From a virus, in IMG/VR virus record IMGVR_UViG_3300045911_000155, positions 1 to 64,000 of that record: a stretch of 64,000 nucleotides of DNA; one strand, given 5' to 3'. Below the pieces are notes generated by a model. That model saw nothing but the letters and a program-made list of their open reading frames with translations, was not told the origin of the DNA and searched no databases. The translations under genes and the position numbers were made by a program. The number at the start of each line of letters is the position of its first letter. Position 1 is the stretch's first letter. Of this stretch, positions 1-64,000 are shown one piece after another.

Positions 1-70
1 TTTTGTGGATTGACTTGGATCACAACCAAAATTTAGCATGTGCTGTCACGGGGTAAATTGGGAACACGAC

Positions 71-1786
71 ATGATATTCCAAGCATCCGAACAACAGATG
101 AATATCTTCCGTTGGGTGCGCGATGGGGAAGGACACGCAATGGTCCAAGCCCTTGCGGGTACCGGAAAAACCACCACGATCATTGAAGCGATCCGCTATA
201 TGCAAGGGTCGGTCGCATTGGTGGCATACAACAAGAAGATCGCAGAAGAACTTCAAGCCAAGATCAAAAACAGGATGGGCAAGAAGCGCGAAGACATGCG
301 CGCCGGTACATTCCACTCTTTCGGCTTTTCGGCGTGGATTCGACGGCATCCCGGCATGAAGATGGAAGGCGACAGCGAAAGGTCGGTTGGGTACTGGAAA
401 TGGGATCGTATCCTTGAGTTGTTAGAGATCCCCAAACCCGACAAACCCTTGTCCCGTTGCGCGCGCAAGCTGTTGAGCTTGGCAAAACAGTACGGCTTCG
501 GCATCGAAGGTATTGAGCCGGACGACAATCCCGCCCGGTGGAAGTGGTTGTTCGATCATTTCAACCTTCAGGACGAACTGTTCGACGAAGACACCGGATA
601 TATGCCCAAGCCGGATGAGATTGAGAAGTTGATGAAGGTCGCCATTGTGCTGGCCCGGCGCGCCTTACTCAAAGGCATCGAGATTGCCCCGGAAGTCATT
701 GACTTCGACGACATGTTGTATATGCCGCTCCGGGAGCCTACGTGCCGCATCTGGCAGTACGATTGGGTCTTGATCGATGAATGTCAGGACAGCAACCCGG
801 TGCGCCGGATGTTCGCGAAAAAGATGATGCGTGCCGAAGGTCGATCCATCTGGATTGGTGACCAGAATCAGGCGATCTATGGTTTCGGCGGCGCGGACTC
901 AGAGTCTATGAATGTGATTCAAGAGCAATTCTCTCCGACGCTCTTCCCGCTCACGACAACCTATCGTTGTTCGCTTGCAGTCGTCCGCTACGCCCGCCAA
1001 TGGACGCCGGACATGGAACCACGCCCCGAAGCCCCGGAAGGCGCTGTAAAGACCATTGAAGCGGAGAAGCTGTTGGGAGAAGACTTGAAGAACAGCGACG
1101 CGATCCTCTGCCGGAATACCGCCCCGCTGGTCGATCTGGCCTTGAAGCTGATCCGGTCTGGACGCGGCTGTAAGGTCGAAGGCCGGGACATTGGTCAGAA
1201 TCTCTGGAAGCTGGCCGAACGGTGGAAACGAGTAAAGACGGTTCAGATCCTTGCGGAGCGGCTGAAGGAATACCGCAATGTCCAAGTCGCCATCTTGAAG
1301 AAGCGCGGCAAAGACATGCAAGCCGAACAGGTTGGTGATACGGTTGATAGTCTGTTGGCGATCATCGAATCTCTCCCGTCCCACGCGACGCTGTGGGATC
1401 TGCGTCAAAAAATCAACGGGATGTTCGGCGACACGGAAGCCGGGAAGCCGCAAACCCTGTTGACCTTGAGCACGATTCACAAGGCGAAGGGTAGGGAGTG
1501 GCCGCGTGTTTTCTGGTGGGGTTACAATGTGTATAACCCTTCGCCCTACGCCACACAGGAGTGGGAGAAGGAACAAGAAGAGAACCTGATGTATGTTGCC
1601 GCGACGCGGCCCATCGATACGTTGGTCAAAGTCTTTTTGAAAGCGAAGAAGGAAGAGAAGCCGGTGTACACTTTGGATGACTTCGACGATCATCACCCTT
1701 CGTATGAAATGGACGATGACGACCGCCCGAAGTGGAACGACATGACCTATCGGAAAACGTTGATTCAACAAGGGCTGATGGATTGA
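71..1786 (+). CDS. SF1 UvrD/Rep-like helicase
   Basis: Walker A ALAGTGKTT, motif II LIDECQD, IGDQNQAIYGF, TYRC, LSTIHKAKGREW, YVAATR; start taken at ATG 71. Confidence 0.93.
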   Translation: MIFQASEQQMNIFRWVRDGEGHAMVQALAGTGKTTTIIEAIRYMQGSVALVAYNKKIAEELQAKIKNRMGKKREDMRAGTFHSFGFSAWIRRHPGMKMEGDSERSVGYWKWDRILELLEIPKPDKPLSRCARKLLSLAKQYGFGIEGIEPDDNPARWKWLFDHFNLQDELFDEDTGYMPKPDEIEKLMKVAIVLARRALLKGIEIAPEVIDFDDMLYMPLREPTCRIWQYDWVLIDECQDSNPVRRMFAKKMMRAEGRSIWIGDQNQAIYGFGGADSESMNVIQEQFSPTLFPLTTTYRCSLAVVRYARQWTPDMEPRPEAPEGAVKTIEAEKLLGEDLKNSDAILCRNTAPLVDLALKLIRSGRGCKVEGRDIGQNLWKLAERWKRVKTVQILAERLKEYRNVQVAILKKRGKDMQAEQVGDTVDSLLAIIESLPSHATLWDLRQKINGMFGDTEAGKPQTLLTLSTIHKAKGREWPRVFWWGYNVYNPSPYATQEWEKEQEENLMYVAATRPIDTLVKVFLKAKKEEKPVYTLDDFDDHHPSYEMDDDDRPKWNDMTYRKTLIQQGLMD

Positions 1787-1823
1787 CATACAATCCAAAA
1801 TCGGGTATGATGAAGGACACAAT

Positions 1824-2282
1824 ATGAGCAACCCTCTTGGTCGGTTTCTGGAAGCGCTTGGTGGCGGTGGCCGCTCCGCTCCGCGCAATGATGTCTACAT
1901 GCCCGATTGGGCGATGGTTTCCCGAAAGGCGGAAGTGCTGACGGAAATGCGCGCATCGGGTGAACATATGGCCGCGCACGCCTGTACGTGCAATTCGCTC
2001 GAATGCACCTTGCACTTCACGGAAGAGCCGACATGGATCACGCCGGACTACTTCCTCAAGTACGTGGAGTACACGCTTGAGGAATCCCTGAAATCGGTGA
2101 AGGATTCCGAAGAGGCGGATTCCACGCGGGAAGAGATCCAAATCTACCTGAGTCAGTGGCGGATGATGACGCCGGACCAGATCATGCGGGACCCGCGCTA
2201 CCGGGCCTTCATGGTCGGCTTCGACAGCAAGTTGCTGAACTACATCATCCAGCATCACAGCTATCGCGTCCCCAAGCACTAA
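1824..2282 (+). CDS. hypothetical protein
   Basis: TTGACA-17-TATGAT promoter at 1783, AAGGA SD, downstream hairpin 2305-2330. Confidence 0.7.
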   Translation: MSNPLGRFLEALGGGGRSAPRNDVYMPDWAMVSRKAEVLTEMRASGEHMAAHACTCNSLECTLHFTEEPTWITPDYFLKYVEYTLEESLKSVKDSEEADSTREEIQIYLSQWRMMTPDQIMRDPRYRAFMVGFDSKLLNYIIQHHSYRVPKH

Positions 2283-2692
2283 CGCGCGGTTTTAGTTTCA
2301 AAGGACCCCGGAAGGCATACTCCTTCCGGGGTATGAATTTTTCATGGGTCAAATTTTCCACAGGTGGTGTCGTGACCACGCTTTACACGACTATGCTCAA
2401 ACGATGGTGTTGGCGAAGTTAATGGCCGGGTGCCCTATTGATGTCAAACACAGTTGTCCGAAATGTTTGAAAGAGAAGAATCGTCAAGCGAAGTCTCTCT
2501 TTTCAGCGCTCCGACAAATAAGCCCGGCCCCTTCGGAATTCTATGTTGATCGCTATGCAAAGCAACAACAACGGCATCAGGCGCATCGGAATTTTTTAGA
2601 GGCGAAAGAGAAATACGGCAAACCGTTCACATGGTACAGCCGACAGTTTGGGGTGAGTCTCTATATGATTCGGGAATGGTGGGACGTAGAAG

Positions 2693-3016
2693 CTAAGCGC
2701 GGGCGGGCGAAGACCGCTCCAACAAAGTCTTCAGCCGGGGCAGCAAAGAGCCAGAAGACGCCAATGTCGTGTTGATCCATTCCGCCGCTTCGTTACTGGC
2801 ATCGAAGGTCACAGTGCGAATGGGGAAGTGTTCTTGCAGTTTCTTCACGCCATCCGATTTCATGTACTGTTCGATGTATTCCGCCGGGCCGTGTTTCAGC
2901 ACGGTGCCGCTTTCAGCATCGAACATCAGACTGACTTGTTGGCACATGAATCTAAGGTTGTTTTCTGTGCCGAAATAGAACGATCCGTATTCGACGCGGT
3001 AGCTGGCAAGCTGCAT
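2693..3016 (-). CDS. hypothetical protein
   Basis: ORF with phage-like codon use; start uncertain. Confidence 0.5.
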   Translation of the reverse strand: MQLASYRVEYGSFYFGTENNLRFMCQQVSLMFDAESGTVLKHGPAEYIEQYMKSDGVKKLQEHFPIRTVTFDASNEAAEWINTTLASSGSLLPRLKTLLERSSPARA

Positions 3017-3037
3017 ACCTGATATAATATCACTGAC

Positions 3038-3388
3038 ATGCAATTCACGCAAAGCAAAGAATGGCTGGAAAGAATGGCAGCGGCGGAAGACGAAGGCGAC
3101 ATCACCGTCATCTCTCCAACGTTCCGGGCCTTCATGGAAGCGACCGGCCCATATACGGTCCATGTCGCCGGGACGACCCGACTGGTCACCGACGAAGCCC
3201 GCTATACCGATTTCGAGAAAGCCGTCGCGCACGCGCGGGCGCTATCCGGGTGGAGCATCAAAGCTGAAATCCGCGACGAACCCACCGGGAACGTCGTCCA
3301 CGAAATTCAGCCGTATAATCAAGAGAAGTGGGCAGAATACCAGCGCGAACATGGGCTGGTGCCCGAAACCACATGCGAACCTTCGTAA
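3038..3388 (+). CDS. hypothetical protein
   Basis: TATAAT just upstream; overlaps next gene. Confidence 0.65.
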   Translation: MQFTQSKEWLERMAAAEDEGDITVISPTFRAFMEATGPYTVHVAGTTRLVTDEARYTDFEKAVAHARALSGWSIKAEIRDEPTGNVVHEIQPYNQEKWAEYQREHGLVPETTCEPS

Positions 3389-3873
3389 TCTCCGACACCC
3401 ATTTCTACCACAAGAACATCATCCATTATTGCGACCGGCCCTTCAGCGATCCGCATCACATGAACGAAGTGCTGGTCGCGAATTGGAACAGCGTCGTCAA
3501 TCCCGATGATGTGGTCTTGCACGTGGGAGATTTCGCGATGGGTCCCAAGGAAAACTGGCCGATCATTCGCAAGCGACTCAATGGCCGGATCATCTTGCAC
3601 CGTGGCAACCACGACAAGGACGCCGCGTTCATGCGGAACATCGGAATCGACGAAGTGTATGAAAACCGAGTCATCGAACACAACGGGGTGACCCTTTTCC
3701 TGAACCATTTCCCGGAGTTCACGGAACGCAAGGCGGATTATCACCTGTATGGTCACGTGCATAACCAGACGCCGGGCAATCAGCCGAAGTGGGCGCGGAA
3801 CATGTCCGTCGAAGTGATCGGTTACACGCCGATGCTTTTGGATCAAGTCGTAGCGGAGTTTACAGCGGCGTAA
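3373..3873 (+). CDS. calcineurin-like metallophosphoesterase
   Basis: SDTHF, HVGDF, GNHD, NH, YGHVH metal motifs. Confidence 0.92.
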   Translation: MRTFVISDTHFYHKNIIHYCDRPFSDPHHMNEVLVANWNSVVNPDDVVLHVGDFAMGPKENWPIIRKRLNGRIILHRGNHDKDAAFMRNIGIDEVYENRVIEHNGVTLFLNHFPEFTERKADYHLYGHVHNQTPGNQPKWARNMSVEVIGYTPMLLDQVVAEFTAA

Positions 3874-3892
3874 CTAGGGGTACCATGTATTC

Positions 3893-4864
3893 ATGGCAAC
3901 CCTCATTCAGCAGTACACTAACCACATCGGGTTTGTCGTTGACCGTAGCGGTTCGATGCGTCATCTGTCACAGCGCGTGATTGAAGTTTTTGACGCACAA
4001 ATCGCGCATTTGCGCCGCCGGTAAATCGAACTCAATCAAGAAACCCGCGTATCTGTCTACCTGTTCGACGATCATGTCGAATGCGTCGTCTTCGACATGG
4101 ACGTGATGCGCCCCATTTCGCTGGCTCAACTTTACACGGTGCGCGGTTCGACGGCGCTCATGGACGCATCCGGTCAGGCGATCACTGAAATGCGCCAGAT
4201 CCCGGAGTTGCACAGCGACCATGCTTTTCTTCTCTATGCTCTCACGGACGGCGAAGAGAATCAGTCGCGCCGCTTCACGCCCGCCAAGCTGAACACGCTC
4301 ATCAACGGGTTGCCGGACAATTGGACCGTCGCCGCGTTGGTGCCGGACTCCAAAGGCCGGTTCGAAGCGAAGAAGGCCGGGTTCCCCGAAGGCAACATCG
4401 AAATCTGGTCCACCACGGCTGTCGGCATCGAAACCGCCGGTAAGACGATGACCACCGCGACCGACACCTTCATGACGAATCGCGCCAAGGGCATCCGTTC
4501 GACCCGCAACCTGTTCAAGATGGACATGGCCGGGGTGAGCACCAAGGACGTTGCCAGCAAGCTGCAAGAACTCAAGAAGGACAAGTACGCGATCTACAGC
4601 GTCGGTTCGACCAGCGAAATTCGCACTTTCATCGAAAACGAAAGCGGGAAGGTCTACGTCAAGGGTTCGGCTTACTACCGGCTGGATAAGCCGGAAACGG
4701 TGCAAGCCAGCAAGAGCATCGCGGTGCGCAACCGCAAGAGCGGGAAGGTCTACAGCGGCGCGGCGGCACGTCAAGTGCTTGGATTGCCGGACTACGAAAT
4801 CCGCGTCGCGCCGGTGACGGTGTTCGATTGGAAGTTCGGGGTGTCCGGGAAAAGTGGCTGTTGA
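3893..4864 (+). pseudogene. vWA-domain protein with in-frame TAA at 4022-4024
   Basis: MIDAS motif VVDRSGSM after ATG 3893 is in frame with ORF 4097-4864, which has LTDGEEN; single internal stop. Confidence 0.8.
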
Positions 4865-5140
4865 AATTTGAAGACCACTTTCGCATCCTGATCTATGACA
4901 AGCACACTCAGCGGATCGTGACGGTCTATCCGACCGATTCCCTTCTATCGCACCCGATCCCTTGGACCGGCGCGGTATTGCGCCAGTACGATCAGCGGAT
5001 CATGCAAGAGATCCAGTCCCGGCGAATGATGGTTCTCTGGCGCAACAAGGGCATCGAATACTTGCGGGTCCATGTAGATGAACTAGCCTTTCATGTCGGA
5101 TATGATGTCCGGCACAAAAGGCTAGTTCGATTCAAACAGC

Positions 5141-6550
5141 CTAGCAATCCTTCTGTTCACACTCCGGTGGATTCGGATCGGGCTTCTCTTCCGGTTCCGG
5201 GTCCGGCCCGGATTCATTCCGGCCTTCTTTCATTCCCAACGGTGCCGGGAACGGAGGAACAACCGGGGATTCGGGCGATTTCGGACTTGATGTCGATCCC
5301 TTGCCCGAATTCCAGTGAATGTTCGGAGCATCACCTGACAGTGTTCCGCCGGATGCCATGATGAAGGTGCCACCGGCGGATTGCTTGATCTGCCCGCCCG
5401 CGATGTCAAACATTGCTCCACCGGAGTGCCGGTCGCTGATACCGCCAGCATGCATGCTGTGATTGCCGCCAACTTCGATCTTGTCGAAACCGCCAATCTT
5501 CTCAGTCTGACTGCCGTCGATGTCAATGTACCGGTTCCCGTGGATCTTCTCCGTGTAGTCGCCTTGTACGTGTACGTTCATGTTGCCGTCCACCTGAATG
5601 TTCAGATCGTCCCGGCAATAGATGTTCATCTCTCCGTCGCTGGTGATATTCGTCGCGTTCTGGAAGTGAACATATGCGTTCTCCATGACCGTGATGAATA
5701 CCTTCCCCACAATCTTCAATTGCATGTCGCCTTCCTTGCCCGGCGCGTTCGTGATTTCCGCGTAGCTCCCCGACTTGTGATAGATGTGGATGCGCTCCGC
5801 GTTCGGCGTGTCATCGAATTCGACGATGTGGCCGGACTCTGACTCGAACACGTGATTGTAGGGATACCGGGCCGCATACGTTGGTTCCGGCTCAACCCAC
5901 TTCCGGGCCGGGCGCGGGTGGACGAACGCAATCGGGATGCCGCCAAACTCTTTCGGACGGCCCACGTCGCGCTGACGCTTGCGGACGCCCATGATCGTGT
6001 CGTCCACCTTCTCCACGATTGCAAGGCGGTTGATGTCGTTCTCTCCGACGACAGCGCCCCACGGGTGCTTCTGTCGCGGGTACAGATCCGGGATGGACTC
6101 TTGTTTCAGTTGTGCGCCGGTGCCGTCGTTCGGGTAGTAGCGATAACGGATCTTCCGGGGTGCCTGTGGCAGTTCATGGAACGGTAAGGATGGGTCAAAG
6201 AAGCCAATGCAAGGCTGTGGAGCCTCTTCCGGGATGCCGTGGATAGTTCCGAATACCGTCAGGTCTTGCGCCGCGTGTGAGTCACGCATGAAGCCGTAAA
6301 CCCATGTTCCTTCGACCGGCCCCATCGGGCTGTGACCAAGGCCATTCATGGCGGCGTTCCACGGTGCGGGCTGATAGACGTAGGCCCAATGAAGTTCGCA
6401 TGTGGGAATGAGTTGTTTGTCTTCCGTGTGCATGCCAAGCACGCGCACGCGAAGCCGTCCCAACTTCATCGGGTCCCGGCGATCTTCGACAACACCGACC
6501 CACCAGACAAAACCTTCGAAGCCCATCAAATGCTGATCGTGTACTTTCAC
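5141..6550 (-). CDS. gp5: baseplate hub / central spike gp5 (no lysozyme domain)
   Basis: OB fold WWVGVVEDRRDPMKLGRLRVRV, YPYNHVFESESGH-EFDDTP-ERI-H-SG, C-terminal beta-helix repeats. Confidence 0.95.
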   Translation of the reverse strand: MKVHDQHLMGFEGFVWWVGVVEDRRDPMKLGRLRVRVLGMHTEDKQLIPTCELHWAYVYQPAPWNAAMNGLGHSPMGPVEGTWVYGFMRDSHAAQDLTVFGTIHGIPEEAPQPCIGFFDPSLPFHELPQAPRKIRYRYYPNDGTGAQLKQESIPDLYPRQKHPWGAVVGENDINRLAIVEKVDDTIMGVRKRQRDVGRPKEFGGIPIAFVHPRPARKWVEPEPTYAARYPYNHVFESESGHIVEFDDTPNAERIHIYHKSGSYAEITNAPGKEGDMQLKIVGKVFITVMENAYVHFQNATNITSDGEMNIYCRDDLNIQVDGNMNVHVQGDYTEKIHGNRYIDIDGSQTEKIGGFDKIEVGGNHSMHAGGISDRHSGGAMFDIAGGQIKQSAGGTFIMASGGTLSGDAPNIHWNSGKGSTSSPKSPESPVVPPFPAPLGMKEGRNESGPDPEPEEKPDPNPPECEQKDC

Positions 6551-6573
6551 GATCAGTACTTAGAGGCGAAGCG

Positions 6574-6783
6574 TTAGGCGGTCTGGCCTTCCAGACCCTC
6601 AAAGAACTTCGTGACGCACGGCTCACAAGTCGCGCCTTGCTCCCACTCAGCGCGCGTCCAAGCGTTCGTGCATTGGGCGGCGCTCCACTGGCAGTTGCAA
6701 ACGTGGCACTTGGTCGGTGCTTGGACCGGCTCAACAACCGGCGCGGCGAACAGGGCAGCGAAGAAGTTCATCAGTTGGGTCAT
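6574..6783 (-). CDS. small Cys-motif hypothetical protein
   Basis: CxxC...CxxC; GGAGAGAG SD. Confidence 0.55.
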   Translation of the reverse strand: MTQLMNFFAALFAAPVVEPVQAPTKCHVCNCQWSAAQCTNAWTRAEWEQGATCEPCVTKFFEGLEGQTA

Positions 6784-6821
6784 TTCGTTTCTCTCTCCAT
6801 CAAGAGGGAAATTGAGAAAAC

Positions 6822-6848
6822 AAAAAGCCGGACCCGAAGGCCCGGCTT
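6822..6848 (-). terminator. intrinsic terminator
   Basis: AAGCCGG..CCGGCTT hairpin followed by T-tract on minus strand. Confidence 0.75.
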
Positions 6849-6867
6849 GGCTAGAGTTCAGTTACGG

Positions 6868-7035
6868 TTAACGGCAGACGGTGGTTTCCCAACAGAAACC
6901 GAACCAGCAAATCGTTTCAGTAGATTCGATGCAGTTGATCGGTTCCACCGGCGGCGGCGGGAACGGCCCGAAGCCATAGACGGTCGAAATGGTCAGACCG
7001 GCCAACAGAACGGCACACGCAAGGATCTTCTTCAT
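6868..7035 (-). CDS. secreted 4-Cys peptide (paralog of 19330-19500)
   Basis: signal peptide MKKILACAVLLAGLTISTVYG; mature FGPFPPPPVE..C..CWFGFC..C; GGAG SD; GATAAATACT promoter at 7101-7110. Confidence 0.8.
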   Translation of the reverse strand: MKKILACAVLLAGLTISTVYGFGPFPPPPVEPINCIESTETICWFGFCWETTVCR

Positions 7036-7115
7036 TTTGTTGTGTTTTCTCCGATAGTTCGCCCCAAGGAAGGAACTGCAAGGGTGGGGTGAACCTGAGA
7101 AGTATTTATCAAAAA

Positions 7116-7148
7116 TCAAACGCCCCGGCGGGTTGCCGGGGCGTTTGA
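7116..7148 (-). terminator. hairpin terminator
   Basis: TCAAACGCCCCGGC..GCCGGGGCGTTTGA inverted repeat. Confidence 0.7.
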
Positions 7149-7186
7149 CGGTAGTGGCTTTGTTGTGACTTGAAGAGAGACGACGG

Positions 7187-7378
7187 CTACTTCGACATTG
7201 GGTCGTAGCAGCGGCCACTACCAGAACTTTTGCAGGGGACGATGTTGATGGGATTCGCGGCGTGGTTGGTCGCGGCGACGATCTTGTTGCCGACGCTCTT
7301 GATCTGTGCGACAAACGGATTGGACACCAGTCCAAGGACGCACGCGGCGAAGGCGATCAAAACGGCTTTTTCAATCAT
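7187..7378 (-). CDS. small membrane/secreted protein, Flp-pilin-like pattern
   Basis: MIEKAVLIAF hydrophobic helix followed by amphipathic helix; coupled to upstream ORF. Confidence 0.5.
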   Translation of the reverse strand: MIEKAVLIAFAACVLGLVSNPFVAQIKSVGNKIVAATNHAANPINIVPCKSSGSGRCYDPMSK

Positions 7379-7613
7379 GCTCCCTACCTTTCAATTTCAT
7401 TATCTCGTTTTCCGAACGGTTTGTCAAGAGGTCCTGTAATTCTTTTCGAGATACCTTGACGATCTGCCCGGCTATCAACATCGTCAGAAAACCGATCACG
7501 GCGATTCCATACTGACCATACACGATGTTCGTACCAAACACATACCCACCCATGCCGATGACGAAGAGACTCACCGCATACAATAGCACCGCATGGAAGA
7601 CTTTCCAGATCAT
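7371..7613 (-). CDS. two-TM membrane protein
   Basis: two hydrophobic stretches; ATGA coupling. Confidence 0.6.
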   Translation of the reverse strand: MIWKVFHAVLLYAVSLFVIGMGGYVFGTNIVYGQYGIAVIGFLTMLIAGQIVKVSRKELQDLLTNRSENEIMKLKGREHD

Positions 7614-7813
7614 TCGGCCATCTCTTCGGCCAGCCGCTCGAAGATTTCCCGTGCCCGCCCTTCTGAGGGAAAGTCTTGCCGCATTTCACCTTGCTTGGTG
7701 ACGGCGACGACGTGATATTGACGACCGCACAACGGATGATGCCACACTTCCAAAGAAGTGCCGGGTTTGGCATTTTTCAACCACACCAGCCGTCTGGAAA
7801 GTTCCTGACTCAT
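7610..7813 (-). CDS. hypothetical protein
   Basis: part of coupled early operon. Confidence 0.55.
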   Translation of the reverse strand: MSQELSRRLVWLKNAKPGTSLEVWHHPLCGRQYHVVAVTKQGEMRQDFPSEGRAREIFERLAEEMAE

Positions 7814-7849
7814 ATGACCTACTTTACCGTGCCGGGGACATCGGCAAAA

Positions 7850-8119
7850 TCATTTTCCGTAGTCCCCGATCAAGCTCACGATGATGCGCTCGAAGTATTC
7901 GCGGAAGGTGACGCCATTTCCCGCAACAACGTTCAAATCGGCACGGGAGAAGCTGAAGATGAAAGAGATCAATGAGCACTTGTGCTGGCGAAGCCACTGG
8001 ACGTAGTAGAACTTCCATTCGTTGCTTTCATACGGCCAGTGTTCCTTCATCAGCCGTTCCATATCGGCGGGGAACGCCAGTTCGTCGGCAAACTTGAGTT
8101 GTTCGAGCGTGAATTTCAT
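7850..8119 (-). CDS. hypothetical protein
   Basis: AGAGG SD; within early operon. Confidence 0.55.
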   Translation of the reverse strand: MKFTLEQLKFADELAFPADMERLMKEHWPYESNEWKFYYVQWLRQHKCSLISFIFSFSRADLNVVAGNGVTFREYFERIIVSLIGDYGK

Positions 8120-8128
8120 GGGACCCTC

Positions 8129-8425
8129 TTAGTTGACGTATTCGGCCAGCTTCGCGGCTTCGGCGGCGGCTTCTTCCCGGCCAAACACGCCCCGGAGTTT
8201 GTAGGTCGCACCGTTGAGCTTCACCACCGTCCAAACCTGACCGTTGATGTCTTCGCCCCGGTAGTTTTCTTCGGCGCGGTCAGTCGCACCCATCAGGGCG
8301 CACACGGCATTGTAGGGCTTGGTCGCGGCTTCGAGTTCGGTCATCACCGGCTCACCGGCGCTCAAGCGGGTGAACAACCCGGCAACGTTCTGAAGGGCGG
8401 CGTCAAAAGTCTGTTGAAGTGTCAT
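8129..8425 (-). CDS. early hypothetical protein
   Basis: early promoter cassette TTGACATATAAGTC..TATTCT and GGAGAGACGAT-ATG. Confidence 0.75.
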   Translation of the reverse strand: MTLQQTFDAALQNVAGLFTRLSAGEPVMTELEAATKPYNAVCALMGATDRAEENYRGEDINGQVWTVVKLNGATYKLRGVFGREEAAAEAAKLAEYVN

Positions 8426-8487
8426 ATCGTCTCTCCATAGTCAGAATAGCAAGTCCTGACTTATATGTCAAGGGCTAAATATGCTTC

Positions 8488-8958
8488 ATGGCACTTTTTC
8501 CTTTACGGCAACGGCCAAAACTCGACTACAAGACACCGCCGCGTTCTTTTGGTTGCGCCCGCGACAAAGGAAGACGCAAGCATGCCGGTTGTGATCTGTA
8601 TGCGTCCATTGGAACGGAAGTGTTGGCGGTGGAAGACGGAGAGATCATCCAGCCGGTGTACTTCTTCTACCTTGGCACGTATGCCCTAGAAGTCCGCCAT
8701 GCGTCCGGCGTCGTTGTTCGGTATGGAGAGATCCAGAAGAACACTCCGAAGCCGTGGAAGGCCGGGGACAAGGTGACCGCCGGGGAAGTGCTTGGATACA
8801 TCGGACAACTGCAAGGCTTGCCCGTCGCCATGCTCCATTTCGAATTGTTCGACGGTTCCGCGTCGGGGCCGCTGACGGTGCGGTCGGAAGGCGGATTCCA
8901 GCGGCGATCTGATTTGATGGACCCAACTGCGTTTCTGGATGATTGTGTTGTGATCTAA
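8488..8958 (+). CDS. M23 family peptidoglycan endopeptidase
   Basis: HAGCDL (HxxxD), MLHFE, MDPT; late-type TAAATA 6 nt upstream. Confidence 0.88.
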   Translation: MALFPLRQRPKLDYKTPPRSFGCARDKGRRKHAGCDLYASIGTEVLAVEDGEIIQPVYFFYLGTYALEVRHASGVVVRYGEIQKNTPKPWKAGDKVTAGEVLGYIGQLQGLPVAMLHFELFDGSASGPLTVRSEGGFQRRSDLMDPTAFLDDCVVI

Positions 8959-8967
8959 GTAGTTTGC

Positions 8968-9988
8968 ATGGCATCGATCACGACGATTCAAGGGACAGAT
9001 TCCCTACGCGATAGCCGCGCGGTCATCAATACAAACTTCACCAACATCAACAATGAGTTGACGACCATCACCGGGTTGGGTGGCATTCCCGGCCCGACAG
9101 GTCCGGCGGGTCCGACTGGACCGATGGGAACCGGCATCACGTGGCGAAGTACGTGGAACAGCGCTACCGCATACGTGGCGAACGATGCTGTGACTTATGG
9201 TGGTCAGGCATGGGTGGCAATAGCTTCGAGCACGAATGTGACGCCCGGAACCGATGCATTGAAGTGGCAATCCTACATCAATTTCTCTTCGTTAGGTTCG
9301 GGTGCGATTTTGTCCGGGATAAACAGCATCGGCACCAGCGCAACCGACCGCTTCGAATATCGGATATCTTCCGACTGATGGCCCGTATCTGCAACATTCG
9401 GACGGTGCTGGATGGAATTACTTTGGGACGATGCGAAAGATGGTTCCGTTGAATGACAGTTCGTGGTCGTGGGTGAATCAAGGTGGAGCGGCCATGACAA
9501 CTGTTGGCAGTACCAAAATGATGACCGTTCCCGCGAATACAGGTGACAGTCTTCGTTGTCGTCTGCGCACTGTTCCGTCGCCGCCATACACGATCACGGC
9601 GATGGTTCTCAATGACTACTATCCAGCCAACTACTATCACACAGGAATTGTGCTCTATGACAGTGGCACGGGACGGCTACAGACATGGGGATATGGTTAC
9701 AACAGTGGCATGGCGCAAGCGGTTTATAACTGGTCGAACACGACGACGTATAATTCTACTCCCGGCGGCGCGCTGCAAATCCACACACCGTATACATTTT
9801 TTCGTGTGGTTGATGACGGCACCAATTTGACATTCTCTTCATCGACTCACGGGTTTGATTTTTCGAATGTCTTTTTCACGACCACACGGGCGGCGTGGAT
9901 CGGAACAATCACTGATATTGGTCTGATGTCTGACTGCAACAACAACCGACCGGGGAACATGCTGGTGTTGCATTGGGAAGTCACTTAA
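8968..9988 (+). CDS. tail fibre/appendage protein (collagen repeat, CBM-like repeat, C-terminal ConA/LamG-like domain), frameshifted near 9345
   Basis: GPTGPAGPTGP; WxxxWNSATAYVANDAVTY; second frame continues GYLPTDGPYLQ into ORF 9431-9988. Confidence 0.75.
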
Positions 9989-10275
9989 CCATTGGCGAAC
10001 ACGTTGGGTGATCCTGTGGCGACAGCATCGCCACAAGAAATGGGATCGGTGATCCGGCCCGCTTGTTTGTTGTTCACAAACACATTGGGCGACCCGCTTG
10101 TCAAAACACCGTCATGGCAAGCGGGTCCGCAACAGTGGGTAACCCAATGGTCGCCTTGCCGGTGCCACGGAATGTTGTTCACAAACACATTGGGGCTGGC
10201 AGTGTCATTCGGTCGCGAAGGAAAGCATGGAGGATGTCCGGTGGAAACGTCGCCAAGACGTGTAGCGGCTGGCAT
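9985..10275 (-). CDS. gp5.4: PAAR spike tip
   Basis: MPAATRLGD, H..H, SGSPNVFVN, CGD..ATGSPNVF. Confidence 0.95.
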   Translation of the reverse strand: MPAATRLGDVSTGHPPCFPSRPNDTASPNVFVNNIPWHRQGDHWVTHCCGPACHDGVLTSGSPNVFVNNKQAGRITDPISCGDAVATGSPNVFANG

Positions 10276-10313
10276 GTTCAGAATTTAGACCCGACGCTAA
10301 ATGGAAACCGAGT

Positions 10314-10667
10314 ATGGCATCAGCACTAGATCCCGTGACAAATTGGCCCGACGAAGTTCACATCGACTACACGAACTGGAAAGGCGAACGATCATGGCGG
10401 CGCATTACGCCGCGCGGCATCCGATTTGCCACGACGGACTATCACCCGGATGCGTGCTGGCTTTTGGATGCGTTCGATCTGGACAAACAGGCTGTACGGT
10501 CATTCGCGATCAAAGATATCCATGAATGGGCTGAGCCGGTGCCAGAACTGTACGTCCCGGAGCCGCCAGCAACGTTTGAACCCCGAACGTTCAAAGGCCG
10601 GATCGTTCACCGGTATGAACGTCCGACCTATCGGATTGAAGACTTCAGCGACGATGAGGAAGGCTAA
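10314..10667 (+). CDS. stand-alone WYL-domain protein
   Basis: IDYTNWKGERSWRRITP..WLLDAFDLDKQAVRSF..I. Confidence 0.8.
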   Translation: MASALDPVTNWPDEVHIDYTNWKGERSWRRITPRGIRFATTDYHPDACWLLDAFDLDKQAVRSFAIKDIHEWAEPVPELYVPEPPATFEPRTFKGRIVHRYERPTYRIEDFSDDEEG

Positions 10668-11682
10668 GCCTTCGTCACTGCGAACACTTCGATCATCCGC
10701 TGTTCAGAAGGCGAACCCATCGGCTTGCCGTCCGGCATAATGACGTTGTGGAACGTCGTGGGAAATTGAGAGAACCACTTCCCGGCACTCGACCGGTTGT
10801 CCTTCACGCTGTTCCGTACCACGAATTTCGAACCATCGGTGAAGGTAAAGGCGATTTCGCCACCGATTCCCTGTTGCATCACATGAGCGCGACCGATGAT
10901 TTTGCAGTCCAGAAGGTTGTCCTTGAGTTCCACGATCTTCGCCAGCTTCTTGGCGTTCTTGAAGAGGAACTGTTGCTGCATGAACTCCCCGGCGGTGTCA
11001 GCTTCCTTTTGGACGTACTTTTCCCATCCAGACAAGAACGCGACCGGATCGCCGTTCGGTTTCTTCTCAAACACGTACCAAGACCAGCGATTGATTTCCG
11101 GGTTGTACCGGGAGAATTCCCGCAAGCCCTTCGGATCGTCTTTGAGGGAGAAGTACTTCTGAAGGATGTCCGCGATGCGGTCGTACACCAGCTTGATGTA
11201 CTCGACTTTGATCTGTTCGGTCAGTTCGGTGAGAACAGCGATCACCTTCCGCCCGGCGTCCTTCGATGCCATCGGCGCGATGTATTGCTTCCGGGGATCA
11301 ACCACCGGCGCGGGCTGACGCTTCACGGATAATGCTTTGACCTTTTCCAAGGCCGCGTGCAATGTGACGACTTCCATGACGTACTCGACGTATTTCTTCG
11401 CATGTTCGTTGTTGGGGTCGTTCTTGAGAATCTTCTGTGTCAGCTTCAGCTTGCCCGCCGCGTGATTTGGCTGGAAGAAATCCACATCGGCATGGTAGGA
11501 CCACGACAGTATGTCCTTAGGAATCGTGCATTCGGAATGGCGTTGTCGGCTATCGCCTTGTTGATCGCGACGATGATTCGGTCTAACCGCTTCACTCCCG
11601 GAGCGGTCGAAGCAAGAATCGGAAACTGAGCAACGGTCAGCGGCGCGGCGCTCTCTGTGATGAATTCAGCGAAGGACTTCAT
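10664..11682 (-). CDS. putative internal head protein, frameshifted near 11500
   Basis: N-terminus MKSFAEFITE resembles T4 capsid-targeting sequence; two ORFs join across one indel. Confidence 0.6.
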
Positions 11683-11830
11683 GCCTTAAGTATGTAGCTT
11701 TTTCACTTATGGATGAAGACCGTTGCCCCGCCGGTGATGGATGAATGGGTGACCATCACTCCTTCCCGCTTGCGCGTAGAGACAATCATGAAGCCGTTCT
11801 GTTTGAGGACCCGGCTGACGTTCGTTGCGA

Positions 11831-12265
11831 TCATTCCATTCTCCTGATTCCGCCGGTCGCCGCTTCCCACAGCAATCGGTCTAGGTCGCTTTGTAGGGCT
11901 TCCCGTTCGGTTGGGTCGTTGGTGGTTTCCGCCCGGCGTGCAAATGACGCCGCGAAGGTGCCAAGCGGCACTGTGGGCCGTTTCTTGACGGGCGGTTGGT
12001 ATGGTTCCGTGATCGTCGCCACAGGTGCCGGTCGTTTTGCTTTTGGTGCCGGGTGGACGGGCCGTTCGCGGACAGGCTTCACTTCCCGTTCGAGTCCAAG
12101 AATCTTGCGAAGGTCGGCAAGGTTGTTGGCGTCCGCGCGGTTGTCGGAAGGTGTCTTCGCCCGGACAAACGTCTGTCCGCCGGGGAACTTCCAAACCTCA
12201 TGCTTCTTGTTTCGCTTGAGGACACCTTTGTGTTCCCGTATGAGGGCATTGACCTGTTCTCTCAT
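11831..12265 (-). CDS. HicA-like (dsRBD-fold) protein
   Basis: KKHEVWKFPGG..KTPSDNRA..N..DLRK pattern. Confidence 0.5.
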   Translation of the reverse strand: MREQVNALIREHKGVLKRNKKHEVWKFPGGQTFVRAKTPSDNRADANNLADLRKILGLEREVKPVRERPVHPAPKAKRPAPVATITEPYQPPVKKRPTVPLGTFAASFARRAETTNDPTEREALQSDLDRLLWEAATGGIRRME

Positions 12266-12523
12266 TGGATCACCATCGGGGCGACGTTGCCGCCAGTCAA
12301 CTGGCACATCAGCAATTCCGTGCCGCCTTGCGCGGCTTTGTCAGCGGCGAACTGTTTGATGTGGGCGGCTTCATCGGCGAAACATCGTTCCGGCCATCCC
12401 ATGCCGTTCCTGTAGAACAACACGAAGTTTCGATTCGTGCCTTCCATCGGATAGTAGCTGAGATACCAAGGCAAAAGGTGGGTGGGCATTGTCTTTCCAA
12501 TACCAATCATCCCACAAATTGAT

Positions 12524-13087
12524 CTATATGTCAACTCCGTTTTGAACAAAGGTCTTTTCCAACAGTTTGGCGTGGATCGGGTAGAACTCTCCCAAGAGTT
12601 CGAGATAGGTCCGCTTCCAGATCGGGCCGTGGCCGTTGTCCTCTTCGTTCAGGTCCCACCCATGCTTGAAGTAGACCAACTGGTGCGCGACTTCGTGGAC
12701 TGCCCAAATCGTGTGAAGAGGTTTCAGACCGGCGACGATGACATTCGGTTCGCACCACACTGCCGACCACTTCGGTTTCCATTCCGGCCTTGCCTGTTCG
12801 ATCCACGCCGGAATTTCGTTCATGGACAGGATCACTTTTTTGTAAGGGCGGTCTTGTTCGTCTGGCAGATACTTGACCCGGCCCCGGCACGTGGTCGGAC
12901 CATCTTCGGCACGGTGCCGAACTTTCTCCCACACATGATCGACGATGCCCGCCCAATCTTCGAACGTTTGGATTCCGGGCAAAGCGACGCGGATTTCCGT
13001 TTCGCACTGATAGATCAGGTTTTGGCTGTCGGTGTAGTTTTGTTGACCAGCGGGGTCGAAGTAGAATGAGGAAGGACGGATTGGCAT
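12524..13087 (-). CDS. SprT-like zinc metallopeptidase
   Basis: VHEVAHQL (HExxH) and GHGPIWK. Confidence 0.7.
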   Translation of the reverse strand: MPIRPSSFYFDPAGQQNYTDSQNLIYQCETEIRVALPGIQTFEDWAGIVDHVWEKVRHRAEDGPTTCRGRVKYLPDEQDRPYKKVILSMNEIPAWIEQARPEWKPKWSAVWCEPNVIVAGLKPLHTIWAVHEVAHQLVYFKHGWDLNEEDNGHGPIWKRTYLELLGEFYPIHAKLLEKTFVQNGVDI

Positions 13088-13136
13088 AGATGGGGAAGTC
13101 TTTCGTCTTCCCCATCATACCGTGGCTTAGCTGGCC

Positions 13137-13412
13137 TTAGCGGACCATATCGGAGTCACACACGATCACGTGCCCGGCAACGAAATCGCCGGTGAAGATG
13201 AAGGGCCGCGCCATCCCCGTCGCGGTGTCGTTCCGTTCGGCGCGGAACTTCCCTTCCTCATCCATAATCATGATGGTGCCTTCGGCCAGCGAAATGATCT
13301 GGATCATGTCGCATTCCAGCAGTCGGTAGAGTTCCTGAAGGCCGAAGTCGGTGCCGTTTTCGGGAATGATGTCTTTCGGCTCTTCGTTGACGCGGATCAG
13401 TTGTGCTTTCAT
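13137..13412 (-). CDS. DUF3846-like phage protein
   Basis: LQELY..IQII..MDEEGK..N..AT..VAG.VIV. Confidence 0.7.
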   Translation of the reverse strand: MKAQLIRVNEEPKDIIPENGTDFGLQELYRLLECDMIQIISLAEGTIMIMDEEGKFRAERNDTATGMARPFIFTGDFVAGHVIVCDSDMVR

Positions 13413-13649
13413 GAGCACCAGTCTATCGCGTTCTGACTTGTATGTCAAATCTCTTTTTCAGCGATCAGGGTGTCCACGCGCGTGTACGTGCGCACGATCA
13501 CCGTGCCCGGCTTCCGCTTGACTTGGCAGTCTTCCGGGCATTCGAAGCTACACATGCCGGTGTCGCCGATGACCGAATTGCAAGCCTTGCAGATTCGCAC
13601 ATTGACTTGGCGGGTGGTTGATGTTCCGATTTCCATTCTCGTTTCTTGT

Positions 13650-14486
13650 TTAGGCGACACCAATCAGCATTTCGATGAAGTACCGCTGACGCATGTGATG
13701 CGGGTCCGGCACGGTGCTGGCCTTGATGCCAAAGTTGCCGGTTTCAACATACTCCGCAATTTCCCCTTCGTTTGGGGCGACCCGGCGCATGCCAACGATC
13801 ACCGGCGCTTCCGCTTTGGCGATCATTTGATTGATGCGCTCTGCCATCTGTTCGATGGCCGGGTCCATATGCACCGGCAACAACTCTGGCACATGGAGCA
13901 TGTGAACGACGTTCGGAATCGTGAAGTCCGCCAGTAGAGGGATCAATTTGATATCGGCGGTCTTTTTGTGGTGTGTGATCTGGATGCGGGTCAGCGGATC
14001 TACCAGTTCCGGTTCGAAACGGAAGTTGATCTTCGGGTCAATGACAAGGCGGTCTATCAGACCCTTCATGAAATCGTGAGCAATCAATTTCAACGTTGCC
14101 CGGATTACGTTGTTGCTGATGACTACTTTTTGTTCGACCGGCACTTCTTTCAATCGGCGCGCAACGTGTTCCATGAACCATGCCAAGACATTGTAGCCAT
14201 CCGTGTCCGGCACATAGCCAGCCGCGACGCACGCCGATGTGAAGTCATACCCTTCCCACAAGCTGAACCCGAACCTGTCGCTCATCTCAAGAGAGTTCAT
14301 GAGGATATCATCTTCGGTGGCGTCGTCGGGCAGAGCGAACACCAGCATCGGGTCGTTCATCTTCACGACGCCATAGTGACCGACCGGCCATTCGTCCGGG
14401 ACATCTTTCGTGGCCCGGTGTAAGGCGTATCCGGGTACGATGTCCCGAATAATTTCCTGCGATTCAGCGACACATTGTAGGCACAT
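13650..14486 (-). CDS. hypothetical protein
   Basis: long ORF in minus-strand operon. Confidence 0.65.
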   Translation of the reverse strand: MCLQCVAESQEIIRDIVPGYALHRATKDVPDEWPVGHYGVVKMNDPMLVFALPDDATEDDILMNSLEMSDRFGFSLWEGYDFTSACVAAGYVPDTDGYNVLAWFMEHVARRLKEVPVEQKVVISNNVIRATLKLIAHDFMKGLIDRLVIDPKINFRFEPELVDPLTRIQITHHKKTADIKLIPLLADFTIPNVVHMLHVPELLPVHMDPAIEQMAERINQMIAKAEAPVIVGMRRVAPNEGEIAEYVETGNFGIKASTVPDPHHMRQRYFIEMLIGVA

Positions 14487-15047
14487 GGGATTAGTCCAGC
14501 GGCCAGCCGTGGCGAAGCATCGCCCGGCACTGATCGCATTTGCTTTCGCGCGTGGTGTAGTTTTCCGGGTACGTCATCGTGAACCCACAGGACTCACAAT
14601 AGAAGTACATGGGATAGCCCGCCGGAAGATCCGCGTTGTTGATGCGTCTGGTATTTTTGCTGGCTTCCCGGCGGGCCTTCAGCGCGGCGATTGCCGCTTC
14701 CTTTCCTTGTTCCGTCGCCAGTGGAGTCGCGGGGCTAGGCATGGCGGTTCCTGTATTCAGCGACCGTGATATCCACGACGGTCATGCCTTTGATCTGTTC
14801 TTTCAGGTGGGTTTCCGGCGACCACCAGCATTCACATCCCACACGATGTCGCCGTTGTCCAGCTTGATTTTGGGGTTGGGTGTGGTCACGGGACCAAACG
14901 GGCCGATGATTTCCGGCGGCGGAATCTCTTCGCCTTCATATGTGCCGAAGCCGAATAGCTTGACGGTATTGTTGTCTGCCGATGCGACAGCACCGACGCG
15001 ATCACCTTTTTGTGGAGCGGGCATATCAGAAGTCTATCACGACTTCT

Positions 15048-15889
15048 TTATGCAAGTTCGATGGTATCGTCATCGTTGCGGCTGAGAAGATCCGCCGGGA
15101 CAATTCCAAGTGTCAACACTGATCCGGCGGGCCGTTCGTGGCCGTAGACGACAATCGGTTCCGTGATCTTGACATGCATTTCCAGACCGGCGAAGAATCC
15201 GTGGTCGTCCAATTGGCGTCCGCCGTCGATCACACCCTTGTACGGTACACCGTGATATGTGCCAGTGACATCCAGTCCCCGGCGCAACTTCCGACCAAGC
15301 TCCGCGATCCGCTTGTTGTCGGCAAGGTAGTCGTCAAGAGCCTTCTGTGCTTTCGCGGCATTGGCTTTCGGCACAAGGTACTTGACCCCGACACTCACGA
15401 TGCGGAACTTCTTCAATTGGGCGCGGAAGTAGTTGGTGAAGTACTTGTGATTTGGTTCACCGCTGACCGGCGTCTTCAGTTCGACGTGATCGGCAAACGC
15501 GCCCATCTTTTCCAGTTCTTTCCGCTCATTGTCACTTCCGCCGTGCATTTGCAATACCAGATCGGCATCGGCCAAGGCATCGGCGGATTCTTCCGGTGCA
15601 TACCATCTCTTCTTGCCGAAGTCCCATACACCACCCGCCTTTTTGATGGCGTCCTTCTTGCCATAGGTGTCGCTACCGGTGACCGGGTAGAGCGGCGTCA
15701 GTCCCATCTTCTTCACAAGCGGAGCCTTTGTCAACGGGGCGAACCATGCTTTCGACATTCCATCGAACTTGGCACCCATCCGCTTGAGTTCGTCTTTCTT
15801 TTCGAATGAGTTGCCGCCAACTTTTACGTCGTAGAAGGAAGCGGCGCGGGTTGGATGGACTCCCGGAGGAACTGGAGGAAATTTGCCAT
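15048..15889 (-). CDS. putative internal head protein with repeated KD.xK..G..WD..K.WYAP modules, frameshifted near 15840
   Basis: MANFLQFLRE N-terminus after TAAATA; DUF5710-like repeats in ORF 15048-15779. Confidence 0.55.
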
Positions 15890-15909
15890 GACGCTTCGTA
15901 TTTAGGGTT

Positions 15910-16001
15910 TGGTAGTGGGACCGGGATTCGAACCCGGATCGTGCGCTAATCAGGCGCTTCCCGCTTATAAGGCGGTCGTTTTGCCGTTAAACTATCCCAC
16001 C
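15910..16001 (-). tRNA. tRNA-Ile(UAU) with long variable arm
   Basis: acceptor GGTGGGA/TCCCACT, loop CT-TAT-AA, V-arm GCGC-CTGATTA-GCGC, TTCGAAT, A-CCA. Confidence 0.85.
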
Positions 16002-16017
16002 GTGATATAATCGCGGA

Positions 16018-16491
16018 ATGGAACAGATTGGCCCCACAGGAAACTACGATCTTGGCGCGAAACTCAATGAGAATGATCGCGGCGGCTTGAATGTCGCAGT
16101 CACTATCGTCGAAGGACACATCCTCATGGTTTTCGGCACCCAACTCGATTGGCTGGCGGGTGGACCGGAACACATGCTGGCGGTCGGGATGCGGCTTGGT
16201 CAGTTGGCGTTGAAGTTGAGCAATGGTGCGATCAACTTCGACCAATTGAACCTTGCGGCGTTCGATAGTGTTGATGGGGACAATCAGTTGCCCGGCGGGA
16301 TTGAAGTGACACTCAATCGGGAGAAGGGTTTGATCGAAACCAAACTCCCGGCCAACGTCGAAGCGTTGGCGTTCACGGCGCAAGGGGCGTTCGCCTATGG
16401 ATTGCGGCTGATGATGTGTGTGAAGGTCTTGCGTCCTGATTTGGTTCCGTTCTTGCCGGATCTGCCCGAATCAGAATTGAAGAAGTGGTAG
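16018..16491 (+). CDS. hypothetical protein (leaderless)
   Basis: TATAAT 6 nt upstream of ATG; antisense to the tRNA operon. Confidence 0.65.
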   Translation: MEQIGPTGNYDLGAKLNENDRGGLNVAVTIVEGHILMVFGTQLDWLAGGPEHMLAVGMRLGQLALKLSNGAINFDQLNLAAFDSVDGDNQLPGGIEVTLNREKGLIETKLPANVEALAFTAQGAFAYGLRLMMCVKVLRPDLVPFLPDLPESELKKW

Positions 16492-16563
16492 GCGCGGGGA
16501 GACTCGAACTCCCAAACACCGAATTTTAAGGACGGTAGGTCTGCCTGTTCCCGTCACGCGCCC
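16486..16563 (-). tRNA. tRNA-Leu(UAA), short variable loop
   Basis: GGGCGCG/CGCGCCT, loop CT-TAA-AA, TTCGAGT, A-CCA; anticodon stem only 3 bp. Confidence 0.75.
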
Positions 16564-16850
16564 ACAGTTGGCAGTCCACGCATTTCCCGGCGCTCTTTCT
16601 CCGTGAAGGGGAGAGTCAGTTCCGCGTCTGCATCGATGCCGTGCAACACTTTCAGATCCTTCGCCAATTCCATCGTCCACGTTCCCTTTAGCTGACGCGC
16701 ACGCGGCTTGACCAGCACTTTCGTGACGGTCATCGGAAAATTGAGTGCTTCGCCGCCGGGGAGCGGTCGTATCAGCGGCTTGGCTTTCACCGTTGTGCCC
16801 GCGATGGCACCGGCGATCATTCCGAATAGTCCGCGACGTGTGAATTTCAT
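16554..16850 (-). CDS. Tat-like signal fused to a major-capsid-protein fragment
   Basis: MKFTRRGLF N-terminus; 20/35 ungapped identity to gp23 residues 194-228 of this window. Confidence 0.8.
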   Translation of the reverse strand: MKFTRRGLFGMIAGAIAGTTVKAKPLIRPLPGGEALNFPMTVTKVLVKPRARQLKGTWTMELAKDLKVLHGIDADAELTLPFTEKERREMRGLPTVGA

Positions 16851-16879
16851 TTGAATGCCTTTGGCTGAATGAGAGAAAT

Positions 16880-17233
16880 CTATTTGGTTTCGACCGGCAC
16901 ATCGGCCAGCAAGTCCAAGTACTTTTGCGGCACCATCGCCGGGTTGAGTACGATGGTCCGGTTCGCAAACATCAACGTGCCTTTGCGCGCCGTCAGCGTG
17001 ATCGGATGCTTCTTCGCCCATTCCGGGTCGTCATCATAGAAGCCGTCCCAATCGTCGTCCACGCCTTGCACCGTGATCCGGGCTTCGTCTTTGCGATAGG
17101 CGTTTTGTTTGATGCCGACGCGAACTACCTTGCCGATCCGAAGAGCGGCGCACCGGCCTAATGCGTGACCGTAGACGATGATCGCGCCCGGCTCAATCGG
17201 CTGTCCCATCTTGTCTTTGAGTGGTAGTTCCAT
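16880..17233 (-). CDS. hypothetical protein
   Basis: D..GQPIEPG..IVY motif; TAGAAT -10 upstream. Confidence 0.65.
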   Translation of the reverse strand: MELPLKDKMGQPIEPGAIIVYGHALGRCAALRIGKVVRVGIKQNAYRKDEARITVQGVDDDWDGFYDDDPEWAKKHPITLTARKGTLMFANRTIVLNPAMVPQKYLDLLADVPVETK

Positions 17234-17253
17234 TGATCCATTCTACGACGAAC

Positions 17254-17443
17254 TGGTGGGATAGCCGGGACTTGAACCCGGACAATGTTTTAGCATTGCG
17301 ACTTCAGGATACATTGGATCGGTTTGGCCGATCCCTACCCGCTTCCCTAGCGACCCTTACTCAGAGCCGGTTGGTGCATCTGGAACCCTACATCGCGCCC
17401 ACGCTCCGTTTTTCGTGCGCTCTGTCCGTTGAGCTACTATCCC
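17254..17443 (-). ncRNA. 190-nt tRNA-like RNA with large structured insertion
   Basis: acceptor GGGATAG/CTATCCC, D arm GCTC/GAGC, T arm CCGGG-TTCAAGT-CCCGG, A-CCA; about 135 nt lie between D and T arms. Confidence 0.8.
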
Positions 17444-17451
17444 AAATTCTT

Positions 17452-17540
17452 TGGTGGCGGAAAGGGGACTCGAACCCCTACGGTATTGCTACCACATGAC
17501 TCTCATTCATGCGCGGCTACCAAGATTACGCCATTCCGCC
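17452..17540 (-). tRNA. tRNA-Leu(GAG)
   Basis: cloverleaf, CATGA-ATGAGAG-TCATG, long V arm, CCA. Confidence 0.93.
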
Positions 17541-17547
17541 AAAGTGT

Positions 17548-17634
17548 TGGTCGCGGGAGTGGGACTCGAACCCACACGACATTTCTGCCACATGCTTCTG
17601 AGACATGCGTGGCTACCAATTACACCATCCCGCG
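17548..17634 (-). tRNA. tRNA-Leu(CAG)
   Basis: cloverleaf, loop CT-CAG-AA, CCA. Confidence 0.93.
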
Positions 17635-17637
17635 AAA

Positions 17638-17727
17638 AAAGACCAGAACTTTCATCATCCACCGTCAAGCGGTTTGCCCGCCGCAATTGTTTTGGGCCTT
17701 GGAATTAAACCAAGCGCTCTGATCTTT
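17638..17727 (-). ncRNA. structured spacer RNA, possible permuted tRNA-like (YrlA-type) fold
   Basis: 12-bp closing stem AAAGATCAGAGC/GTTCTGGTCTTT; internal T-arm-like CTTGG-TTTAATT-CCAAG. Confidence 0.45.
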
Positions 17728-17812
17728 TGGTGGCCGAAGAGAGACTTGAACTCTCACGCCCGAAGGCACCGGGTTTTGAATCCGGGGCGTCTGCCAATTC
17801 CGCCATTCGGCC
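17728..17812 (-). tRNA. tRNA-Leu(CAA)
   Basis: cloverleaf, loop TT-CAA-AA, CCA. Confidence 0.93.
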
Positions 17813-17912
17813 ATTTGTGGAAGCCTTTCACTTCACTTGACCATTCTGGATCGCCAGTATGATTACCCCGCCGATGAACGTTTCACTAGTACCGTGCATC
17901 GGAACATCGATT

Positions 17913-18000
17913 TGGTAGCGGGAGTGGGACTCGAACCCACACGACATTTCTGCCACTAATTTTTGAGACTAGCGCGGCTACCGGATTACGCCATCCCGCC
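17913..18000 (-). tRNA. tRNA-Leu(CAA), second copy
   Basis: cloverleaf, loop CT-CAA-AA; V/T arms identical to tRNA-Leu(CAG). Confidence 0.93.
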
Positions 18001-18004
18001 ATGT

Positions 18005-18220
18005 TCAACGATTTATCACACCCCATGAAGCTCCGCAAGGTGAAGTGGGGAAGCCGCACCCTTCGAGTTGATCCCGGACCCATTCAGCTTTCTGTTCGTT
18101 CGTCATTTTGCTGAAGTGATCTGAGTATTCTTTGCTGGTGACCAGCATCGTGATCTGAAAACAGATATCAACCAACTTCTGTTCCCGTCCTTCAGGTGTC
18201 AGTTCCGTTCGTGCGGCCAT
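18005..18220 (-). CDS. small hypothetical protein inside tRNA operon
   Basis: 71-aa ORF filling the spacer, AGGG SD. Confidence 0.55.
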   Translation of the reverse strand: MAARTELTPEGREQKLVDICFQITMLVTSKEYSDHFSKMTNEQKAEWVRDQLEGCGFPTSPCGASWGVINR

Positions 18221-18234
18221 GACCCTATTGTAGT

Positions 18235-18318
18235 TGGTGGGCGCGAAGGGATTCGAACCCTTACGCCGAAAGGCACTAGTTCCTAAGACTAGCGTGTCTG
18301 CCGTTCCACCACGCGCCC
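18235..18318 (-). tRNA. tRNA-Leu(UAG)
   Basis: cloverleaf, loop CT-TAG-GA, CCA. Confidence 0.94.
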
Positions 18319-18319
18319 G

Positions 18320-18397
18320 TGGTCGGATCTGATGGACGCTACCCATCTCCCATGTGTCCCCGATTTGGACACCGCGACCGCTTGTCGCTAAGACCCG
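18320..18397 (-). ncRNA. degenerate tRNA-Pro-like cloverleaf
   Basis: acceptor CGGGTCT/AGATCCG + A-CCA, 5-bp D stem, non-canonical T loop GTAGCGT. Confidence 0.7.
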
Positions 18398-18401
18398 TTA
18401 A

Positions 18402-18479
18402 AACCGTAAGCAAATTGAGTAGGCCACGGAATGTTTTTCAACCATAGAAAGATAACCATGACCAGTTCGGCTTACAGTT
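18402..18479 (-). ncRNA. Y-RNA-like hairpin
   Basis: 10-bp end stem AACTGTAAGC/GCTTACGGTT, then CGAA, second stem GGTCATGG/CCGTGGCC. Confidence 0.55.
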
Positions 18480-18557
18480 TGGTCTAGGTGGCGGGAATCG
18501 AACCCGCTTGAATGTCCTGTTCCCGAAACAGGCGGCTGACCTTTAGCCCACACCTAG
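18480..18557 (-). tRNA. tRNA-Pro(CGG)
   Basis: cloverleaf, loop TT-CGG-GA, C1-G72, A-CCA. Confidence 0.9.
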
Positions 18558-18580
18558 ATGAATCGTATCACAGCAAATAG

Positions 18581-18669
18581 TGGCAACGGATAGCGGGATT
18601 TGAACCCGCAGTGGCTTTTTAGGCCGACTGTTTTTGGACAGTTGTGTTTACCATTTCACGATAACCGTT
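18581..18669 (-). tRNA. atypical 8/5 tRNA-like RNA, G73, long V arm, 6-nt anticodon loop
   Basis: AACGGTTA/TATCCGTT acceptor, ACTGT-CCAAAA-ACAGT, GGC-CTAAAAA-GCC, TTCAAAT, G-CCA. Confidence 0.7.
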
Positions 18670-18692
18670 ATCCGTCCGGCTGTGACACGATT

Positions 18693-18769
18693 TGGTCGGG
18701 AAGGCGGGAATCGAACCCGCTCGATGTCCTGTCCCCCAGACAGGCGGCTCACCTTTAGCCCACTTCCCG
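18693..18769 (-). tRNA. tRNA-Pro(GGG)
   Basis: cloverleaf, loop CT-GGG-GG, CCA. Confidence 0.92.
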
Positions 18770-18858
18770 AATGCGCGGACAAACATCGTCCGCAAAACTC
18801 GTTTCTCTCATTCAGTTGTCAAATACCAGTTGCTCTCATCGTCTGCACGATGTCGGCT

Positions 18859-18934
18859 TGGTCGGGGACACGGGACTCGAACCCGCATCTTCCTGTACCC
18901 AAAACAGGTGGCTTACCAATTAGCCAAATCCCCG
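18859..18934 (-). tRNA. tRNA-Pro(UGG)
   Basis: cloverleaf, loop TT-TGG-GT, CCA. Confidence 0.93.
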
Positions 18935-18940
18935 AAAGAT

Positions 18941-19017
18941 TGGTCGGGCATGCAGGATTTGAACCTGCGACTTCACCGTCCCGAACGGTGCGCTCTACCA
19001 AGCTGAGCCAATGCCCG
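18941..19017 (-). tRNA. tRNA-Pro(CGG), second copy
   Basis: canonical cloverleaf, loop TT-CGG-GA, CCA. Confidence 0.95.
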
Positions 19018-19075
19018 AAAAATCGGTCACACTACGGGATTACGCAAAAATGAAAAGGGGAGTGGAAACGTTACG

Positions 19076-19183
19076 TTACCGCAATCGCGGCGAACGTAAC
19101 CCGCTAAGGGAAGCGGGGAGAGGCAACGATGGTAGGAGTATTGCGCCGGTGGTGGTCGTCGTGATGTCGATGATGTTGCGCAT
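19076..19183 (-). CDS. putative leader peptide of the tRNA operon (35 aa)
   Basis: MRNIIDITTTTTGAILLPSLPLPASLSGLRSPRLR between promoter and first tRNA; alternative hairpins. Confidence 0.5.
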   Translation of the reverse strand: MRNIIDITTTTTGAILLPSLPLPASLSGLRSPRLR

Positions 19184-19221
19184 GGTCGTTGCCTTTGTGG
19201 GTGGTTGTCCGCCCACATTCC

Positions 19222-19252
19222 TATTTATACAGACGTTCAGGCCCGATGTCAA
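19222..19252 (-). promoter_or_regulatory. dual promoter of the tRNA operon
   Basis: TTGACA-17-TATAAA overlapping T4 late consensus TATAAATA. Confidence 0.8.
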
Positions 19253-19329
19253 GGTTTCGCAAAAAAAATTTCGAACCGATAAATACTGGTGTTCGAATGG
19301 AGATCAGTAACCACGAACGGAGGAATCGA

Positions 19330-19500
19330 TTGAAGAAACTTCTTTCTGTTGCTGTCCTTGCTATGGCCTTGGCCGCTAGTGTTTCCCCGGTTGCCGCATT
19401 TGGACCGCTTCCGCCACCCCCGGTGGAAGATGTTCATTGTGAGCCGAAGGAAATCTGTTTCCTTGGCATCTGTGTCATTTGGGGCTGTGCTTCGTACTAG
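19330..19500 (+). CDS. secreted 4-Cys peptide (paralog of 6868-7035)
   Basis: GGAGGA SD, TTG start, signal peptide ending VAA, mature FGPLPPPPVE..C..CFLGIC..C; GATAAATACT at 19278-19287; terminator 19525-19556. Confidence 0.8.
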   Translation: MKKLLSVAVLAMALAASVSPVAAFGPLPPPPVEDVHCEPKEICFLGICVIWGCASY

Positions 19501-19577
19501 TCCTTCCATTCAACAATAACCAGTCGGGCCGGTACCTCACCGGCCCTTCTTCTTTTCTGGTATATAATCACATCACC

Positions 19578-19877
19578 ATGCTCTTCACTGTCACGCACCG
19601 ACAAGATGTCTTGCACTACCTGAGCCAGGAATTGAATCTGGCATCGATGCTTCTCCGGGTTGCCAGCAACACACCGAAAAGCCCGATGAATCGTCAGTTG
19701 GCGATTCGTTTGCAGACTGTTGGCATGACGATCCGCCTCATCAAAGATGTGCCCGGCGATGTCACGCTGGATATGATGCTGAATCGTGTTCCGGTTTCAC
19801 TTCGGGATGAATTGCAAGGGATCGTCGGTGTTCATCCGGTTGTTGCAACTCCCGTAGCAATTCAATCATTCGTATAG
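19578..19877 (+). CDS. hypothetical protein
   Basis: TATAAT upstream. Confidence 0.55.
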   Translation: MLFTVTHRQDVLHYLSQELNLASMLLRVASNTPKSPMNRQLAIRLQTVGMTIRLIKDVPGDVTLDMMLNRVPVSLRDELQGIVGVHPVVATPVAIQSFV

Positions 19878-20185
19878 TTCTTCGCAGTACCCGCCACACC
19901 AATCACACACGGCATCGTATCCGGTGCCGTATCCGCTGAACCCACTGCCACCACATTTTCGGCACGGCATCCGCGCGGGCGGCGACCACGGAAACCACCG
20001 GCCATCATCGCGCCAGTCCAACCCAATCGCCACGATGAAAATGAACGCGGCTACTTGCCACGGAAAGAATGACAACGCGGCGACCGACATCAGGAATAGC
20101 AGGATCTTGGCAATGCCGGTCAGGAACGATCCATAGAGATTGATCTTTTGTGGAGTCGCGTAAATAGCTTAGACTGGAAAAAATC

Positions 20186-20665
20186 ATGTCTTGGGTTGAA
20201 TCAGAATACGCAAATTTGATGTCGTTGACGGAGTACAACAGTCAGCGGCGCGTGGTCATCATGCGCGGAATCTCCGGGTGTGGAAAAAGCACGTACACGC
20301 GCACCCATTTCCCCGGTGCGAAAGTGTACAGCGCCGATCACTACTTCGAGCGAAATGGCACGTACCAGTTCGACCCGACGAAACTCAAGAACGCCCATGA
20401 AGACTGCTTTCGGAAATTCCAACAAGGATTGATGAAGGGCGAACCGCTGATCGTCATTGACAACACCAATACCCGGAAGTGGGAAATGCAGCGCTACTAT
20501 GACGCGGCGGTCAAGGCTGGCTACGATGTCAGCGTCGTCCGGCTGGTCTGCGACCCGGCGAAGGCGGCGGCGCGCAACGTGCATCAGGTTCCGGCGGACA
20601 AGGTGGAACAGATGGCGTCGCGGTTTGAACCGTGGCCCGGTGAACAATTGGTCCGTACCACTTGA
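20186..20665 (+). CDS. P-loop polynucleotide kinase (AAA_33/N4BP2-like)
   Basis: MRGISGCGKST, SADHYF, IDNTN..WE, RNVHQVP. Confidence 0.85.
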   Translation: MSWVESEYANLMSLTEYNSQRRVVIMRGISGCGKSTYTRTHFPGAKVYSADHYFERNGTYQFDPTKLKNAHEDCFRKFQQGLMKGEPLIVIDNTNTRKWEMQRYYDAAVKAGYDVSVVRLVCDPAKAAARNVHQVPADKVEQMASRFEPWPGEQLVRTT

Positions 20666-21625
20666 CATATAGATCAGAAGTGCTATACTGAAGCCGTGGC
20701 ATACTTGCTCAGTTTCATTTTCTTCAAGGCTGTTTCGACACAGCTTCAGGCATGCCACCTGACCTTGCTCATCGTTCTGATCGTGCTGGCTTGCCAGATT
20801 GCGTGTATCACCGTGATGGTGAAGGCACCGAAGGTCGAACGTTGGTACATGGTTCTGTTCAGTTCGATTTCCGCGATGGCGTATTTGATATGAGAACCAT
20901 AGACATGACGGGTTATTTCGGCGTGCCGGGCACGTTTCGATCCACGGTTGTCCACGCGGTCGATGAGAACCGAGTTGCGATTTGTGGATACCGGGCGCAC
21001 AAGAGCTATGAGTTCCAGTGGTGCGCGCGCGGGCTGAAAGAAGATTACGTGGAATGCCGCAACTGTTTGCGGCGGATAAGGAAGGAACGTGAACGCACAT
21101 CGCTGGCGAACGCTGGTCCGCGTCTTGTTGGTCACCAACGAAGGGATATGGTGCGTGTTTCCGGCATGGGATCACAAAGTCGCCGTGTTGCTCGACTCCG
21201 CAATCTTCGAGCGTCCCGTGGAAAGCGGTTACCGCTTCCATGCTGAAGTCACGCTCAACGCGGTCGATCCAAACGACCTCAAGCCCGACAAGTTCGAGTT
21301 CGGATAGGGCATAAATTCATGCCGTGGACAAGCAATGGAAAGAAATCCGGCACGGAGAGATCATCCGCATCAGCGATGATTTCTCACAGACTGTCAGAAC
21401 TGAAGACCCGCGCGCTTATGTGGTTTTGCACGGAACCCTTCGAGTTCAAGGCGGTAAAGTAGGCATGAAGGTTCGAGTTTATTTCAACGGAAAGGACTGG
21501 CGCGGGGAATCCCGCTAACACTCAATGTTCGACTCTTACAATGGCGGTCGTCCCGTCAACTACTACTACGATTCGCTCGACAAGAGCTTCATCCGTCTTT
21601 TGAGCCTAGTGGGTGACGACGACTA

Positions 21626-22006
21626 GTGCGACACATCATCGTCACCACGCCGAAAAGTCAGATCGCCACCGCCGCTGAAGAGGCACAACAATGCCTCAAA
21701 GCCGGTGGCGGTTCGTATTTTCGGACCTTCCGTTCCCGGCCCGCCGGTCTTGGCGAAGGAAGCCGGATCTACTATGTCCAAGACGGTTACGTGCGCGGCT
21801 ATGGTGTCGTGTCGGAAATTGCCGTGGGCGGTATGGTTTGCGCCACGACCGGCAAGGATTGGGGCGAAGGTTACCACGCCGTCATCCCCGCCGATTCGTG
21901 GACATGGATCAAGCCTCTTCCGATGAAGGGCTTTCAGGGCTGGCGCTACTTTGCGGAGCCGACACAGGATCTTGGCGGTTGGCGCGATCCAATGCCTGAA
22001 GTATAG
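21626..22006 (+). CDS. hypothetical protein, possible PUA/ASCH-like fold
   Basis: GSRIYYV.DG.VRG..MKGFQGWRY. Confidence 0.5.
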   Translation: MRHIIVTTPKSQIATAAEEAQQCLKAGGGSYFRTFRSRPAGLGEGSRIYYVQDGYVRGYGVVSEIAVGGMVCATTGKDWGEGYHAVIPADSWTWIKPLPMKGFQGWRYFAEPTQDLGGWRDPMPEV

Positions 22007-22376
22007 GCCGAATCTCCCGCCACGTCACCCCGCCCGGCTTGCAATCACAGTAGCACCTTCCACAGTACGGACACGGTGGAATCATTTTTCCAGTCTACCG
22101 CGTTTCTCCCACCATTCTGCCCACCGGCGCAACTTCGCTTCCATCGCTTCCAGTTCCACCGCGTCCTGATACTCCCCGCGATTCTCTTTCACCCACCCGC
22201 CACAGCATTCACACTGGCGGGCTTTGTTGTTCTTGGTCTGCCGGACTTCCGCGATCAACGCGGCGGCGGCAAGCAATCGTTGTGTGTTCGTCATAGTGCC
22301 TCTACTAGTGGAATGTACAGGTCGAAGACGATCTGAGCGGCCCGGCCAAACTTTTTTCGATTTTTTCAAGAAGGTG

Positions 22377-22422
22377 TTGACATATATGTCAGACTATGAG
22401 ATTCTAGGTTCAGAGAGACGAC
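22377..22422 (+). promoter_or_regulatory. early promoter cassette with palindrome TGACATATATGTCA (representative of about 15 copies)
   Basis: TTGACA -35 extended by GAC-N6-GTC; GAGAGACGAC-ATG leader. Confidence 0.8.
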
Positions 22423-23067
22423 ATGACAAACACTAACGAAATGACCACCACCCTGATTCCGACCGCTGAAGTTCTTGTGAACCTGAACACTGCGATTGCC
22501 ACCGTGAACGGTGAGCCTGAACCGCTGATCGAAATGCCGATTGAGCCGGTTGTCGAAGCCGTCGCGGTTCCGGTTGAGCCGGTTGCGAAGAAGAAGAAGC
22601 CGACTACGAAGCGTCGCAAGACCGCGAAGAAGCCCGCGCCGGTGGTCGAAGCCGCGCCGATCACCTTCGGTGGTGCCTACGCCGTCCCTGAAGAAGAGAC
22701 GATGGGTGTGATCGAACAGATCCGGGTCGCGATGAAGAACCCGCTGGCCGCGTTCGCTGGTTTCATCCTTGGCGGTTTCGTGCCGGTCGCTACCTTCAGC
22801 GTCAGCCACCTTGACAAGACGCTGAACGAATATGTGCTGTGGACGCTGGTGATCGGTGGTCTGATCTACTCCGCGCTCACGGTCTTCGGTTGGGCGAAGC
22901 TGGCCTTTGGTAACGCTCTCAAGGCTCTTGGCTTCGTGGTTCTGATCGAAGGCGTCATGACGCTGAGCGGCCTTCCGATGCTGAGCTACGCGGCGCTGGC
23001 CCTTCTGGTCATCATCAACGGCATCGCGACGGGTGCCAACCTGAGCATCAAGGGCAACGCCCGCTAA
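22423..23067 (+). CDS. early membrane protein (about 4 TM)
   Basis: basic linker plus hydrophobic C-terminal half. Confidence 0.75.
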   Translation: MTNTNEMTTTLIPTAEVLVNLNTAIATVNGEPEPLIEMPIEPVVEAVAVPVEPVAKKKKPTTKRRKTAKKPAPVVEAAPITFGGAYAVPEEETMGVIEQIRVAMKNPLAAFAGFILGGFVPVATFSVSHLDKTLNEYVLWTLVIGGLIYSALTVFGWAKLAFGNALKALGFVVLIEGVMTLSGLPMLSYAALALLVIINGIATGANLSIKGNAR

Positions 23068-23417
23068 GCGCGGCCCTTGGCGCTCTTGAAAGGACGACAT
23101 GGACTCAACACTATACGCCCGCGTTCTGAACGGCCTGAAGGCCATCTACGCGCAACGGCGGTCGGCTTGGCACGGAACGCCGGTGTCGTTTGAAATGAAG
23201 CCGGACGGCATCTATGGTGTCATCACGGAACAAGGCGGACTCAACAGTCAGAAGACCGCCGAATTCAGCTTCCGGGATTCGGTCACCGGGTCATGGAAGG
23301 CGGGCGGTGACTCCATCAAGATTTTTGGTCAGCGGTACACGTTGGACGGCGAAAAAATTTGAAAATAGTGCTTGACATATAAGTCGCCGCTTGTTATTCT
23401 GACTATGGAGAGACGAC

Positions 23418-23987
23418 ATGAACAACACCAAAACTTACAACGTGCTTTTCGACGGCAAGTCGAATGAGAATGCGAATTCCGCGAAGTACCCCGTCGCCGA
23501 ATACGTCCCCGGTTCGGTTGACCTGAACGAAACTGTTGTCCAGTGCGTATCGTGGGACAACGACATGCTGGTCCCCAACACCCGCTACGAAGTCCGCACC
23601 GTGACGTTGCCCGAATGGTTGTCGCTTGAAGAGTGGTTGCGCTCCACGACTTCGTGGTCCTACCTGTGGGCCGATGCCCGCACGATGGAGTTGCCCGAAA
23701 ACTTCCAGCGCGCGCTTCTGAACTTCAGCGGCGGTCTTCGTGAAGCGATGGTCGCGCTCTTAGTGACCAAGAACTTCCGCTCCAGCTTCCGCCAGTCCTT
23801 GCGCGACCAGCTTGTGAAGTGGATCGCGACGCCGGTTGAAGAGCGTCAGTTCAACATGCCCTTCAGCCGCCGCCAGATCGAAGCGCTGGTGAAGGTCCGG
23901 GACGAATGGACCGCGAAGAACCGCTCCACCCGCGTCTACTACGCGAATCGGTATCAGGAAGCCGCCGGGATGCCGGTCGCGGCCTAA
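23418..23987 (+). CDS. early hypothetical protein
   Basis: cassette promoter at 23372 and SD. Confidence 0.75.
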   Translation: MNNTKTYNVLFDGKSNENANSAKYPVAEYVPGSVDLNETVVQCVSWDNDMLVPNTRYEVRTVTLPEWLSLEEWLRSTTSWSYLWADARTMELPENFQRALLNFSGGLREAMVALLVTKNFRSSFRQSLRDQLVKWIATPVEERQFNMPFSRRQIEALVKVRDEWTAKNRSTRVYYANRYQEAAGMPVAA

Positions 23988-24628
23988 CGGTCCATCTTCC
24001 CTAGCAAGTCCCACTCATCGTCCGATTCTTCAAGCTGGTCGAAGTCGTCCTCATGGATGCCTAGACCAGCTTTCACTTCATCGAACATCTTCTTCGCCGC
24101 CTTCTCCGGGAAGTTCGGCGGAAGTCCCTTCCTGAACGCCGCCAAGTCGTTAGCCATCACCGCGTCGCGCTGTTGTGTTGCGCTCCACATTTCCGCCCCG
24201 GCGCGGTCGCCAGCACTCACCACATCGAAGTTCCGAAACTTGTACGTGCCGTCTGCAATCGCCGCCTTGATTTCGTTGACAAACTTGTCTGTGCGGTCGC
24301 CACCAAGCACGACGACCAGATCCGTGTATCCCTTGTCAGAATAGCTCTTCAGCACGTCCGGCGGGTCCGGCAAGGCCCGGTTGTACTTCACGTCCAACCC
24401 CGGTGCCATCATCTTGATGTACTTGATCTTCTCATCCGGGTCCAGCGGATTCTTCGGCACACTCTGTTTGAAGTTGACGTACAGAACAGCATCGCCGTGC
24501 CGCTTGCGCGCCTCATCCTTCAGCTTGTTGAAGAGCAACACATGTCCCCGGTGCGGCGGGTTGAACCGCCCGAAAGAGATCACGACGGTTTTTTTCTTGG
24601 GTTCAACGAATTCACGGAACGACAGCAT
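23984..24628 (-). CDS. HIGH-family nucleotidyltransferase (T4-like cytidylyltransferase)
   Basis: FGRFNPPHRGH, KNPL, GGDR, SAGDR, SAT..R. Confidence 0.88.
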   Translation of the reverse strand: MLSFREFVEPKKKTVVISFGRFNPPHRGHVLLFNKLKDEARKRHGDAVLYVNFKQSVPKNPLDPDEKIKYIKMMAPGLDVKYNRALPDPPDVLKSYSDKGYTDLVVVLGGDRTDKFVNEIKAAIADGTYKFRNFDVVSAGDRAGAEMWSATQQRDAVMANDLAAFRKGLPPNFPEKAAKKMFDEVKAGLGIHEDDFDQLEESDDEWDLLGKMDR

Positions 24629-24709
24629 AACCGTATTTATTGACCAGTCGATTCAACAACTCCTTGACATATAGGTCGTGGTTTGCTATTCTAACTATGG
24701 AGAGACGAC

Positions 24710-24979
24710 ATGAACAACATTGAACTCATCAAGATTCGCGCCGCCAGCAAGGGTCAACCCGCTGGTTACATGGTGAAGCTGGCCGGTCGTGTGATCGGTT
24801 TCCTCGACAAGTACAACAACACGAAGACCGAAACCCATCCGTGGAAAGCGTTCGCCGCGAAGTTCAATCCCGCGACCGGCGGTTTCCAGTACGCTGGTGA
24901 GATCGCCTTCAAGTGCTTCTACCGCCACGAAGGTGGTCAGGCCGCTGCCATCGAATTCCTGAAAGGACTGGCGGCGTAA
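24710..24979 (+). CDS. early hypothetical protein
   Basis: cassette promoter at 24664. Confidence 0.7.
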   Translation: MNNIELIKIRAASKGQPAGYMVKLAGRVIGFLDKYNNTKTETHPWKAFAAKFNPATGGFQYAGEIAFKCFYRHEGGQAAAIEFLKGLAA

Positions 24980-25258
24980 CATGTGGCACACCTTCTCCCT
25001 TGACCGCTACGAACGCGCTCACGATTCCTACGCTGACGCCGTGTTTTGGGCACAGTGTTTGCACGAAACAAATGACCGCCCGGAGCGGTTGTGCGCCGGG
25101 CTGTATCAGATCAGCCGGACCTACATCGGGCGCGGGGATGTTGCAAAACGAGAAGGTTTCGAGTTCCCGGAACTTGACCAGAAAAAAAGCAAAAAGGCTC
25201 TTGACATATAAGTCAGTTCCGCGCTATGATGGTGTTGTAAGGGAAAGAGAGAGACGAC

Positions 25259-25546
25259 ATGACCACGACTTTGACCAACATCCCCAACTTGCCCGCCGCT
25301 GTCACCAGCTTGCTGGCCGCGATGAACGCGAACAACGCGAAACATAGCACGCCCTACGTCGGTTACGAAGTGACCGAAGCCCGGCGGAAGTACTTCCTGC
25401 TTAACTCCGTGCTGACCAACGGCCAGCGTTCGGGAGTCTTCCTGATCGACCGCAAAACTCTGTTGGTCTACGCTTCGAAGGCGTATGGTAAAGCTGGCCG
25501 CTTGTTGGCCCACACCGAAGGTCTGGCACTGCACTACGCTGTCTGA
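25259..25546 (+). CDS. early hypothetical protein
   Basis: cassette promoter at 25201. Confidence 0.7.
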   Translation: MTTTLTNIPNLPAAVTSLLAAMNANNAKHSTPYVGYEVTEARRKYFLLNSVLTNGQRSGVFLIDRKTLLVYASKAYGKAGRLLAHTEGLALHYAV

Positions 25547-26099
25547 AATAGAAAGGAACGTCATGCCGAAAACCGAAATCCAATCTCTGATGACCCGGAT
25601 CGGGAGCGAATACATCCGCGCCCACGGGTTCGACCCGAAAACTCAGAAGGTTTCGGACGTGCCGGAATCGGCATGGGAATTCTTCTGGTCCACTTCCAAG
25701 GTGGTCGCCAATCTCCATGTGGCCCGCCGTGAGCGGACGCCCGATCAGCGCATTGTTCGCAAGGCGACCGCCACCTATCCGGCCACCACCGTCGATAAGA
25801 TCACGGGTGTCAAATATCATGTCTTCGACAACCCGGTGACTCCTATCGCGGAGATCCGCGCCGCCGCTCTCTCCCGGCGGCGTGGATGCGGTTCCGTCGA
25901 TTCGGCGATCTGACATATGATCGTCGCTCTTCTCTCCACGGTGGTGATAGTGCTCATCTATCGCCACCGTTTCTCTATTTTCAAACGTTGCCGGGTGTGC
26001 GGCAAATGGCCGTGGCAGATGTTTGATGAAATCATCGAAACACCACGCGGCATGATCTGTCCGACGTGCCGGGAACAAAATGACATATAATGGAGTTCT

Positions 26100-27035
26100 A
26101 TGAAAATCACCGATCAAAACAGTCTGGTTCAAGCCATTCATGAAACGCCGGTAAAGTGTGTTCTCTCCACGACCGGCGGCGGTACGGAAATTTTCCCGAT
26201 CCTTCTGGCCCGTGGCGGCGGATCGGCCACCTTCATCGGCGGCAATATCCCCTACAGCGGGTCCATCACGAAAAAGACGATGGGGGGCACACCGGACAAA
26301 TTGGTCGATGAACCCGTGGCCCGCATTCTGGCGATGTCTGCCTATCAAATGGCGCTCGAACATCGCGACAGCAAAGCCGACCCGATCTTCGGTGTGGGCG
26401 GCACGTCCATCCTTCAGCGGACGCCGGACGAACGGCCCGGACGCAAGCACGTGATCTATGCCGCGATTCAGACCCCGGCCAAGACCGTTTCGGTGACGCT
26501 GGACATCCCGCCGGACCACCCCGCGCGCGCGGGGAGTTCAGTTGCGGCCCCGTATACGATCCGTGCGACGGAAGAGAATGTCAATGCTCTGGTGATGCTC
26601 AACCTCATCGCCGAAGCGTGTGGTCTGGATGCCCGTGTCGAACTTCCGCACGGGTTGGATGATCTTGCTATCCTAACAGTGGAGATAGACGATATGAGCA
26701 AACGCAAAGCTGGTCTGAGACTTTCGGTTCTTCGCCCCGCCAGTGGTTCTGATTGTACGAACGGTGGAATTTCCAGCCGTTTCGTTGATGTGGTCGTAGT
26801 CGGGCCGGGCATCCCGGAAATCTTCGCCGAACATGAGAATCTTCCGGCGGTCGTGATCGACGAACGCATGGGACACAAGTTCCTTCGCCCGGCGGAAGAC
26901 TGCCCGTCCGACATGATCGGTTACATGTTCGGCGGCAACTACGCCACCACTTCGGATGGTCGCTGGCCCTTCGGCGCGCTTCCGATCCATGACCGTACCG
27001 AAACGGTCGAACTCTACCGGAGTCTGAGCGACTAA
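26100..27035 (+). CDS. CinA/PncC-like domain apparently fused to a separate early gene starting at 26694
   Basis: VQAIH..TGGG..L..GGGSAT..PYS; internal GGAGATAGACGAT-ATG at 26694. Confidence 0.55.
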   Translation: MKITDQNSLVQAIHETPVKCVLSTTGGGTEIFPILLARGGGSATFIGGNIPYSGSITKKTMGGTPDKLVDEPVARILAMSAYQMALEHRDSKADPIFGVGGTSILQRTPDERPGRKHVIYAAIQTPAKTVSVTLDIPPDHPARAGSSVAAPYTIRATEENVNALVMLNLIAEACGLDARVELPHGLDDLAILTVEIDDMSKRKAGLRLSVLRPASGSDCTNGGISSRFVDVVVVGPGIPEIFAEHENLPAVVIDERMGHKFLRPAEDCPSDMIGYMFGGNYATTSDGRWPFGALPIHDRTETVELYRSLSD

Positions 27036-27036
27036 G

Positions 27037-27669
27037 ATGCCCTTCGCTGAAACGCTGGCCGCGAAAAAGGCCGAACACAATTCGTTCTGGAAAACCGCTG
27101 AAGAGTATCAAGCCGGACTCCGCGCGGAACAGGAAGCCTACTTCAAACAGAAATTCCCCAAGCGCAAGAAGTTCGATTTTGATCTGGTGAAGGAAGAGCC
27201 TGACTTCAAAGCCATCTTCGACCGCTGGAAGGCCAAGGCCGATGAGGTTTACGCGACCCACAAAACGACCGAAGAAGCGTTGGACGCGAAGCTGATCGAT
27301 GAAGCGCTCGAAGAGATCCCGGCAACCACGTTCTTGGGTCAGGTGTACGTCTCCCATTCGTCGAACTACCGTTCGCAGGGATTCGGTGCCAGCAACTACG
27401 CGGAAAAGGCGGCGGAAGCGAAAGCCGACATCGCCCGGTTCTACGGGTTCCATGCGGAAGTTCGCCCGGTGGGGACGGAACACCGCACGAATGACGGATG
27501 CCGGTTTCAGGACTACGCCGTGTTCGTCAACACCACCGAAGTTGGGTGGGAAATGCTGATCCGTCGCCCCGGCCCGACTCTCCGTGAGTGGCTGAAGACG
27601 TGCTGGAAGCGTGGTGTGAATCCGCGCGTCTACAATCCCTATCTTCCGCCCGGTCTGGAAGAGAAGTAA
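27037..27669 (+). CDS. hypothetical protein
   Basis: coupled ORF. Confidence 0.7.
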   Translation: MPFAETLAAKKAEHNSFWKTAEEYQAGLRAEQEAYFKQKFPKRKKFDFDLVKEEPDFKAIFDRWKAKADEVYATHKTTEEALDAKLIDEALEEIPATTFLGQVYVSHSSNYRSQGFGASNYAEKAAEAKADIARFYGFHAEVRPVGTEHRTNDGCRFQDYAVFVNTTEVGWEMLIRRPGPTLREWLKTCWKRGVNPRVYNPYLPPGLEEK

Positions 27670-27710
27670 CGGGATTGACTACTTCGGCAATGATCTGGTG
27701 AAGGCGTAAC

Positions 27711-28277
27711 ATGGCGCGGACGAAGGGAGCATCGCGCCGGGTGTTGAGTTGGACCAGCGTACCCGCGCCGGTCCAACGGCCCGGCTTCTCCCGGAGTTAC
27801 GATCATACTTTGGTGCTCGACTGTGGGCACACGGTTGTCCGGCGGTTCCCACAGCACGCACAGTTCAAATTCTCTGATTGCCCGGTGGAAGGATGTGGAA
27901 AGACTATGCGGTATGACGAACTACAAGACGCGGCATTGGTGACGGGGAAGCCGGGCCAATCCATCGTGGAATGGCAAGGACGGTCGTTCATTTACTTCAC
28001 AATTGAAGACGACGCCGCCCGGCTGGTCGAAGATGGCGTGACGATCCGCGCGGATTGGACCGAAGATGGATGGAAAGATCACATCCCGGCATGCACGGAC
28101 AGTGAACGGCTTCGCTGGCTTCAAGAAAAACTCATGACGGCGAACAATGGAATCTTTTGGTTCCACGTCACGAACGCATTGGGTTTCGACGACGACGAAT
28201 TCACCGCGCCCGGTCATGTGACGATGGGCGAACTCTTCAACACTGCAATTGACAAACGGATTCGGGAAGGAAAGTGA
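27711..28277 (+). CDS. hypothetical protein
   Basis: LDCGH..CP..C; coupled to next gene. Confidence 0.6.
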   Translation: MARTKGASRRVLSWTSVPAPVQRPGFSRSYDHTLVLDCGHTVVRRFPQHAQFKFSDCPVEGCGKTMRYDELQDAALVTGKPGQSIVEWQGRSFIYFTIEDDAARLVEDGVTIRADWTEDGWKDHIPACTDSERLRWLQEKLMTANNGIFWFHVTNALGFDDDEFTAPGHVTMGELFNTAIDKRIREGK

Positions 28278-28756
28278 TGGAATTGTTAGCCATGATTTTG
28301 GTATTGGCTCTGGCGATCAACACGCTGATCGTCTGGAGTGTATTGCGGTACTTTCATCGCCGGGAAGTGGGAAAAATCAAGGCGGAACTGGAAGCGAAAT
28401 ACCGCGAACTGATCGCCGCGCCTGATCCGAACATACAGTGGGCGATCCATGCGTGGCACCGGATGAATTTCCCCCACGATGACGCCCGTGATGCCCTGCT
28501 AGGCGTCGGGGAAGAGCTAGGTGAAGTGAATCGTGCTCAGATCAAGCAATCGGGCGGGATTCGCGGATCATTCGAATACTGGCACCAAGAGAAAGCCAAA
28601 GAGATCGGTGATGTGCTGATCGGCCTCATCAACTACTGTGCTTGGAACGACATTGATTGGCTCGAAGCACTGAAAGATCGGTGGGCTGTCATCAGTCGCC
28701 GCGACTACATCCGCTACCCGGAAGACGGTGGGCGGACGATCAACGGGGAAGAGTAG
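28274..28756 (+). CDS. MazG-like NTP pyrophosphohydrolase with N-terminal TM
   Basis: GEELGEV..KEIGDVL. Confidence 0.8.
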   Translation: MMELLAMILVLALAINTLIVWSVLRYFHRREVGKIKAELEAKYRELIAAPDPNIQWAIHAWHRMNFPHDDARDALLGVGEELGEVNRAQIKQSGGIRGSFEYWHQEKAKEIGDVLIGLINYCAWNDIDWLEALKDRWAVISRRDYIRYPEDGGRTINGEE

Positions 28757-28801
28757 TCTGTTCCCTGTAACCAACAACCCCCTAAACCATTTGAGGACTT
28801 T

Positions 28802-29608
28802 ATGAACATTCTCCATCGCAGTCTCATTCTGAGCCTGTTGGCTTCCGCCACGTTGCTGGCGCAAGACCTTCCCGATACGACCGACCTGACGGCCCCGGCC
28901 ATCAATGTGGGACTGAAACCCGCTCACAACGAACCGATTCCCGGCGTGGATTCGACGGCCCCGGCCACGTCCAAGAAGGACAACGGCACCCGCTCCGCGA
29001 TCTACAGTGTCGGTGACACGCCGCCTGTGCTGACCGACTTCTATTGGGGCAATCAGGGAAGCTGTATCGCCAACACCAACGCGGACGGTACGATCACTCT
29101 GTTCCACCCCGGCGCGGCTGGCTTGGCGTTCAACTGGTGCGTACTGGTGAAACCGCTTCCGGTGTCTTCCACCTACACCGTCATCATGGGCTATCGCGGG
29201 CACTTGTTCAGCAAGGCATCGTCGCTGGCGACGGTTCTTTTTGACACGGCCACCGGCAAGTTCGTGGTGAACTCCATCCCCGGTTCTTCCGATTCGGGCG
29301 CGACGGCGATGGCGTCGTGGAAGATGAACAACTACACGACCTATGCGGGATCGGCGTACTTCAACTACAACAACGCCATCACGACCGGCGGTGTGCTTCC
29401 GCAATACGTCCGGCTGAAGAGCGACGGCACGACCCGCACGGTCGCGGTCAGTCATTCGAAGGACGGCCCGTGGTTGACGATCAACGCGGTTCCCGCCGCT
29501 GACTTCGTGAACTTGAATCCCGGCGGCTTCTTCGGTTACGCCTTGCGCGGCACCGGCGACGGCATGGCTTCGATGATGGTCATCTACCACGAATCTGTTA
29601 CCCCGTAA
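28802..29608 (+). CDS. secreted ConA/LamG-like protein, paralog of tail-fibre C-terminal domain
   Basis: Sec signal ..LLASATLLA-Q; W.NQG, YT, L[FY]D..TG[KR], TTY, R..DGT shared with 9431-9988. Confidence 0.7.
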   Translation: MNILHRSLILSLLASATLLAQDLPDTTDLTAPAINVGLKPAHNEPIPGVDSTAPATSKKDNGTRSAIYSVGDTPPVLTDFYWGNQGSCIANTNADGTITLFHPGAAGLAFNWCVLVKPLPVSSTYTVIMGYRGHLFSKASSLATVLFDTATGKFVVNSIPGSSDSGATAMASWKMNNYTTYAGSAYFNYNNAITTGGVLPQYVRLKSDGTTRTVAVSHSKDGPWLTINAVPAADFVNLNPGGFFGYALRGTGDGMASMMVIYHESVTP

Positions 29609-29659
29609 CAAGGCCAGCAACCACAAGGGGCGCGGGCGGAAACGTCCGCGCCAAGGATT

Positions 29660-29959
29660 ATGAATCTCTCTTCTGCATCTACCTCATCCGTTTCTGATTA
29701 TCCCTACGAACGTCTACTTGGCGACGGTCGGGCCATCTGGTGCTATGAGCGCATGTTCAATTCGATTGTCATGATTGGGACGGTCGGCAGTCTGATGTAT
29801 GAGTCTCACTGGTGCTACGAAACTCTGGAACAAGCCATCGCCGCCGCTGAAGTGTGGGACCCGCTGACACAAAAAGAACCGGAAAGATGGTTCCGACACG
29901 CGATGTCTGGTCGCCGCCGCCCCGGTGGTGATCCCGCCAAAGAGTACATCGAACACTGA
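29660..29959 (+). CDS. hypothetical protein
   Basis: AGGA SD; WCY..A..WD..EP..W.RH..GRRR. Confidence 0.6.
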   Translation: MNLSSASTSSVSDYPYERLLGDGRAIWCYERMFNSIVMIGTVGSLMYESHWCYETLEQAIAAAEVWDPLTQKEPERWFRHAMSGRRRPGGDPAKEYIEH

Positions 29960-29993
29960 AATCCGTTGACATATATGTGAAAGCGATGCTATC

Positions 29994-30398
29994 ATGAAGT
30001 TGATGGAACGCCAACGCATTTGCAAATACTGTGGTGAAGATTTCACGCCCGCCCACAATCATCCCGGACTGATTACGGTCTGTCTCGAAGATGAATGTCA
30101 AGAGCGCATGCGTGCTGACGGCGTGGTCGAACCTGAACTCAAAACAGCTTGCGTGGCGTGGTCTGGCAAGCATACCGTCGAAATCACAATTGTTGATGAT
30201 CCGTTCATGTCCGCGCGGTTCAACGCTTCACAGAAGCGGCACGGTGCTGGTGTGGCGATGGGACTGACGGGCGGATACACTGGCCCTAAAGTCAAAGAAG
30301 CGGGCAAGGAATACGAAGTCCCTGAACATCGCCACGGGTTTCAAGCCGGGGATCTGTGGTTCAACAGCCTTGGCGAATCTCACGCAAAGAAAAGGTAA
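29994..30398 (+). CDS. early hypothetical protein
   Basis: promoter at 29966; CxxC. Confidence 0.6.
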   Translation: MKLMERQRICKYCGEDFTPAHNHPGLITVCLEDECQERMRADGVVEPELKTACVAWSGKHTVEITIVDDPFMSARFNASQKRHGAGVAMGLTGGYTGPKVKEAGKEYEVPEHRHGFQAGDLWFNSLGESHAKKR

Positions 30399-30708
30399 CC
30401 TATGCCCAAACCTGTCGCCGCCAGCGACTTAGGCCATCCGTTGTGGCGCGATGTCTTCGGCAAATTGACGGCGTTGCTGGACGCCTTCGAAACACTGGAC
30501 CAGAATTGCGACCGCACCGTGACGCCGGATGATGAGATCGGGTACACGATTGGCCGGTTCATGCGGACTATCATCGCGAAACGAGATCCGGCCCGGATTG
30601 CCGGTGTTCTGGAAGGATTCAAACGCGGCCTTCAGGAATCGACCGAAAATGAAGGGACTTGACATATAAGTCAGTTCGTGGTATAATGGTTTCAGATAGA
30701 GAACCGTT

Positions 30709-30951
30709 ATGCCAACGAAATTGACCGGTAGTAAGCGTGTCGTCCGTGAAACGCTGACGACGATTCAGGGACGGAACATCATTGTGACGATGAACTCCCA
30801 CTTCATCAAGCTGCGTCCGAAGGGGAAGAAGTACAGCTACGACGTGCCGATTGAAGCTGTGTTCATCTTCGCCGCCCGCAAGGAAGCTGAGCGCAAGATC
30901 AAAGAGAAGAGGGAAGCGCGCGCCGCCGCGAAGAAAGCAGGGAAGAAATGA
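30709..30951 (+). CDS. small basic early protein
   Basis: TTGACA-17-TATAAT at 30659. Confidence 0.7.
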   Translation: MPTKLTGSKRVVRETLTTIQGRNIIVTMNSHFIKLRPKGKKYSYDVPIEAVFIFAARKEAERKIKEKREARAAAKKAGKK

Positions 30952-31060
30952 GAATGAACTTTCGATTCACGTGGGTGTTTCTGAATTTCGGATTCAAGAA
31001 CACCAAGGGGTTCTGGATCGTCGGCTTGCCGTTCGTGACGATCTGGAAGTGGAAGCCGCT

Positions 31061-31618
31061 TTAGAAGCGGTCGGTCGGTGAACCGACGACCACAGGTTGT
31101 CCCCAAACCGGCCACTTCTCCCGTAAGTAGTCGCCGTCCACTTCGTACCCGTAGGAACACAAAATGCGTTGGCCGGGCGATTCGACTCTGGTGCATGAGT
31201 GCATCTGTTCTGATGGGAAGAAACACAGAAGTGTGCGATCCTTGACCATGTAGGGAACTTGGTCGATCACCGGAACGCCGCCATACATCACGGTCTGAAC
31301 GAAGACATTGCACCGGACGTGATGGACATTGTTTTCGATGGCGTCGGTGTGCGCTTTGACTTCGCCGCCCGCACCGGTGCTGCTAAGGTACCATCCATAG
31401 TTTCGTTCTTTCTGTTCGTCCCGGAACTTGAACAGTGCTTGAATGCGAAGCCGAATGTTGTGGAAACACTCCGGGACATCCTTCAGTTCTTCGACCAGTT
31501 GGAAGTAACACCCGCCGTTTGTTCCGTTGCGGGAAAGATCCGGGCGGATGGTTGCTTCCCATTCGATTAGTGCCGCCTGTTCGTCCGGGGTGATGAATTC
31601 CGGGATGATGATGGGCAT
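31061..31618 (-). CDS. 2OG-Fe(II) oxygenase
   Basis: HTD...H..R facial triad and 2OG-binding Arg; GG turn. Confidence 0.8.
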   Translation of the reverse strand: MPIIIPEFITPDEQAALIEWEATIRPDLSRNGTNGGCYFQLVEELKDVPECFHNIRLRIQALFKFRDEQKERNYGWYLSSTGAGGEVKAHTDAIENNVHHVRCNVFVQTVMYGGVPVIDQVPYMVKDRTLLCFFPSEQMHSCTRVESPGQRILCSYGYEVDGDYLREKWPVWGQPVVVGSPTDRF

Positions 31619-31623
31619 AGAGC

Positions 31624-32034
31624 CTACTTGCTAGAGTTCTTGACTGACGCGGCCAGCTTGTTGGTTTCGGCAACAACGAAGTTGTAGTCCCGATAGACGC
31701 CGCTCGACAGCGTTTCCCGTTTCCACTTCATCATACCCGGCTGAAGATCGCCCGGCTCATTGCAAGCGAAGCCGACCCATTTGCCTTCTTTACCCGGCGC
31801 GGCTTCGACGAACTTGACGCCGCCATAGACTTGAGCGCGGATCTGATCCGGGTTCTTGTTCGCCCACGGATGGCCGGTCGGGAGTTTCACATACCCGCAC
31901 CAATGCCCAAGGCGGTCGCGTTGCACCACACATTCAAGACCGGATGCTTCGAACTCTTCGCGGTCATCTTCGTGAATCCACGGACCATCAGAGAACCAGT
32001 CAATGCGCGTGATATTGAAATCTGTCAAAGCCAT
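31624..32034 (-). CDS. conserved phage hypothetical protein
   Basis: GHWCGYV..HP..GG..WVGF.C. Confidence 0.7.
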   Translation of the reverse strand: MALTDFNITRIDWFSDGPWIHEDDREEFEASGLECVVQRDRLGHWCGYVKLPTGHPWANKNPDQIRAQVYGGVKFVEAAPGKEGKWVGFACNEPGDLQPGMMKWKRETLSSGVYRDYNFVVAETNKLAASVKNSSK

Positions 32035-32073
32035 TTGATCCTATTTACCACGGCGGGAACCGGAGTATAATGT

Positions 32074-32673
32074 ATGGGTATGAAACTATCCCTTCTCTTA
32101 GTCACTCTAGGTGCGATGTTCGGCCTGTATGCGCAAAACGCCAACTATCGGTTTCAAGTCCGCCGGACAACTGACAATCAGATCATCGAATTGCGGGCGA
32201 CGGATGGCTTGTTCGTGGATGCCGCGACCGGGACACTTCGCACGCTGCGTAACGCCGGGATTCAGGGCACACCACTGACGGTGTGGATCAACGGAACAGA
32301 CGGGAAGGGTGTCGCAGTGCCCATGCAAGGCGCACAGATCATCCTAGTGAACGGCAAGCCAGTCTTGAACATTCCCGCCCCGCCGCCGGTGCCTCAGTTG
32401 AAGATCAAGACGAATATCCACTGCATTCCGTCCGGCGACGGCTCTTCGTGGGTGATCCCGTTTACGGAAGGGACGATCACGGACATCGTGGTCTATCGGA
32501 ATGGTGTCCGCCAAAGTCGGGTATCGTCGCCGGACTACGTGGCTGACTACAGCGCCAGTGCCAATTTCCTGACGCTCACACCCGCTCCGAACTACCCGTG
32601 GTCAATCTTGCGGACGGATGTCCAGAATCCACAGAAGCCGGATCTGATCGTCGCGGATGTGTTCTATTACTGA
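32074..32673 (+). CDS. secreted protein
   Basis: signal peptide ..GLYA-Q; VYRNG.RQ..DY motif. Confidence 0.7.
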   Translation: MGMKLSLLLVTLGAMFGLYAQNANYRFQVRRTTDNQIIELRATDGLFVDAATGTLRTLRNAGIQGTPLTVWINGTDGKGVAVPMQGAQIILVNGKPVLNIPAPPPVPQLKIKTNIHCIPSGDGSSWVIPFTEGTITDIVVYRNGVRQSRVSSPDYVADYSASANFLTLTPAPNYPWSILRTDVQNPQKPDLIVADVFYY

Positions 32674-32867
32674 TTCTTGGGACAGAACTGACCGGTCTGC
32701 ATGTTGATGACGTAGGCAGATTCATCGGCCCCGGCATCAGCGAAAGTTTTCTTGACCAGTTCGCGGAAACGAGATTCAGCATCGGCCACATCGCGTTTCA
32801 TCAGCGACAATTTCAGGCTGGCGTTTTCCAAAAGAAGAAAGGCTTCCTTCGATAGTTGTGGTGTCAT
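32667..32867 (-). CDS. small protein downstream of fibre gene (possible chaperone)
   Basis: coiled coil; TAAGTA upstream. Confidence 0.45.
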   Translation of the reverse strand: MTPQLSKEAFLLLENASLKLSLMKRDVADAESRFRELVKKTFADAGADESAYVINMQTGQFCPKNQ

Positions 32868-32894
32868 GCCCAACTACTTAGGAAGCCTTTTCCA

Positions 32895-34145
32895 TTAGAC
32901 CGGCGGGGTGACGCTATCGAACAGAATGCGGCCCCATCCGCCGTCCGCCATCCCAACCCAAATTCCTGTAGCGTCGCGATAGATGACCGCGCCGGTAGCA
33001 TTGCCGACCGGGGTGCCATTCAAAACCGTGAATGGATAGGTCGATCCATTCTTGAGAAGGTTGCCGGTCAGGTTGATGTTGCCATCAACGTCTAGCCGGT
33101 GATCGGGTAAGACCGTTCCCAATCCAAGCCGGTGATTCGTTGCGTCCCACCAGAAGTTTGTGTCCTGTGTGTCATTGACCGTATTGAAAAATCCGTGGCC
33201 GGTGGCGTGGATGGTCAATTGATTCTCGACATTGCGAACGACGATCCCGGTGCCGGTAGGTTGGGTCAAGATATTGTTTGAGACTGCCGGGTAAACGTTG
33301 TTGGGTCCACTGAAACTTGGCCCTAGATTGTCGATCCCGCCATTCAGGGAAACGTAGCCAAGGTACACACCGTAACCGTTCAAAGAGAAGTCGTAGCTGT
33401 TTGTATATTGAACGGCGCTGTTCGACAACGGAGCAACAATGACACCAGAATCCGGGGTGGCAATCATGACAATGTTTCCATTGTCCATATCGGCGATGAT
33501 GTTAGCCGTGGAAGAGGTTCCAAGATTGCCGCCCATCACAGCGCCGCCGGTGTAGGTCATGATGGTTCCATCAATCGGCACACCGCTCAATGAAGCGGTG
33601 AAGGTGGTTGCGCTCAGAACGTTCTCAATCGTGATCTTCTGATTCGAGAAGGAAAGATTGGTGCCGGTTCCACCCAACACTTCCACCCGCATTCCGACGC
33701 TCAAATGTTGTGTGCTCGAAACGGTGAACACAGCGGGATTCGCTGTGGATATCGCCGTGATCGGGAGCAGGATCAATTGGAATTGCGCCGCATCAAATGT
33801 GTTGCTGTATGCTGCAATTGCAGCTTTGCCGCCGCTCACATTCAGGATCGTGGAGTCTTGTGGGTCCACACTGATGGTGAGCGGCGATTCAGGAGTGTTG
33901 CCGGACGGAGTTGTCCATTGCCCCGCACCATTCAAATACACAGCCGCGTCATTCGGTAACTTGGGGGCGAAACCGTGCCGGGCGTTTGATACGTTGTTGT
34001 TCGTATTGTCGCTCAGCGTCAGGTCGGATTCGATAATGTTGCCGGTGATTGCATGGGTGGCATTCCAGTTGGAAGGACGAATGAGACTATCGTCATTTCC
34101 GTCCGGCTTGGTGGATACGAAACTGTGCGTAATGGTGAGCGGCAT
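32895..34145 (-). CDS. tail fibre/appendage protein
   Basis: N-terminal ITH.FVS.KPDG..IRPSNWNA.H anchor shared with 37557; WDATNHRLGLGT..P..LDV.G fibre repeat. Confidence 0.75.
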   Translation of the reverse strand: MPLTITHSFVSTKPDGNDDSLIRPSNWNATHAITGNIIESDLTLSDNTNNNVSNARHGFAPKLPNDAAVYLNGAGQWTTPSGNTPESPLTISVDPQDSTILNVSGGKAAIAAYSNTFDAAQFQLILLPITAISTANPAVFTVSSTQHLSVGMRVEVLGGTGTNLSFSNQKITIENVLSATTFTASLSGVPIDGTIMTYTGGAVMGGNLGTSSTANIIADMDNGNIVMIATPDSGVIVAPLSNSAVQYTNSYDFSLNGYGVYLGYVSLNGGIDNLGPSFSGPNNVYPAVSNNILTQPTGTGIVVRNVENQLTIHATGHGFFNTVNDTQDTNFWWDATNHRLGLGTVLPDHRLDVDGNINLTGNLLKNGSTYPFTVLNGTPVGNATGAVIYRDATGIWVGMADGGWGRILFDSVTPPV

Positions 34146-35016
34146 GACTAACAGGTATTTAGGCCGGTGGGTTCTGCATTGCCGCGATTTCCATTCGGGT
34201 CTTTGCCAACCATTCGACCAGCATAGCCGGGGTGACCGTCGTGAGCATGCCAGACGTGCCAAGCCACTGCCAGATACCGACTGTCATGCCGTCGATTTCC
34301 GCTTCGGTCAGTTCGTTCTTGACCGCGCCGGATACTTTTCCGATCCGGTAGGTCATATTGACGATGAACCGCATCATCAACAAGGACCGTTGCGTCGGTG
34401 TGGTGTCTTTGCTGATCTGTAGAATGTTGGGCGGTTGCATGGTCATTTGCATGCCCGCCGGGAGATCGCAGTACTGGACGACGAAACTATTGTTCTCATC
34501 GCCTAGTGTCAAGATGTCAGGGAAGTGAAGTTTAGCGGACGACGGGTCGGGTAACCCATCGGACAAAACCTTGAATTCGTTCGATGTTTCGGATGTCATC
34601 ACGATTATATACAACGACCGAAACCCGTTCTTGAACGATTCTCCCGCGCGTGCGCGTGCGCACGATGTAGAAGGCTTGTACTCCCCGGCGACGCCCGGCA
34701 AACGCCACAGGCGCGGCCAGAAGCGTCAAAAAGGCATGTCTGGTCATGTGTCCATTCTATCGCCGGGGTGATTTTCCCGCAAGGAACTCTTCGTAGGTCA
34801 CACTGACGCCGCGCGGCCCGACGCCGGTGACTAGCAAGGTTCCGGCGGACAGGCTGACGGTATGGATGCCATCCCGCCGTTTTCGGCCCGTAAACGGCTT
34901 GTACGTGATCGTTCCCTTCCCGGTGCCCTGACAGTGCAAGCACACCACGGCGACGCCTTGTGGCTCCGCAAAACCGCGATAGACGCCGGTTCCTTGACAG
35001 GACGGGCACTCAATAT

Positions 35017-35406
35017 TCAATAGTCATCTGTTGCGACATCAAAAGCCTCTACTAACAATTGTCCACTGTGTTCGAGCAACCACTGTTCCCGATACTCTTC
35101 GATGATCGGGAGAACTTCCGCCGCGTATCGGCTGTGAACGTATGCGTGATGCGTCGGGCATATCGGAATCAAGTTTTCTGGCCGGTTGTCGTTGTGGTTT
35201 CCATTCGCATGGTGAACGGCGACGATCTTCCGTTCACCGCACACGACGCATTTCTTTTCGTGGTAGGCGAAACAGGTAGACCGATAGGCATCTTCCGACC
35301 AGTTTGGATTCCGTTGCTTCGTGCGGAAGAGCCGATTGGCGCACGACCGGGAGCATGTCGTGTTGCCGGGTTTGACATCTTTGCCACAGATAGGACAGTA
35401 GACCAC
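35017..35406 (-). CDS. HNH endonuclease
   Basis: CVVCG..VHH.NGNH.DN..ENL..ICPTHH; GTG start after TAAACA. Confidence 0.85.
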   Translation of the reverse strand: MVYCPICGKDVKPGNTTCSRSCANRLFRTKQRNPNWSEDAYRSTCFAYHEKKCVVCGERKIVAVHHANGNHNDNRPENLIPICPTHHAYVHSRYAAEVLPIIEEYREQWLLEHSGQLLVEAFDVATDDY

Positions 35407-35425
35407 ACATCTGTTTAGGTGCGGC

Positions 35426-35556
35426 AAAAGCAAAGCCCGGCATTTCTGCCGGGCCTTGGTGTGATTTCAATGAGCAAGTGGGTGACTGTCGGCTGGTCTA
35501 TGTCAAGTAGGTAACCAACAATCTTCGGCTCATCTACTACTTCTCCGATTGTACCA
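35426..35556 (-). ncRNA. Y-RNA-like sRNA with own promoter and terminator
   Basis: TAAATA at 35562-35567; GATGAGC-CGAAG opposite CACTT-GCTCATT; 11-bp upper stem; terminator 35426-35455. Confidence 0.6.
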
Positions 35557-35564
35557 CGTTGTAT

Positions 35565-35960
35565 TTAGGCGAACAACTCCATCTGATCGCCGGGTGGCGG
35601 TACGGGTTCAGAAGCCTTCTCCGGGAATTTGGCGCGGTATGCGTCCACGGACAAGCTCTTCCACTTGAGGGGCTTCGCCGGGTTCTGTTGATGGAACGCC
35701 TTCAGCTTCGCCGTGAATTCGTTGAACGCCGGGCCGGGCTGAACCGTGTCTTCGGTGAGCACGATGACGTTGTTGGAAACGAGATAATCCCATACCGGTA
35801 CATTGGTCATGGACCAACGTGGTGCCGGTAGGATGCTCAGCATTTCCAAAACGATTTCGGGCGGGTACACCTTTCCGTCAAGAGTCACGAACCGCAACAA
35901 GCGGGGTTGAAAATGGACCTCTTCGACCAAGCTGAAATCAGGCAGTTGCATATTCACCAT
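35565..35960 (-). CDS. hypothetical protein
   Basis: ORF after late-like TAACTA. Confidence 0.55.
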   Translation of the reverse strand: MVNMQLPDFSLVEEVHFQPRLLRFVTLDGKVYPPEIVLEMLSILPAPRWSMTNVPVWDYLVSNNVIVLTEDTVQPGPAFNEFTAKLKAFHQQNPAKPLKWKSLSVDAYRAKFPEKASEPVPPPGDQMELFA

Positions 35961-35970
35961 TATCCGGTAG

Positions 35971-37557
35971 TTAGGTCAGCTTCAAATACTGAACGTCGAT
36001 GGACTCTGAGTTTTGGACATAGACGAACAGATTGATGACGTTCAGTCCGCTGATCGTGTGCGGCTCCACCCATGTGGTGCCATTGATTTGCCAACCACAG
36101 GTGATAACAGAACCGGAGCGAACGAACCGCAACTTGAACAGGTTGCCGGGCGGTGGTGAACCCGATGGTCCAATGTTGGTGTTGTTGTAGAAGTTCCAAT
36201 TGAACCATCCAGTGTTATTCCAGTAGTGATCTTGTGTCCACATGGTAGTTTCCGCTGGTGATACGAATTCCCCACACCGAAAGCGCTCCCACGCCGCCGC
36301 TGTCGTCGCGGAATCCAATGCCGACGAAATTTGCCAACGCTGTATTCGGCACAAATTGCACTTCGAAATTGAACGCTCCCGATCCACCCAATCCACCGGG
36401 CCGGTACAGACCGATGGGATAGTTCTGCGTTACGCTTCCGGTGTACCCGAAAGTGAAATCGTTGCCATTGTCGGTCATCGTGTAGTTGGCGTCCGTAGGA
36501 GTTACCACGTAAGACGACAGAGCCGATGCCGATGGAATGTTTGGATTGCGGTACGGAATCGAAGTGCCGTATTGTCCAGTCACATACCAGTTATCACCAT
36601 CTGATTGAATTTCGCGATAGGCATATTGGGTGTTCAGGTTGACTGTCGTTTCACCGTCGATGGTGTCCGGGGCGACGGGTGTGATGTAGACGGTGTTAGT
36701 TGTGCCTTTCACCTTGGCAATGTACTTCTTGCCGGTGTAAGAAGCGGCGGGCGGCAAATTGACAATGACGTGATCCGTTGTTTGGTCGCAGACAATCGTG
36801 CCGTCTGTTGGCAGAACAGTGTATGGTGAGTTCGTGTGGTTGATCGTGACGATCTTGGAAGATTCACCAAGCGACATCAGATCCCAGGGGTCACGTCCGG
36901 GGCTTGATTGGTCGTGTTGCCCAAACACACATAGGACGATCCGTTGTAGGAAACCACATCATACGGCACATATGCGGTCGCATTTGACCAAACACCAAGC
37001 CAAGTGAACCCTTGACCATCGGCACCCGCCGCACCCGCCGGGCCTGTCGCACCGGTTGCACCGGTTGCACCAGTCTGCCCCTTGACGGCATAGAGGGTAG
37101 TTCCATCCGGCGTCAGGAACTCTTGCATCGTCACGGCATTGGCCGTTGTGTCTACTGCATTCCCGCCCACCACGTTGCCCGGCCATGCGAACGTATGCCC
37201 GCCCGCATTGTTCTGGACGATGAAGAAGGTGATTCGCTGCCCGGCGGTCAAGTTGCTGACCGTGCTCGAAGTCACGTTGCCGGTCAAGACGATGCGGAAT
37301 TGATTGCCTAGTGCTGCGTCAAATGTCGGAGTGGCGGAAAAGGTGACTGTCGTGACGTTCCCACTCACCCGCCCATTGAAAGTGTTGTACCCCGTCCACG
37401 TGTTGTTCCCCGTCCACGTGTTGTTCCCGGCAAGCTGTTCGGTGCCAAGTGTGCCGGTGACGGTGTGCGCTGCATTCCAGTTCGACGGTCGAATCTTCGT
37501 CGGGTCCGGGCCGTCCGGTTTGGCGGAAACGAAGGGGTGTGTGATTGACAGTGCCAT
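35971..37557 (-). CDS. tail fibre/appendage protein split by two frameshifts (near 36880 and 36240-36290)
   Basis: anchor domain, NNTWTG repeats, collagen GATGAT, CBM-like repeat, LPPAAS..GK domain, lectin-like C-terminus. Confidence 0.75.
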
Positions 37558-37598
37558 GACTGTCGTATTTAGGGTGGTATAATAGATCAGCTTCTCAT

Positions 37599-37805
37599 AT
37601 GAAGATCAAAAACCTCTTGAAAGACATTCTCGAAGGCTCCGTCCAAGTGCCGGACCAAGTGTGGAGTTTTGCATGGGACCGGGGAAACCGCCAGAACGTC
37701 CGGTTCCCCAAGGACGCATACGAAGCGATCCGGCTGAACGATGAATTTATGCTGGTCCGGGTGCCGAAGCAATCGCGCCCGGCTGAAGAGGCAAAGACCG
37801 CGTGA
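37599..37805 (+). CDS. small hypothetical protein
   Basis: TATAAT upstream; GTGA-coupled to next gene. Confidence 0.6.
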   Translation: MKIKNLLKDILEGSVQVPDQVWSFAWDRGNRQNVRFPKDAYEAIRLNDEFMLVRVPKQSRPAEEAKTA

Positions 37806-38026
37806 CGCTTCAGGACGCCATCAAGCGCGGCTGGTGTCCGTATCTGTTCCGGGAAGTGGAACGGGAGAACAAAGCAAAGCGGCGGCTAGATCCTTTGATG
37901 GGTCGAATCAGGGATTTATTGCCCGGACTGATCCATCATCAGATTGCGCCGCCGCAACCTTTGCTTGGAGAGACTTCGCGAATTTTTAGCCTTCGCGTTC
38001 GGCCTTCATCATTTCCTTCAGGCTAG
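37802..38026 (+). CDS. stand-alone Gol-like major-capsid fragment protein
   Basis: 14/37 identity (1 gap) to gp23 residues 73-109 of this window. Confidence 0.7.
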   Translation: MTLQDAIKRGWCPYLFREVERENKAKRRLDPLMGRIRDLLPGLIHHQIAPPQPLLGETSRIFSLRVRPSSFPSG

Positions 38027-38312
38027 AGTATCCTTTCCGCCGGGCTTCACGGTGCCGGGCCTTCATGAGCTTGGAGAGTTTCGCGCGCCCTTCGCTGGTC
38101 ATGCGTTCGGCGATGGCATTCGGAATTTTCGGTGCCTTGTCGCTTTTCGTGGTGACCTTGACGCCGAAGGAACGAAGCGCTTTGTTGATGGCTTTCAATT
38201 CGCTCTGCCCGTCTTTGAGTGCGGTCTTTGCATCCGCGACCTGTTTGGCGGCTTGCGTCTGAGCCTGTTTGAGAAGCGACACCACGTCATTGATTGTTTT
38301 TGATTGCTGCAT
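37986..38312 (-). CDS. basic coiled-coil, nucleoid-associated-like protein
   Basis: coiled coil plus RMTSEGRAKLSKLMKARH motif. Confidence 0.55.
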   Translation of the reverse strand: MQQSKTINDVVSLLKQAQTQAAKQVADAKTALKDGQSELKAINKALRSFGVKVTTKSDKAPKIPNAIAERMTSEGRAKLSKLMKARHREARRKGYSSLKEMMKAEREG

Positions 38313-38531
38313 TGCGCTTGTCCTGTCTGAGAAATTCCAAGGCGACGCCTTGTCTGTACACTTCGCGGGTCGTCGGGCTGATCCACTGAATCCTCCACAT
38401 GCATCCGACCTTCCGGCGGGAGTACACCCGCCATCCGGCCTTGTGAAGTTTCTGTTGATCTTTGGACGGGATGAATTTGTTGCCCCGTCCATCATAGATT
38501 TGTTCGGTCGGTTGAGACATCGTGTTTCCTT

Positions 38532-39233
38532 TTAGGCGTACCAAGAGCAGTACTTTGGCTTGCCGTCCCACTTCGAAGCGTTGCCGTGGTCCATCTTGAC
38601 GCTGGTCGCGGTGCTCATGCGCTTGGTCAGGACCGGCGCATCGGCAAGGAAGGCATTCGGCACGGCTTCCATGTTGCAAGCCATGTTGTGCTTCATGTCG
38701 TCGTGGGCGGACGGCACCGGGCGGCTGGTGATTTCCCGGATCTTGACACCCTTCGGGGTCAGGCCGATCACCTGAAAGAAGTCGCAGTTGGTCTGTTCGT
38801 ATCCCCAAGAGTAGTGGAGAACATCACCGACTGCCAATTCACAGGTGACCGCTTTCCGTTCGGCCTTGCGCTGTTCGACGCGCTGGACGCGGGCAGTTTC
38901 GTCGTTCTTGATGCGGAGCAAGTATCCCGCCCGTTCATGCTCAGTGCGGAACCGGTAGAAGGCCATCGGCTTGGTCGCCCGGCCCCGGTAAACCTTGAGG
39001 ATGAAACCGCGTTCGTTCGTGTAGAGGAAGATGAACAGTCCGCCGTGAACTTCGTTCGGGCGGACAATCGTCATGATCGGGGCGGCACCGCCGCCAAACT
39101 GAAGGGTCTGACCGGGCTGGATGCCCTTGATGGCGTTGATAATCTCTTCGTCATCGGCATTGGCTTCGAGCAGTTCAGCGGTACGCACCGGCTGACCGTT
39201 CAACATCAGGATTTCGGGAAGTTCGTTGTTCAT
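38532..39233 (-). CDS. early hypothetical protein
   Basis: cassette promoter 39266-39279; SWGYEQTN.DFFQV motif. Confidence 0.75.
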   Translation of the reverse strand: MNNELPEILMLNGQPVRTAELLEANADDEEIINAIKGIQPGQTLQFGGGAAPIMTIVRPNEVHGGLFIFLYTNERGFILKVYRGRATKPMAFYRFRTEHERAGYLLRIKNDETARVQRVEQRKAERKAVTCELAVGDVLHYSWGYEQTNCDFFQVIGLTPKGVKIREITSRPVPSAHDDMKHNMACNMEAVPNAFLADAPVLTKRMSTATSVKMDHGNASKWDGKPKYCSWYA

Positions 39234-39707
39234 GTCGTCTCTCTGAATCCAGAATACGACAACACGACCTATATGTCAAGCACTATTTTTCGGGAACCAT
39301 CGGGCAAAGGGAGACATCGCCAATTGATCGCGGGTGTTGCGGATCGCGTCGATGAGAGTATCGCCGCTCCCGGCCCATTCATCCGATGCCCGGCCAACGT
39401 TTGTGCGGCGGCGCGGAAGCGGGTGATTTCATCCGGGATGAACTGTTGCAAACCTTGAAGGGTCTGAATGAACAGGATCAGCGGGCCGCTGGTCGGATGG
39501 ACTTTCGCGCGGAGTTCTTTCAACTTCTCCGGGTCGAACGTGATCGCCGGGGCGGTCGGGAAGATGGTCGTCGGGGCTTGGTACGTGGGATGCCGGTTCC
39601 GGTCGGCACAAATGTGGTGCGCGCCGGTGGCGTGGTAGTTCCTTGCGCCGGTGCGGGCGTGGTCGGATCTTCTTCGATGACAAGTTTCTTGAGGCTGTCG
39701 AAAAGGC

Positions 39708-40130
39708 TCATTCGTTTCCGTCTCCCGCCGTCTTGGTTTGGTTTTCCGGTTCCGCTTCGCCTTCAGGCGCTTCGCCAGACGCGGGCCAGCCTTCACCGGC
39801 GGCTTCGGCGTAGATGCGCGCCGCGTTTTCCCGGATGTACTTCGTGAGTTCGGGCGTGAAGTCTTTTTCGACGAACCCACGTTCCTTCAGCCGGTCGAAT
39901 GCGTTCTTCACCGCTTCCTGTTGAGAAGCGTTGCGGCGCATGGACCACTGGATCACTTGGATCACCGTCGTCTTCATCGACTTCGACAGGCTCACGTTGA
40001 TCGTGGGCGCAATCAGCTTGATGATTTCGTGCAGTTTCACGACTTCGGTGCTGAGTTTGCCGACCGTCGCTTCAAGCGTGGAAATACGCTTCAGCAAGGC
40101 GGCTTCGTTCTTCTGTGGCTTGATGCTCAT
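39708..40130 (-). CDS. hypothetical protein
   Basis: GGGAG SD. Confidence 0.6.
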   Translation of the reverse strand: MSIKPQKNEAALLKRISTLEATVGKLSTEVVKLHEIIKLIAPTINVSLSKSMKTTVIQVIQWSMRRNASQQEAVKNAFDRLKERGFVEKDFTPELTKYIRENAARIYAEAAGEGWPASGEAPEGEAEPENQTKTAGDGNE

Positions 40131-40298
40131 GGGGAAACTCCCGTTTGGTTTGACATAAAAGTGTGTCCAAGATCAGTATAGCCTGACATAGTATGTCGTG
40201 TCAACATCAAAACCGCCAGACATACGGATCATTTCGTTCGACTCGTTTCCCACCGGGCATCGCTACAGGACATTATCCTGTTTTGCCACGGTTCCCGG

Positions 40299-40739
40299 AT
40301 GACATATAATCGTAGCACGACTATGGCCGATTCCAAACTTGAATTCGATTTGACCATCGCTATCCCCAAGAAAACATTGACACATGGGTCGTACTACGGT
40401 GGAAAGTGTCGGAATGCCTACATTGCGCGATGGGACGCGACGACCGGCGGCTTCGTCCACTGGCGTGCAAAATTCAACGCCTTCTTCACCGAAAGCATTC
40501 AGCACCCGGAAGACGCGCACAACAACCATTTCGACTACTTCCTTCCTCTTTTTGAGGTTGATCCTGTCGTCCCGATCCCACTCCCCGACGAAGACCGCCC
40601 GAAAAACGTTCAGGCCGAATACAATTCGTGGGAGAAAAATGTCCGGCTGGCCGTTCGTGAACACCTGTCTGTACACGGGAGCGAAGAAGACAAAAGGATG
40701 ATCGCCATTCATCGCCGGATGGAAGGCTCACCAGAATGA
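40299..40739 (+). CDS. hypothetical protein
   Basis: YYGG.CRNA..ARW motif; start probably 40323. Confidence 0.6.
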   Translation: MTYNRSTTMADSKLEFDLTIAIPKKTLTHGSYYGGKCRNAYIARWDATTGGFVHWRAKFNAFFTESIQHPEDAHNNHFDYFLPLFEVDPVVPIPLPDEDRPKNVQAEYNSWEKNVRLAVREHLSVHGSEEDKRMIAIHRRMEGSPE

Positions 40740-40751
40740 GATCATCTAAAC

Positions 40752-41210
40752 ATGGGTATGCTCTACGGAATTGATGGAAAGCCTCTAGGCCAGCAAGAAG
40801 ACACCGCCACCCGCCTGTACCATGTCCAGTTGATGAACATGCTGTTGTTCCAGCGGGATACGTTGATGGGTGTGGTGCGCACCTGTGAATCCGCACTGGA
40901 GAAGATGAACGATCCGAAGCACCAGTTGCACGTTCGGATGATTTCACAGATCGCGGAGAAGGCGAAGGAAGCGACAGAAAACGAAGCTGTGTCTGGTTTC
41001 ATCAGCGGCACCCAAGCGCGGCTGGCATATGAAATTTGTGAACGTCTGGTTGCAGAAGCAAAACTGTTTGATGAAGCGGATTCCGACGAACCGACCACGG
41101 AATGTCAGGAATTGATGCAGACGTTGATCGCCCGGATGCTCACCAAGCTGGCACCGGCGGACGAATCGGAAGCGAAGGCGAATGTCGAATCGGTAGTGGA
41201 AACACCTTAG
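40752..41210 (+). CDS. hypothetical helical protein
   Basis: ORF. Confidence 0.55.
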   Translation: MGMLYGIDGKPLGQQEDTATRLYHVQLMNMLLFQRDTLMGVVRTCESALEKMNDPKHQLHVRMISQIAEKAKEATENEAVSGFISGTQARLAYEICERLVAEAKLFDEADSDEPTTECQELMQTLIARMLTKLAPADESEAKANVESVVETP

Positions 41211-41217
41211 TACTATG

Positions 41218-41268
41218 GTCCTGTATTTCCATTTTTCGTGGTCCCTATGAAAAATAGAAATACAGGAC
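41218..41268. repeat. 20-bp AT-rich inverted repeat
   Basis: GTCCTGTATTTCCATTTTTC / GAAAAATAGAAATACAGGAC, one mismatch. Confidence 0.85.
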
Positions 41269-41475
41269 GCCAATCTTGCATCTAAGGTGTTTTTTCTCCC
41301 CGGAGTGTTTGCTATACTTGGCTATTCTCTGTTGCTGAACGGGAATATACGTGCCTTCGTTGCGGCCAAACGAACGAAGGATCAGAAAGGAGCACGGCGT
41401 CTTATGTAGGTACCAAGTGGACTGCCAGCTAGAACATCTTGCCGACTTGAACCAACACTGAAGAGGGGTTAACCG

Positions 41476-41853
41476 ATGCCAAGGAAGAAAACACTGCCCC
41501 CGACCACCAGTCAGTTGAACGCTGTGGTCACGGCGCTAGCAAAAGAGAATGCGCGTTTGAAAGCGGAACTCGACGAAGTTCAGCAAGACCTGAGCGACAC
41601 CGTTGACCGGATGCTTGCAAATGAGCGAAATGAGAAGAAGACTCAAACGGCGGCTCAAAAGGAACTCGAAGAACTCCATCGGGAGATCGACGGGAAGAAC
41701 CCGGCCAGCAAGGACCCGCAATGGTACATCACCCGTTTGCGGATCATGAAGTCGCAGTTAGAGAAGATGCGCACGCAAGTAGCGCGTCTGGAAAGGATCT
41801 GTACCGAAAACAACATCAACATTGACGACGACGGAGAAGAACAAGTCGCATGA
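41476..41853 (+). CDS. coiled-coil protein
   Basis: GAGGGG SD; ATGA-coupled to ligase. Confidence 0.65.
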   Translation: MPRKKTLPPTTSQLNAVVTALAKENARLKAELDEVQQDLSDTVDRMLANERNEKKTQTAAQKELEELHREIDGKNPASKDPQWYITRLRIMKSQLEKMRTQVARLERICTENNINIDDDGEEQVA

Positions 41854-43286
41854 ACCCAATCAAGAGAATCTTCGAGTACTTCGAGCGCATCCACGCGGCG
41901 AAGGGCCGGAACCTCAAAGTAGCGATCATTGAAGAACTGATCGCTGAAACCGAACTCACGCAAGTCCTAACGGAAATTCTTCAGCACACCTACGACCCCT
42001 ACATCACTTTCGGCGTCACGGCAGACAAACCATCCGCCGCAACATCTTTGATCGAATCGGTTTCGGAAGATGCGTTGCTTGACCACTGGAACGAAACCAA
42101 GGATCTTCTCTCGAAGCTGGCAAATCGCACCTTGACCGGGAATGCCGCCCAAGCCGCTGTCGAAGAGATCATCAGGATGACCCCGGCTCCCTACCGCAAA
42201 TGGTGGGTCGGAATCATCAACCGGAATCTGCGGATTTCCGGCGTCGCTGCAAGCACATGGGCCAAATACATCCCCGGCTTGACGACTAACGTCAACCCGC
42301 AACTGTGCGACAAGTTCGACAACCGCACCATCGCGGAACCCATGTACGTCGAACCAAAATACGACGGCATCCGTGCTGTGTTCGTTCCTCAAGAGAACGG
42401 GACGTTCATCGCATTCAGTCGCGAAGGAAAGCGGCTGTCCAACACCGAACGCCTGTGTGAACTCATCGCCAAAGCTGACAACAGCAAAGTCGTTATCGAC
42501 GGTGAAGTGTTCTATAAGGACTTCCACACCACACAGAGCATCGTCAGCACTCAGTCCGAACACCCGCTGGCCGGGAACCTTCAATTGTTCGCGTTCGACG
42601 CCATCCCGCTGGATGACTGGAATGCGCAATCGTCTTCCCTGCCCCTGTTCCGGCGCAAGGACGTGCTCCGGGCTGTCGTGGACGATATCAATGGATACGT
42701 CCGCCCGCCGAAGCCCACACCCGAAGAAGTGAAAGCCAAGCTGGAACAGCTTATCAAACAGCGCGGCATTCATGGTGTGCAAATCCCGCCGCCGATGGAA
42801 GAACCGAAAGACGATCCGTCTTGGCCGGTTCAGTACGTCCCGGCAAAACTGATCGGATCGAACGCGGCGGCGGAAACGTTCTATCGCGAATGCGTTGCGG
42901 CGGGTTTCGAAGGTATCATCCTGAAGGAATACGCGGCTCACTACGAATACAAACGGTCGAAGACATGGATGAAGATGAAGCCGTCCCATGACACCGACAT
43001 CACCATTGTCGATGCCATCGAAGGGAATCATCGTCTGGTCGGGTCTTTGGGAGCGCTGATCGTGGAAGGCTCCGTGACCTTCAACAATCGTCCCTATAAG
43101 GTTCGTAGTGAAGTCGGTAGCGGGTTCACTGACCCGGAGCGGCAAAAACTGTGGGATCTGCATAAGGCCGGTGAACTGGTGGGCCGGATTGTAGAAGTCC
43201 GCTACCAAGAGCCGGACATCGACGGGGCACTTCGCTTCCCTGTCTTCGTCAGGTTGCGGGACGACCGGGCCGAAGAAGCTGCGTAG
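41850..43286 (+). CDS. gp30: ATP-dependent DNA ligase
   Basis: EPKYDGIR, IDGE, FD, EGIILK, KRS..W.K.K, VGSGFTD, LRFPVF.R.R.D. Confidence 0.95.
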   Translation: MNPIKRIFEYFERIHAAKGRNLKVAIIEELIAETELTQVLTEILQHTYDPYITFGVTADKPSAATSLIESVSEDALLDHWNETKDLLSKLANRTLTGNAAQAAVEEIIRMTPAPYRKWWVGIINRNLRISGVAASTWAKYIPGLTTNVNPQLCDKFDNRTIAEPMYVEPKYDGIRAVFVPQENGTFIAFSREGKRLSNTERLCELIAKADNSKVVIDGEVFYKDFHTTQSIVSTQSEHPLAGNLQLFAFDAIPLDDWNAQSSSLPLFRRKDVLRAVVDDINGYVRPPKPTPEEVKAKLEQLIKQRGIHGVQIPPPMEEPKDDPSWPVQYVPAKLIGSNAAAETFYRECVAAGFEGIILKEYAAHYEYKRSKTWMKMKPSHDTDITIVDAIEGNHRLVGSLGALIVEGSVTFNNRPYKVRSEVGSGFTDPERQKLWDLHKAGELVGRIVEVRYQEPDIDGALRFPVFVRLRDDRAEEAA

Positions 43287-44434
43287 TAGTCTTCTCCTTT
43301 GATTTGATGGGTTCCGTGCCACTCTAAACAGTTGGCATGGAACCCTTTCTTTCTGAAGCCTACATCTTGCGGGACATGCGGACCAATCGCTTTTTCGGCG
43401 GCGGGATCGCATCGGAACTTTTCTCCCATTGGGTAACCGAGTGGCATCAAGCCAAGACGTATCCGTCACCGGATCACCTTCGTCCCGTGCTCGAACAGAT
43501 GATTGCCCGGCGGCAAAAGTACGCCGAATCGAAAAGCGACATCCTTCAGAACATCCCGCTGTTTGAACCCGGCACGATGATGATCCACAAAGTCTCCATC
43601 ACCAAACAAGTGGAAGAGACAGGGCTTACCGTCACGTAGACCACCCTATATACTCAGCGTGACGTTACTTGAAATTCAAGAGCGGCTATACACTTTCGCG
43701 GCACTGCCAGTCAATTGGGACCAACAGAAGGCTACCCCGCCAAACTCCGTAGCCATCGAAACCGCGTGGAAAATCGCCAAACTGTCCGTTTCTCGTTTTC
43801 AGTTCAATCCGACCGACTGTGTTCCTAGCACTAATGGCGGCGTTGCTCTGGTATGGGTACATCCAACCAATCAAGATCGCTATGCCGACATCGAATGTAC
43901 CAACGATGTGAATGTGTGCGCGTGCGCTTCGAGCAAGGAACACGAACTATTAGAAGAGTGGCAGATTCAAGATTTCAGTGTGCCCATCATCGGCCATACA
44001 CAACGGTCACTTGACGATTCGATGGCCCGTCTCAAGAAGTTCATGCAAACCGGTTTTCTCGAATAGCAACCCACGGTACCGTAAAGATCATGGCACTGTA
44101 CATTCCTATTGATCCAACATCTGTTTTGCATTGCAAAAACTTGGTCATGGTCGTGACCTACTTGTGCGGGTTCACTGCCGACAACATGAAGCCTCAAAAC
44201 ACATTGGAGTATTTGGGCGACATCATCGAACTAGGAATGCATGTGTGGTCAGATTTGCGCCGGTTCAATGCCAAGATGTTCGGGTTTGACAAAGACCTCA
44301 TCACTGATATCGCGATCAGCGTTCCCGGCCTAAAATCACAAGATCCACGCTTGCATGCGATCCGTGATAAAATTCAGGAGTACATCTTGCTTTTGAATCG
44401 AAAGAACAACCCGACTCTCTGTTAAAGGATTCCA

Positions 44435-45409
44435 ATGAAACCACACATCATTGCCGGTTCAGGTGGTGCTCACCTGTTGCCGACAATTCAGCAAGTGATG
44501 GGCATCCCGGAAAGCAATCCGGTCGTTTCCAAGAAATTCTCTGACGGAGAAATCTTCGTTCAGATCACACAGAACATCCGCAACGGCGACGTTTTCATCG
44601 TGCAGTCCACCAGTTCTCCGACGAATGATCGTGTCATGGAACTGATCCTGCTGATCGACGCGGCCCGGCGTGGTTCGGCTGAACGAATCACGTGCGTGAT
44701 CCCCTACTTCGGATATGCCCGACAGGACCGCAAAGAAATGTCCCGTGTGGCAATCTCCGCGCGGGCCGTCGCCAACTGTCTCGAAGCTGCCGGTGCCGAC
44801 CGCATCATCGCCGTGGACCTTCACGCCGCGCCGATTCAAGGGTTCTTCAACATCCCCGTAGACAATCTCTATGGTGGCCCGGTGATCGCAGACTCCTACA
44901 CCAACAACTTCCGGTTCGACCCGACGCTATTGACGGTTGTGTCTCCCGACGTGGGCGGCGTCGCCCGTGCCCGCCGGATGGCGGAAATCTTGAACGGCGC
45001 GCCTCTGGCGATCATTGACAAACGCCGCGAACAACACAATGTCGCGGAAGTCATGCACATCATCGGCGACGTGAAAGGTCGGCATTGCTTCATGCTGGAC
45101 GACATGATCGATACCGCCGGGACCGCATGTGAAGGCCGGAAGGCTCTTCTGGACGCGGGCGCGGCTTCCGTCACCTTCGCCGCGACGCACGGTGTCTTAT
45201 CCGGCCCGGCACTGGACCGGATTGTGGATAGTGGTCTGGACGTGATTATCACCGACTCCATTGACCAGTCCCGTGGACCGCACCGCGCGTGGGCGCGCGG
45301 TCAAATCCGCCGCGTGAGCATCGCCCCGCTGTTGGCGCAAGCAATCATGGCGACCCACAACGGCGATTCAATCAGTTCTCTCTTCCCAAGCAAAGCGGCT
45401 GCTGCCTAA
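44435..45409 (+). CDS. prs: ribose-phosphate pyrophosphokinase
   Basis: FSDGE, PYFGYARQDRK, DLHA..IQGFF, VSPDVGG, DDMIDTAGT, ATHGVLS. Confidence 0.96.
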   Translation: MKPHIIAGSGGAHLLPTIQQVMGIPESNPVVSKKFSDGEIFVQITQNIRNGDVFIVQSTSSPTNDRVMELILLIDAARRGSAERITCVIPYFGYARQDRKEMSRVAISARAVANCLEAAGADRIIAVDLHAAPIQGFFNIPVDNLYGGPVIADSYTNNFRFDPTLLTVVSPDVGGVARARRMAEILNGAPLAIIDKRREQHNVAEVMHIIGDVKGRHCFMLDDMIDTAGTACEGRKALLDAGAASVTFAATHGVLSGPALDRIVDSGLDVIITDSIDQSRGPHRAWARGQIRRVSIAPLLAQAIMATHNGDSISSLFPSKAAAA

Positions 45410-45410
45410 G

Positions 45411-45439
45411 AAAAGCCGGGCCTTCGGGTCCGGCTTTTT
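45411..45439 (+). terminator. bidirectional intrinsic terminator
   Basis: AAAAGCCGGGCC-TTCG-GGTCCGGCTTTTT. Confidence 0.85.
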
Positions 45440-45703
45440 GCTGTGTTCGTCAGTGATATACTTGAATTCTATGGATCGGGAAACAGCACTTTCAATCGCC
45501 CAAGAATACTACCCACAAGAAAACCGCCGGGGACTCTTGGACATCCTTTTCGAACAGACCTTGTATCCGGCATATGACCCGGATCTGGACGATCATGCGC
45601 CGTTGTTGCGGCAAGAATTGGAAGCCTACCTACCGCGCTATGAAGAGAAACAAGCACGCAAAGCGGCTCAACAGGCTGTCATGGTTGCTGCCACGGAAAC
45701 CGT

Positions 45704-46201
45704 ATGAGTATTGATCGCCCCGGTTGGGATGAACCAAGGGTCACGTGGACGGTCGGGCGGGTCAGCGCCGGAAACCTCGAAGCCGGGGTGATGCTGCGAT
45801 CCGAATTCGATCTGGTCATCAACGTGAACGATGCCTACATCGCGGAGAGTTCGCAGTTCTGGTTCCCCATCAATGAAGTCGCCCCGTGGGGATACGCTCC
45901 CTTCTTCTACGTCAAACGCATCATTGACGCGCACCCGGACGCCAACGTATTGATCCATTGCGCCGCCGGTGCGTGCCGGTCGCCTTTGATGGTGTTCGGC
46001 TATACCATGTCTCATGGCATGCCGCCGGAAGAAGTCGAAGCGAAGTATGGCGGGCGATACATGACTCTGTACGCCCGCATGAAACGTGACGGCATCATTC
46101 CGCCCAACTTGCCTGAATTCTACGCCATGATGAACAAGTGGCCGGAAAATTCTCTGATGGGTGTCCTTGCCCGGATCGGGGACCCGCGCACGAATGGATA
46201 G
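45704..46201 (+). CDS. dual-specificity/tyrosine phosphatase-like protein
   Basis: VLIHCAAGACRS (HCx5R). Confidence 0.85.
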   Translation: MSIDRPGWDEPRVTWTVGRVSAGNLEAGVMLRSEFDLVINVNDAYIAESSQFWFPINEVAPWGYAPFFYVKRIIDAHPDANVLIHCAAGACRSPLMVFGYTMSHGMPPEEVEAKYGGRYMTLYARMKRDGIIPPNLPEFYAMMNKWPENSLMGVLARIGDPRTNG

Positions 46202-46432
46202 GACCAGATACATCTTTCCTTTCCGGCAAACGTGGTGGTCGGTCTGTAGCCGTCATCGTTACTACGACACACAATGTCACATTTTCCAAAACGGAACATG
46301 GCAATTCGATCTGGTCCACTGGTTCGATGGTCTAATCCACGACCATGCGTATGTCGTTTGGTACAAATGGCACAACCGCCGAAACTCACGGTCGCGGCGG
46401 TTGTTGGAAAGCTGGTTTCCGAAACTGAAAAG

Positions 46433-46812
46433 CTAGACGTGCCCTTCCGACAGCAAGGTCAGTTCGTGTTCCCGGTCCAAGAACTTGTACTCAATCTTGG
46501 TCGGTTGGAACACTTCTAGTGCGCTCACGACATCGTTCAGTTCCATGCACCCGCACGTGTATACGTCCAGTTGCATGATGCCGGGATCAGATTCGTCCCA
46601 CACGTGCAAAGCGATATGTGCGATGTCTTGATGATACAGACACCGGTTGCGCCGCGATTGCCCGGTTCATCAAGGTACTTGACGAACGGACCCGCGAACA
46701 GTTCCATTCCCAATCTCTTCACCAGATCGGCAAGCCAATCGGTGATAACATCTACATCTTTCGGTGGCGTCTTCGTCTCAATGCGGAAGATCAGGTGTTT
46801 ATGTTGAAGCAC
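46433..46812 (-). CDS. speD: S-adenosylmethionine decarboxylase proenzyme, frameshifted near 46612
   Basis: HKHLI..G.TGV.II.TSHI, then second frame HVWDE..P..MQLDVYTCG. Confidence 0.85.
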
Positions 46813-46827
46813 CTTTGTATTTACCGA

Positions 46828-47859
46828 TTAGTAACCTTCCAAGATGCGCTGCTTTTGCATGATTTCGAGTTCCATGAACTCCAGATCAATCGTCGTGGCG
46901 ACCGGCGGCGCGCCGCCCCACGGGTGTTCACGATGCGCGACCCACGCGCCAAGCGGAGTGTAGTTGACCGTCATTCGTTTCAGAGCACACGTGCTGATCT
47001 TGTGGATGAACGGATTCTCTTTTCCGTGGCTAATGAACTTGATGTCGAATTCTGCCGGATAAATCCAGAAACGGCCCGCTGTACCGGCGGCGATTTCCGG
47101 TGCGCTGTAGAATTTGAACGCACTGATGATGTTCGATACGTTTTCCGCTTCTTTCTCGTTTTGCGGAGTGAACTTGAACTTGAAGCTGAACTCACGGAAC
47201 CGAATTCCCCGGAAGATCGCTTCCAAGTGCGGATTGATTGCTAGCCGTCCACGGGTGCTCAATGCATCCTTCAGCGACAGACCAGTGACGGCAGACATTG
47301 CATCCGTCGCATGGATAGCGCCCGAAATGCCAAGGCTCTTGAACACTTCCGTCATGCTTCCTTCGCCGCCGATGGCATCCAGAATGACCTTCGTGTTCCC
47401 CATTTCCGTGTCTTCCCATTCAGCATCGTAGTTGACCACGATGTCTTCAGGCATGTACAGCACAATCGCGGTGCTCACCCGGCGAATCGGCACATAGGTG
47501 CCATTGCCGCGTTGTGCGGGCGACGGAGTGTTCCCGCCTTGTCCCTGTTGGTTTCCCGTAGGGGCGGCGATTGGAGCGTCCCTTGTGCCTTGTACAGTGT
47601 CCGTTTGACTGTTCCGATACAAGGTTGGTTGTTGTGGTGGCGGACCAGCGGCGGTTGAACGGGTGCCAAATTGTGTCGTGGCTGTTTCGTTGATATAGAA
47701 GATGACGTAGTGATCCAACCCGGCACCCGGCTGTCCAAGGTTGAGCGGATAGATGAAGCTGTTGTATTTGTAGCTGCTGCCTTCCAATCCCGCCAAGGGA
47801 CCATCAGACGGGCGCGGTCCAAGCTGAGAAATGTCGTTCGGGTTGTTCGGGTTCGCCAT
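46828..47859 (-). CDS. gp48: baseplate tail-tube cap
   Basis: YPL, LYMP, NP..E..F.G..FR.F.F.FKF.P.N..EA..I..FK, L.F.E. Confidence 0.88.
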   Translation of the reverse strand: MANPNNPNDISQLGPRPSDGPLAGLEGSSYKYNSFIYPLNLGQPGAGLDHYVIFYINETATTQFGTRSTAAGPPPQQPTLYRNSQTDTVQGTRDAPIAAPTGNQQGQGGNTPSPAQRGNGTYVPIRRVSTAIVLYMPEDIVVNYDAEWEDTEMGNTKVILDAIGGEGSMTEVFKSLGISGAIHATDAMSAVTGLSLKDALSTRGRLAINPHLEAIFRGIRFREFSFKFKFTPQNEKEAENVSNIISAFKFYSAPEIAAGTAGRFWIYPAEFDIKFISHGKENPFIHKISTCALKRMTVNYTPLGAWVAHREHPWGGAPPVATTIDLEFMELEIMQKQRILEGY

Positions 47860-47907
47860 GCCCTTCTATTTATTCGGTACCCGGCCAGAAGACGGTAAAT
47901 AGTAGGT

Positions 47908-48282
47908 ATGCAAACCTTCGGCCAGTTCATCCGGGAGATGGCGGAATTCCCGGTGAAGGAAACCCCGCATCAAAAACAGATCCGGCTGAGCCGTGGGTAC
48001 AAGAAGATTGTACGGATCGACGCTGCCAAATTCAAAGCCCGGTTCGAAGCGGAGCAAGGGCAAAAGCTGGATTGGAATGCGTCCCGTGCCGACCGGCTGA
48101 AAGACTTGGAATCGGTTGATGCTTATCCACAAGGTGTTCATGGATTGGGCCGGGCGGGTGGATGTGTTGGACGGACGACATCGAATCGCAAACGCCGCCG
48201 CGAAAGGTATGTCGATCAAAGTTTCTATGCCGAATCGAAAAAAGGAAGGGGACATTCCGTCAGACTTGGTTGTCTGACATAG
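47908..48282 (+). CDS. putative internal head protein (probably frameshifted)
   Basis: MQTFGQFIRE N-terminus after TAAATA. Confidence 0.5.
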   Translation: MQTFGQFIREMAEFPVKETPHQKQIRLSRGYKKIVRIDAAKFKARFEAEQGQKLDWNASRADRLKDLESVDAYPQGVHGLGRAGGCVGRTTSNRKRRRERYVDQSFYAESKKGRGHSVRLGCLT

Positions 48283-48303
48283 ATGTCCCGTGGTATACTC
48301 AAG

Positions 48304-49725
48304 ATGATGTCATTTCGACAATTCCTATTTGAAAGCGCGAAGGCCGAAGAAGCCTTGAACGCGGTACGCAATGCGCTCATCGGTTCGAAGTATGAGCAAG
48401 ACGTGTACCTTGTAGGCGGGGCCGTTCGCGATATGCAAATGGGCTTGCCGGTCAAGGACTTAGACCTTGTGGTGGACAACCACGGTCTTGAGGGTGGCAT
48501 CGAATGTGCGACTTTCTTGGCGAAGGCGCTTGGCGTTTTCCGCCCGGATTCAAACCCGGTGATCTTCCCGCGATTCGGCACTGCGAAGCTGACGTTGAAG
48601 AGCGGGTTCGACGTGGAGTTCGTCGCGCCGCGCAAAGAGAAGTACGACGCCAACAGCCGGAAGCCGGTTGTGTCTGCCGGTACGCTCGAAGACGATGCGT
48701 TCCGCCGCGACTTCACGATCAATTCCCTGTTCATGCGCCTGTCGAATTCCGAACTCCGGGATCTGACCGGGCGCGGTCTGGCCGATTTGAAGCGCAAGAC
48801 CATCCAAACGACCAGCGACGCCACCTACATCTTCAGCGAAGATCCGTTGCGCATGTTGCGCGCCGTCCGGTTCGCAATCAAGTACGACTTCGAATTGCCG
48901 CTGGCACTCATCAAGGCAATCAAGGTGAATGCCCGGCGGCTTCAGACGATCAGCAAGGAACGCATTCAGGACGAACTGAACAAGATCCTTGTGCTGAAGA
49001 CGCCATCGCGCGCGATCCGCCTGTTCAAGATTACCGGGTTGCTGAAAGAGTTCATGCCGGAACTGCAAGCGCTGTCCGGCGTCACTCAGAACGCCTATCA
49101 CAAGCACGACGCTTTCGACCACACGCTTGATGTGCTGGACAATGCGCCGCCGGATCTGACTGTCCGGCTTGCCGCGCTGTTCCACGACATCGGCAAGGCC
49201 GCGACCCGCACCGACGACGGTGGAAAGGTTCGTTTCCTTGGTCACGCCAATGTCGGTGCCGAAATCGCTGTCGAAGTCATGAAGCGGTTGAAGTACTCGA
49301 ACGACGACACGGAGAAGATCCGCAAGATCGTGTTTCATCACATGGACATGAAGTTCGCTGGTGACGATCTGGCGACGCTGAAGGACAAGAGCCTTCGGAA
49401 GCTCATCTTCCGTGTTGCCGACAAACTGGACCCGCTGTTGAGCCTGATGCATGCCGACAACATCAGCCATGCGGAGCACGCCAATATGCCGAATCAGATC
49501 AACCTCATCCGGCAACGCATCAAGGATTGGGACATCGAATCCATCCTGAACACCACCAGTGTTCTGGACGGCAACGAAATCGCCGCCTTGGGCGCGAAGG
49601 GTCCGCTGATCGGCAAGATCAAAGGTCGCATTCTGGACAAGGTTCTGGAGAATCCCTCTTTCTCGAAGAAGGACGCCACTCTGATGGCACAGAGCATGAT
49701 CCGTGATGCCGCCGGAAAGAAGTAA
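48304..49725 (+). CDS. cca: CCA-adding tRNA nucleotidyltransferase with HD domain
   Basis: VGGAVRD, DLD, DAFRRDFTIN, EDPLRMLRAVRF, SKERI, LFHDIGK. Confidence 0.95.
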   Translation: MMSFRQFLFESAKAEEALNAVRNALIGSKYEQDVYLVGGAVRDMQMGLPVKDLDLVVDNHGLEGGIECATFLAKALGVFRPDSNPVIFPRFGTAKLTLKSGFDVEFVAPRKEKYDANSRKPVVSAGTLEDDAFRRDFTINSLFMRLSNSELRDLTGRGLADLKRKTIQTTSDATYIFSEDPLRMLRAVRFAIKYDFELPLALIKAIKVNARRLQTISKERIQDELNKILVLKTPSRAIRLFKITGLLKEFMPELQALSGVTQNAYHKHDAFDHTLDVLDNAPPDLTVRLAALFHDIGKAATRTDDGGKVRFLGHANVGAEIAVEVMKRLKYSNDDTEKIRKIVFHHMDMKFAGDDLATLKDKSLRKLIFRVADKLDPLLSLMHADNISHAEHANMPNQINLIRQRIKDWDIESILNTTSVLDGNEIAALGAKGPLIGKIKGRILDKVLENPSFSKKDATLMAQSMIRDAAGKK

Positions 49726-49728
49726 CGA

Positions 49729-50328
49729 TTGAAAGACTACCCTAGCATCGAAGGCAGTGCCCGCGCGCCGATTGGCAAGCCGTGCATTGCCTTCTACAAA
49801 TACGACGGATCGAATCTCCGGTGGGAATGGTCGCCGAAGCAAGGCTGGCACAAGTTCGGCACCCGGAACCGACTCTTCGACAAAACTGACGCTGTGTTCG
49901 CCCCGGCGATTCCGATCTTCCTCAACACGATGGGCGATGAAATCGTCCGGCGGGTGAAAGATCACGACCGGAACTGTCAGCGCATCACTGCGTTTACCGA
50001 GTATTTCGGTCCCGGATCTTTCGCCGGTCAACACGTGCCGGGTGCTCCGATGGAACTCCGGTTGTTCGATACGTTTCTGTTCAAGAAAGGGTTGATCCCT
50101 CCCCGGCAATTCCTCAAAATGTTCGGCGACCTTCCGTGGGCGGCGGAAGTGGTCTACGAAGGCAACCTGACCAAAGAGTTCATCAAGGATGTTCGCGACG
50201 GCAAATACCCTGTGTGGGAAGGCGTCATCGCGAAGGGCGACGACTTCATGTGCAAGATCAAGACCAATGCTTACTTCGCCAAGTTGAACGAAGTTTACGG
50301 TACCGACTACCGGAAGTATTGGGAGTAG
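49729..50328 (+). CDS. Rnl2-like RNA ligase (nucleotidyltransferase domain only)
   Basis: motif I KYDGSN, III EYFG, IIIa LFD, IV EGVIAK, V KIK. Confidence 0.82.
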   Translation: MKDYPSIEGSARAPIGKPCIAFYKYDGSNLRWEWSPKQGWHKFGTRNRLFDKTDAVFAPAIPIFLNTMGDEIVRRVKDHDRNCQRITAFTEYFGPGSFAGQHVPGAPMELRLFDTFLFKKGLIPPRQFLKMFGDLPWAAEVVYEGNLTKEFIKDVRDGKYPVWEGVIAKGDDFMCKIKTNAYFAKLNEVYGTDYRKYWE

Positions 50329-50376
50329 AATAGAAAGACAATATCAGGGCAGGTGGCCCGGAAAGAAAACACTCGA

Positions 50377-50904
50377 ATGTCAGCAACGGCAATAGCCAAA
50401 TTGAATGAAGCAACAGTGGAAGTAGAATCTTCGCTGTTGGATCAGATCATCCAATCTGAACCCCGGTTCGAAATCCCGGTACAGGTGCGGCAACCGTCGT
50501 ACACCGTCCGTATGTTAGGCCAGCACGCTCACGCCAAATTAGCGGCGAAAAACGTGTGCGGCAACGACAGCCGCGACGGTACGTTCCGGTATGATTTGAA
50601 AGTCACCACGACCGGAGTGAACGAACAGGGCTTCAGCATTGACAGCCGTTTCCCCGACACCATCTATAGCCGCTGGTCCAACGACGTGTTCGTCGCGTCC
50701 TGTGAGCAATTGGCGGGTGGCATCATCGCGGCGGTGCTGGAAGCCTATCCCGAAGTTACCAGCGTGCAATGCACCATCTACAACCGCGTCGGCTCCGTGG
50801 AGGTCGATTGGGTGGTTGGTCAGGAAATGCCCATCGCTCCCCGCAAGGCGACTTGTAAGGAAGTTGCCGATGGACTTCAGTACAAAGACAACTACCGCTG
50901 CTAA
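50377..50904 (+). CDS. QueD/T-fold-like protein (paralog of 56457-56882)
   Basis: KNVCG..FRYDL..QGFSID..ASCEQLAGG. Confidence 0.55.
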   Translation: MSATAIAKLNEATVEVESSLLDQIIQSEPRFEIPVQVRQPSYTVRMLGQHAHAKLAAKNVCGNDSRDGTFRYDLKVTTTGVNEQGFSIDSRFPDTIYSRWSNDVFVASCEQLAGGIIAAVLEAYPEVTSVQCTIYNRVGSVEVDWVVGQEMPIAPRKATCKEVADGLQYKDNYRC

Positions 50905-50913
50905 GCTAATCGT

Positions 50914-51213
50914 ATGAACAAAATCATGATCGTGTTGGGGTTGGTCACGCTCACTGCATGTGGGCCGTCATACGTCGAACCCCATCAAATCGGGACAGTT
51001 AAGTGCTACCAAGTGAAGGGCGGCAACCAAATTGGTTCGTGGGAGAATGCCACCCTTCACTACAGTAACAGTGATGGTCGCGATTCGGTACGGGTGTACC
51101 TGACCAGTCGTGAAAACGACAACGGGCTTACCCGCATTCGCGTATCCGACAATTTGATTGCCCGTTACTACGTGCATGAGGGCGTGTGTACGATTACTCC
51201 GTACAAGGAATAG
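50914..51213 (+). CDS. lipoprotein
   Basis: lipobox LTAC. Confidence 0.7.
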   Translation: MNKIMIVLGLVTLTACGPSYVEPHQIGTVKCYQVKGGNQIGSWENATLHYSNSDGRDSVRVYLTSRENDNGLTRIRVSDNLIARYYVHEGVCTITPYKE

Positions 51214-51462
51214 GAAGACCATGCCCGACGAAAAAATACTAATCCGGCTCACCCGCACGGGCAAAGACTCCTTCGAAGAAGTCTACCCGGCGACGCTGGC
51301 CGAATGGACGCGGCTCACGGGACTGACGGAAGAAGAAACGACACTGGCCGTCGATTGTGATGATCTGGCGGACGAAGAGTTTCTGGAAGAAATCATGTCC
51401 CGTGAGCCGGTGGATGTCAAACTCAGCGAACTGGAAGATATCCCCTACGTCGTCAACATGTT

Positions 51463-52143
51463 TTAGATCAGCTTGTAGAACTCATCGGCGTCGCGGTATG
51501 CGGAGTGTCCGTCGATGAATGGCGTCATATCAATCAACTCCACGTTCGGGACCGGCTTCGTTGCTGGTCCATCATAACCAAGAGCCGGGCTGGTCCAGTT
51601 GTACGGCACCAACCGATAGGACCACTTCAAAACACTGTCCCGGCGGCTGTACATCAGCTTCCCTTTGTGCCCATCAATGTGAGTCGCATACTTTCCCGTC
51701 AGGACGCCGTTGTCAACCGCTGGCGCGGCCATGATGTACTCTTGGATCGTTCCCGGCGGAATGTGCATCAGCGCTTCCAGCATGACCTTGTTGCCAAGGC
51801 TGTGGGCTTCGAGCACCACGGTGTTTCCCCGTTGGTGGAGCATTCGAACCAGTTGCACCAGATAGGATGAGGCTTGCGGGGCGCGCCGGTCAGCGGCGAT
51901 GTATCCAATCGAATACGACCACGATCCCGGCCAGAAGAAACCTACCATTGCGTCGAACTCCGGGCGCTTTCGCTGTAAGTTGGTTTCGATAGTCTTGTAG
52001 GCGATCAACGTCTTCGAATACTCTGATTTGTACCCGTGGACGGCCACAAAGACCTTTTGATTGGATGGAAGATCACCGACCAACAGTTTGTCGGAAAACT
52101 CAGTGGAAGAGCGGAAATCCTTGCGGCAAGATGCTTCGAACAT
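51463..52143 (-). CDS. alpha/beta hydrolase (DUF900-like)
   Basis: VHGY, F.WPG, AHSLG nucleophile elbow, D, GHS.Y. Confidence 0.85.
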   Translation of the reverse strand: MFEASCRKDFRSSTEFSDKLLVGDLPSNQKVFVAVHGYKSEYSKTLIAYKTIETNLQRKRPEFDAMVGFFWPGSWSYSIGYIAADRRAPQASSYLVQLVRMLHQRGNTVVLEAHSLGNKVMLEALMHIPPGTIQEYIMAAPAVDNGVLTGKYATHIDGHKGKLMYSRRDSVLKWSYRLVPYNWTSPALGYDGPATKPVPNVELIDMTPFIDGHSAYRDADEFYKLI

Positions 52144-52215
52144 ACTAGTACTTAGTCCTAAAAAGCAAAACAGGCCGGACCCGAAGGCCCGGCCTGAACT
52201 GTTCGAAGATTTCGA

Positions 52216-53232
52216 TTAGTTGGATTCCGCGTAATCGATGCTGTCTTCGTTGCGTGCGCGGAAGTAACTGCGGATGTCGTCCCGGAGTTTGGTGCTCCGT
52301 TCGGTCAATTGATACAGTCCTTGCGTGTCACGCTTCAGATCGTAATGCGGGTTGTAGTTGTTCTCCACCAGAATCTTACCGCGATCCCGGTATTGCCGAT
52401 CAGCCTTGCGGCCATGCCAGTGGTGAATAATCATCCCCGGAACGTAGCCAACGTTGCGTTTGATGTGCTTCACGCAACGGTCGCCCCAAATGCGCATCTG
52501 TTCCTTGTAAGGTTCGCCAAGACGCTGGTCGATTGACCGTTCCATCTGGTCCACAAGGCCCATTGCCATGTTGTGATCGGCGGAACCAAGGATGCACACA
52601 TCCAGCAATCCGCCGGTCTTGTCCAGCGCCGAACGACGCGCCGCCCATGCATAACCGGGGTGCGCAAAGTCCGCGCCGTAGCCATACGGCACATAGCCGC
52701 CGCTCTTGGCTTGGTTCGGCAAGTCATTGCAGTAAGCGTACAGGAAGCCGACATGCGGCGATCCAATCGGCTCGAACTTCGGCCCAACGTCCTGTGCGTG
52801 ACTGAACATCTGAACGAAGTCATAGTGCTGCAACACTTGGATGGTTTCGTAGGCCCAATCAGACCGGACGAACGTAATGTCCGCATCAACCCACGCGAAA
52901 TACTCCGCGTTGGGTTCTTCGGAACAGATATGGTTCATCAGGAGATTCAGCGCGTTTTCTTTGTGCCAAATCTCATACGGGGTTCGCAGTTGCAGATGGT
53001 AGTCATTGTCTTCCTCTGTTACTACGAACGGGCGGTTTCCATAGGCCATTTCGACGGTCCACAGCTTGACATGGGGACCGTCGGTTTGCGATTGAAATGC
53101 TTCGAAGAGCTTATAGCGGCTGGCATAGCGAACCGGGTTGCTAACCACCGTGCAAACGTGTAGGGTAGCTTCACCAGACAGTTGCGTTCCATGCGGGCGC
53201 TTGAATTGTGGGTTTGTCGGATTGTAGAGCAC
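52216..53232 (-). CDS. GT-A fold glycosyltransferase
   Basis: WHKEN.LN, WVDAD (DxD), G.AWA.RR, GSAD, HHWHG. Confidence 0.8.
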   Translation of the reverse strand: MLYNPTNPQFKRPHGTQLSGEATLHVCTVVSNPVRYASRYKLFEAFQSQTDGPHVKLWTVEMAYGNRPFVVTEEDNDYHLQLRTPYEIWHKENALNLLMNHICSEEPNAEYFAWVDADITFVRSDWAYETIQVLQHYDFVQMFSHAQDVGPKFEPIGSPHVGFLYAYCNDLPNQAKSGGYVPYGYGADFAHPGYAWAARRSALDKTGGLLDVCILGSADHNMAMGLVDQMERSIDQRLGEPYKEQMRIWGDRCVKHIKRNVGYVPGMIIHHWHGRKADRQYRDRGKILVENNYNPHYDLKRDTQGLYQLTERSTKLRDDIRSYFRARNEDSIDYAESN

Positions 53233-54019
53233 GATGAATATCTAGCACTCTGGAAAACTCTGGAATCTAGCCCAAGAGAGAAAAATTGAACTTTTTGCAC
53301 CGCCGGGAACGGAAAACGAGAATCGGGGTTGACATATATGTGTCGCTGTGCGATACTGGTTTTGGAGAGACACGATGTCAGGAAATCAAATCACCAAGAA
53401 ATTGACCGCCGCCGGGATCGACCCAAAAAACATCCTCGAAGTCAGCAAAGATGAAGTTGAAGTGGGAGTCAAGTCCGTCCACGGCGATTACTGCGAATAC
53501 ACTGAATCTGAAGAACTTGCCGACCGTGTACTAGCCATTCTTGGCTGGAAGCAAGGCTTCAAGACCGGTTACAATTCGTGGATTCTCGAAGGACACAACC
53601 GTGGAGCGCAAGCCCGGTTGGTGAACTCGATGGACCAGTTCGGCGCGGGAGCGTTCGATGTCGATGCTTAACCAGACAGATGGATACAAAGTCGCTCACG
53701 AAGTTTACCCTTCCGTGGTCGCCACAGAACACGCCGTCCCGTCAATCCCTGTGGATCGGCTGGAAAACATCGGTTTCCGGGGCGCGGCCATCCGGCCCGA
53801 CTCCGGGGACTGCCGGTGCATGTGCTGCCCCAAGGAAATCCCGGCCAACGGATTCGGATTCGCCGCCCACATGAACATGCATGTGCGCCGGGGCGAAGCG
53901 ACCAAGACCTACAACGAACAATACGGGTGCTATGACTACCGCCCGGTGAAAAATTCTTCGACGAACGCTTGACATATATGTCGTCGTTTGGTACTCTGAG
54001 TATGGAGAGACGACACGAT

Positions 54020-54592
54020 ATGAAAAAGACACCGAAAGTTACGACAGCGACCCCGACCGCCATCAAAGCGATGGCCGTGAAGACCGGTCAGCTTGCTGAG
54101 ACTCATGAGAGAATGTTCGCCGCCGTTGAAGCGATCATGAAGGCGCACGCCAACCGCGATGCGATCCTTGAAGCCGCCAACGAAGATGGCCGTCCGGGTG
54201 ACGAATCTGACATCACCGCGACCGTATTCCGGTTGAAAGAGGAAGTGGATTTCCTTCGCCAGCTTGCTGACGGTTTCGACAACTATGCCATCGAAATGGT
54301 AATGGACGATTGGACACCACCCACCCGCGTGGTCACGTGGGATCACGTCAGAGCGTTCTTGCCGACGCTGATGGCGGCGGAAGCACAATTGAGCGTCGAT
54401 CTGGACGCGGCACAGACTGCGAAAGATGTGGAAGCCGCCTTCGCTAAGCTGAAAGCCGTCACCATCGAAGCGATTACAGCTATGTGGAAGGACACCGACG
54501 ACCGGAATTCCTTGGACAAGCTGATGATTTTTCAGGACTCCATTTCGTTCAGCAAAATCTTACGCCGGGACTTCATGGGAGAAAAGATATGA
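54020..54592 (+). CDS. early hypothetical protein
   Basis: cassette promoter at 53969 and SD. Confidence 0.7.
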   Translation: MKKTPKVTTATPTAIKAMAVKTGQLAETHERMFAAVEAIMKAHANRDAILEAANEDGRPGDESDITATVFRLKEEVDFLRQLADGFDNYAIEMVMDDWTPPTRVVTWDHVRAFLPTLMAAEAQLSVDLDAAQTAKDVEAAFAKLKAVTIEAITAMWKDTDDRNSLDKLMIFQDSISFSKILRRDFMGEKI

Positions 54593-55121
54593 CACCAGCC
54601 GAAATGCCAATCGAACAGCGCCGGGCGAATGCCGCCAAGTTTGGCAAGGCCGTCGCGCGCAAGTATGGGTTGACCGGGCCGCAAATCGGCATCCTTCGGG
54701 ACGCCGCCCGCAAGTGGGTGGGATACAGTTCCAAACCCGCATGTGGTCCACCGGAGCCGCACGATGGACAGGTAAACACCTTCAATGTCCGTCAGGACAG
54801 CATCGACGCCTTGATGCAAAAGGGCTAAATCGCCAAGGTCTATCTGTATTCCGATGAAGACCGCGCCGCCCGCGCCAAGCGCGCGGAAGACATCAAGCTG
54901 GCCGCGTTCAAACTGGCGCGAAATCACGGTCAGAACGACCTGATCGACGTGGAAACGGACACGGTGACCGCCAAAGGGTTGGTTTGCTGGAAGCTGGTCA
55001 TGAAGGATCTGCAAGTCGTGGAATCGATCCTGAAGGGCAACGAAGAGAAGGTGATCCGTATCACGGAAGCGGGCCGGGCCGTCGCGGTTGAATTCAAGTT
55101 CGCCATCGGAGCGGAGGAAGA

Positions 55122-55508
55122 ATGACGGACGGGCACATCTGTGCCAAATGCAACGAAACCGGCACGACAGAAAACGAGTATTCGAATTGCCCGCGCGGTG
55201 GCATGCATGACTTCCGCACGCCGGAAGAGTGTATGGTCGTTCGTGTGTCCATGCTCAAGCACTATCGGAAGTATGGGCCGAAAGCGGACGCCGACTTCCT
55301 TGCCACCCTTGTCGGGCCGAAGATCGCGCGCAAGCGTGGCCGCGCCCGCAAGCACACGCGCGCGGAGATTGAACACATGCGGGATTTGTATTTCCGCAAG
55401 GATGAAAACTGGTCCATCGGCGACATCGCCCGGTTCTTCCGAACGTCAAGTTCCCTAGTGAACAAGGCGGTCGATGGTACACTGAAAGGCAAAGACGACC
55501 CGGAATGA
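55122..55508 (+). CDS. HTH DNA-binding protein with N-terminal Cys motif
   Basis: TRAEIEHMR.LY..WSIGDIARFFRTSSSLVNKAV. Confidence 0.65.
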   Translation: MTDGHICAKCNETGTTENEYSNCPRGGMHDFRTPEECMVVRVSMLKHYRKYGPKADADFLATLVGPKIARKRGRARKHTRAEIEHMRDLYFRKDENWSIGDIARFFRTSSSLVNKAVDGTLKGKDDPE

Positions 55509-55921
55509 GACTCTACTGTTTCGCAAACATGTACACGGCGGGAATACACGCCGGAATCCAATCGCTTCACGCTACGTCGGCGATGTGGCGGCGGTACTTC
55601 CGCGACCCGGATTCCGAACAGGCGCAAACCCTGTGTGAGTGGGAAGACAACCACAAGACCGTGGTCGTGCTCAACGGTGGCTATCAGAGTGCCTTGCTCG
55701 AACTCGAAGCGCTGTTGCAATCGCCGGACAATCCGTTCCCGTGGTGTTCGTTCAACGAATCGATTGAAGCGTTGAATGGCGCGCTGACGGCGGTTTGTAT
55801 CGTGCTCCCGGAGAAGCTGTACGACCGCGATCTGATGGTCGCCGGGACGAAGCCGGAATCGTTCACGGATTGGGAATGGGCGATGTACCTGTGGCGGGAG
55901 AAATGTCCCCAAGCCCGCTGA
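55505..55921 (+). CDS. PTH2-like peptidyl-tRNA hydrolase
   Basis: GIQSLHA..W...HKTVVVL..F.E..LTAV. Confidence 0.7.
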   Translation: MRLYCFANMYTAGIHAGIQSLHATSAMWRRYFRDPDSEQAQTLCEWEDNHKTVVVLNGGYQSALLELEALLQSPDNPFPWCSFNESIEALNGALTAVCIVLPEKLYDRDLMVAGTKPESFTDWEWAMYLWREKCPQAR

Positions 55922-56460
55922 TCTTCCCCGGCATCGTTTACTTCGACATGGACATGGTTTTGGCGGACGCCGAAGGGGAATACTTTCGGATCACCGGTGA
56001 AGCCTATGACCACACGAACCCGTGGCCGGATGCAAAGCGGGAAGCCTTCTATCAACAGCACGGGACCTTTTTCCGCGATCTGAAGTGGATCAAAGGGTCC
56101 CGGCTGTTGCTGGACTACGTGTCCGCCTATCTCCGCACGGGCATCTGTAGTAGCGTGTCCAAGCACCTTCCCGAACGGTGCAAGGAACACAAGCTGGATT
56201 GGTTGTCGGATCACGGAGTATTGGCGCGGCTTGACCCGGTTGTCATCACGCCGCCGCGCGCCAATAAAGGCGAACATGCCAAGCCGGGCGACATTCTACT
56301 TGACGACTACATCGTCAACGTGAATCGCTGGCGTAAGGCGGGCGGTATCGGTATCCAGTTCCAGAACGCGCTACAAGCGTTCGACGAACTTCATCAACAC
56401 ATCCCGGCGGGACCGAACAAAGAGGAAATTCGCCGCCTGATCGAAAAGGAACTTGTATGA
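55918..56460 (+). CDS. HAD 5'(3')-deoxyribonucleotidase (start uncertain)
   Basis: YFDMDMVLAD, K..WL, K..A..DILLDD..NV..W..AGGIGI. Confidence 0.85.
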   Translation: MIFPGIVYFDMDMVLADAEGEYFRITGEAYDHTNPWPDAKREAFYQQHGTFFRDLKWIKGSRLLLDYVSAYLRTGICSSVSKHLPERCKEHKLDWLSDHGVLARLDPVVITPPRANKGEHAKPGDILLDDYIVNVNRWRKAGGIGIQFQNALQAFDELHQHIPAGPNKEEIRRLIEKELV

Positions 56461-56882
56461 AGAAAATGCCTCAGTACACATTGGTCTTGGAAGGCCAGCG
56501 CGCCTACGCCATCTTGCTGGACAAGAACATCTGTGGCGGTGCGGCGGATGGATCGTTCAAATACGATCTGGAAATCACCGCGTCGAAGTTGGATGCCCAA
56601 GGGTTCGTCATCGACAACGTGGTTCGTGAATTGATCGCAAAGGAATGGAACGACACCACCTACATCGCGTCGTGTGAGCAATTGGCCGGTGGGCTGGTGA
56701 ACTACATTCGGGCCGATATGGGCACGCGGTTGGCGTCCGTGGTCGCGCGGGTCTACAACAAGACCGGCTACGCCGAAATCGTCTGGACCAAAGGGCAAGA
56801 GGCTCCGGTCGGGCCGCGCAAGGCCACTCAGAAGGAAAAGAACGCCGAACGGAACACCTACCGGACCAAATCCGCGTGTTAG
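56457..56882 (+). CDS. QueD/T-fold-like protein (paralog of 50377-50904)
   Basis: KNICG..FKYDL..QGFVID..ASCEQLAGG. Confidence 0.55.
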   Translation: MKKMPQYTLVLEGQRAYAILLDKNICGGAADGSFKYDLEITASKLDAQGFVIDNVVRELIAKEWNDTTYIASCEQLAGGLVNYIRADMGTRLASVVARVYNKTGYAEIVWTKGQEAPVGPRKATQKEKNAERNTYRTKSAC

Positions 56883-56928
56883 TATGGGTTCAGGGGTATG
56901 GTACAATGCCCCTGAAAGGAACACCCCC

Positions 56929-57180
56929 ATGCAAGACCGTACCTTGGACCTGACCGAAGAAGCCATCGCCGCCCGTGCCTACGAAATTTGGGAAGAGCGG
57001 GGACGCCCCGAAGGTCAGTCCGAAGCCCACTGGTTTGAAGCAATTCAAGACCTGTCCACAACCATCGTCATCGATCTGACCAAAGAAACTGAAATGCCGA
57101 TTGTGCGCGAAGTGGAACGCACGATGGCTGTAGGTCAGACTGACCCGACGTTTTCCGATGGCACCGTCATCAGCGAATAG
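56929..57180 (+). CDS. DUF2934 domain protein
   Basis: IAARAYEIWEERGRPEG...HW..A. Confidence 0.85.
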   Translation: MQDRTLDLTEEAIAARAYEIWEERGRPEGQSEAHWFEAIQDLSTTIVIDLTKETEMPIVREVERTMAVGQTDPTFSDGTVISE

Positions 57181-57228
57181 TCGATACCCACCTAAAAAGA
57201 TCCGGCCCGGCTTCGTCGCCGGGCCTTT

Positions 57229-58125
57229 CTATTTGCCGGACACCGTTTCCAGTGTCCGGGCAATGACCTTCAGTTCTTTCTTGTTGGCCGTCTTCCGGCG
57301 AACCACGATGGGTTCGGCCAGCTTGTCCGGTACGTCGCGATAGCGGATCACGTGACGCATGCCGGGTTCCACCAGATTGAAGCGGCGACGGGTCCATTGA
57401 TCGCTATTCTCATAGGTGTGGACCTTGTACACTTCGTCCGGCGAATGGTACTGATATTCGACCACCGTCCAGACGTAGAAGACCGTCAGCGGGTTCCCGT
57501 GCTGGCACACCATCGGGGCCGGGCTACGGTACTGCTCATACCGGGGCCGCTCATCCCATTTCGGATGATTGCACCGGCACGACGATTTCATGCGCTTCTC
57601 CCGGACGAAAAACGTGCTCCCGTACCACAGAAGGCGATCCGGGTCCGCCGTCTTCCGGTTGTCCCGCTTCCGCCACGTCGTCGAAGAATTGTGGTGGTCG
57701 AGAATGCCGGTTTCCGGGTTGATGTATAGGCCGTCCACTTCCACCCACCGGCTATAGTTCCGGTAGTAAGGGACACCGCCCGACATCTCCACGTGGCGCT
57801 CGACGTGCTGATAAAGGTGCTGCATGACGTGCAGACCGATAGCGCTACGGGTATCGATGTTGGCGCGGATTTCGCTGTAAACCTCATCCCACGGGCGACC
57901 GGCGGACGCATCCAAATACCGGTACAGCGGGCTGAGATTTTCGTTCAGTTCTTTTGATTCCCACCCGTACATCCGCCGCCGACCGTTCGGCAAGAATTGG
58001 GGACCGGAATCGTAATCATCATCATAGTCAACGTGCGGGTCCAACCGTTTGCCGGTCTTCATCGACAGGCTACGGCTCCCGATCCGCTGACGTTCGCAGA
58101 TCAATTTGTCCATGTCAGGACGCAT
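57229..58125 (-). CDS. conserved hypothetical basic protein
   Basis: MR.DM.K...ER.R, K.LNENL.PL.RYL...GRPWD.VYSEI; AGGAGG SD. Confidence 0.8.
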   Translation of the reverse strand: MRPDMDKLICERQRIGSRSLSMKTGKRLDPHVDYDDDYDSGPQFLPNGRRRMYGWESKELNENLSPLYRYLDASAGRPWDEVYSEIRANIDTRSAIGLHVMQHLYQHVERHVEMSGGVPYYRNYSRWVEVDGLYINPETGILDHHNSSTTWRKRDNRKTADPDRLLWYGSTFFVREKRMKSSCRCNHPKWDERPRYEQYRSPAPMVCQHGNPLTVFYVWTVVEYQYHSPDEVYKVHTYENSDQWTRRRFNLVEPGMRHVIRYRDVPDKLAEPIVVRRKTANKKELKVIARTLETVSGK

Positions 58126-58138
58126 GTAGTGTTACCTC

Positions 58139-58159
58139 CTACCTAAACCCTGTTTGCAT
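58139..58159 (-). promoter_or_regulatory. 6-codon leader ORF MQTGFR
   Basis: own AGGAGG SD; AGG-TAG end overlaps second AGGAGG; 12-nt direct repeat. Confidence 0.6.
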
Positions 58160-58235
58160 GGTGTTACCTCCTGTCATAGAAATGGTGTGCGGTCGGCGCA
58201 CGTTTGTAATTATACCCTACTCGTTTTCCATTGTC

Positions 58236-59123
58236 ATGTATTCTGAGAGGGTGATCGATCTGAACCGCGCCACAGGCGCATTACTAGGGCTGGCCGTTGG
58301 TGACGCTGTGGGAGCCACCAACGAATTCACAATGGCACCGGCACCCATCAATGACATGGTGGGCGGCGGGCCGTTCGATTTGGCTCCCGGCGAATGGACA
58401 GATGACACATCGATGGCATTGTGTTTGGCCGATAGCCTGATCGCCAAGCGGGGATTTGACGGCGCGGACCAGATTGCCCGTTACATCCGCTGGTGGAAGG
58501 AAGGGTACAACAGCGTTTTAGGGTATTGCTTCGACATCGGCAACACCACCCGCGCGGCCCTACAGCGGCATTTGGACACCGGGGTAGTGTATGCGGGTAG
58601 TAACGACCCGGAAGCGTCCGGGAACGGTTCTCTGATGCGGCTGGCACCCATCCCCATCTTCTTCGCCAATAGTGTGATGGCGACAACCGGGATGGCTGTA
58701 GCGTCGTCGATTGTGACACACGCGGCGAAGGATTGCACCGATTCCTGTTTCCAATACGCTTTGATGATTCGCCGGGCACTCTTAGGAAAGACCAAAGAAG
58801 AGGTATTTGAAAACATCAAGGTCGTGGCGCGGGAAGATGTTGTTCCATCCGGCTATGTTGTGGAAAGCATGGAAGCCGCGCTATACTGCTTTGCAAACAC
58901 CGACAATTTCCGGGACGGCTGTCTCATGGCCGCGAACCTTGGCGGCGATTCAGACACCATTGCGGCGATCTACGGCCAGCTTGCCGGGGCCTTCTATGGC
59001 GAATCCGGCATCCCGGCGGAATGGCTGGCGAAACTGTCGTGGTGTGATGACATCCGGCAAAAGGCCATTCAATTGGTAGAAGTGGGTCAAACCTATGAAG
59101 AAAACAAGAATTCAACAGTATGA
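58236..59123 (+). CDS. ADP-ribosylglycohydrolase (DraG/ARH family)
   Basis: GLAVGDAVG, WTDDTSMA, DIG.TT, GNGSLMR, THA, GGDSDT. Confidence 0.93.
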   Translation: MYSERVIDLNRATGALLGLAVGDAVGATNEFTMAPAPINDMVGGGPFDLAPGEWTDDTSMALCLADSLIAKRGFDGADQIARYIRWWKEGYNSVLGYCFDIGNTTRAALQRHLDTGVVYAGSNDPEASGNGSLMRLAPIPIFFANSVMATTGMAVASSIVTHAAKDCTDSCFQYALMIRRALLGKTKEEVFENIKVVAREDVVPSGYVVESMEAALYCFANTDNFRDGCLMAANLGGDSDTIAAIYGQLAGAFYGESGIPAEWLAKLSWCDDIRQKAIQLVEVGQTYEENKNSTV

Positions 59124-59662
59124 TCGTCTCAAGACGTTGACCCTTGAAGAAGGGTTTGCCTTGATCCGCGCCGGGGAAGAGAACACGCGGGTGATGATCG
59201 ACGGGGCCTTGGTCAGTCGCCGGTCCACACGATTGCTCACATTCTTGACCTACGGGCCGAAGTGTTCACACCCGGATTGTGTCTACGTGGGAACGTTCTT
59301 TGCCGTCGAGCGCAATGCATCAGACGCGGGGAAAGATCCTGTCGCTAAGCCCTACCACATGAACCTGTGGGGCATCACTGAAGACGGCACGGAAGTCTTG
59401 TTCACGCACGACCACGTGCGCGCGGAGTCACGGTGGCGGGGATGAGATTGGGAATTGCCGGACGATGTGTTGCTGGCACAATTGGGGCAAGTCGAAGGAA
59501 GAAGCGCGGCTCCTGAACAAGCTGAAGGCAATGGCGGGGATTTCCACCGACCGACCCAACGATGGACTGAGCAAGAAACAGCGGCGGCGGTTAAAGCGGG
59601 CGGCGGCTCACGCTGAGTTCGTGGCGGCGGTCGCGGAGAAGGTCCAGACGGTCGGCGCTTAA
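59095..59662 (+). CDS. HNH-like protein, frameshifted near 59430
   Basis: THDHV..S.GG.D...N..TMC..HN..KS across two frames. Confidence 0.65.
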
Positions 59663-59693
59663 CATGGCCGTGTGAATTCACATGGCCGTGTTA
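59660..59693. repeat. tandem ACATGGCCGTGT boxes forming an imperfect palindrome
   Basis: 12-nt direct repeat flanking GAATTC. Confidence 0.8.
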
Positions 59694-59838
59694 GTCGGAA
59701 AAATTTCCGAAAAGTGTTGACATACATGTCGGTGTGTGAGATTCTAGTGGTGGAGAGAGACACCGACATGAAACTGATTTCCAAATAGAAAAGGCCCGGC
59801 GGTTAAGCCAGGCCTGTTCACTTCGTCGCCGAACTTGC

Positions 59839-61173
59839 TTAGGTGAGGTTGATGACCTTGACCAAGCGGTAGTACGGGTTGCTGGCGCTGATGATGTCGC
59901 CCGAAGCGTTCGTGTAGTACGGGTTCGACACAAGGCCGTAACGGGTACGGAACGCAATCTTCGGCTGGAGGGTGTTTTCACCGACCGCACGAACCATCTG
60001 GAGCGGGATGTAGGGGCAGTAGAAGAAGCCCGCGTCGTAGGCATTAGTACCTTTGTACCCTACCATTAGGAGTTCGGTATTAAGGTCGCCCGTGTTGTCG
60101 AAGTACGGATCAACGAAGACCTTGTAGCGACCGTTGATAACGCCCGCGAAGGTGTTGCCCGTGTCATCGACCGTCAGGTTGGTGTTCAACGCCGGGGCGT
60201 AGTTCAGGACACCCGCCATGTGCAACGCGGACGCAACGTCCGAAGAGCACACGATGAAGTTACCCTTACCACGACGGGTGTCACGACCGATCTGGTTCGC
60301 GTCACGCTCGACTTGGAACATCAAGCCCTTGAACTTTTCAGCCAACCAACGACCGTTGGAGTCCGTGTCAAGGTCAAACACACCAGCGTTAGCGGTGCCC
60401 TTCTGAGCGCCCGGCTTCGCGATGTAGTACAAGGTGCGAACAACTTCACGGTTGATTTCGGCCAAGATTTCCGTGGAGAGAATCGAAGCCAATTCCGTTT
60501 CGGCGTCCATACCGTGCAGGGCCTTAAGATCCTGCGCCAGTTCGACAGTGTATTCTGCCTTCAGTGCGCGGGTCTTCGCCGTGACGGTAACCTTGTCGAT
60601 GAAGATCGACATTTCGTTGAACGACGGCTGGTTCGTTTCGCCAAGGACTTCACCTTGCAGCGTGGTCATACCGCGACCAGTTGCGTAACCACCGGCAAAC
60701 GGGTTGCTACCGCTGTGGGCAGTACCGTTGTGACCGGCGTTCGGTGCGCCCGGCTTCTGACCGGCGAAGTCCGTGTCGGATTCCGACATGAAGGCTTCGT
60801 TGGTCTGGTTGTAGTTGGTGGACGAAGACTGCGGGCCGTACTTCGAACGCATCGCGAAGATGAGTCCAGTCGGACCAGTCATCGGCTGAACACCACAGAT
60901 GTCGTATGCAACAAGGTTCGGCATCGCGCGACGCACCATCGAAATCATGATGGGGTCCCACGCACCGATGTTTCCGCCGCCCATCGTGTTGCTGCCTTCC
61001 GACAACAACTGTGCCTTCTGTTCCTTCAGATCACGATATTGATTTTCGAGGATCTGAATGGTGACATCGCGACGGTGTGCATCGACCTTGCCCTGAAGAT
61101 CGGTGATCTTCGGCATGTCCGTGTGATCAATGATTTTCTGCCATTTTGAGCGTAGTGCAGGTGAGAGGTTCAT
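59839..61173 (-). CDS. gp23: major capsid protein
   Basis: DICGVQPMTGPTGLIFAMR, RALKAEYTVELAQDLKALHG.DAE.EL, FYCPY.PL, RTRYG. Confidence 0.98.
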   Translation of the reverse strand: MNLSPALRSKWQKIIDHTDMPKITDLQGKVDAHRRDVTIQILENQYRDLKEQKAQLLSEGSNTMGGGNIGAWDPIMISMVRRAMPNLVAYDICGVQPMTGPTGLIFAMRSKYGPQSSSTNYNQTNEAFMSESDTDFAGQKPGAPNAGHNGTAHSGSNPFAGGYATGRGMTTLQGEVLGETNQPSFNEMSIFIDKVTVTAKTRALKAEYTVELAQDLKALHGMDAETELASILSTEILAEINREVVRTLYYIAKPGAQKGTANAGVFDLDTDSNGRWLAEKFKGLMFQVERDANQIGRDTRRGKGNFIVCSSDVASALHMAGVLNYAPALNTNLTVDDTGNTFAGVINGRYKVFVDPYFDNTGDLNTELLMVGYKGTNAYDAGFFYCPYIPLQMVRAVGENTLQPKIAFRTRYGLVSNPYYTNASGDIISASNPYYRLVKVINLT

Positions 61174-61207
61174 TTGTTTCTCCTAAAGGACTGTGAGTCA
61201 AAACTAT

Positions 61208-62659
61208 TTAGCGCTGGCTCTTGTTCAACGTTTTCACGTAGAGCGCGATGTCTTCCGAAAGAGGCTCAGCATCAGCGGCCTTCGGCGCGGTCTTCTTCTG
61301 ATCCTGTTCGGTCAGAGTGCCCTTCGCCTTTTCCTTCGGGAAGTACGATTCCTTGAGCGTGGTCAGCGCGCTGGCAAACTGAGTGCTGTTCTGGAAGGCG
61401 ATACCTTCCGCCAACTTGCTCAGACGATCAGCTTGCGTAGCGGTCAAACCGGTGGAAGCCTTGCGGACCATTTCCGTGCGGCGGTAGCGGGTCAAGGATT
61501 CACGCAACTTCATGTTCTCCTTGGCGGATTCGTTGAGACGGCCTTCGAGCTTGGACAACTTCTTGCCCATGACCTTGAGAACATCGACCTTCGATTGCGG
61601 AACTTCGATGTAGTGTTCAACGAACAGCTTCTTCAACCCGGACAGGAAGTCTTCGGCCAACTCAGCGCGGATACCGGCTTCAACGGCCAAACGATTTTCC
61701 TTCAACCACTGCGAAGAAACGTAGGTCAGGTAGCGGTCAACCTGTTCCGACAACTTCGCTTCATGTGCGGCAATGCGCGCGTCAGACTTCTTCTTCAACA
61801 GCGCATACGCTTCCTTCAACTTCTTCGACGCTTCTTCAGCAACACGCTTGCGGGTCGCAGCGGCGCGGGTCTTGACAGCGGCTTCGAACACAACGGACGC
61901 CTTCTTGCGGAAGTCTTCCGGCAAGCTAGCTTCGCCGAAGATCGCCTTCTCATCGTCGGTCACTTCGTCGTCGTCGCCTTCGGTGACTTGCAGCTTCGGT
62001 TCCGGCGGCTCCGGTTCGGTGATGCCGATTTCGCCCGGCTGAACGTCTTCCTTCACATCAGGATCGCCGTCGCCGTCCTTGTCCAGCTTCTTCTTCAGGA
62101 AGTCAGGCATGTCGTCCTTGTCTTCCTTCACCTTCTTGCCCTTCACCGGCTTCTTGGATTCCTTGACCTTCTTCTTGGTCTTGGATTCCGCGACAACTTC
62201 GTCGTCGTCCTTGTCTTCGTCTTCGGCCACAACGTCGTCTTCGTCGTTGTCGTCATCTTCCGACAGTTCGCCTTCCGGCTTGTCGGGATCGCCTTCGGCT
62301 TCCTTCAAACGAGCGATCATTTCGGAGAACGTCTTGTCAAGGTCGTCGTCTTCGTCGGCATCTTCCGATACAACGTCGTCTTCTTCCTTGTCGTCGTCTT
62401 CCGTCACGATTTCATCGTCTTCGTCAGCATCGGCGTCTTCGACAACTTCGTCGTCGCTCATGTCGTCAACGTCGAAATCATCTTCTGCGACCATCTTGTC
62501 AGCGTCATCTTCTTCCGCTTCCATCGGCCACTTCTTGTCGATTGCGTTTGCTTGCGGAACGTCGGCTTGTTTCACGTCCGCTGAGAAGTCAGCGGGGTAG
62601 TTACCAGCCGCCGTAGCTTCCTTGAGCATTTCGAGAATTTTGCTTTCAAAAGCACCCAT
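61208..62659 (-). CDS. gp22: prohead core scaffold protein
   Basis: F..KA..VFEAAV, YL.YV...W..EN..AV..GI..E..E.F..GLK.LF.EH, ESYF; long acidic N-terminus. Confidence 0.93.
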   Translation of the reverse strand: MGAFESKILEMLKEATAAGNYPADFSADVKQADVPQANAIDKKWPMEAEEDDADKMVAEDDFDVDDMSDDEVVEDADADEDDEIVTEDDDKEEDDVVSEDADEDDDLDKTFSEMIARLKEAEGDPDKPEGELSEDDDNDEDDVVAEDEDKDDDEVVAESKTKKKVKESKKPVKGKKVKEDKDDMPDFLKKKLDKDGDGDPDVKEDVQPGEIGITEPEPPEPKLQVTEGDDDEVTDDEKAIFGEASLPEDFRKKASVVFEAAVKTRAAATRKRVAEEASKKLKEAYALLKKKSDARIAAHEAKLSEQVDRYLTYVSSQWLKENRLAVEAGIRAELAEDFLSGLKKLFVEHYIEVPQSKVDVLKVMGKKLSKLEGRLNESAKENMKLRESLTRYRRTEMVRKASTGLTATQADRLSKLAEGIAFQNSTQFASALTTLKESYFPKEKAKGTLTEQDQKKTAPKAADAEPLSEDIALYVKTLNKSQR

Positions 62660-62696
62660 TTGTTTGTTCTCCTAAAAAGGTTTGGCTGTTCGGTAT

Positions 62697-63359
62697 TTAG
62701 TGTTTCCGCGAAAGTTCAGAAAGGAAACGGCTGAAGGCTTCGACCATCTTGTCGGTGTCGCGGAAGTCTTTTTCAACAATCCGCTTGTACTTAGCAACTT
62801 GACGTTCGACCAAAATGCCGTTGTTCCAGACCCATTCCCGGCCTTCCATCACGCCCCGGACAAAGGCTTGCGGCGCGGAGGGATCGGCCACAATGTCCGC
62901 CGCCGTGTTCAACTGGAAATCGTCCTGAACGACTTGAGTGCCATCGGCCTCTTCGCTCAGCGAACCCATACCACGGCTCGAAACTCCCAATTTGGCTTCT
63001 TCATCCATCAAGGACTTCACGATCTTTCCCATCGGGGTTTCGGTCATGATCTTCGCCTTGCCGATGAAATTCGTGCCTTCCTTGCGAAGTTCCTTGATGA
63101 TGTGGGACACACGGTCCAGATTGATCGACGGGCTGTCCGGGTGGTTGAGTTCGCCGAATGCACGATTGTGCTTGACGTACTCATTCACGTACCGGGTGAC
63201 TTCCGGTTCCATGACTTCCATCGGGTAGATGCGTCCGTTTCGGTTCTTCAGTGCCGCTTGCAGAAAGATGCCTTCGATGAAATAGCCCTTCGATGGCGAC
63301 TTCGCAACGGTGATATTCTCGTTTACCTCAGTGATGAGGCGTAGTGGTTTTTGTGGCAT
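62697..63359 (-). CDS. gp21: prohead protease
   Basis: IEGIFLQA..KNRNGR.YP, GELNHP, GVSSRGMGS, DIVADPSAP.A. Confidence 0.96.
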   Translation of the reverse strand: MPQKPLRLITEVNENITVAKSPSKGYFIEGIFLQAALKNRNGRIYPMEVMEPEVTRYVNEYVKHNRAFGELNHPDSPSINLDRVSHIIKELRKEGTNFIGKAKIMTETPMGKIVKSLMDEEAKLGVSSRGMGSLSEEADGTQVVQDDFQLNTAADIVADPSAPQAFVRGVMEGREWVWNNGILVERQVAKYKRIVEKDFRDTDKMVEAFSRFLSELSRKH

Positions 63360-63364
63360 GGTTA

Positions 63365-63868
63365 TTAGTCGTCTCCGTATGGATCTTCGTCGCCCGTGTA
63401 GTTGACCTTCTCTTTGTTCTTCAGCAACTTGTCCGCCAGCAACCCAACAATCACTTTCATCAGCGGGTTTCCGTCTGAAAGCGTGTCCACCAAGGTATTG
63501 ATCCGATCCTTGCGGCGCTCTTGTTTCTTGTTGTGATCGTCGATGTCTTTGTTGTGGACCTTTTGCAAAGACCGAAGAACATTCTGGATGGCCTTGATCT
63601 TGTTCTGATAGCCGGACTGCCGTTCCCGGAAATTGTTTAACTTGTCCCGGTCGTCGGTTCGCGGCGGCGTCAATTCCCGCGACGTGTGTTGAGCATTTGC
63701 CAGCTTCGCTTTCAATTCCGCCGGGCCGAACTTCTCACGCTCTAACCACTGTTGGAACCACTGCGAAGGAATTGCCTTGATTTCAAATTCACCGGGTTTC
63801 TTCCCGGCAATCTTGTAGGTGACTTCGCCCTTCTTGATGTCGTCGTCGGCTGTGCCGTCTTTAGGCAT
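63365..63868 (-). CDS. hypothetical protein in head cluster
   Basis: ORF directly upstream of gp21; start uncertain. Confidence 0.55.
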   Translation of the reverse strand: MPKDGTADDDIKKGEVTYKIAGKKPGEFEIKAIPSQWFQQWLEREKFGPAELKAKLANAQHTSRELTPPRTDDRDKLNNFRERQSGYQNKIKAIQNVLRSLQKVHNKDIDDHNKKQERRKDRINTLVDTLSDGNPLMKVIVGLLADKLLKNKEKVNYTGDEDPYGDD

Positions 63869-64000
63869 CGGTGGCGCATCTTCATCGTCGTCATCGTAGT
63901 TATTGAAGCCGGTGTAGTCGTCTTGGTCTTCATCATCGGCTTTGTCTGCTACGCCACCAACCGCCGTTTTCTTCGGTTCCGGTTCGTCTTCATCGTCCCC

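Follow-up and report, generated by a model that had tools for sequence, protein, structure and literature searches.

Why does a T4-like phage carry a small gene that resembles a short stretch of its own major capsid protein, and does that gene truly descend from the capsid gene? The question arises for a 74-codon open reading frame, here orf74, in the first 64 kb (the window) of an 80.6-kb IMG/VR viral contig (G000) that is about 47% complete. The source phage is T4-like, and the major capsid protein gp23 encoded in the window shares 56-59% identity with its closest cultured relatives (Pelagibacter phage Mosig, Methylophilales phage Melnitz and Stenotrophomonas DLP_6). Further gp23 sequences (P0003-P0007) are 77-96% identical to it. 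DNA runs containing this stretch derive from metagenomes of hot springs, microbial mats and fresh water. As a point of comparison we used G001, a 224-kb relative (96% complete), whose gp23 is 98% identical to that of the window. The features on which the analysis turns are the following:

37556-37583, + strand: sigma70-type promoter-like site, ATGACT, 16 nt, TG-n-TATAAT (extended -10), 15 nt before orf68
37599-37805, + strand: orf68, 68 aa, first gene of a two-gene cassette, its TGA stop overlapping the orf74 start
37802-38026, + strand: orf74, 74 codons, GTG start (ATG in G001)
37802-37849, + strand: opening 16 codons of orf74, similar to the gp23 start (M-x-L...W-x-P/K-x-L/I pattern)
37889-38002, + strand: orf74 codons 30-67, the gp23-like segment, corresponding to residues 73-111 of the phage's own gp23
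37986-38315, - strand: convergent 109-aa gene, its 3' end overlapping the last 13 orf74 codons (41 nt)
59839-61173, - strand: major capsid gene gp23, 444 aa (Pfam Gp23, E 1.4e-141)
60847-60957, - strand: gp23 segment resembled by orf74 (residues 73-109), inside the major capsid gene

Setting of the orf68-orf74 cassette

The two genes orf68 and orf74 form a small island on the + strand amid minus-strand genes. Divergently oriented tail-fibre-like genes with collagen repeats and a CBM5/12 module lie upstream (36215-37557), and 21.8 kb separate orf74 from the gp23 gene, in agreement with the roughly 22 kb given in an earlier, sequence-only reading of this DNA. That reading had also described orf74 as GTGA-coupled to its upstream gene. 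Indeed, the GTG start of orf74 and the TGA stop of orf68 share the letters GTGA, and G001 has the same 4-nt overlap in a fully syntenic cassette with both reading frames intact (orf74 orthologue at L003:6218-6454, - strand, 78 aa). The sigma70-type unit proposed earlier corresponds to the extended -10 site in front of orf68, which matches the consensus at 10 of 12 positions and carries the TG extension; one such site was found where 0.3 would be expected, as a pattern match only. Sequence conservation between the window and G001 starts exactly at the -10 box, with everything downstream kept and the upstream sequence unrelated. Because conservation begins at this box and the gene upstream of it differs, the promoter, orf68 and orf74 behave as one unit. 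A sigma70-type, early-looking promoter probably drives transcription of orf74, whose translation is probably coupled to that of orf68. Early expression of orf74 is plausible, since the gene sits behind a sigma70-type extended -10 pattern. The synteny break at this -10 box maps to 37540-37600 in the window and to L003:6660-6710 in G001; the upstream neighbour in G001 is a different gene of 245 aa (L003:6705-7442) that looks metallophosphoesterase-like by eye.

The first gene of the cassette is strongly conserved. orf68 is 90% identical in G001, 26 of its 34 nucleotide differences fall at third codon positions, and all four population SNPs found on contigs from three other DNA runs are synonymous. 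Two further orf68 variants exist (P0131 and P0132). Neither orf68 nor orf74 has a match in NCBIfam or PADLOC, orf68 also has none in Pfam or PHROGs, the ESM Atlas returned no usable match for either protein, and an Rfam search of positions 37000-38800 was empty. Of the features of a type II toxin-antitoxin pair, the 4-nt overlap alone fits; neither protein matches a toxin or antitoxin family in Pfam, PHROGs, NCBIfam or PADLOC, and both structural models are poor (pLDDT 51.9 for the AlphaFold2 model of orf68). A complex prediction for orf68 with orf74 scored 0.01, which weighs neither way on whether the two proteins bind each other. By eye, the second half of orf68 recalls swapped-hairpin proteins of the AbrB/MazE type; we found no match that supports this likeness.

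Resemblance of orf74 to the major capsid protein

The sequence-only reading had aligned orf74 to gp23 with 14 identities and one gap. BLASTP reproduces this match, pairing residues 30-67 of orf74 with residues 73-111 of the phage's own gp23 (14/39 identities, one gap, E 5e-7 for this single comparison). From 116 gp23 sequences we derived a profile that covers residues 60-130 and searched it against all 4375 stop-to-stop frames of both genomes. orf74 scored 17.7-17.9 bits (E 4.9e-4) and its G001 orthologue was the next-best frame, making these two the best non-gp23 frames in both genomes. The two best-ranked PHROGs families for orf74 were both major head proteins, with phrog_138 first (E 0.059). 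A tblastn search of 50,697 phage records (2.3 Gb) placed every match listed at the same site of major capsid genes, with 50% identity over 34 aa and an E-value of 0.05. Pfam likewise ranked Gp23 first (profile positions 8-43, 11.9 bits, E 0.15).

Could a resemblance of this size be coincidental? The alignment covers only 37-39 residues, and none of the library-wide E-values for orf74 and gp23 lies below 0.01 (0.05-0.15). An hhalign comparison of the two orthologues with a 36-sequence gp23 alignment gave an E-value of 0.0011 at a probability of only 20%, and a PDB search with the two-sequence orf74 profile failed to recover T4 gp23, returning chance-level matches only. Against coincidence, not one of 5000 shuffled versions of orf74 reached the real profile score, the best of them ending at 8.2 bits, about 10 bits lower. 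In addition, gp23 comes first at the same site in four different libraries, and much stronger gp23 fragments occur in the same genomes (see below). The G001 orthologue, which on its own has no Pfam or PHROGs match, independently aligns to the gp23 of a relative with 17/48 identities. We thus disfavor a chance resemblance, which we regard as very unlikely: the match is weak yet beyond chance, and orf74 in all likelihood truly descends from a gp23-type sequence.

Descent does not make orf74 a capsid protein. The Pfam gathering score for Gp23 (PF07068, 24.4 bits) is not reached, and orf74 is a derived gp23 fragment rather than a member of the Gp23 family in Pfam's sense. The profile comparison that the sequence-only reading had proposed is thus positive among the frames of the phage's own genome and by hhalign, but falls short of the Pfam threshold. 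orf74 represents only about 40 of the 444 gp23 residues, and the complete HK97-type fold with its N-arm, E-loop, P and A domains is absent. An AlphaFold2 model of low confidence (mean pLDDT 52.7) contains one long helix and a disordered tail, which suggests that the protein may be mostly unstructured.

The start of orf74 may carry a second trace of its parent. When a Met-anchored, ungapped profile of the gp23 N-terminus was scored against 12,862 candidate starts, orf74 ranked 8th and its orthologue 29th; a local HMM of gp23 residues 1-45 did not report the orf74 N-terminus. The likeness, judged from these sequence profiles, is suggestive only. If it is real, orf74 would correspond to the opening ~111 codons of a gp23 gene in shortened form. 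Nucleotide identity between the gp23-like segment of orf74 and gp23 is only 35%, and 16% at third positions. The copy must therefore be old, or come from a distant gp23. We also considered an RNA-level or antisense role for the gp23 fragments of these phages and rejected it, as their nucleotide identity to gp23 is 35-73% and exact runs do not exceed 9 nt.

Distribution of orf74 and selection acting on it

The orf74 family is known from two genomes only, in IMG/VR and in a library of 1.84 billion proteins. A word-index protein search gave no match, an exhaustive one returned only the G001 orthologue together with one repetitive false match, and scans of IMG/VR for the two proteins and for a degenerate DNA motif yielded G001 alone. 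Metagenome scans for orf74 found none, and 25 loci of more distant phages that contain the neighbouring 233-aa gene have neither orf74 nor another gp23 fragment.

Within this narrow range the gene appears to be selected. Between the two orthologues we counted 42 substitutions plus two 6-nt indels that preserve the frame, and the gene is intact in both. The substitutions comprise 19 synonymous and 23 non-synonymous changes and are spread 12/9/21 over the three codon positions, which corresponds to a dN/dS of 0.35 (binomial p 0.005 against neutrality). Contigs from three other DNA runs add eight population SNPs, four of them synonymous and four non-synonymous, and with these included the p-value becomes 0.0016. 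Translating the G001 stretch in the presumed alternative + frame meets three stops. The dN/dS values against G001 are 0.35 for orf74, 0.045 for orf68, 0.24 for the convergent 109-aa gene, 0.22 for the neighbouring 233-aa gene and 0.05 for gp23. Constraint on orf74 is consequently the loosest among its neighbours (0.35 vs 0.05-0.24), and its protein differs from the G001 version at 22-26% of positions compared with 2% for gp23, a roughly 10 times faster change. The convergent gene is 84% identical in G001, where its overlap with orf74 is kept. These sequence comparisons suggest that orf74 is a real gene and that purifying selection on it is moderate, clearly weaker than on orf68. The earlier expectation of intact homologues with dN/dS below 1 is borne out by the G001 copy, the only orthologue found.

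We asked which residues are retained. The orthologue retains 13 of the 14 residues common to orf74 and gp23, as against 13 of the 22 aligned residues that are not shared (Fisher one-sided p 0.03), and the gp23-like residues of orf74 are thus preferentially kept. About 38% amino-acid identity to gp23 persists, whereas we roughly estimate that unselected decay to 35% DNA identity would leave only ~13%. As saturated DNA divergence would leave far less, the amino-acid identity to gp23 has been kept by selection, and a rough calculation at a dN/dS of 0.35 reproduces the ~38%.

These data bear on the possibility that orf74 is a slowly decaying relic of an ectopic partial gp23 duplication, or of recombination with the gp23 of another phage, and that its frame is still open by chance or under weak selection. 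Such an origin would account for the occurrence in just two genomes, for a start codon that in the window is the weak GTG, for a constraint looser than that on the neighbouring genes and for the lower likeness of the G001 copy to gp23. It is difficult to reconcile with a dN/dS significantly below 1, with two indels that both preserve a frame open across 42 substitutions, with overlapping start and stop codons kept in both genomes and with an amino-acid identity to gp23 that far exceeds the unselected expectation. We consider it improbable.

A gene that is selected need not be selected for what its parent did. The gp23 fragment may have served as raw material for a role unrelated to the binding properties of gp23, perhaps one exerted together with orf68. 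orf74 evolves fast, its orthologue contains a 2-residue insertion inside the motif, between QP..G.T and the following strand, and it is tightly coupled to the far more conserved orf68. The shared positions are mostly Pro, Gly and hydrophobic residues, which are prone to conservation in any peptide, and the N-terminal third of orf74 is not clearly gp23-like. On the other hand, the preferential retention of the shared residues speaks for the parent's identity, as do several independent head-protein pieces in small genes of the same clade, all taken from the most conserved segments. Because it is these segments that recur in small genes, the identity of the parent is hard to dismiss. A function unconnected to gp23 binding is, in our view, a serious but on balance rather unlikely alternative.

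Head-protein-fragment mini-genes and the Gol stretch

The head-protein pieces just mentioned are encoded by three further mini-genes, one in the window and two in G001, each of which combines a twin-arginine-type leader with a short fragment of gp23 or of the portal protein gp20:

16554-16850, - strand: 98-aa mini-gene, leader followed by gp23 residues ~190-230
L041:248-571 (G001 80248-80571), + strand: 107-aa mini-gene, leader followed by the last ~70 gp23 residues (Pfam 46.8 bits)
L038:15304-15591 (G001 35304-35591), - strand: 95-aa mini-gene, leader followed by portal gp20 residues 272-321

We recognized the leader by eye as T-R-R-x-hydrophobic followed by a Gly/Ala-rich hydrophobic run; searches of Pfam and NCBIfam returned no Tat-signal model for any of the three. 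The 98-aa gene in the window matches gp23 with 20/37 identities (BLASTP, E 1e-10) and scores 36.3 bits against Pfam Gp23, above the gathering score. It belongs to a six-member small-protein family (P0123-P0128). The gene has a dN/dS of 0.19, and its leader reads T-R-R-G-L-F before the Gly/Ala-rich hydrophobic run. In the 107-aa gene of G001 the leader contains T-R-R and ends A-V-Q-A, and in the 95-aa gene T-R-R is accompanied by a lipobox-like Cys; the portal match of the latter has a phmmer E-value of 5e-5 and a Pfam Portal_T4 E-value of 0.015. Comparing large with small frames genome-wide, we found fragment copies of gp23 (three times) and of the portal (once) only. A peptidase-domain match from the same comparison was judged to be ordinary domain sharing and set aside. 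Among 2577 cultured phage records that match the N-terminal stretch of gp23, only 7 extra places were found, so the design is rare in cultured phages, and our literature search found no paper describing such head-protein-fragment mini-genes.

Several of these genes have neighbours of some interest. The 98-aa gene lies just downstream of an array of ten tRNA genes (17452-19017, - strand), all of them for Leu or Pro bar one; the tRNA at 18581-18669 was left unassigned by ARAGORN, with a two-base anticodon call. The end of the 107-aa gene overlaps the start of an 87-aa lipoprotein gene by 4 nt, an arrangement reminiscent of spanin pairs, and the 95-aa gene adjoins a small membrane-type gene and a gene for a ClpP-like protease.

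Including orf74, the clade carries at least four head-protein-fragment mini-genes as judged by sequence, covering three regions of gp23 and one of the portal. Like the leader-tagged genes, orf74 is a small accessory gene of the same clade that contains a short, conserved piece of a head protein and is under purifying selection. Unlike them, it has a polar, charged N-terminus without twin-arginine-type leader or hydrophobic run, it is coupled to orf68, its start resembles the gp23 N-terminus and its match to gp23 is much weaker. As the export-type leaders are absent from orf74, the two kinds of gene may not share a function. orf74 is best regarded as a leaderless case within an undescribed group of mini-genes made from head-protein fragments; in sequence it comes closest to the Gol stretch of gp23. 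The sequence-only reading had called it a stand-alone mini-gene that mimics Gol. It is indeed a separate gene, but one coupled to a more conserved partner and accompanied by at least three others of its kind, and since the mini-genes of the clade sample three gp23 regions and the portal, Gol is not singled out.

How does the orf74 core relate to Gol itself? In an alignment with the mature chain of T4 gp23 (8t9r_A), residues 73-109 of the phage's own gp23 fall on positions 27-63. Mature T4 gp23 presumably starts at residue 66, and if so these positions are residues 92-128 of the full-length T4 protein. We take the limits of T4 Gol to be ~93-122, and with these limits residues 30-67 of orf74 are, by alignment, positionally equivalent to the Gol stretch of T4 gp23. 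The earlier description of the segment as a diverged copy of the Gol-equivalent stretch is thus upheld. Only about 12 of 29 residues are common to orf74 and the T4 Gol stretch. Of the 20-residue Gol core, 13 residues are reportedly important according to mutagenesis by Bingham et al. in 2000 and by Copeland and Kleanthous in 2005.

The Gol region lies in the first quarter of gp23 and is its most conserved part, and the 29-residue Gol peptide is active alone and binds domains II-III of EF-Tu (PMC3014915). In T4, free Gol peptide switches on the Lit protease when both are overproduced, and Kleanthous and colleagues have proposed that the Gol stretch may have a role of its own with EF-Tu (PMC3014915). 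More generally, capsid and portal proteins rank among the major triggers of bacterial immunity, which responds to them by way of Lit, CapRel and several Avs families; Lit and CapRel sense the capsid protein via short motifs, and Avs7 incorporates EF-Tu (bioRxiv 10.64898/2026.01.04.697583). The likeness of orf74 to the exclusion system formed by Gol, EF-Tu and the Lit protease of prophage e14 consists in the alignment of its residues 30-67 to this stretch (T4 ~92-128). Gol in T4 belongs to the capsid protein and activates the defence, whereas orf74 is a separate gene.

The explanation that we tentatively favor, while holding it open to serious doubt, is that orf74 encodes a gp23-derived peptide mimic of some kind. 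It would be a small accessory gene of one phage lineage that arose from the 5' portion of a major capsid gene of the T4 type. The orf74 core (residues 30-67) would descend from the conserved N-terminal gp23 stretch that carries Gol in T4. The opening residues may go back to the N-terminus of gp23, in which case the intervening gp23 sequence would have been lost. The largely unstructured protein could present a gp23-like peptide before, or apart from, capsid assembly, and could compete for whatever recognizes that stretch in unassembled gp23. Candidate partners would be EF-Tu, a Lit-type sensor of capsid motifs, or a head-assembly or folding factor. The 2-residue insertion in the motif of the orthologue fits poorly with precise mimicry. 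What stands of the proposed mimicry of Gol is thus the gp23 origin, whereas strict mimicry is doubtful in view of that insertion and of an evolution roughly 10 times faster than that of gp23.

The narrower form of this explanation, an immune decoy, faces an additional difficulty. Free Gol peptide activates Lit in T4, and a mimic could therefore harm the phage. A decoy would need changes from Gol, because the free peptide switches Lit on and not off. By analogy with these systems, one might imagine orf74 and the leader-tagged gp23 and portal mini-genes as a set of early-made trigger look-alikes that would occupy or desensitize host sensors, the Gol-like piece then facing Lit-type proteases or sensor complexes that contain EF-Tu. 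We regard such a set as a long shot, and an immune-decoy role for orf74 as equally improbable. If true, however, it would represent a counter-defence principle that has not yet been described. A phage gene that consists of the motif only and is kept by selection would offer a simple test of whether phages titrate or pre-empt capsid sensors, and also of whether the conserved Gol stretch has its own role with EF-Tu. Even with an unrelated function, these mini-genes would indicate how phages can turn fragments of essential structural genes into new accessory proteins.

Two known systems help to place these ideas. The vertex protein gp24 (PDB 1YUE) parallels orf74 in that its gene, too, is a further descendant of the major capsid gene in T4-type phages. 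It is a full-length HK97-fold protein that is built into the capsid, whereas orf74 comprises ~40 gp23-like residues, cannot form this fold and belongs to an accessory cassette; no full-length gp24-like paralogue was detected in the window genome or in G001. The phage protein DSAD1 inhibits DSR2 and counters a defence triggered by a virion protein, the tail tube (PMC11087589). It may be considered a precedent for a phage protein directed against a virion-protein-triggered defence, comparable to the decoy role proposed for orf74. We know of no evidence that DSAD1 copies its trigger.

The genes that surround the orf68-orf74 cassette contain two minor features of their own. The tail-fibre-like genes at 32895-34262 and 36877-37557 (both on the - strand) have in common an N-terminal stretch of 43 residues with 60% identity (E 1e-11), which suggests, from the sequence, a paralogous or exchangeable fibre module. 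A gene resembling HNH homing endonucleases (35017-35433, - strand; PHROG 1271, E 6e-9) lies 2.4 kb from the cassette and is a possible agent of local gene shuffling.
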